This document shows, piece by piece, positions 1 to 64,000 of a DNA stretch of 64,000 nucleotides (the stretch's first letter is position 1; the number at the start of each line of letters is the position of its first letter). Position numbers and translations under genes: made by a program. Under the pieces are notes generated by a model. The model was not told where the DNA came from, did not search any database, and worked only from the letters and a program-made list of their open reading frames with translations. Origin of the DNA: Eledone cirrhosa (taxonomy: Eukaryota); the NCBI GenBank assembly GCA_964016885.1, contig OZ024740.1, forward strand, positions 442,184,001 through 442,248,000, read 5' to 3'.

Positions 1-3000
1 AAGACAGACATTACCAGGCTACAGCTGCCATATTATGTAGTTTCTACAACAGACCACAACAGTCACCAAATGGGGAAGACAAAAATTATCAGGCTAGAGC
101 TGCCATATTATATAGTTTCTACAACAGACCACAACAGTCACCAAATGGGGAGGACAGACATTATCAGGCTACAGCTGTCATATTATATACTTTCTACAAC
201 AGACCACAACAGTCACCAAATGGGGAAGACAGACATTATCAGGCTACAGCTGTCATATTATATAGTTTCTACAACAAACCACAACAGTCACCAAATGGGG
301 AAGACAGACATTATCAGGCTACAGCTGCCATATTATATAGTTTCTACAACAGACCACAACAGTCACCTAGTGGGGAAGACAGACATTATCAGGCTACAGC
401 TCCCATATTATATAGTTTCTACAACAGACCACAACAGTCACCAAATGGGGAAGACAGATGTTATCAGGCTACAGCTGTCATATTACATAGTTTCTACAAC
501 AGACCACAACAGTCACCAAATGGGGAAGACAGATATTATCAGGCTACAGCTGTCATATTACATAGTTTCTACAACAGACCACAACAGTCACCAAATGGGG
601 AAGACAGATATTATCAGGCTACAACTGCCATATTATATAGTTACTATAACAGACCACAACAGTCACCTAGTGGGGAAGTCAGACATTATCAGGCTACAGC
701 TGCCATATTATATAGTTTCTACAATAGACCACAACAGTCACCTAGTGGGGAAGACAGACATTATCAGGCTACAGCTGCCATACTACATAGTTTCTACAAC
801 AGACCACAACAGTCACCAAATGGGGAATACAGACATTATCAGGCTACAGCTGTCATATTATATAGTTTCTACGACAGACCACAACAGTCACCTAATGGGG
901 AAGACAGACATTATTAGGCTACAGCTGTCATATTATATAGTTTCTACAACAGACCACAACAGTCACCAAATGGGGAAGACAGACATTATCAGGCTACAGC
1001 TGACATATTATATAGTTTCTACAACAGACCACAACAGTTACCAAATGGAGAAGACAGACATTATTAGGCTACAGCTGCAATATTATATAGTTTCTATAAC
1101 ACACCACAACAGTCACCAAATGGGGAAGACAGACATTATCAGGCTACAGTTGCCATATTATATAGTTTCTACAACAGACCACAACAGTCACCAAATTGGG
1201 AAGACAGACATTATCAGGCTACAGCTGCCATATTATATAGTTTCTACAACAGACCACAACAGTCACAAAATGGGGAAGACAGACATTATCAGGCTACAGC
1301 TGTCATATTATATAGTTTCTATAACAGGACCACAACAGTCACCAAATGGGGAAGACAGACATTATCAGGCTACAGCTGCCATATTATATAGTTTCTAAAA
1401 CTGACCACAACAGTCACCTTGTGGGGAAGACAGACATTATCAGGCTACAGCTGCAATATTATATAGTTTCTAAAACTGACCACAACAGTCACCTTGTGGG
1501 GAAGACAGATATTATCAGGCTACAACTGCCATATTATATAGTTTCTACAACAGAACACAACAGTCACCAAATGGGGAAGACAGACATTATCAGTCTACAG
1601 CTGCCATATTATATAGTTTCTATAACAGGACCACAACAGTCACCAAATGGGGAGGCAGACATTATCAGGCTACAGCTGCCATATTATATAGTTTCTATAA
1701 CAGGACACAACAGTCACCAAATGGGGAAGACAGACATTATCAGGCTACAGCTGCAATATTATATAGTTTCTATGACACACCACAACAGTCACCAAATGGG
1801 GAAGACAGACATTATCAGGCTACAGCTGCCATATTATATAGTTTCTACAACAGACCACAACAGTCACCAAATGGGGAAGACAGACATTATCAGGCTACAG
1901 CTGTCCTATTATATATTTTCTATAACATGACCACAACAGTCACCAAATGGGGAAGACAGATATTATCAGGCTACAGCTGCAATATTATATAGTTTCTACA
2001 ACAGACCACAACAGTCACCTAGTGGGGAAGACAGACATTATCAGGCTACAGCAGTCATATTATATAGTTTCTATAACAGACCACAACAGTCACCAAGTGG
2101 GAAGGACAGACATTATCAGGCTACAGCTGTCATATTATATAGTTTCTATAACAGACCACAACAGCCACCAAATGGGGAAGACAGACGTTATCAGGCTACA
2201 GCTGTCATATTGTATAGTTTCTACAACAGACCACAACAGTCACCAAATGGGGAAGACAGACATTATCAGGCTACAGCTGACATATTATATAGTTTCTACA
2301 ACAGACCACAACAGTCACCAAATGGAGAAGACAGACATAATCAGTCTACAGCTGCCATATTATATAGTTTCTATAACAGGACCACAACAGTCACCAAATG
2401 GGGAGACAGACATTATCAGGCTACAGCTGCCATATTATATAGTTTCTATAACAGGACCACAACAGTCACCAAATGGGGAAGACAGACATTATCAGGCTAC
2501 AGCTGTCATATTATATAGTTTCTACAACAGACCACAACAGTCACCAAATGGAGAAGACAGACATTATTAGGCTACAGCTGCCATATTATATAGTTTCTAT
2601 AACAGGACCACAACAGTCACCAAATGGGGAGACTGACATTATCAGGCTACAGCTGCCATATTATATAGTTTCTACAACAGACCACAACAGTCACCAAATG
2701 GGGAGACAGACATTATCTGGCTACAGCTTTCATATTATATAGTTTCTACAACAGACCACAACAGTCACCAAATGGGGAGACAGACATTATCAGGCTACAG
2801 CTGTCATATTATATAGTTTCTACAACAGACCACAACAGTCACCAAATGGGGAGACAGACATTATCAGGCTACAGCTGCCATATTATATAGTTTCTACAAC
2901 AGACCACAACAGTCACCAAATGGGGAGACAGACATTATCAGGCTACAGCTGCCATATTATATAGTTTCTACAACAGACCACAACAGTCACCAAATGGGGA

Positions 3001-6000
3001 GACAGACATTATCAGGCTACAGCTGCCATATTATATAGTTTCTACAACAGACCACAACAGTCACCAAATGGGGAGACAGACATTATCAGGCTACAGCTGC
3101 CATATTATATAGTTTATACAACAGACCACAACAGTCACCAAATGGGAAGGCAGACATTATCAGGCTACAGCTGCCATATTATATAGTTTCTACAACAGAC
3201 CACAACAGTTACCAAATGGAGAAGACCGACATTATCAGGCTACAGCTGTCATATTATATAGTTTCTACAACAGACCACAACAGTCACGAAATGAGGAAGA
3301 CAGACATTATCAGGCTACAGCTGTCATATTATATAGTTTCTATAACAGGACCACAACTGTCACCAAATGGGGAAGACAGACATTATCAGGCTACAGCTGT
3401 CATATTATATAGTTTCTATAACAGACCACAACAGTCACCAAATGGGGAGACAGACATTATCAGGCTACAGCTGCCATATTATATAGTTTCTGTAACAGAC
3501 CACAACAGTCACCAAATGGGGAAGACAGACATTATCAGGCTACAGCTGCCATATTATATAGTTTCTACAACAGACCACAACAGTCACCTAGTGGGGAAGG
3601 CAGACATTATCAGGCTACAGCTGTCATATTATATAGTTTCTACAACAGACCACAACAGTCACCTAGTGGGGAAGGCAGACATTATCAGGCTACAGCTGTC
3701 ATATTATATAGTTTCTATAACAGGACCACAACAGCCACCAAATGGAGAAGACAGACATTATCAGGCTACAGCTGCCATATTATATAGTTTCTATGACACA
3801 CCACAACAGTCACCAAATGGGGAAGACAGACATTATCAGGCTACAGCTGCCATATTATATAGTTTCTACAACAGACCACAACAGTCACCAAATGGGGAAG
3901 ACAGACATTATCAGGCTACAGCTGTCATATTATATATTTTCTATAACATGACCACAACAGTCACCAAATGGGGAAGACAGATATTATCAGGCTACAGCTG
4001 CAATATTATATAGTTTCTACAACAGACCACAACAGTCACCTAGTGGGGAAGACAGATATTATCAGGCTACAGCAGTCATATTATATAGTTTCTATAACAG
4101 ACCACAACAGTCACCAAGTGGGGAGGACAGACATTATCAGGCTACAGCTGTCATATTATATAGTTTCTATAACAGACCACAACAGCCACCAAATGGGGAA
4201 GACAGACATTATCAGGCTACAGCTGTCATATTATATAGTTTCTACAACAGACCACAACAGTCACCAAATGGGGAAGACAGACATTATCAGGCTACAGCTG
4301 ACATATTATATAGTTTCTACAACAGACCACAACAGTCACCAAATGGAGAAGACAGACATAATCAGTCTACAGCTGCCATATTATATAGTTTCTATAACAG
4401 GACCACAACAGTCACCAAATGGGGAAGACAGACATTATCAGGCTACAGCTGTCATATTATACAGTTTCTACAACAGACCACAACAGTCACCAAATGGAGA
4501 AGACAGACATTATTAGGCTACAGCTGCCATATTATATAGTTTCTATAACAGGACCACAACAGTCACCAAATGGGGAGACTGACATTATCAGGCTACAGCT
4601 GCCATATTATATAGTTTCTACAACAGACCACAACAGTCACCAAATGGGGAGACAGACATTATCAGGCTACAGCTGTCATATTATATAGTTTCTACAACAG
4701 ACCACAACAGTCACCAAATGGGGAGACAGACATTATCAGGCTACAGCTGCCATATTATATAGTTTCTACAACAGACCACAACAGTCACCAAATGGGGAAG
4801 ACAGACATTATCAGGCTACAGCTGTCATATTATATAGTTTCTACAACAGACCACAACAGTCACCAAATGGAGAAGACAGACATTATTAGGCTACAGCTGC
4901 CATATTATATAGTTTCTATAACAGGACCACAACAGTCACCAAATGGGGAGACTGACATTATCAGGCTACAGCTGCCATATTATATAGTTTCTACAACAGA
5001 CCACAACAGTCACCAAATGGGGAGACAGACATTATCAGGCTACAGCTTTCATATTATATAGTTTCTACAACAGACCACAACAGTCACCAAATGGGGAGAC
5101 AGACATTATCAGGCTACAGCTGTCATATTATATAGTTTCTACAACAGACCACAACAGTCACCAAATGGGGAGACAGACATTATCAGGCTACAGCTGCCAT
5201 ATTATATAGTTTCTACAACAGACCACAACAGTCACCAAATGGGGAGACAGACATTATCAGGCTACAGCTGCCATATTATATAGTTTCTACAACAGACCAC
5301 AACAGTCACCAAATGGGGAGACAGACATTATCAGGCTACAGCTGCCATATTATATAGTTTCTACAACAGACCACAACAGTCACCAAATGGGGAGACAGAC
5401 ATTATCAGGCTACAGCTGCCATATTATATAGTTTCTACAACAGACCACAACAGTCACCAAATGGGAAGGCAGACATTATCAGGCTACAGCTGCCATATTA
5501 TATAGTTTCTACAACAGACCACAACAGTTACCAAATGGAGAAGACCGACATTATCAGGCTACAGCTGTCATATTATATAGTTTCTACAACAGACCACAAC
5601 AGTCACGAAATGAGGAAGACAGACATTATCAGGCTACAGCTGTCATATTATATAGTTTCTATAACAGGACCACAACTGTCACCAAATGGGGAAGACAGAC
5701 ATTATCAGGCTACAGCTGTCATATTATATAGTTTCTATAACAGACCACAACAGTCACCAAATGGGGAGACAGACATTATCAGGCTACAGCTGCCATATTA
5801 TATAGTTTCTGTAACAGACCACAACAGTCACCAAATGGGGAAGACAGACATTATCAGGCTACAGCTGCCATATTATATAGTTTCTACAACAGACCACAAC
5901 AGTCACCTAGTGGGGAAGGCAGACATTATCAGGCTACAGCTGTCATATTATATAGTTTCTACAACAGACCACAACAGTCACCTAGTGGGGAAGGCAGACA

Positions 6001-9000
6001 TTATCAGGCTACAGCTGTCATATTATATAGTTTCTACAACAAACCACAACAGTCACCAAATGGGGAAGACAGACATTATCAGGCTACAGCTGTCATATTA
6101 TATATTTTCTATAACATGACCACAACAGTCACCAAATGGGGAAGACAGATATTATCAGGCTACAGCTGCAATATTATATAGTTTCTACAACAGACCACAA
6201 CAGTCACCTAGTGGGGAAGACAGACATTATCAGGCTACAGCAGTCATATTATATAGTTTCTATAACAGACCACAACAGTCACCAAGTGGGGAGGACAGAC
6301 ATTATCAGGCTACAGCTGTCATATTATATAGTTTCTATAACAGACCACAACAGCCACCAAATGGGGAAGACAGACATTATCAGGCTACAGCTGTCATATT
6401 ATATAGTTTCTACAACAGACGACAACAGTCACCAAATGGGGAAGACAGACATTATCAGGCTACAGCTGACATATTATATAGTTTCTACAACAGACCACAA
6501 CAGTCACCAAATGGAGAAGACAGACATAATCAGTCTACAGCTGCCATATTATATAGTTTCTATAACAGGACCACAACAGTCACCAAATGGGGAGACAGAC
6601 ATTTTCAGGCTACAGCTGCCATATTATATAGTTTCTATAACAGGACCACAACAGTCACCAAATGGGGAAGACAGACATTATCAGGCTACAGCTGTTATAT
6701 TATATAGTTTCTACAACAGACCACAACAGTCACCAAATGGAGAAGACAGACATTATTAGGCTACAGCTGCCATATTATATAGTTTCTATAACAGGACCAC
6801 AACAGTCACCAAATGGGGAGACTGACATTATCAGGCTACAGCTGCCATATTATATAGTTTCTACAACAGACCACAAAAGTCACCAAATGGGGAGACAGAC
6901 ATTATCAGGCTACAGCTTTCATATTATATAGTTTCTACAACAGACCACAACAGTCACCAAATGGGGAGACAGACATTATCAGGCTACAGCTGTCATATTA
7001 TATAGTTTCTACAACAGACCACAACAGTCACCAAATGGGGAGACAGACATTATCAGGCTACAGTTACCATATTATATAGTTTCTACAACAGACCACAACA
7101 GTCACCAAATGGGGAGACAGACATTATCAGGCTACAGTTGCCATATTATATAGTTTCTACAACAGACCACAACAGTCACCAAATGGGGAGACAGACATTA
7201 TCAGGCTACAGCTGCCATATTATATAGTTTCTACAACAGACCACAACAGTCACCAAATGGGGAGACAGACATTATCAGGCTACAGCTGCCATATTATATA
7301 GTTTCTACAACAGACCACAACAGTCACCAAATGGGAAGACAGACATTATCAGGCTACAGCTGCCATATTATATAGTTTCTACAACAGACCACAACAGTTA
7401 CCAAATGGAGAAGACAGACATTATCAGGCTACAGCTGTCATATTATATAGTTTCTACAACAGACCACAACAGTCACCAAATGGGGAAGACAGACATTATC
7501 AGGCTACAGCTGCCATATTATATAGTTTCTACAACAGACCACAACAGTCACGAAATGAGGAAGACAGACATTATCAGGCTACAGCTGTCATATTATATAG
7601 TTTCTATAACAGGACCACAACAGTCACCAAATGGGGAGACAGACATTATCAGGCTACAGCTGCCATATTATATAGTTTCTGTAACAGACCACAACAGTCA
7701 CCAAATGGGGAAGACAGACATTATCAGGCTACAGCTGCCATATTATATAGTTTCTACAACAGACCACAACAGTCACCTAGTGGGGAAGGCAGACATTATC
7801 AGGCTACAGCTGTCATATTATATAGTTTCTACAACAGACCACAACAGTCACCTAGTGGGGAAGGCAGACATTATCAGGCTACAGCTGTCATATTATATAG
7901 TTTCTATAACAGGACCACAACAGCCACCAAATGGGGAAGACAGACATTATCAGGCTACAGCTGCAATATTATATAGTTTCTATAACAGACCACAACAGCC
8001 ACCAAATGGGGAAGACAGATATTATCAGGCTACAGCTGTCATATTATATAGTTTCTATAACAGGACCACAACAGCCACCAAATGGGGAAGACAGACATTA
8101 TCAGGCTACAGCTGCCATATTATATAGTTTCTATAACAGACCACAACAGCCACCAAATGAGGAAGACAGATATTATCAGGCTACAGCTGTCATATTATAT
8201 AGTTTCTATAACAGACCACAACAGCCACCAAATGGGGAAGACAGATATTATCAGGCTACAGCTGTCATATTATATAGTTTCTATAACAGGACCACAACAG
8301 TCACCAAATGGGGAAGACAGACATTATCAGGCTACAGCTGTCATATTATATAGTTTCTATAACACACCCCAACAGTCACCAAATGGGGAAGACAGATATT
8401 ATCAGGCTACAGCTGTCATATTATATAGTTTCTAGAACACAACTCAACAGTCACCAAATGGGGAAGACAGACATTATCAGGCTACAGCTGCCATATTATA
8501 TAGTTTCTACAACAGACCACAACAGTCACCAAATGGGGAAGACAGACATTATCAGGCTACAGCTGTCATATTATATAGTTTCTATAACAGGACCACAACA
8601 GTCACCAAATGGGGAAGGCAGACATTATCAGGCTACAGCTGTCATATTATATAGTTTCTATAACAGACCACAACAGTCACCAAATGGGGAGACAGACATT
8701 ATCAGGCTACAGCTGCAATATTATATAGTTTCTATAACAGACCACAACAGTCACCAAATGGGGAGACAGACATTATCAGGCTACAGCTGTTATATTATAT
8801 AGTTTCTACAACAGACCACAACAGTCACCTAGTGGGGAAGGCAGACATTATCAGGCTACAGCTGTCATATTATATAGTTTCTACAACAGACCACAACAGT
8901 CACCAAATGGGGAAGACAGACATTATTAGGCTACAGCTGTCATATTATATAGTTTCTATAACAGACCACAACAGCCACCAAATGGGGAAGACAGATATTA

Positions 9001-12000
9001 TCAGGCTACAGCTGTCATATTATATAGTTTCTATAACAGGACCACAACAGTCACCAAATGGGGAAGACAGATATTATCAGGCTACAGCTGCCATATTATA
9101 TAGTTTCTACAACAGACCACAACAGTCACCTAGTGGGGAAGACAGACATTATCAAGCTACAGCTGCCATATTATATAGTTTCTATAACACACCACAACAG
9201 TCACCAAATGAGGAAGACAGACATTATTAGGCTACAGCTGTCATATTATATAGTTTCTACAACAGACCACAACAGTCACCAAATGGGGAAGACAGACATT
9301 ATCAGGCTACAGCTGTCATATTATATAGTTTCTACTACAGACCACAACAGTCACCAAATGGGGAAGACAGACATTATCAGGCTACAGCTGCCATATTATA
9401 TAGTTTCTACAACAGACCACAACAGTCACGAAATGAGGAAGACAGACATTATCAGGCTACAGCTGTAATATTATATAGTTTCTATAACAGGACCACAACA
9501 GTCACCAAATGGGGAAGACAGACATTATCAGGCTACAGCTGCATATTATATAGTTTCTACAACAGACCACAACAGTCACCAAATGGGGAAGACAGACATT
9601 ATCAGGCTACAGCTGTCATATTATATAGTTTCTATAACAGGACCACAACAGTCACCAAATGGGGAAGACAGACATTATCAGGCTACAGCTGCCATATTAT
9701 ATAGTTTCTATAACACACCACAACAGTCACTAAATGGGGAAGACAGACATTATCAGGCTACAGCTGTCATATTATATAGTTTCTATAACAGGACCACAAC
9801 AGTCACCAAATGGAGAAGACAGATATTATCAGGCTACAGCTGCCATATTATATAGTTTCTACAACAGACCACAACAGTCACCTAGTGGGGAAGACAGACA
9901 TTATCAGGCTACAGCAGTCATATTATATAGTTTCTATAACAGACCACAACAGTCACCAAGTGGGGAGGACAGACATTATCAGGCTACAGCTGTCATATTA
10001 TATAGTTTCTATAACAGGACCACAACAGTCACCAAATGGGGAAGACAGACATTATCAGGCTACAGCTGTCATATTATATAGTTTCTATAACAGACCACAA
10101 CAGCCACCAAATGGGGAAGACAGACATTATCAGGCTACAGCTGTCATATTATATAGTTTCTACAACAGGCCACAACAGTCACCAAATGGGGAAGACAGAC
10201 ATTATCAGGCTACAGCTGCCATATTATATAGTTTCTACAACAGACCACAACAGTCACGAAATGAGGAAGACAGACATTATCAGGCTACAGCTGTCATATT
10301 ATATAGTTTCTATAACAGACCACAACAGTCACCAAATGGGGAAGACAGACATTATCAGGCTACAGCTGTCATATTATATAGTTTCTATAACAGACCACAA
10401 CAGTCACCAAATGGGGAGACAGACATTATCAGGCTACAGCTGCCATATTATATAGTTTCTATAACAGACCACAACAGTCACCAAATGGGGAGACAGACAT
10501 TATCAGGCTACAGCTGTTATATTATATAGTTTCTACAACAGACCACAACAGTCACCTAGTGGGGAAGGCAGACATTATCAGGCTACAGCTGTCATATTAT
10601 ATAGTTTCTACAACAGATCACAACAGTCACCTAGTGGGGAAGGCAGACATTATCAGGCTACAGCTGTCATATTATATAGTTTCTATAACAGACCACAACA
10701 GCCACCAAATGGGGAAGACAGATATTATCAGGCTACAGCTGTCATATTATATAGTTTCTATAACAGGACCACAACAGTCACCAAATGGGGAAGACAGATA
10801 TTATCAGGCTACAGCTGCCATATTATATAGTTTCTACAACAGACCACAACAGTCACCTAGTGGGGAAGGCAGACATTATCAGGCTACAGCTGTCATATTA
10901 TATAGTTTCTACAACAGACCACAACAGTCACCTAGTGGGGAAGACAGACATTATCAGGCTACAGCTGCCATATTATATAGTTTCTATAACACACCACAAC
11001 AGTCACCAAATGGGGAAGACAGACATTATCAGGCTACAGCTGTCATATTATATAGTTTCTACAACAGACCACAACAGTCACCAAATGGAGAAGACAGACA
11101 TTATCAGGCTACAGCTGCCATATTATATAGTTTCTATGACACACCACAACAGTCACCAAATGACGAAGACAGACATTATCAGGCTACAGCTGCCATATTA
11201 TATAGTTTCTACAACAGACCACAACAGTCACCAAATGGGGAAGACAGACAATATCAGGCTACAGCTGTCATATTATATAGTTTCTATAACAGGACCACAA
11301 CAGTCACCAAATGGGGAAGACAGATATTATCAGGCTACAGCTGCCATATTATATAGTTTCTACAACAGACCACAACAGTCACCTAGTGGGGAGACAGACA
11401 TTATCAGGCTACAGCTGTCATATTATATAGTTTCTATAACAGACCACAACAGTCACCAAGTGGGGAAGACAGACATTATCAGGCTACAGCTGTCATATTA
11501 TATAGTTTCTATAACAGACCACAAGAGCCACCAAATGGGGAAGACAGACATTATCAGGCTACAGCTGTCATATTATATAGTTTCTACAACAGACCACAAC
11601 AGTCACCAAATGGGGAAGACAGACATTATCAGGCTACAGCTGTCATATTATATTGTTTGTACAACAGACCACAACAGTCACCAAATGGGGAAGACAGACA
11701 TTATCAGGCTACAACTGCCATATTATATAGTTTCTACAACAGACCACAACAGTCACGAAATGAGGAAGACAGACATTATCAGGCTACAGCTGTCATATTA
11801 TATAGTTTCTATAACAGGACCACAACATTCACCAAATGGGTAAGACAGACATTATCAGGCTACAGCTGCCATATTATATAGTTTCTATAACACACCACAA
11901 CAGTCACCAAATGGGGAAGACAGACATTATCAGGCTACAGCTGTCATATTATATAGTTTCTACAACAGACCACAACAGTCACCAAATGGAGAAGACATAC

Positions 12001-15000
12001 ATTATCAGGCTACAGCTGTCATATTATATAGTTTCTATAACACACCACAACAGTCACCAAATGGGGAAGACAGACATTATCAGGCTACAGCTGCAATATT
12101 ATATAGTTTCTACAACAGACCACAACAGTCACCAAGTGGGGAGGACAGACATTATCAGGCTACAGCTGTCATATTATATAGTTTCTATAACAGACCACAA
12201 CAGCCACCAAATGGGGAAGACAGACATTATCAGGCTACAACTGTCATATTATATAGTTTCTACAACAGACCACAACAGTCACCAAATGGGGAAGACAGAC
12301 ATTATCAGGCTACAGCTGCATATTATATAGTTTCTACAAAAGACCACAACAGTCACCAAATGGGGAAGACAGACATTATCAGGCTACAGCTGTCATAATA
12401 TATAGTTTCTATAACAGACCACAACAGTCACCAAATGGGGAAGACAGACATTATCAGGCTACAGCTGCCATATTATATAGTTTCTACAACAGACCACAAC
12501 AGTCACCAAATGGAGAAGACAGACATTATTAGGCTACAGCTGCCATATTATATAGTTTCTATAACAGGACCACAACAGTCACCAAATGGGGAGACTGACA
12601 TTATCAGGCTACAGCTGTCATATTATATAGTTTCTATAACAGGACCACAACAGTCACCAAATGGGGAAGACAGATATTATCAGGCTACAGCTGCCATATT
12701 ATATAGTTTCTACAACAGACCACAACAGTCACCTAGTGGGGAGACAGACATTATCAGGCTACAGCTGTCATATTATATAGTTTCTATAACAGACCACAAC
12801 AGTCACCAAGTGGGGAAGACAGACATTATCAGGCTACAGCTGTCATATTATATAGTTTCTACAACAGACCACAACAGTCACCAAATGGGGAGACAGACAT
12901 TATCAGGCTACAGCTGCCATATTATATAGTTTCTACAACAGACCACAACAGTCACCAAATGGGGAGACAGACATTATCAGGCTACAGCTGCCATATTATA
13001 TAGTTTATACAACAGACCACAACAGTCACCAAATGGGAAGGCAGACATTATCAGGCTACAGCTGCCATATTATATAGTTTCTACAACAGACCACAACAGT
13101 TACCAAATGGAGAAGACCGACATTATCAGGCTACAGCTGTCATATTATATAGTTTCTACAACAGACCACAACAGTCACGAAATGAGGAAGACAGACATTA
13201 TCAGGCTACAGCTGTCATATTATATAGTTTCTATAACAGGACCACAACTGTCACCAAATGGGGAAGACAGACATTATCAGGCTACAGCTGTCATATTATA
13301 TAGTTTCTATAACAGACCACAACAGTCACCAAATGGGGAGACAGACATTATCAGGCTACAGCTGCCATATTATATAGTTTCTGTAACAGACCACAACAGT
13401 CACCAAATGGGGAAGACAGACATTATCAGGCTACAGCTGCCATATTATATAGTTTCTACAACAGACCACAACAGTCACCTAGTGGGGAAGGCAGACATTA
13501 TCAGGCTACAGCTGTCATATTATATAGTTTCTACAACAGACCACAACAGTCACCTAGTGGGGAAGGCAGACATTATCAGGCTACAGCTGTCATATTATAT
13601 AGTTTCTATAACAGGACCACAACAGCCACCAAATGGAGAAGACAGACATTATCAGGCTACAGCTGCCATATTATATAGTTTCTATGACACACCACAACAG
13701 TCACCAAATGGGGAAGACAGACATTATCAGGCTACAGCTGCCATATTATATAGTTTCTACAACAGACCACAACAGTCACCAAATGGGGAAGACAGACATT
13801 ATCAGGCTACAGCTGTCATATTATATATTTTCTATAACATGACCACAACAGTCACCAAATGGGGAAGACAGATATTATCAGGCTACAGCTGCAATATTAT
13901 ATAGTTTCTACAACAGACCACAACAGTCACCTAGTGGGGAAGACAGATATTATCAGGCTACAGCAGTCATATTATATAGTTTCTATAACAGACCACAACA
14001 GTCACCAAGTGGGGAGGACAGACATTATCAGGCTACAGCTGTCATATTATATAGTTTCTATAACAGACCACAACAGCCACCAAATGGGGAAGACAGACAT
14101 TATCAGGCTACAGCTGTCATATTATATAGTTTCTACAACAGACCACAACAGTCACCAAATGGGGAAGACAGACATTATCAGGCTACAGCTGACATATTAT
14201 ATAGTTTCTACAACAGACCACAACAGTCACCAAATGGAGAAGACAGACATAATCAGTCTACAGCTGCCATATTATATAGTTTCTATAACAGGACCACAAC
14301 AGTCACCAAATGGGGAGACAGACATTTTCAGGCTACAGCTGCCATATTATATAGTTTCTATAACAGGACCACAACAGTCACCAAATGGGGAAGACAGACA
14401 TTATCAGGCTACAGCTGTCATATTATATAGTTTCTACAACAGACCACAACAGTCACCAAATGGAGAAGACAGACATTATTAGGCTACAGCTGCCATATTA
14501 TATAGTTTCTATAACAGGACCACAACAGTCACCAAATGGGGAGACTGACATTATCAGGCTACAGCTGCCATATTATATAGTTTCTACAACAGACCACAAC
14601 AGTCACCAAATGGGGAGACAGACATTATCAGGCTACAGCTGTCATATTATATAGTTTCTACAACAGACCACAACAGTCACCAAATGGGGAGACAGACATT
14701 ATCAGGCTACAGCTGCCATATTATATAGTTTCTACAACAGACCACAACAGTCACCAAATGGGGAAGACAGACATTATCAGGCTACAGCTGTCATATTATA
14801 TAGTTTCTACAACAGACCACAACAGTCACCAAATGGAGAAGACAGACATTATTAGGCTACAGCTGCCATATTATATAGTTTCTATAACAGGACCACAACA
14901 GTCACCAAATGGGGAGACTGACATTATCAGGCTACAGCTGCCATATTATATAGTTTCTACAACAGACCACAACAGTCACCAAATGGGGAGACAGACATTA

Positions 15001-18000
15001 TCAGGCTACAGCTTTCATATTATATAGTTTCTACAACAGACCACAACAGTCACCAAATGGGGAGACAGACATTATCAGGCTACAGCTGTCATATTATATA
15101 GTTTCTACAACAGACCACAACAGTCACCAAATGGGGAGACAGACATTATCAGGCTACAGCTGCCATATTATATAGTTTCTACAACAGACCACAACAGTCA
15201 CCAAATGGGGAGACAGACATTATCAGGCTACAGCTGCCATATTATATAGTTTCTACAACAGACCACAACAGTCACCAAATGGGGAGACAGACATTATCAG
15301 GCTACAGCTGCCATATTATATAGTTTCTACAACAGACCACAACAGTCACCAAATGGGGAGACAGACATTATCAGGCTACAGCTGCCATATTATATAGTTT
15401 CTACAACAGACCACAACAGTCACCAAATGGGAAGGCAGACATTATCAGGCTACAGCTGCCATATTATATAGTTTCTACAACAGACCACAACAGTTACCAA
15501 ATGGAGAAGACCGACATTATCAGGCTACAGCTGTCATATTATATAGTTTCTACAACAGACCACAACAGTCACGAAATGAGGAAGACAGACATTATCAGGC
15601 TACAGCTGTCATATTATATAGTTTCTATAACAGGACCACAACTGTCACCAAATGGGGAAGACAGACATTATCAGGCTACAGCTGTCATATTATATAGTTT
15701 CTATAACAGACCACAACAGTCACCAAATGGGGAGACAGACATTATCAGGCTACAGCTGCCATATTATATAGTTTCTGTAACAGACCACAACAGTCACCAA
15801 ATGGGGAAGACAGACATTATCAGGCTACAGCTGCCATATTATATAGTTTCTACAACAGACCACAACAGTCACCTAGTGGGGAAGGCAGACATTATCAGGC
15901 TACAGCTGTCATATTATATAGTTTCTACAACAGACCACAACAGTCACCTAGTGGGGAAGGCAGACATTATCAGGCTACAGCTGTCATATTATATAGTTTC
16001 TACAACAAACCACAACAGTCACCAAATGGGGAAGACAGACATTATCAGGCTACAGCTGTCATATTATATATTTTCTATAACATGACCACAACAGTCACCA
16101 AATGGGGAAGACAGATATTATCAGGCTACAGCTGCAATATTATATAGTTTCTACAACAGACCACAACAGTCACCTAGTGGGGAAGACAGACATTATCAGG
16201 CTACAGCAGTCATATTATATAGTTTCTATAACAGACCACAACAGTCACCAAGTGGGGAGGACAGACATTATCAGGCTACAGCTGTCATATTATATAGTTT
16301 CTATAACAGACCACAACAGCCACCAAATGGGGAAGACAGACATTATCAGGCTACAGCTGTCATATTATATAGTTTCTACAACAGACGACAACAGTCACCA
16401 AATGGGGAAGACAGACATTATCAGGCTACAGCTGACATATTATATAGTTTCTACAACAGACCACAACAGTCACCAAATGGAGAAGACAGACATAATCAGT
16501 CTACAGCTGCCATATTATATAGTTTCTATAACAGGACCACAACAGTCACCAAATGGGGAGACAGACATTTTCAGGCTACAGCTGCCATATTATATAGTTT
16601 CTATAACAGGACCACAACAGTCACCAAATGGGGAAGACAGACATTATCAGGCTACAGCTGTTATATTATATAGTTTCTACAACAGACCACAACAGTCACC
16701 AAATGGAGAAGACAGACATTATTAGGCTACAGCTGCCATATTATATAGTTTCTATAACAGGACCACAACAGTCACCAAATGGGGAGACTGACATTATCAG
16801 GCTACAGCTGCCATATTATATAGTTTCTACAACAGACCACAAAAGTCACCAAATGGGGAGACAGACATTATCAGGCTACAGCTTTCATATTATATAGTTT
16901 CTACAACAGACCACAACAGTCACCAAATGGGGAGACAGACATTATCAGGCTACAGCTGTCATATTATATAGTTTCTACAACAGACCACAACAGTCACCAA
17001 ATGGGGAGACAGACATTATCAGGCTACAGTTACCATATTATATAGTTTCTACAACAGAACACAACAGTCACCAAATGGGGAGACAGACATTATCAGGCTA
17101 CAGTTGCCATATTATATAGTTTCTACAACAGACCACAACAGTCACCAAATGGGGAGACAGACATTATCAGGCTACAGCTGCCATATTATATAGTTTCTAC
17201 AACAGACCACAACAGTCACCAAATGGGGAGACAGACATTATCAGGCTACAGCTGCCATATTATATAGTTTCTACAACAGACCACAACAGTCACCAAATGG
17301 GAAGACAGACATTATCAGGCTACAGCTGCCATATTATATAGTTTCTACAACAGACCACAACAGTTACCAAATGGAGAAGACAGACATTATCAGGCTACAG
17401 CTGTCATATTATATAGTTTCTACAACAGACCACAACAGTCACCAAATGGGGAAGACAGACATTATCAGGCTACAGCTGCCATATTATATAGTTTCTACAA
17501 CAGACCACAACAGTCACGAAATGAGGAAGACAGACATTATCAGGCTACAGCTGTCATATTATATAGTTTCTATAACAGGATCACAACAGTCACCAAATGG
17601 GGAGACAGACATTATCAGGCTACAGCTGCCATATTATATAGTTTCTGTAACAGACCACAACAGTCACCAAATGGGGAAGACAGACATTATCAGGCTACAG
17701 CTGCCATATTATATAGTTTCTACAACAGACCACAACAGTCACCTAGTGGGGAAGGCAGACATTATCAGGCTACAGCTGTCATATTATATAGTTTCTACAA
17801 CAGACCACAACAGTCACCTAGTGGGGAAGGCAGACATTATCAGGCTACAGCTGTCATATTATATAGTTTCTATAACAGGACCACAACAGCCACCAAATGG
17901 GGAAGACAGACATTATCAGGCTACAGCTGCAATATTATATAGTTTCTATAACAGACCACAACAGCCACCAAATGGGGAAGACAGATATTATCAGGCTACA

Positions 18001-21000
18001 GCTGTCATATTATATAGTTTCTATAACAGGACCACAACAGCCACCAAATGGGGAAGACAGACATTATCAGGCTACAGCTGCCATATTATATAGTTTCTAT
18101 AACAGACCACAACAGCCACCAAATGGGGAAGACAGATATTATCAGGCTACAGCTGTCATATTATATAGTTTCTATAACAGACCACAACAGCCACCAAATG
18201 GGGAAGACAGATATTATCAGGCTACAGCTGTCATATTATATAGTTTCTATAACAGGACCACAACAGTCACCAAATGGGGAAGACAGACATTATCAGGCTA
18301 CAGCTGTCATATTATATAGTTTCTATAACACACCCCAACAGTCACCAAATGGGGAAGACAGATATTATCAGGCTACAGCTGTCATATTATATAGTTTCTA
18401 GAACACAACTCAACAGTCACCAAATGGGGAAGACAGACATTATCAGGCTACAGCTGCCATATTATATAGTTTCTACAACAGACCACAACAGTCACCAAAT
18501 GGGGAAGACAGACATTATCAGGCTACAGCTGTCATATTATATAGTTTCTATAACAGGACCACAACAGTCACCAAATGGGGAAGGCAGACATTATCAGGCT
18601 ACAGCTGTCATATTATATAGTTTCTATAACAGACCACAACAGTCACCAAATGGGGAGACAGACATTATCAGGCTACAGCTGCAATATTATATAGTTTCTA
18701 TAACAGACCACAACAGTCACCAAATGGGGAGACAGACATTATCAGGCTACAGCTGTTATATTATATAGTTTCTACAACAGACCACAACAGTCACCTAGTG
18801 GGGAAGGCAGACATTATCAGGCTACAGCTGTCATATTATATAGTTTCTACAACAGACCACAACAGTCACCAAATGGGGAAGACAGACATTATTAGGCTAC
18901 AGCTGTCATATTATATAGTTTCTATAACAGACCACAACAGCCACCAAATGGGGAAGACAGATATTATCAGGCTACAGCTGTCATATTATATAGTTTCTAT
19001 AACAGGACCACAACAGTCACCAAATGGGGAAGACAGATATTATCAGGCTACAGCTGCCATATTATATAGTTTCTACAACAGACCACAACAGTCACCTAGT
19101 GGGGAAGACAGACATTATCAAGCTACAGCTGCCATATTATATAGTTTCTATAACACACCACAACAGTCACCAAATGGGGAAGACAGACATTATTAGGCTA
19201 CAGCTGTCATATTATATAGTTTCTACAACAGACCACAACAGTCACCAAATGGGGAAGACAGACATTATCAGGCTACAGCTGTCATATTATATAGTTTCTA
19301 CTACAGACCACAACAGTCACCAAATGGGGAAGACAGACATTATCAGGCTACAGCTGCCATATTATATAGTTTCTACAACAGACCACAACAGTCACGAAAT
19401 GAGGAAGACAGACATTATCAGGCTACAGCTGTAATATTATATAGTTTCTATAACAGGACCACAACAGTCACCAAATGGGGAAGACAGACATTATCAGGCT
19501 ACAGCTGCATATTATATAGTTTCTACAACAGACCACAACAGTCACCAAATGGGGAAGACAGACATTATCAGGCTACAGCTGTCATATTATATAGTTTCTA
19601 TAACAGGACCACAACAGTCACCAAATGGGGAAGACAGACATTATCAGGCTACAGCTGCCATATTATATAGTTTCTATAACACACCACAACAGTCACCAAA
19701 TGGGGAAGACAGACATTATCAGGCTACAGCTGTCATATTATATAGTTTCTATAACAGGACCACAACAGTCACCAAATGGAGAAGACAGATATTATCAGGC
19801 TACAGCTGCCATATTATATAGTTTCTACAACAGACCACAACAGTCACCTAGTGGGGAAGACAGACATTATCAGGCTACAGCAGTCATATTATATAGTTTC
19901 TATAACAGACCACAACAGTCACCAAGTGGGGAGGACAGACATTATCAGGCTACAGCTGTCATATTATATAGTTTCTATAACAGGACCACAACAGTCACCA
20001 AATGGGGAAGACAGACATTATCAGGCTACAGCTGTCATATTATATAGTTTCTATAACAGACCACAACAGCCACCAAATGGGGAAGACAGACATTATCAGG
20101 CTACAGCTGTCATATTATATAGTTTCTACAACAGGCCACAACAGTCACCAAATGGGGAAGACAGACATTATCAGGCTACAGCTGCCATATTATATAGTTT
20201 CTACAACAGACCACAACAGTCACGAAATGAGGAAGACAGACATTATCAGGCTACAGCTGTCATATTATATAGTTTCTATAACAGACCACAACAGTCACCA
20301 AATGGGGAAGACAGACATTATCAGGCTACAGCTGTCATATTATATAGTTTCTATAACAGACCACAACAGTCACCAAATGGGGAGACAGACATTATCAGGC
20401 TACAGCTGCCATATTATATAGTTTCTATAACAGACCACAACAGTCACCAAATGGGGAGACAGACATTATCAGGCTACAGCTGTTATATTATATAGTTTCT
20501 ACAACAGACCACAACAGTCACCTAGTGGGGAAGGCAGACATTATCAGGCTACAGCTGTCATATTATATAGTTTCTACAACAGATCACAACAGTCACCTAG
20601 TGGGGAAGGCAGACATTATCAGGCTACAGCTGTCATATTATATAGTTTCTATAACAGACCACAACAGCCACCAAATGGGGAAGACAGATATTATCAGGCT
20701 ACAGCTGTCATATTATATAGTTTCTATAACAGGACCACAACAGTCACCAAATGGGGAAGACAGATATTATCAGGCTACAGCTGCCATATTATATAGTTTC
20801 TACAACAGACCACAACAGTCACCTAGTGGGGAAGACAGACATTATCAAGCTACAGCTGCCATATTATATAGTTTCTATAACACACCACAACAGTCACCAA
20901 ATGGGGAAGACAGACATTATTAGGCTACAGCTGTCATATTATATAGTTTCTACAACAGACCACAACAGTCACCAAATGGGGAAGACAGACATTATCAGGC

Positions 21001-24000
21001 TACAGCTGTCATATTATATAGTTTCTACTACAGACCACAACAGTCACCAAATGGGGAAGACAGACATTATCAGGCTACAGCTGCCATATTATATAGTTTC
21101 TACAACAGACCACAACAGTCACGAAATGAGGAAGACAGACATTATCAGGCTACAGCTGTAATATTATATAGTTTCTATAACAGGACCACAACAGTCACCA
21201 AATGGGGAAGACAGACATTATCAGGCTACAGCTGCATATTATATAGTTTCTACAACAGACCACAACAGTCACCAAATGGGGAAGACAGACATTATCAGGC
21301 TACAGCTGTCATATTATATAGTTTCTATAACAGGACCACAACAGTCACCAAATGGGGAAGACAGACATTATCAGGCTACAGCTGCCATATTATATAGTTT
21401 CTATAACACACCACAACAGTCACTAAATGGGGAAGACAGACATTATCAGGCTACAGCTGTCATATTATATAGTTTCTATAACAGGACCACAACAGTCACC
21501 AAATGGAGAAGACAGATATTATCAGGCTACAGCTGCCATATTATATAGTTTCTACAACAGACCACAACAGTCACCTAGTGGGGAAGACAGACATTATCAG
21601 GCTACAGCAGTCATATTATATAGTTTCTATAACAGACCACAACAGTCACCAAGTGGGGAGGACAGACATTATCAGGCTACAGCTGTCATATTATATAGTT
21701 TCTATAACAGGACCACAACAGTCACCAAATGGGGAAGACAGACATTATCAGGCTACAGCTGTCATATTATATAGTTTCTATAACAGACCACAACAGCCAC
21801 CAAATGGGGAAGACAGACATTATCAGGCTACAGCTGTCATATTATATAGTTTCTACAACAGGCCACAACAGTCACCAAATGGGGAAGACAGACATTATCA
21901 GGCTACAGCTGCCATATTATATAGTTTCTACAACAGACCACAACAGTCACGAAATGAGGAAGACAGACATTATCAGGCTACAGCTGTCATATTATATAGT
22001 TTCTATAACAGACCACAACAGTCACCAAATGGAGAAGACAGACATTATCAGGCTACAGCTGTCATATTATATAGTTTCTATAACAGACCACAACAGTCAC
22101 CAAATGGGGAGACAGACATTATCAGGCTACAGCTGCCATATTATATAGTTTCTATAACAGACCACAACAGTCACCAAATGGGGAGACAGACATTATCAGG
22201 CTACAGCTGTTATATTATATAGTTTCTACAACAGACCACAACAGTCACCTAGTGGGGAAGGCAGACATTATCAGGCTACAGCTGTCATATTATATAGTTT
22301 CTACAACAGATCACAACAGTCACCTAGTGGGGAAGGCAGACATTATCAGGCTACAGCTGTCATATTATATAGTTTCTATAACAGACCACAACAGCCACCA
22401 AATGGGGAAGACAGATATTATCAGGCTACAGCTGTCATATTATATAGTTTCTATAACAGGACCACAACAGTCACCAAATGGGGAAGACAGATATTATCAG
22501 GCTACAGCTGCCATATTATATAGTTTCTACAACAGACCACAACAGTCACCTAGTGGGGAAGGCAGACATTATCAGGCTACAGCTGTCATATTATATAGTT
22601 TCTACAACAGACCACAACAGTCACCTAGTGGGGAAGACAGACATTATCAGGCTACAGCTGCCATATTATATAGTTTCTATAACACACCACAACAGTCACC
22701 AAATGGGGAAGACAGACATTATCAGGCTACAGCTGTCATATTATATAGTTTCTACAACAGACCACAACAGTCACCAAATGGAGAAGACAGACATTATCAG
22801 GCTACAGCTGCCATATTATATAGTTTCTATGACACACCACAACAGTCACCAAATGACGAAGACAGACATTATCAGGCTACAGCTGCCATATTATATAGTT
22901 TCTACAACAGACCACAACAGTCACCAAATGGGGAAGACAGACAATATCAGGCTACAGCTGTCATATTATATAGTTTCTATAACAGGACCACAACAGTCAC
23001 CAAATGGGGAAGACAGATATTATCAGGCTACAGCTGCCATATTATATAGTTTCTACAACAGACCACAAGAGCCACCAAATGGGGAAGACAGACATTATCA
23101 GGCTACAGCTGTCATATTATATAGTTTCTACAACAGACCACAACAGTCACCAAATGGGGAAGACAGACATTATCAGGCTACAGCTGTCATATTATATTGT
23201 TTGTACAACAGACCACAACAGTCACCAAATGGGGAAGACAGACATTATCAGGCTACAACTGCCATATTATATAGTTTCTACAACAGACCACAACAGTCAC
23301 GAAATGAGGAAGACAGACATTATCAGGCTACAGCTGTCATATTATATAGTTTCTATAACAGGACCACAACATTCACCAAATGGGTAAGACAGACATTATC
23401 AGGCTACAGCTGCCATATTATATAGTTTCTATAACACACCACAACAGTCACCAAATGGGGAAGACAGACATTATCAGGCTACAGCTGTCATATTATATAG
23501 TTTCTACAACAGACCACAACAGTCACCAAATGGAGAAGACATACATTATCAGGCTACAGCTGTCATATTATATAGTTTCTATAACACACCACAACAGTCA
23601 CCAAATGGGGAAGACAGACATTATCAGGCTACAGCTGCAATATTATATAGTTTCTACAACAGACTACAACAGTCACCAAGTGGGGAGGACAGACATTATC
23701 AGGCTACAGCTGTCATATTATATAGTTTCTATAACAGACCACAACAGCCACCAAATGGGGAAGACAGACATTATCAGGCTACAACTGTCATATTATATAG
23801 TTTCTACAACAGACCACAACAGTCACCAAATGGGGAAGACAGACATTATCAGGCTACAGCTGCATATTATATAGTTTCTACAAAAGACCACAACAGTCAC
23901 CAAATGGGGAAGACAGACATTATCAGGCTACAGCTGTCATAATATATAGTTTCTATAACAGACCACAACAGTCACCAAATGGGGAAGACAGACATTATCA

Positions 24001-27000
24001 GGCTACAGCTGCCATATTATATAGTTTCTATAACAGGAACACAACAGCCACCAAATGGGGAAGACAGACATTATCAGGCTACAGCTGCCATATTATATAG
24101 TTTCTATAACAGGACTACAACAGTCACCAAATGGGGAAGACAGACATTATCAGGCTACAGCTGCCATATTATATAGTTTCTATAACAGGAACACAACAGC
24201 CACCAAATGGGGAAGACAGACATTATCAGGCTACAGCTGCCATAATATATAGTTTCTATAACAGGACCACAACAGTCACCAAATGGAGAAGACAGACATT
24301 ATCAGGCTACAGCTGCCATATTATATAGTTTCTATAACAGGACTACAACAGTCACCAAATGGGGAAGACAGACATTATCAGGCTACAGCTGTCATATTAT
24401 ATAGTTTCTATAACAGACCACAACAGTCACCAAATGGGGAGACAGACATTATCAGGCTACAGCTGCCATATTATATAGTTTCTATAACAGACCACAACAG
24501 TCACCAAATGGGGAGACAGACATTATCAGGCTACAGCTGTTATATTATCTAATTTCGACAACAGACCACAACAGTCACCTAGTGGGGAAGACAGACATTA
24601 TCAGGCTACAGCTGTCATATTATATAGTTTCTACAACTGACCACAACAGTCACCTAGTGGGGAAGACAGACATTATCAGGCTACAGCTGTGATATTATAT
24701 AGTTTCTACAACAGACCACAACAGTCACCTAGTGGGGAAGACAGACATTATCAGGCTACAGCTGTCATATTATATAGTTTCTACAACAGACCACAACAGT
24801 CACCTAGTGGGGAAGGCAGACATTATCAGGCTACAGCTGTCATATTATATAGTTTCTATAACAGACCACAACAGCCACCAAATGGGGAAGACAGATATTA
24901 TCAGGCTACAGCTGTCATATTATATAGTTTCTATAACAGGACCACAACAGTCACCTAGTGGGGAAGACAGACATTATCAGGCTACAGCTGCCATATTATA
25001 TAGTTTCTATAACACACCACAACAGTCACCAAATGGGGAAGACAGACATTATCAGGCTACAGCTGTCATATTCTATAGTTTCTACAACAGACCACAACAG
25101 TCACCAAATGGAGAAGACAGACATTATCACGCTACAGCTGCCATTTTATATAGTTTCTATAACACACCACAACAGTCACCAAATGGGGAAGACAGACATT
25201 ATCAGGCTACAGCTGCCATATTATATAGTTTCTACAACAGACCACAACAGTCACCAAATGGGGAAGACAGACATTATCAGGCTACAGCTGTCATATTATA
25301 TAGTTTCTATAACAGGACCACAACAGTCACCAAATGGGGAAGACAGATATTATCAGGCTACAGCTGCCATATTATATAGTTTTTACAACAGACCACAACA
25401 GTCACCTAGTGGAGAAGACAGACATTATCAGGCTACAGCTGTCATATTATATATTTTCTATAACAGACCACAACAGTCACCAAGTGGGGAAGACAGACAT
25501 TATCAGGCTACAGCTGTCATATTATATAGTTTCTATAACAGACCACAACAGCCACCAAATGGGGAAGACAGACATTATCAGGCTACAGCTGTCATATTAT
25601 ATAGCTTCTACAACAGACCACAACAGTCACCAAATGGGGAAGACAGACATTATCAGGCTACAGCTGTCATATTATATAGTTTGTACAATAGACCACAACA
25701 GTCACCAAATGGGGAAGACAGACATTATCAGCCTACAGCTGCCATATTATATAGTTTCTACAACAGACCACAACAGTCACGAAATGAGGAAGACAGACAT
25801 TATCAGGCTACAGCTGTCATATTATATAGTTTCTATAACAGGACCACAACAGTCACCAAATGGGGAAGACAGACATTATCAGGCTACAGCTGTCATATTA
25901 TATAGTTTCTATAACAGGACCACAACAGTCACCAAATGGGGAAGACAGACATTATCAGGCTACAGCTGTCATATTATATAGTTTCTATAACAGACCACAA
26001 CAGTCACCAAATGGGGAGACAGATATTATCAGGCTACAGTTGCCATATTATATAGTTTCTATAACAGGACCACAACAGCCACCAAATGGGGAAGACAGAC
26101 ATTATCAGGCTACAGCTGCCATATTATATAGTTTCTATAACAGGACCACAACAGCCACCAAATGGGGAGACAGACATTATCAGGCTACAGCTGCCATATT
26201 ATATAGTTTATACAACAGACCACAACAGTCACCTAGTGGGGAAGACAGACATTATCAGACTACAGCTGTCATATTATATAGTTTATACAACAGACCACAA
26301 CAGTCACCTAATGGGGAAGACAGACATTATCAGGCTACAGCTGTCATATTATCTAATTTCTACAACAGACCACAACAGTCACCTAGTGGGGAAGACAGAC
26401 ATTATCAGGCTGCAGCTGTCATATTATATAGTTTATACAACAGACCACAACAGTCACCTAATGGGGAAGACAGACATTATCAGGCTACAGCTGTCATATT
26501 ATATAGTTTCTACAACAGACCACAACAGTCACCTAGTGGGGAAGGCAGACATTATCAGGCTACAGCTGTCATGTTATATAGTTTCTACAACAGACCACAA
26601 CAGTTACCTAGTGGGGAAGGCAGACATTATCAGGCTACAGCTGCCATATTATATAGTTTCTATAACAGGACCACAACAGCCACCAAATGGGGAGACAGAC
26701 ATTATCAGGCTACAGCTGCCATATTATATAGTTTATACAACAGACCACAACAGTCACCTAGTGGGGAAGACAGACATTATCAGACTACAGCTGTCATATT
26801 ATATAGTTTATACAACAGACCACAACAGTCACCTAATGGGGAAGACAGACATTATCAGGCTACAGCTGTCATATTATCTAATTTCTACAACAGACCACAA
26901 CAGTCACCTAGTGGGGAAGACAGACATTATCAGGCTACAGCTGTCATATTATATAGTTTCTACAACAGACCACAACAGTCACCTAGTGGGGAAGACAGAC

Positions 27001-28465
27001 ATTATCAGGCTGCAGCTGTCATATTATATAGTTTATACAACAGACCACAACAGTCACCTAATGGGGAAGACAGACATTATCAGGCTACAGCTGTCATATT
27101 ATATAGTTTCTACAACAGACCACAACAGTCACCTAGTGGGGAAGGCAGACATTATCAGGCTACAGCTGTCATGTTATATAGTTTCTACAACAGACCACAA
27201 CAGTTACCTAGTGGGGAAGGCAGACATTATCAGGCTACAGCTGTCATATTATATAGTTTCTATAACAGACCACAACAGCCACCAAATGGGGAAGACAGAT
27301 ATTATCAGGCTACAGCTGTCATATTATCTAATTTCTACAACAGACCACAACAGTCACCTAGTGGGGAAGACAGACATTATCAGGCTACAGCTGTCATATT
27401 ATATAGTTTCTACAACAGACCACAACAGTCACCTAGTGGGGAAGACAGACATTATCAGGCTACAGCTGTCATATTATATAGTTTCTACAACAGACCACAA
27501 CAGTCACCTAGTGGGGAAGACAGACATTATCAGGCTACAGCTGTCATATTATATAGTTTCTACAACAGACCACAACAGTCACCTAGTGGGGAAGACAGAC
27601 ATTATCAGGCTACAGCTGTCATATTATATAGTTTCTACAACAGACCACAACAGTCACCTAGTGGGGAAGACAGACATTATCAGGCTGCAGCTGTCATATT
27701 ATATAGTTTATACAACAGACCACAACAGTCACCTAATGGGGAAGACAGACATTATCAGGCTACAGCTGTCATATTATATAGTTTATACAACAGACCACAA
27801 CAGTCACCTAGTGGGGAAGGCAGACATTATCAGGCTACAGCTGTCATGTTATATAGTTTCTACAACAGACCACAACAGTTACCTAGTGGGGAAGGCAGAC
27901 ATTATCAGGCTACAGCTGTCATATTATATAGTTTCTACAACAGACCACAACAGTCACCTAGTGGGGAAGACAGACATTATCAGGCTACAGCTGTCATATT
28001 ATATAGTTTCTATAACAGACCACAACAGCCACCAAATGGGGAAGACAGATATTATCAGGCTACAGCTGTCATATTACATAGTTTCTACAACAGACCACAA
28101 CAGTCACCTAGTGGGGAAGACAGACATTATCAGGCTACAGCTGTCATATTATATAGTTTCTACAACAGACCACAACAGTCACCTAGTGGGGAAGACAGAC
28201 ATTATCAGGCTGCAGCTGTCATATTATATAGTTTCTACAACAGACCACAACAGTCACCTAGTGGGGAAGACAGACATTATCAGGCTACAGCTGTCATATT
28301 ATATAGTTTCTACAACAGACCACAACAGTCACCAAATGGGGAAGACAGACATTATCAGGCTACAGCTGCCATATTATATAGTTTCTACAACAGACGACAA
28401 CAGTCACCTAGTGGGGATACAGACGTTATCAACCTACAGCTGTCATATTGTGTAGTTTCTGTATA
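1..28465. repeat. 75-bp tandem satellite array (~380 monomers; 74- and 76-bp variants); runs off the left edge
   Basis: Consensus AAGACAGACATTATCAGGCTACAGCTG(T/C)CATATTATATAGTTTCTACAACAGACCACAACAGTCACCAAATGGGG repeats without interruption. The last monomer (~28415-28465) is degenerate. Confidence 0.99.
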
Positions 28466-28780
28466 ATAAAGCTATTATTAATATCCTAAGTGTGTTGGTC
28501 TGTTGGTCCGTATCCACACTTAACAACATAAACATATACAACATATAAAGCACAATTCCTCTTCTCTTTGCTCTAGATTATCTTTATCTCTCTGTGAAAG
28601 CCTAAAAGATTAGACATTAGACTTCTGGCTAAATGGTTGGCAGTTCATCTTCAATGCAACCATTTCACTGCTGGTTTGGTTGCTGATGTGGTTTAACCCC
28701 AAATTCAGAACAAGTATCCTTAATGAACAAAGGTATTCCAATCGAAACTTGTCAGTTTTGTAATAAGTATCTAAAATGTT

Positions 28781-28960
28781 GGTGGATTGGCAGTATCGGT
28801 AGAGGGTCTGACGCCATGCTTTGCAGCAAAGAGTTGCGGCCCTTTATGGTCTGAGTTCAAATCCCGCCGAGGTTAACTTTGCCTTTCATCCTTCGATAAA
28901 TAAAGTACCAGTAATACACTGAGATAATTGCTGGCCTTGTGCCAAAAGTAGAAACAATTA
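28781..28960 (+). mobile_element. tRNA-derived SINE, octopus-type with a Nin/Deu-like core, internally deleted
   Basis: A-box-like TGGCAGTATCGG and B-box GAGTTCAAATCCC (28853-28865). Core GAGGTTAACTTTGCCTTTCATCCTTCGATAAATAAAGTACCAG, tail GGCCTTGTGCCAAAAGTAGAAAC. Family recognised from memory, not by search. Confidence 0.75.
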
Positions 28961-29546
28961 TAATTTATTATAGACACTGCCATAGCCGAGTTGTTACGAA
29001 GTTCACCACGACATCTCGAGAACCTGCATAGCATCTTCATTATCTTTATCACAACCTCTGGTTGATCCAAGCATTGTGGCTAAAATTTTGAAGGTGGAAA
29101 CTGTGGTAGCCCATTAAAAGGACTGCACCTGAAATTCATGGGTTTACCCTCGTACTTCTCTGATTCTACCTCTGAAATACGATAAAGAGCACGTGTTTGT
29201 GGAATATACAAACATTTGTACCTTCATTAACAAATCTGACGTTCTGTGCTCATCGTCGAAACCGACTGAAGCTCTTTCGTCATAATTTGATCATGTCATG
29301 TAGTTTTCTCTTTAAGACAAAAGGTGAATAATTTGAGGAAAACTTGTCATACATTTCCAACATGGTGAACGATGACGAAGAAGTTCCTTCCTTGCTCTGT
29401 TTCAGGTAGAATACTACAATATCTATATTTCTTCCATTCACGTAAATAGCAACAATAGGTAGCATGTCATCAGAGAATATTATCTGCGAGAGACTATCGT
29501 CCTATCTTGGGAACATTCACCTCGAATCCGCTAAACTTCATAAACA

Positions 29547-45113: not shown

Positions 45114-47872
45114 GTATTGAAGTTTCCGTTGAAAACGGAAAAAGTCATAGGAGTGAAGAGTGCTCTATATAAGTACCAGAGCAAAATTTAATGTATAAAA
45201 AACAACAATACAATATAATTACCTCATTACCAGAGGTTTCTCGAATAAGGCGAATACGAAAGAAACGTCTTCATTCTTTCGTCGGACGAGGCAATATAAA
45301 ACAGCTAAATATTTGGAAATCTCCTCAAGAAATGCAAGAAAAATTATGTAAATATAGGTGAAGGTAATACAATAGACATATAAAATATATAAAAAATTTT
45401 TTTAAGAAATATAGTTAGGTGTGTGTATATGTATGTATATACACTCACAGATGTATATATGTATGTATGTACAAATGTGTGTGTATAGTGAAAATGTATG
45501 CATAAATATATATATGAGGGTAATTATATCTGTGTTTATGTAACTATAGACACAGACATGAATGTCCGTTTGACAGGTATACAGAAAAACAAGGTATTAG
45601 ATACATTATAAGAATATGAAGGCACGCCTATAAACACACACACGCGCGTACACTTATATGCGGAAGAAAACGAGGTAAGGGAGTGTAATAGTAAAAAGAA
45701 AGTGTCATTCTCGATATATTTATAAAAATGGAACAATAATTTAGAAAGAAAAAAAAATTGCGAAGTAAAGAAAACAAACAAGGTACACGCGTACATACAC
45801 ACATATATCTATAAGAAACGTATATCTATAAAAAATATATATATATATACACGCAAAACGTGCAGACAAAAGTGTATGCAAGTATACATACACACACAGG
45901 ATGCACACATATACATACATACACCTCGCCCCATGTATATCTAATCACGCGTACGTACGCGACTGTATACTCACACACACATACACACACATAAATATAT
46001 ACATACATATATACATACGCACACTTACACATCCATACATTCAGTACGTACACACACACATACACACACACATACATACACTCACGCACGTTGACCCGCT
46101 TACATACGCACACATAAAAATAAGAATGTAAAAAAAATAGATGTAAAAACACAGATATAAAAACACACACACATACACATATATATACACACGCACGCGC
46201 GCGCACATACGGAGGCGTTCGTGTACATATACAGAAAGTATACACACATAAAGACGCTCAGACACATAGATACAGGGTGTAAAAACGGCCTTGTGAATAA
46301 GTCAGTACAAATATTAAAAAATGGCTGCGAAATAACAGAAATATCTGGCGTGGAAAACGCAATTGACTTGTATAATCAGGTAGTGAAGAAAATAGGGAAA
46401 TAAAAAGTGGAAAGTGAAGATATTAGGTAAGTGAATCGAATAAAGGGGTGTGGTGGTTGTGGTGGATGTGAAGTAAAAATAAAAATAAAAATAAAAATAA
46501 AAATAAAAATAAAAATAAAAATAAAGATGAAATTAATAATAAGGTTAAAAATGAAAGTAAATCAGAAAAGGTAGTCTTAAAGAGAATAATAAGAGCTTAT
46601 GGAGGATAAGTATCTGAAATTGTGTTAAGTTTATATGAGCTGGAAAGCAGGTGTGATTCCATGTGTGGGCAACTGGTGAAAATGTCTGCCTTTGTGTTTA
46701 GGCAGGTCTTTGGTGATTTAAGGTTTTGCAAAATCCAATATTTTTCATTTATACAGAGCGTGAATTTTCTTGTTCCTCTTGCATATTCTTTAGATTGGTT
46801 CAAAATTGACCAATCCAATTTATATTGGATACCTTGGTCTTTCAAATCCCAAATTCTGCTAGCTAGAGCTGTTGTAAATCTTTTTTCTGGATGTCGAAAG
46901 GATGCGACATGTGAGTAATAACGCGTTTCGAATTTGTCTTGCGTCATACCCACATATCGTTCACTGGTGGCTGGTTGGTTGTTGCTGATGGCTGTCAATT
47001 TAGCCGCATATACAATGGCTTTGGTGTTGCATTTACCTTGTAATGGGCATTCACTTTTGATTCTACAGGAGCAATTTTCATGTTCACTAGGTGATTTTTT
47101 GTTGATGATATAGGATTTAATAGGGGGAGCGCATGAGTAGCTAATTTTGACACAGTTTCTATTAAAGATCTTATAGTATCTATGTGTTCTAGGGAAATGT
47201 TTATCTAAGAGCTCTAGGAATTTTTTGCCTACATTAGTTTTAACTGCTAGAGAGTAGGGGGTGTAAACCAGATTATTTTTCTTTTCCTGTTTTTTTTTGT
47301 TTAATAGAGTTAGTATAGTTGGGTATGTATTTAATCGTTTCGCTAAAACCGCTATTTTGGAGGGCTTTATTATAGTAGGGGATGCCTTATTGAAAATAGC
47401 TTCTGAGGAAGAGAGGGTGGAGATCCTACGGCTAATATTAGGGATAAGGTTTTTAAAAACTATAGGAGGATGGCAAGAGCCTTTATTTATATATTTTAAG
47501 TTTTCATTAGGTTTATGGTATGGTTTATAAGAAGCAGTCGGCAAGTCTAGGTTTATATCTAGGAAATTTACATTGGAAATGTTAGTGTCAATAGTAATTT
47601 TAAGATTAAAACTAGCAAAGGTTTTTATTAAGTCTTTCCTTAATCTATCTAAGTTATGGCCTATGATGGTATCGGAAAGTATTAGACCATCGTCGCGATA
47701 AAGCCCAAAAATATGGTTAGGGAATTTTTCTTTAAGTGTTTGTAGGAGGAATAGGCCGACTAAATCACAAACATCAGCACTATCATAAGAGCCCATTGAG
47801 ACATCGAGTGGGCTCTCTGGGTTAGATATTTTTACCCAAGTGTCATTATCTGTAAAGAGTAGAGTGTATGTA
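45114..47872 (-). mobile_element. Naiad-type PLE, 5'-truncated, with ~1.5-kb 3' UTR containing (AAAAAT)n and CA/TG-rich tracts
   Basis: RT plus GIY-YIG ORF on the minus strand, bounded by (TA)n at both ends. The 3' extent is inferred from the TA boundary. Confidence 0.85.
46597..47871 (-). pseudogene. PLE reverse transcriptase (C-terminal half) and GIY-YIG endonuclease
   Basis: [87 protein letters not shown]. Compensating small indels at ~47260-47380. Confidence 0.92.
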
Positions 47873-50228
<2,356 letters not shown>

Positions 50229-50253
50229 TTATATATATATATATATATTTATA

Positions 50254-50334
<81 letters not shown>

Positions 50335-50335
50335 G

Positions 50336-50820
50336 AAGATTTTTGCAGAGCTGACGTGCTTCCCTTGTTCTTTTTCATTGCTGTAGTGGAGTCTGTGCTG
50401 CTGTATGGGTCTGAGACTTGGACACTGACCAAGAGACTCACTCAGATGGTGGATGGGTGCTACACGAGAATGCTGAGGATGGCTCTGAACATTAATCAGT
50501 ATACACTGAGGATGAAAAACTCAGAGCTGTATGGGAGCATCCCAAAAGTCAGCTCAAAAGTGACACAGAGGAGACTGAGGTTAGCTGGACATGCTCACCG
50601 ACATCCAGAGTTGACATTGCACTCAGTGCTCCTTTGGGAGCCCCTACATGGACACACTAGAAGAGGAAGACCAAGGTTAACATATGTTGATGCCCTAAGG
50701 ACAGACACTGGTCTGTTGGAGATGCAGGATATGGCAGCGATAATGAGGGACAGAGACCGCTGGAGAGAACTCGTCCATGGATCTCGGGAATTTTACCCGC
50801 CTTAGATAGATTAGATAGAT
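50336..50820 (+). mobile_element. RTE-clade LINE 3' fragment
   Basis: VESVLLYGSETWTLT, RRLRLAGH, RRGRPRLTY and RDRWR motifs. Stop at 50805, followed by a TAGA/TAGAT-type tail. Confidence 0.88.
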
Positions 50821-50843
50821 ATATAATATGTATATATATGTAT

Positions 50844-50889
<46 letters not shown>

Positions 50890-50936
50890 GTATATATATA
50901 TATATATGATATGTATATATATATATATATACATAT

Positions 50937-50970
<34 letters not shown>

Positions 50971-50999
50971 ATATGTATATATATATATATATATATATA

Positions 51000-51053
<54 letters not shown>

Positions 51054-51144
51054 ATATGTATATATATATATATATATATATAATATGTATATATATATAT
51101 ATTATATATTATATATTATATATATATATTATATATATATTATA

Positions 51145-53370
51145 TTTAAAGATATTTTAGTCAACGCCTACGACAGTAAAGAAGAACAGATACAGACATT
51201 TAATGTAGAAGAGAACTGGGAGTTCCTAAAAAATAATTTACTAGAGGCGACGGACGAGGTCTGTGGTTGGAGTAAGACCTCAAGCAGGAGGAGAGTGACT
51301 TGGTGGTGGAACAATAAGGTAGATGAAGCAGTCAAGGCCAAGAGACAGGCGTGGAAAGAATGGAAGAACGGGGGGAGCAGGGTAAATTACATAGAGACCA
51401 AGAGGGAAGCTAGGCGACAAGTATACTTAGCTAGAAGGGAAGCAGAGGATAGAAAATTCAAGCATGTTTTACAACGTGAGGACCAGAAACAGGAGGTATT
51501 CAAGATTGCGAGGCAGTGTGTCAGAGATAGTTGTGATGTCATTGGAGAGAAGTGTATCCGGAATGATAAAGGTGAGCTTGCCCTCACAAGTGCTGAGAAG
51601 AAAGATGCATGGAAGAGTCATTATGATAGATTACTAAATGAGGAGAATGCATGGGAAGAAGAGACCCTACCCCAAGTAGACCCTATAGAGGGACCAGCAG
51701 TACAAGTCAGCGGCAGCGTAGTAAGTAAAGCAATCAGAGATATGAAGATGGGGAAGGCAACCGGTCCATCGGGTATAGCTGCCGAGATGCTGAAGGCATC
51801 TGGGTCTGTAGGTCACACTATAACCACACGTATCGTTAACCAGGTAATACTAGAAGGGGCCATACCAAAAGATTGGTGCAGTAGCATCATTGTCAACTGC
51901 TACAAAGGCAAAGGCGACGTACTAGATAGAGGAAACTATAGAGGTATAAAGTTGATGGACCAGGTCATGAAAGTAACAGAAAGAGTTATAGCACAGCTGA
52001 TTAGGGACCGGGTGAATATAGACGAGATGCAATTTGGGTTTGTACCAGGAAGAGGCACCACTGATGCCCTCTTCCTTGTGAGGCAATTACAGGAAAAGTA
52101 CCTAGCTAAAAGTAAGCCACTCTACTTGGCATTTGTCGACCTTGAGAAAGCCTTTGACAGAGTTCCACGTGCTGTAATCTGGCGGGCTCTTAGAAAACTA
52201 GGAGTAGATGAATGGCTTGTGAATGCGGTACAAGCCATGTATAGGGGAGCAGTCAGCAAAGTTAGGATTAGCAATGAGTATAGCGAGGAATTTAGCGTAC
52301 AGGTTGGGGTCCACCAGGGCTCTGTTCTTAGCCCTCTCCTGTTCATCATAGTCCTGCAGGCAATAACGGAGGAATTTAAGACCGGATGCCCATGGGAACT
52401 CCTGTATGCTGATGACCTCGCACTCATAGCTGAATCTATGAGAGAACTAGAGAATAAATTCCAAACCTGGAAGCAGGGACTAGAGAGAAAGGGTCTCAAA
52501 GTCAACATGACAAAGACTAAGGTCCTTGTAAGTAGACGAGAAAACAGAACCCAGATCCCCTCAGGGAAATGGCCTTGCTCAGTATGTAGGAAAGGTGTAG
52601 GTAGGAAATCCATTCTCTGCCCCAAATGCAAACAATGGGTACACAAGAGATGTAGCGGGATCTCAGGAAGCTTAATTAAGAATGTAGGATTCACATGCAG
52701 CAGCTGTGCTGAAACAGCAAGCAGCAAACAGCCACAGGAAACAAGTACCACCAATCTCTGGGAGGGCCCTGTAGAAACAGTAGACAGCTTCTGCTACCTA
52801 GGTGACCGAATTAGCAACGGAGGTGGGTGTTCAGAAAGTACAATAACTAGGGTAAGAACGGGATGGAAGAAGTTTAGGGAACTACTACCACTGCTAGCTG
52901 CAAAAGGCTTCTCCCTCAGAATGAAAGGCAGACTGTATGATGCGTGTATCCGAACAGCGATGTTGCATGGTAGTGAGACCTGGGCGCTGAAGGTGGAAGA
53001 CTTGCGTAGATTAGAGAGAAACGAAGCCTGCATGCTCCGATGGATGTGTAACAGTAATATACGTGAACGACAAAGCATAAATGAATTGAGAGAGAGACTG
53101 AGCATAAGAGGAATCAAATGCTGTGTGCAGGATAGGCGGTTGCGCTGGTATGGACATGTGATGCGTATGAAGGATGACAGCTGCATAAAAAGGTGCAGAG
53201 CACTAGAAGTTGATGGAAACCGCGGAGTGGGGAGACCCAAGATGACCTGGGATGAGGTGATAAAAGCCGACCTTACCCAATTACACCTCTCAAAGACAAT
53301 GACACACGATCGTGACTTCTGGCGTCACGCAGTAATACAGAGTACCCGACCTCCCATGGGTACATGCTGA
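51145..53370 (+). CDS. RTE reverse transcriptase with embedded PHD-like C4HC3 finger (partial)
   Basis: KATGPSG, NYRGIKL, QFGF, FVDLEKAFD, GVHQGSVLSPLLF, YADD (52405-52416), FCYLG, HGSETW, RLRWYGH. The N-terminal YI stretch in the track is microsatellite. Confidence 0.93.
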   Translation, partial: FKDILVNAYDSKEEQIQTFNVEENWEFLKNNLLEATDEVCGWSKTSSRRRVTWWWNNKVDEAVKAKRQAWKEWKNGGSRVNYIETKREARRQVYLARREAEDRKFKHVLQREDQKQEVFKIARQCVRDSCDVIGEKCIRNDKGELALTSAEKKDAWKSHYDRLLNEENAWEEETLPQVDPIEGPAVQVSGSVVSKAIRDMKMGKATGPSGIAAEMLKASGSVGHTITTRIVNQVILEGAIPKDWCSSIIVNCYKGKGDVLDRGNYRGIKLMDQVMKVTERVIAQLIRDRVNIDEMQFGFVPGRGTTDALFLVRQLQEKYLAKSKPLYLAFVDLEKAFDRVPRAVIWRALRKLGVDEWLVNAVQAMYRGAVSKVRISNEYSEEFSVQVGVHQGSVLSPLLFIIVLQAITEEFKTGCPWELLYADDLALIAESMRELENKFQTWKQGLERKGLKVNMTKTKVLVSRRENRTQIPSGKWPCSVCRKGVGRKSILCPKCKQWVHKRCSGISGSLIKNVGFTCSSCAETASSKQPQETSTTNLWEGPVETVDSFCYLGDRISNGGGCSESTITRVRTGWKKFRELLPLLAAKGFSLRMKGRLYDACIRTAMLHGSETWALKVEDLRRLERNEACMLRWMCNSNIRERQSINELRERLSIRGIKCCVQDRRLRWYGHVMRMKDDSCIKRCRALEVDGNRGVGRPKMTWDEVIKADLTQLHLSKTMTHDRDFWRHAVIQSTRPPMGTC

Positions 53371-53682
53371 AGCATATAAACAATATGCCCCCACACCCCC
53401 CACCGCAAGGTGGTCGTGGAGGTGCCACGGCAAAAAAAGCACCCAGCCCACAATGTAAAGTGGACGTGTAGGCGCCACGAAAAAGCACCCAGCACTCACT
53501 GTAAATGAGGTTGGTGTTAGGAAGGGCATCCAGCTGTAGAAATCAAGCCAGATCAGTTTCTGTATGAGCAAGGCATGGTCAGCCGACCAGACACTGCACA
53601 CAACAGGACAACCCGTCTAACCCATGCTAGCGTAGAAGAACGGACGTAAAACGGTGATGATGATGATGATGATGATGATGAT
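51145..53682 (+). mobile_element. RTE-clade LINE, 5'-truncated (no APE domain), with (GAT)9 tail
   Basis: Uninterrupted RT ORF, ~285-nt 3' UTR, tail at 53656-53682, TA on both sides. Confidence 0.95.
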
Positions 53683-53716
53683 ATATATAATATGTATATA
53701 TATATATATCATATGT

Positions 53717-53759
<43 letters not shown>

Positions 53760-54020
53760 TGTATATATATATATAATATGTGTATATATATATATATATA
53801 TAATATGTATATATATATATATATGTATATATAATATGTATATATATATATATGTATATATATATATAATGTGTATATATATATATATATATATAATATG
53901 TATATATATATATAATATGTATATATAATATGTATATATATATATATATATAATATGTATATATATATATATATATAATATGTATATATATATATATAAT
54001 ATGTATATATATATAATATG

Positions 54021-54052
<32 letters not shown>

Positions 54053-54265
54053 ATATGTATATATATATAATATGTATATATATATAATATGTATATATAT
54101 ATATATGTATATAATATGTATATATATATATATATATAATATGTATATATATATATATATATAATATGTATATATATATATATATAATATGTATATATAT
54201 ATATATATACATATAATATCTATATATATATATATATATATACTATCTATCTATATATATATATT

Positions 54266-54358
<93 letters not shown>

Positions 54359-54375
54359 GTATATATATATATATA
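53683..54375. repeat. (TA)n-AATATG tract
   Basis: AATATG recurs roughly every 15-30 nt. Confidence 0.97.
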
Positions 54376-54693
54376 TATAAAGAAAAAGAGTTGAAATCGA
54401 AAATGCAACTAGTGTCTTATTTTTTTTTAAAATATATATATTTATTTGGTTCCTTTACCGGTTTCGCAGTTCTTCTGCTTTTCAAAAGGTGAGTTGAGAT
54501 GGAGGGTCTGTGGTTTTTCTCACATCTGCTTGGTCTCTGAATGTTACTTGTTTTATATGGAAAAAGTGGCTCGAAATGCCAGGTTTTTCGAGAAGTAATT
54601 TGATTGGTTTGTCAATAATTATAATAAATTTCGCGCCAATTCGCGTTACAATAGTTCTTCAAATAAGGGGGGGGGGGGTTGTCACAGGTTGTT
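54376..54693 (-). repeat. Inverted pLTR copy
   Basis: Reverse complement of ~58608-58924 with scattered mismatches. Lacks the last ~60 nt of the direct copy. Confidence 0.95.
54452..54489 (-). ncRNA. Hammerhead ribozyme (U3-A8 core variant) in the inverted pLTR
   Basis: Exact reverse complement of 58812-58849. Confidence 0.8.
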
Positions 54694-55103
54694 AACCCAT
54701 TTTTAAAACAAACTAAAACTCACACACCACATGCCCAACAAATAACAAAAAAAGTAACAAAACGTCCAACATACCCCCAGCAAAACTATAACGATAATCC
54801 CAGAAACCATATTCAAAACTATAACCCTACTAACAAAAACCAAAGATCCCCGAACACAAGGCAGGACCTGATCCGCAGATCACAACCCACATAAAACCTA
54901 TTCCAAAACCGTAGACCCCTGCCCACACAGAGCCTCTTCCAAAACCATAGATCCCAACCCACACAAAGGAACCAAATCTACAACCCGGACTATCAACAAA
55001 CCGAACCTCAATACGTCCGAAACTTCTATACAAGACCACACAACAACAGGGGAAATACCATTAGATATAATAATACCAATGAAAAAACATTCCCGAAAAA
55101 TCA

Positions 55104-55144
55104 TTTTTTAGACCAAGGCTACAGGACTCACGAGACCCGGTGGC
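55104..55144 (+). promoter_or_regulatory. Putative -1 frameshift signal, copy B
   Basis: TTTTTTA at 55104-55110 in the same phase as copy A. Hairpin GCTAC-A-GG-A-CT-CACG-AG-A-CC-CG-GTGGC. Confidence 0.75.
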
Positions 55145-57412
55145 ACAAACCGATTTTGAAAAACCGAAAATAATTTACATTTCAAATACAAACCTCTCAG
55201 CCCAACAAGTAAAAATTCTCTCCAAAGGTCTGAAATTCACACCAACACCACAACACCCTAACCCCAACGAGATAAATGACGATATCTCACACTTCTGTAG
55301 AAAATTACGTCTCACAGAGGAATTCTTTGACAAGGAGAATAACGACGAATCAATTGTACGGAATAAAAGCAGCTACAACCCAATAAAAGGTAGAAACAGA
55401 GTTCTGGACAAATTTTGTGACCACATAGCTACCTTCCCATACCATGAACTACCGCAACCTAAACCCAAACCCAACACGAGTCGAAGGGAATGGGAGATTA
55501 TCCATGAACTAAAAAACAATACGGACATTATAATTAAGGAAGCGGGCAAGGGAAGTACTGTTGTCATTATGGAGGCTGAAAAATATAAAAATTCTATGTT
55601 CTCTCTCTTACAAAATACTAATTACTATGAAAGAGTAAAAAACTACTAGCAATCAAAAATAATGACCAAATTAAACACACTGATTTATCGATACCAGGAA
55701 GACCTAACTAAAAAGGAACGCGATTATTTAACAAATTTTGAATACAAAACCAGCAACCTTTACGGACTTCCGAAGATCCACAAGTGTAAAATAATCAACG
55801 ATGCCTGTAAACAATCCACCTCAGCCTGCGTGAACACACAATACCCCACAGACCTTAAATTAAGACCAATTGTAGCGGGCCCACAATGTGAAGCACACAG
55901 ATTGAGCAACTTTATAGACATACTACTGAAACCAATACTGAAACACATACCAAGCCTTGTAAGAGACGATCTGGACCTCTTAAACCACCTCCCCAAACAT
56001 GTCAACAACGACACTATTATTGTGTCTTTCGATGTAGTGAATCTCTACACAACGATCCCACACCAATACGGACTAGAAGCAATAGGATTCTGGCTAGAGA
56101 AATATCCCAATGTGATACCTGACAGAATAGAAAAAAGCTTCATCACCGAGGGATTAAAATTCATCCTACAGAAGAACTTTTCTGATTTCGATGGCAATAC
56201 TTACAAGCAAATATGGGGGACTGCGATGGGTACAAAAGCCGCTCCAACTTATGCCAACTTAGTCATGGCATACTTAGAAGTCCAGATATATGAACAGTCC
56301 AAATCAAAATACGGATTGAACTTCCACAAATATTTATCAGAGAATTGGAAACGCTACTTGGATGATTGCCTCATTATTTGGTCCCACACACTCGACCAAC
56401 TGAAGGATTTCAAAAACTTAATAAACGGCATCAATAACCACATCCAATTCACAATGGAATACAGCCAAGATCAACTCCCATTTCTGGACATCTTAATCTT
56501 AAAAAAAGACACAAATATAGAAACTGACATACACTACAAACCAACAGATTCCAAACAATATCTGCTATTCACCTCCAACCATCCAAAGCACACGAAGACG
56601 AATATTCCTTTTAACCTAGCAAGAAGAATTTGCACAATTGTCTCCAATTATGAAACGCGAAATAAAAGACTTCAAGAATTAAAGGAAATTCTACTCGAGA
56701 GAGAGAGTACCCACTATTACTAATAAATAATGGAATAGAAAGGGCTAAAGCAATAGGCATTGATGAATTACGGAAACAGAAACAAATTCAAGGTACGTCC
56801 AATATTCTATCATATATCTCAACACACAACCCAAGAAATGCGGAAGCTTACAACACTATTCACAATAACATCCCACTACTAAAACAAAACCCAAGAATGA
56901 AAAAAGCCCTTGAAACACACAAAATAATCAAAAGCAAAAGACAACCAAAATCACTGAAAACATTACTCACCAATGCCAAATTACCTACCACAAACCCACA
57001 ACCAAGTATCAAAAAATGTGGTCGCTCTAATTGTGGAACCTGCACTCACCTCATTGAAGGCAACACGTATACATTTAAATCAGGACAAAATTTTACTGTA
57101 AAAAATCACTTCACTTGCTCATCAAAAAATCTAATTTATGCCATTAAATGTAAAGGATGCAATGAAGATTATATAGGACAAACTAAACTCACACTCAGAA
57201 ACAGAATGACAGTTCATCGCCAACAATTACCAGATCCAACCACGAGGCAGATACCACTAAGTGCACATTTAGACATTTGCGCAAGTAATAAGACACCCAA
57301 ATTCCAAGTCTTCCCATTTTACCTTTGCGCTAACAATACAACAGAACAAATGCGAATAAATAAGGAAAATATGTTTATTCAAAAATATAGACCAACATTA
57401 AATAAGGTTTAA
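55104..57412 (+). pseudogene. Neptune RT, Cys-rich linker and GIY-YIG endonuclease
   Basis: LSKGLKFTP, IKEAGKG (DKG motif altered), YGLPKIHK, LRPIVAG, SFDVVNLYT, GTAMGT, RYLDD (YLDD 56355-56366), LPFLD, CGRSNCGTC, LIY..CKGC..YIGQT. Stop at 55647-55649; frameshift in a GA run near 56700. Confidence 0.93.
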
Positions 57413-57890
57413 TATACATTATGTCAACACCATAATATGACATACACACACACACATAACACCTTCTACTTTAGAAAATAAAAACCCGAACTAAATAAAC
57501 CTTAACATACGTTTGCACTGACAATACAACAGCAAACACGAATAAGTAAGGAAAATATGTTCATTCAAAAATATTCCTACTAAAGGAATCACTTTCCTAC
57601 ACACACACATACACACACACACAATATATATATATATATATATTCTCTTCATCTTAACATGCTAACCATACTCCCACACACATAACACCCATACACACAC
57701 ATAACAACCTCCACACCCACAAATCCCTCCCCATTTTTACTAATAGAACCACTTTCCTACACACATATATATACACACACACAAAATATATATTCTCTCC
57801 ATCTTAACATACTCGCACACACACACATAACACCCATATACACACACACACAACTCCCTCCCCCATTTCTACTAATAGAATCATCTTCCA

Positions 57891-57936
<46 letters not shown>

Positions 57937-57940
57937 ATAC

Positions 57941-58237
57941 ACACACACAAGCACACAAATAAACATACATATCTTCACTTCAATAGAAAATCTGAACTCT
58001 GACACCCCAGCGAACTAACCATATTCACTGAACCAGAACAATCCCTTTTCTCTTGACCACTATCTTTCCATTGTCATAACATTCGCTATAAAGACGACAG
58101 AATAGTTTTCCAAATAAGGGCGCAAAAATGTAATGAAAACTTGTTCACGTGACAGCCAAATTTCATTTATAACCAATCAAATCACGTTTATTAAAAAAAA
58201 GCCTTCGTGAGCCACCTTTTTTTAAAGTAAAGAAATT

Positions 58238-58300
<63 letters not shown>

Positions 58301-58595
58301 GCACACAAATAAACACACATATCTTTACTTTCTTTATTCAATAGAAAATCTGAATTCTGACACCCCAGCGAACTAACCATATTCACTGAACCAGAACAAT
58401 TCTCCCATCCCTTTCTCTTGACCATTATCTTTTTATCAAAAAATTCTCTAAAAAGGCTAGAGAATGGATTTCCAAATAAGAGCACAAAAACTTAATGAAA
58501 ATTTGTTCACGTGACAGCCATAATTTCATTTATAACCAACCCCCAAAAAGCCTTCGTGAGCCTCCTTTTTTCAAGTAAAATGAAATTCAAACACT
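57941..58595 (+). repeat. Two ~350-bp diverged tandem units in the Neptune 3' UTR, separated by (CA)n
   Basis: CAATAGAAAATCTGAA.TCTGACACCCCAGCGAACTAACCATATTCACTGAACCAGAACAAT at ~57980 and ~58340. GTTCACGTGACAGCC and GCCTTCGTGAGCC also occur twice. Confidence 0.9.
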
Positions 58596-58811
58596 CATAT
58601 ATGAAAAAACAACCTGTGACAACCCGCCCCCCTCTTATTTGAAGAACTATTGTAACGCGAACTGGCGCGAAATTTATTATAATTATTGACAAACCAATCA
58701 AATTACTTCTCGAAAAACCTTGTATTTCGAGCCACTTTTTCCATATAAAACAAGTAACATTCAAAGACCAACCAGATGTGAGAAAAACCACAGACCCTCC
58801 ATCTCAACTCA

Positions 58812-58849
58812 CCTTTTGAAAAGCAGAAGAACTGCGAAACCGGTAAAGG
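58812..58849 (+). ncRNA. Minimal type I hammerhead ribozyme, U3-A8 core variant
   Basis: CCTT-TTGAAAA-GCAG-AAGAA-CTGC-GAAA-CCGG-TA-AAGG. Palindromic stem III; AATAAA just downstream. Predicted cut between 58845 and 58846. Confidence 0.8.
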
Positions 58850-59003
58850 AACCAAATAAATATATATATTTAAAAAAAAATAAGACTCTAGTTGCATTTT
58901 CGATTTCATCTCTTTTTCTTTATACTCTCACTCGTGTAGGACACCTCGGTTATTTCTCATTTTGTAAAAAAAACCTCACTTTCTTATATATATATATATA
59001 TAA

Positions 59004-59043
<40 letters not shown>

Positions 59044-59359
59044 ATATGTATATATATATATATATATATAAAATGAAGGAAGTGAGGTAAGGAACCAGGT
59101 GGACCATAATGCACCAGAGTACTTTGGGTAGTAGAGTGGGTAATAGGAAAACGTTCAGGACCCCGACGGCTATATCTGGACACACACATATATATATATG
59201 GGGTAACAAGTTATCGTTATAGGTAATCCAGTTAGAGGTTGTGAGTACTCTGCCTCGTGTATAGTTTTAACGTACGGCTTTGTTTGACTCAACAAGATGT
59301 TTCCATAGTTAGGCAGCGAGTTCGTGGTAATTCCTATGTCGGTTATACTTGGAGTAATA

Positions 59360-59550
59360 ATAGTGAAAGAATAAAGAGTAACATGGTTTTCTGATGAGTT
59401 GGTCAGAGGTAAATAATGTAATGGAGATCGAGTTACGCAACTTCGATCGATTAGCGACCTCTAGACTCACCTGATCAATGAAACAATTGTCAATACCTGA
59501 AATAAAGCCCCTTATTGTACAGCCAACCATGTTACTCTTCATTCTTTCAC

Positions 59551-59553
<3 letters not shown>
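59360..59553. repeat. 29-bp inverted repeat (59360-59388 / 59525-59553) enclosing the HHR
   Basis: ATAGTGAAAGAATAAAGAGTAACATGGTT vs AACCATGTTACTCTTCATTCTTTCACTAT, 28/29 complementary. Confidence 0.95.
59385..59497 (+). ncRNA. Hammerhead ribozyme with expanded stem II
   Basis: GGTTTT-CTGATGA-GTTGGTCAG-(64 nt)-CTGATCAAT-GAAA-CAATTG-TC-AATACC. GUC cleavage triplet; AATAAA at 59501. Confidence 0.8.
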
Positions 59554-59617
<64 letters not shown>

Positions 59618-59666
59618 AAGTAATTAAGTCAAATATTTAAGATTTGGCTTCGTTTATTAAAGATGT

Positions 59667-59721
59667 ACTGCTATATATATTTCGGTGACAGCCATCATTG
59701 GCTGTGACCTCTTCAGGCAGT
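59667..59721 (-). ncRNA. Minimal type I hammerhead ribozyme
   Basis: Minus strand: ACTGC-CTGAAGA-GGTCACAGCCA-ATGA-TGGCTGTCACC-GAAA-TATATA-TA-GCAGT, then AATAAA. Confidence 0.93.
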
Positions 59722-60684
59722 TCGAATTGGTGTGGTAGAGACAGGTACACATGTTGTTAAAGTGTTTTACTCCGTCAATACTCCGATATGTCCAGCTCCT
59801 GGTTGGGTTGTTATTTCTCTGAGGAACTGGAATCATATGAATTCGAACAAACGAATTTTGGCATCATAGGACACTCTCTCCTCCCATTGGTCAGCTGTGA
59901 GAACATTCCTCAGTCGAAAGTCTATACAAATTTTTTTCTGAGGCAAGACAATCTATTGTGGTTGTTTTTGTTAAGTACAGCTGACCTCCTCCCTTGTGTT
60001 TATTGGTGTTAGGGGGTCAGCTGGCAGGTCAGCCTTAGTTCTATTGCTGCTGTCTTTAGAAAAATGAGTGTGTGTGGGTTGGCCTCAATCCTACCACCCT
60101 TTCACGTGGTGGGGGTGCCAAACAGATAATTGAATCAGATAAGGTAAAATGAAGAAATAAAATATAAAAAAATAAGATAAAATAAATAATAAAATAATAA
60201 GATAAGATACAATAAAATGAAGAAGTAAAAATATAAATAAATAAATGAATAAAATAGAATAAAATGCGTGTTTGTTATATCAAATATCAAAGAAGAATAA
60301 AGTGCGTGTGTGTTATAGCCAATATTAAAGTTTGAAAGATTTGGAAAATATTGACTGAAGTATAAAGGCTATGTGTCAGAATCGGGAAATGCAAAGGATT
60401 ACCATCTTTACACTATCATGGGTGGTGCGTTTTAAGAGCAAATGAGGCAAGAGTGGAGTGTAAAACACCATAAACTGAATGTCAAAATCCGGAAATGCAG
60501 AGGACTACAGTTTTTAATTCGGCATAGAGTACACATGCGTGTATGTCAACCCACATCGTTGCAAGCCCACACGCACCAACACGGGCCCAGGTGCATCCCA
60601 TATTCACACACACCCACCCACACAGATTATACAAACACACACACACCCATATATATATATATGTATATATAAACTCGCACACAC

Positions 60685-60716
<32 letters not shown>

Positions 60717-61014
60717 GCATATGTAAGTATCAGTGCATGTACAATCTTAAATAACAGGATCTATGTATGGACATATGCATAAGTCTGTGCTGCCATAGGA
60801 GTCGAGCGAGGCAAGGGTACGGGTGGTGAAAGTTTAGGGGGTGGTTTACCGTGGATTCGGTGTGCCGAGGCTACTGTCCCTTTAGCTTGAGGGAAGTTCC
60901 TTCTCAATGCGTTGTTGTTGCCCATATATATAGAGGAAGTTCTCGGCTCTGAGGTGTCTACAAGTCCCGGGGAAGTCCCTATAGCTTGAGGGAAGTTCCC
61001 CTCCCAGTGTGTTG

Positions 61015-62700
61015 TTATTGTCCATATAGCTTGAAGAAGGTCCCGGCCCTGAGGTGTCTACATGTCCCGAAGAAGTCAGTCCCGAGGTTTATCAGGCTGC
61101 TTCCACTGCTGAGTATCTCGAGGGTCTCGCTCAGACATAGCTGCAGATGCCACACCGCCTTTATCAAGTGGTACTTTCCTGATTTTGGACCAGGCCAGAG
61201 AGTACGGGGTCCTGTCCAGCTTGAGCTTCCAGATCAGTTCGGAAAGAGCCGTACTTTTCCTTTTGTCCTACTATTAAAGGAATGGCGATGGTTATACCAT
61301 CGGTCCTTAAAGCTCGTTGATGTGGCTCCTATGTAAAGGTGTTCAGAGTTGGGGTTTTTTACTCTACATCCGTATATTAAGTTCTTCCTTGGGCATTCAT
61401 TACTAAGGGGCATAATGCTGAGTTTCTGCAGTTGCAGGAGGTCGTCGACCACCGCGTGCCTAATGTGGGGTTCCCGTTGCGTATTATATGGTGGTCCTCC
61501 TCCGGTCCCGGTGGGGGGTCCCTGGGTCTGTTTGGATTACTGGGTCCACCCTTCTTTCCCTCCACATGGTTCTGCCGGGTGCCTATATTGCCAGCTTCCG
61601 GTTGTGTGTGGTTTTTAAGTCTACCCCTATTAATGTTAGCTATGTGCTGGGCCACATTTCGCGTGGTAGAATATGAGAGCTTTACAGTATGTCTGTTGAA
61701 CGTCTTGCGGTATCTATGGTCCTTCGGGAAGCATTTATCTAGTGCTCTAAAGAATGAGCGGGCAATGCTGTTCTTTAGGGCCGCTGAGTATGGTGGATTG
61801 TACCACGTGATTTTTCTGTGTCTACTCCTATGTGGGTGGGTTAGCGTGTCGTGGGCTGTTGGGGAGTTGTTGGGTTTCTAGTGGTTCCAGTATTGCTGCT
61901 TCCCCTTTGGGCGCTATGTGTTCTGCTAACTTCCCGGCCCGTATCTCTGGGGTGGTTGTTACCCACGCTGGGAGTGCTACGGTGGGATGGTTTTCCATCG
62001 GTCCTGCTTCGTGTCTTGCGGTTGGGGGCGTCGGGCACGGGATGGTTGATATCACCCTCTGAGACCGCTACTAGTACCGGGTTTCCTCCCATGGTTATGT
62101 GTACGCGTGCCCCTCGCCAATGTGGTGGTGTCAGGTTCATGGTGTTTAGTTGTTTTTACTCTGCTTGTATTGTTAGGGTCCCCCCTCCCAGATCCCGTGG
62201 GTCGGGGTGTCCGTTGGGTTATCTCCGCAATGGCGCCTCGGATTATATGATATATCTTGGCCATGCGCCGCCTTATTTAGAGCTGCGTTGTAATATTCCG
62301 CGTTGCTATCGAAGATCTCCTTATTTGCGGACAAGCTGGAGATCCTGTCCGAGACACTATTCACTACGGCCTTAATTATGGATCTAGGGTGGTTTGACTT
62401 GGCGTTAACATATACCAGTTTCTCGTTGGGCTTGTGATAGGGGTAGTATTGCTCGGTTTTCAGGTTTAGGGTGGTGTCTAGGAAGTTAACTACCTTTCTA
62501 TTTGGGTCTAGTTCGATATTGAGCCCATGGCTCTTAAAGAACTGCCGAATACGCCTCTTCATTCTCTCCACCATAGTGGTGCTGTGGTCATAGACTGTGA
62601 AGAGTGTATCGTCACGATACAATCCGCCGCCCACACAGGGGATTTCATCTTTTATCTGCTTCAGCAGGAATAGCCCGACGAGGTCCGTTACCTGTGCTCT
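61015..62700 (-). pseudogene. PLE RT C-terminal half and GIY-YIG, multiple frameshifts
   Basis: AQVTDLVGLFLL, GLYRDD, VNFLDTTL, SNHP, ITWYNPPYS, CNCRNSALCPL, LIY..LYIGAT..RWYNH, STALSELIWKLK, LCLSE, TCRH. Confidence 0.9.
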
Positions 62701-63104
62701 TTGTATAGAGGAAATATTCTTTATATTAAAAAGCAAAAATTCTGTGAATTTAAGGAACAATCTTTTCCGTTGCTGCAAACGTAGATTAAATTCAACGTTT
62801 AAATATAAATTTAAAATGTAATATATAACTCATCTTATTAAACCTATCGATAAATCATTAGATTCCTTCATACGACGGCCAAAAACTCTCTTAAATGAAG
62901 AAAAGTTTTTTCCTTAAAGTTTTTCCTTGAAAATTCTTCAAGATAAACATACTGAAAGTTTTTTTAAAAATGGGTATAAAAAATTAAGATAAACATACTG
63001 AAAGTTTCTAAAAAACAGTTTTTTTTTGTTAATTCCTCTGATAGATATAAACAATTATAATTCATATTTTATGCTGTGTTTTTTCTATATATTCTTATAT
63101 ATAT

Positions 63105-63262
63105 TTTAAAAATTATATTGCTTAAAAATTACATATTTTTAGAATTATATTGCTTTAAAATTACATTGCTTAAAAATATAATTCCTTTTAAAATTATATA
63201 ATTATATCTTTTTTAAAAATTGTAATTCCTTTTAAAATTATAATCCTTTTAAAAATTATAAC
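63105..63262. repeat. Degenerate ~20-bp AT-rich tandem repeat in unclassified AT-rich DNA
   Basis: TTTTAAAAATTATATTGC / TTTTAAAATTATAATCC-like units. Confidence 0.6.
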
Positions 63263-63920
63263 TCATATTTTATTTTATATTATGTATTTTGTATTTATAT
63301 ATATATATATATGTATATGTGTATATGTATATGTGTGTATATGTATGTATATATATATATGTGTGTGTATATATGCGTATGTATACATGTATGTATGTCT
63401 GTGTATATGTGTATATATATCGAAATGTAAAATTTGAATACATTCTATCAATGAACTCATATAAACCGTTTTTACGGTTTATGCTTTAGATATATTCTTA
63501 TGAAAAACTTTAAACATTAAAACGTTATAGTAAACAAACTTATATTTTAACAGTCACAACTGTATAACAGGTGGGTTTATAAAAAATATATAAAATTTAT
63601 AAAATTATAACTTACTATAAAATAATATAAGGTTCTCTTATAACCTTAACTTTTTTATCATCTTAACATTTATCCTTAGAGCTATCTAAATTACAAATAA
63701 ATCAATTAATTTTCCCTCACGCTGTATTGCTATTACTAAGAAGAGATTTTTCTTCGGTAAAATCTCTGAACATTCCTATATTTTAAACATATATTTTGTT
63801 ATTTCTTATAAGTGTTATTGTTAATTGAAAAATTAATAATTAATTGTTGGTTGATGATTAATAATAAATTTATGTAAGGTGATGTAATAATAACATATAT
63901 TTTAATAATATTTTTTGATA

Positions 63921-63921
<1 letters not shown>

Positions 63922-63990
<69 letters not shown>

Positions 63991-64000
63991 ATATATATAT
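63922..64000. repeat. (TA)n microsatellite
   Basis: Nearly pure TA run to the window end. Confidence 0.97.

Follow-up and report, generated by a model that had tools for sequence, protein, structure and literature searches.

The hammerhead motif at 59360–59553 of the window (the whole 64,000-nucleotide stretch of DNA analysed here) lies inside a 29-bp inverted repeat, which raises the question of whether the two arms control a ribozyme or reflect the way in which the repeat was inserted. The sequence-only reading of the locus had offered two answers: a non-autonomous, retrozyme-like element with a conformational switch, or a tiny insertion of a Penelope-like element (PLE) with an inverted end. 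The window is animal DNA rich in microsatellites, and the repeat that holds the motif is a 354-bp unit, 59200–59553, located between two (TA)n tracts (Table 1). We consider it probable that this unit consists of two truncated 3′ ends of one hammerhead-bearing PLE family, inserted back to back. Because the unit is likely built in this way, the inverted repeat is likely the stretch common to both ends and not a switch.

The core of a type I hammerhead, claimed from the sequence, is present, with CUGAUGA at 59391–59397 and GAAA at 59480–59483, followed by the GUC site, after which the cut is predicted, and the palindromic CAATTG of stem III. The 64-nt insert in stem II contains both the inner hairpin and the alternative pairing that had been described, the latter with pair probabilities of 0.98–1.0 in the computed ensemble. 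Stem I has five of six pairs and one U-U mismatch, and stem II has 9 bp with a G-U closing pair. The inverted repeat was recovered with an E value of 1.2e-7 within the window; its left arm covers four of the six stem I positions, as the proposed overlap with the 5′ strand of stem I implied, and no ORF was found inside the unit. Thus, the features attributed to the piece starting at 59360 stand, and it is its boundary that moves, since the repeat begins at 59200, after (TA)n. The motif has the core CUGANGA, GAAA, and NUH of PLE minimal hammerheads and their palindromic positions 15.2–16.2 plus loop 3, and its helices of 9 bp (helix II) and five of six bp (helix I) were counted as agreeing with the 7–8 and 4–5 bp of that class.

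Table 1. Features of the 354-bp unit and its flanks, in window coordinates.
Feature	Position	Strand	Basis
Left (TA)n tract, likely target	59188–59199		Sequence; in 70 X1 contigs the loose ends ahead of 59188 consist of (TA)n, agreement 0.56
160-bp extension (long tail) of the family 3′ end, inverted at this locus	59200–59359	−	Opposite-strand joints; high depth throughout
41-bp short form of the tail, attached straight to the arm in another contig	59200–59240	−	Joint 59240>59552 in one X1 contig, depth 407
Decayed tRNA-His-like cassette	59222–59305	+	A-box-like 59224, anticodon-arm-like 59244–59260, B-box-like 59282, T stem, CCA 59303–59305
Left arm, repeating in inverted form the final 29 bp of the short 3′ end	59360–59388	−	28/29 matching
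Type I hammerhead motif of PLE minimal type, predicted cut 59491/59492	59385–59497	+	Layout as PLE motifs in File S2 of PMC8557442
64-nt loop II, common to the family	59407–59470	+	Match to X1 record 8
Palindromic stem III/loop 3, with pairing expected in a dimer	59483–59490	+	Sequence; 8-bp duplex −6.4 kcal/mol
AATAAA, 9 nt past the predicted cut site	59501–59506	+	9 and 13 nt in two neighbouring PLEs
Right arm, short 3′ end of the element	59525–59553	+	Inverted-repeat match
Right (TA)n tract, likely target, common to the unit and the minus-strand PLE	59551–59612		Sequence

The occurrence of hammerhead motifs exceeds chance: our own descriptor finds two in 54380–63300, and Markov simulations contained at least one in 4 of 300 and two in 1 of 300. 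The Rfam search returned no hammerhead family with either threshold. Neither the supplement of PMC8557442 nor that of PMC13282606 contains the 11-letter stem III motif. A likeness of 9 letters to the sequence flanking the Hydra-1_oBim motif on its 5′ side was set aside as chance level by estimate, and a second decayed hammerhead inside the extension was rejected (p 0.8).

Other copies of the unit were sought in sequencing reads. Four of the eight listed runs were aligned to 59072–59556 at 80% likeness, and reads covered 29 of 29 bins in all four. X1 contributes 8118 matching contigs and each RAD run about 14,500 reads, many of them on the separate fragment 59075–59171, and the repeat family is high-copy. 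X1 may be the source of the window itself. RAD reads begin at the AATT sites 59329 and 59485, and these cut sites skew depth. The entries listed, to which the statements on individual copies refer, comprise 15 of 41 joints, 40 of 181 differences, 24 of 719 loose ends, and 16 of 8244 pieces. A pattern scan of metagenome contigs gave no matches, and the 14 viral and 8 prokaryotic loci from the pattern scan were dropped, as only 15–23 pattern letters match.

Three opposite-strand joints, none with a side shorter than 31 letters, link the left part of the unit to the reverse of its right part. Among the joints listed, 59359>59553 is represented by 17 and 17 reads in X6 and X7, respectively, and 59372>59540 by 34 and 15 reads. 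The third joint, 59240>59552, occurs in one X1 contig and leaves an extension of 41 bp, a length that is usual for such tails. When the joined copies are read along the hammerhead strand, the hammerhead side is followed by the arm and then by the extension. The joints thus display the truncated inverted copy, joined at the 5′ side, that characterizes EN+ PLEs. The joint reads start at just two or three places, which indicates few loci, and the lengths of the joint sides, 56 and 31 letters, match the spacing to the two AATT sites from which RAD reads run. Joints from 59199 were discarded as microsatellite matches. The piece missing from the depth-407 contig, 59241–59360, begins with GTGAGT on the plus strand and takes out most of the tRNA-like cassette; the notion that these 120 bp are an intron is not supported, as the piece has no AG end and overlaps the cassette.

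The back-to-back arrangement could have arisen in a few steps. The RNA of the family would end in the order hammerhead, AATAAA, arm, and extension, and the PLE endonuclease would nick both strands of (TA)n. Reverse transcriptase would start at the end of the arm, copy 165 nt through the hammerhead, and stop at 59389; on the other side, it would start at the end of the extension, copy 189 nt, and stop after the arm. A short GGT common to the two cDNAs would then serve to join them head to head; it would take the place of the 5′ strand of stem I and leave the U-U mismatch. The proposed joining at GGT would thus account for both the overlap of the left arm with stem I and the mismatch. The extension itself likely derives from a tRNA-His-like short repeat, which the source copy would have taken up antisense at its 3′ flank. 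The PLE protein cuts and extends both strands at AT-rich sites, and its reverse transcription starts at two internal sites, the distance between which corresponds to the tail (PMC11167929). Among PLEs, truncated inverted copies whose tail may lie at either end are the norm (PMC8557442; PMC3846280).

Both flanks of the unit offer the AT-rich or (TA)n target of EN+ PLEs. A MITE would have inverted repeats at both termini, and here the left arm sits 160 bp inside the repeat. The single mismatch of the inverted repeat is removed by the letter found in 418 of 427 X6 reads at the left arm. The earlier suggestion of a tiny PLE insertion with an inverted end fits the read data, a neighbouring element, and published PLE structure, except that the inverted piece measures 189 bp (the arm and the 160-bp extension) rather than 29 bp. 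Several observations count against the back-to-back reading. No parent reverse transcriptase (RT) ORF was found, and the unit has no RT and GIY-YIG ORF upstream of the hammerhead. The tail on one end is 160 bp here and 41 bp in one deep contig, and the longer form far exceeds the 30–40 bp in print. Flipping between the arms would yield identical opposite-strand joints, and the two left-arm alleles that lack a right-arm partner among the differences listed would likewise suit a fixed element whose arms differ slightly. The unit appears to work like a PLE end, and no ORF was linked to it that would place it in a named PLE family.

The plan proposed for the unit can be seen in a neighbour. A decayed PLE with RVT_1/RT, Cys linker, and GIY-YIG occupies 54380–58984, 1 kb upstream of the motif, and its closest protein matches come from Octopus bimaculoides (78% identical), which makes an octopod the likely host. 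The final 318 bp of the element recur in inverted form at its 5′ side with 96.9% identity, and only one of its ends carries a 64-bp tail. A second decayed PLE extends on the minus strand from about 62800 to 59613, carries a canonical-core hammerhead at 59716–59667, and ends in the (TA)n tract of the focal unit. By eye, its motifs resemble the Hydra-clade alignment in PMC8557442. The unit has no detectable DNA kinship with these two PLEs or with the fragment 59075–59171 (all p > 0.2).

Additional observations concern the surroundings of the unit. The hammerhead of the element at 54380–58984 is a U3-A8 core variant, present in both ends (58816 plus and 54485 minus); this variant has been described for schistosome PLEs. 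A second copy of that family, at 43036–44461, lacks the sequence between the early ORF and the 3′ end; its jump falls within 1–2 nt of the predicted cut 58845/58846, at A-run microhomology. The jump may be a trace of cleaved RNA used as a template. The minus-strand fragment 59075–59171 is a 97-bp 3′ piece of another very high-copy family, whose loose ends continue into a GAAAC-stem-GTC hammerhead half; therefore, the fragment is cut inside stem III. Four PLE-type ends meet within 1 kb. Long satellites fill 1–28460 (about 380 copies of a 75-bp unit, with open frames reaching 868 aa) and 29558–36430 (about 282 copies of a 24-bp unit). An RT ORF of 761 aa at 51085–53652, with a PHD-like finger after the RT domain, lies between (TA)n tracts, ends in (TGA)n, and is likely an RTE-type LINE.

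The plus strand of the extension resembles a decayed tRNA gene. An A-box-like segment is followed by a B-box-like one within a T stem of three out of five pairs, which rises to four of five with the allele at 59279 (395 of 1121 X6 reads). After the T stem come 7 nt, one nt, and CCA, which is the exact tRNA spacing. The pattern of box, T stem, and CCA occurred in 2 of 3000 shuffles, with a descriptor written after the pattern had been seen. Compared by eye with human tRNA-His-GTG as printed in PMC12217144, the segment 59244–59260 agrees in 14 of 17 letters, and at all three differences the tRNA letter is a common allele (403 of 880, 498 of 880, and 893 of 942 X6 reads). A fourth allele, at 59253 (583 of 880), shifts away from tRNA-His. 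ARAGORN and Rfam did not detect the cassette, its anticodon stem is unpaired, and its acceptor stem forms five of seven pairs at most. The cassette is likely tRNA-derived. It is antisense to the hammerhead in colinear copies, and sense and upstream of it at this locus. The tRNA-like motif had no match among phages, and 12 viral loci with the motif were rejected because they hold no tRNA.

In the main rival of the back-to-back reading, this arrangement itself is an amplified non-autonomous SINE moved by a PLE enzyme, composed of a tRNA-His-like Pol III head, the arm, the hammerhead, and a PLE-type 3′ end. We regard such a SINE, under which the opposite-strand joints would be flips between the arms and the skips internal deletions, as unlikely. 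The cassette starts 22 bp inside the left end, which is fixed at (TA)n, and it shares the strand of the hammerhead here. Record 13 of X5, a run with a different organism label, shows the link between the head and the arm as well. X6 reads aligned to the left part carry two alleles (287 of 427 and 331 of 414) whose right-arm partners are absent among the differences listed, a point in favour of the SINE reading. However, the inner junction 59388/59389 is crossed by none of the 16 contigs listed (of 8244 pieces), and two records diverge there, record 7 with 9 unmatched letters beyond 59388 and record 8 with 57 unmatched letters before 59396. Further left/right junctions are found at 59253/59416, 59301/59435, and 59370/59498. 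The X6 depth has its minimum at the junction, with 245 at 59395–59411 versus 1123 at 59191–59207 and 758 at 59531–59547. This drop from the head inward is opposite to the 5′ truncation of a plus-strand SINE, although RAD sites confound the comparison. Of the 414 X6 reads at 59378, at most 204 can reach 59397, so up to half might cross the inner junction. Pol III terminates at T runs, and those of T4 at 59264–59269 and 59387–59390 could stop it.

The left part could also be foreign to the arm. In such a two-family arrangement, a tRNA-derived SINE would end in the TAA-rich 59352–59362, and a 194-bp PLE mini-insertion, made of a 29-bp inverted end and a 165-bp hammerhead end, would have landed in its tail. 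The boundary sequence TAATAATA would be a suitable AT-rich target, and the left part has about twice the depth of the arm. However, the head is joined to the arm in more than one copy: records 4 and 7 (X1) and 13 (X5) extend from the left part through 28–29 letters of the arm, and the X6 reads across 59378, of which there are 414, have alleles of their own. We therefore hold the two-family arrangement to be decidedly improbable.

Two truncated ends of one family remain the preferred explanation, and the read data also characterize the hammerhead of that family. X1 record 8 (depth 70.9) aligns to 59396–59556 with no gaps and 19 differences; therefore, loop II is family-wide. The pair G10.1-C11.1 is G-U in this copy and has C in the loose-end consensus of 27 X1 contigs. 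Core alleles within the family include A9U (108 of 204 X6 reads) and C17U (79 of 201).

A selected switch, in which pairing of the arms turns the ribozyme off, agrees with one of the fold predictions: with both arms present, the computed energy of the active fold exceeds that of the best fold by 20.0 kcal/mol, and pairing of the arms has a probability near 1. Removal of the right arm does not restore the active fold in the calculations, where it is still 12.3 kcal/mol worse, with a stem II probability of 0, because the core pairs into a long alternative hairpin. This hairpin is little more stable than those of shuffles (z −1.78). Pairs of the inner hairpin are disrupted by the allele at 59434, found in 304 of 319 X6 reads, and by that at 59447 (436 of 459). 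Neither allele has a partner among the differences listed, and alleles that break this hairpin occur in about 95% of the aligned reads. The A allele at 59402 (152 of 233) improves stem II, from a G-U to an A-U pair, and breaks the alternative fold. Three further alleles retain pairs of the alternative fold as G-U and are neutral on it. Because of these family alleles, the conserved structure looks like stem II rather than the competing folds. The conformational switch, which had been proposed from the sequence, is thus extremely unlikely, given that the active fold is not predicted to form, whether the right arm is present or absent, and that common alleles break the inner hairpin. The monomeric ribozyme of this copy is predicted to misfold and to lack activity, and in the family the hammerhead would cut only as a dimer or with the help of a protein.

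The retrozyme-like element, the other part of that proposal, fares little better. As the solo monomer of a tandem non-LTR retrozyme that makes small circular RNA, the unit would have a fitting length of 354 bp, a type I motif, and no ORF, and retrozymes have been proposed to derive from PLE ends (bioRxiv 10.64898/2026.07.22.740005). Nevertheless, no tandem unit is present at the locus or among the 15 of 41 joints listed, other copies carry the two halves in opposite orientation, and the layout of the motif is that of PLE minimal hammerheads. Such an origin is very improbable.

Under the back-to-back reading, the locus is an ordinary insertion scar with two oddities, the family-wide 64-nt loop II and the long tail with its tRNA-like cassette. 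The cassette allows a bolder interpretation, which we consider improbable: a PLE-type family would carry, in its tail, an inward-pointing Pol III promoter derived from tRNA-His, and back-to-back insertion would set this promoter upstream of a sense hammerhead and 3′ end, making a tRNA-headed SINE movable by the Penelope enzyme, of which this locus would be an amplified or nascent example. In the family's own orientation, the promoter would then yield the antisense RNA that has been proposed as a PLE template (PMC3846280). If the cassette were a working promoter, it would provide a route for Penelope elements to breed their own SINEs and a handle on the antisense-template idea.

The unit shares its architecture with EN+ PLE insertions (PMC8557442; PMC3846280; PMC11167929): a hammerhead near the 3′ end, a truncated inverted copy head to head, a tail at one end only, a (TA)n target, and two proposed RT start sites. 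It differs from them in that it has no ORF and no parent was found, and in that its tail of 160 bp (41 bp in another contig), instead of 30–40 bp, holds a tRNA-like cassette. The titles and abstract openings searched, which include few subscription journals and lie outside Repbase and Dfam, contain no description of such a tail or loop. The motif resembles PLE minimal hammerheads (PMC4209133; File S2 of PMC8557442) in its core CUGAUGAG, a helix II of 8–9 bp, a short helix I, and a palindromic helix III, whereas its loop II of 64 nt compares with a longest loop of 35 nt in 34 rows of File S2 of PMC8557442, where descriptors are size-limited. PLE minimal hammerheads cleave weakly and as dimers (PMC4209133). 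Like non-LTR retrozymes (PMC7229834; bioRxiv 10.64898/2026.07.22.740005), the unit is short, non-coding, and likely PLE-dependent, and has a type I motif; unlike them (PMC7229834), it is not tandem, has two oppositely oriented halves, and is known here from DNA alone. The schistosome SM-alpha SINE-like retroposons (PMC8490949) similarly combine a length of about 335–354 bp, SINE-like features, and a type I hammerhead, whereas the family described here has PLE-type ends and, in its other copies, a tRNA-like part antisense to the hammerhead.
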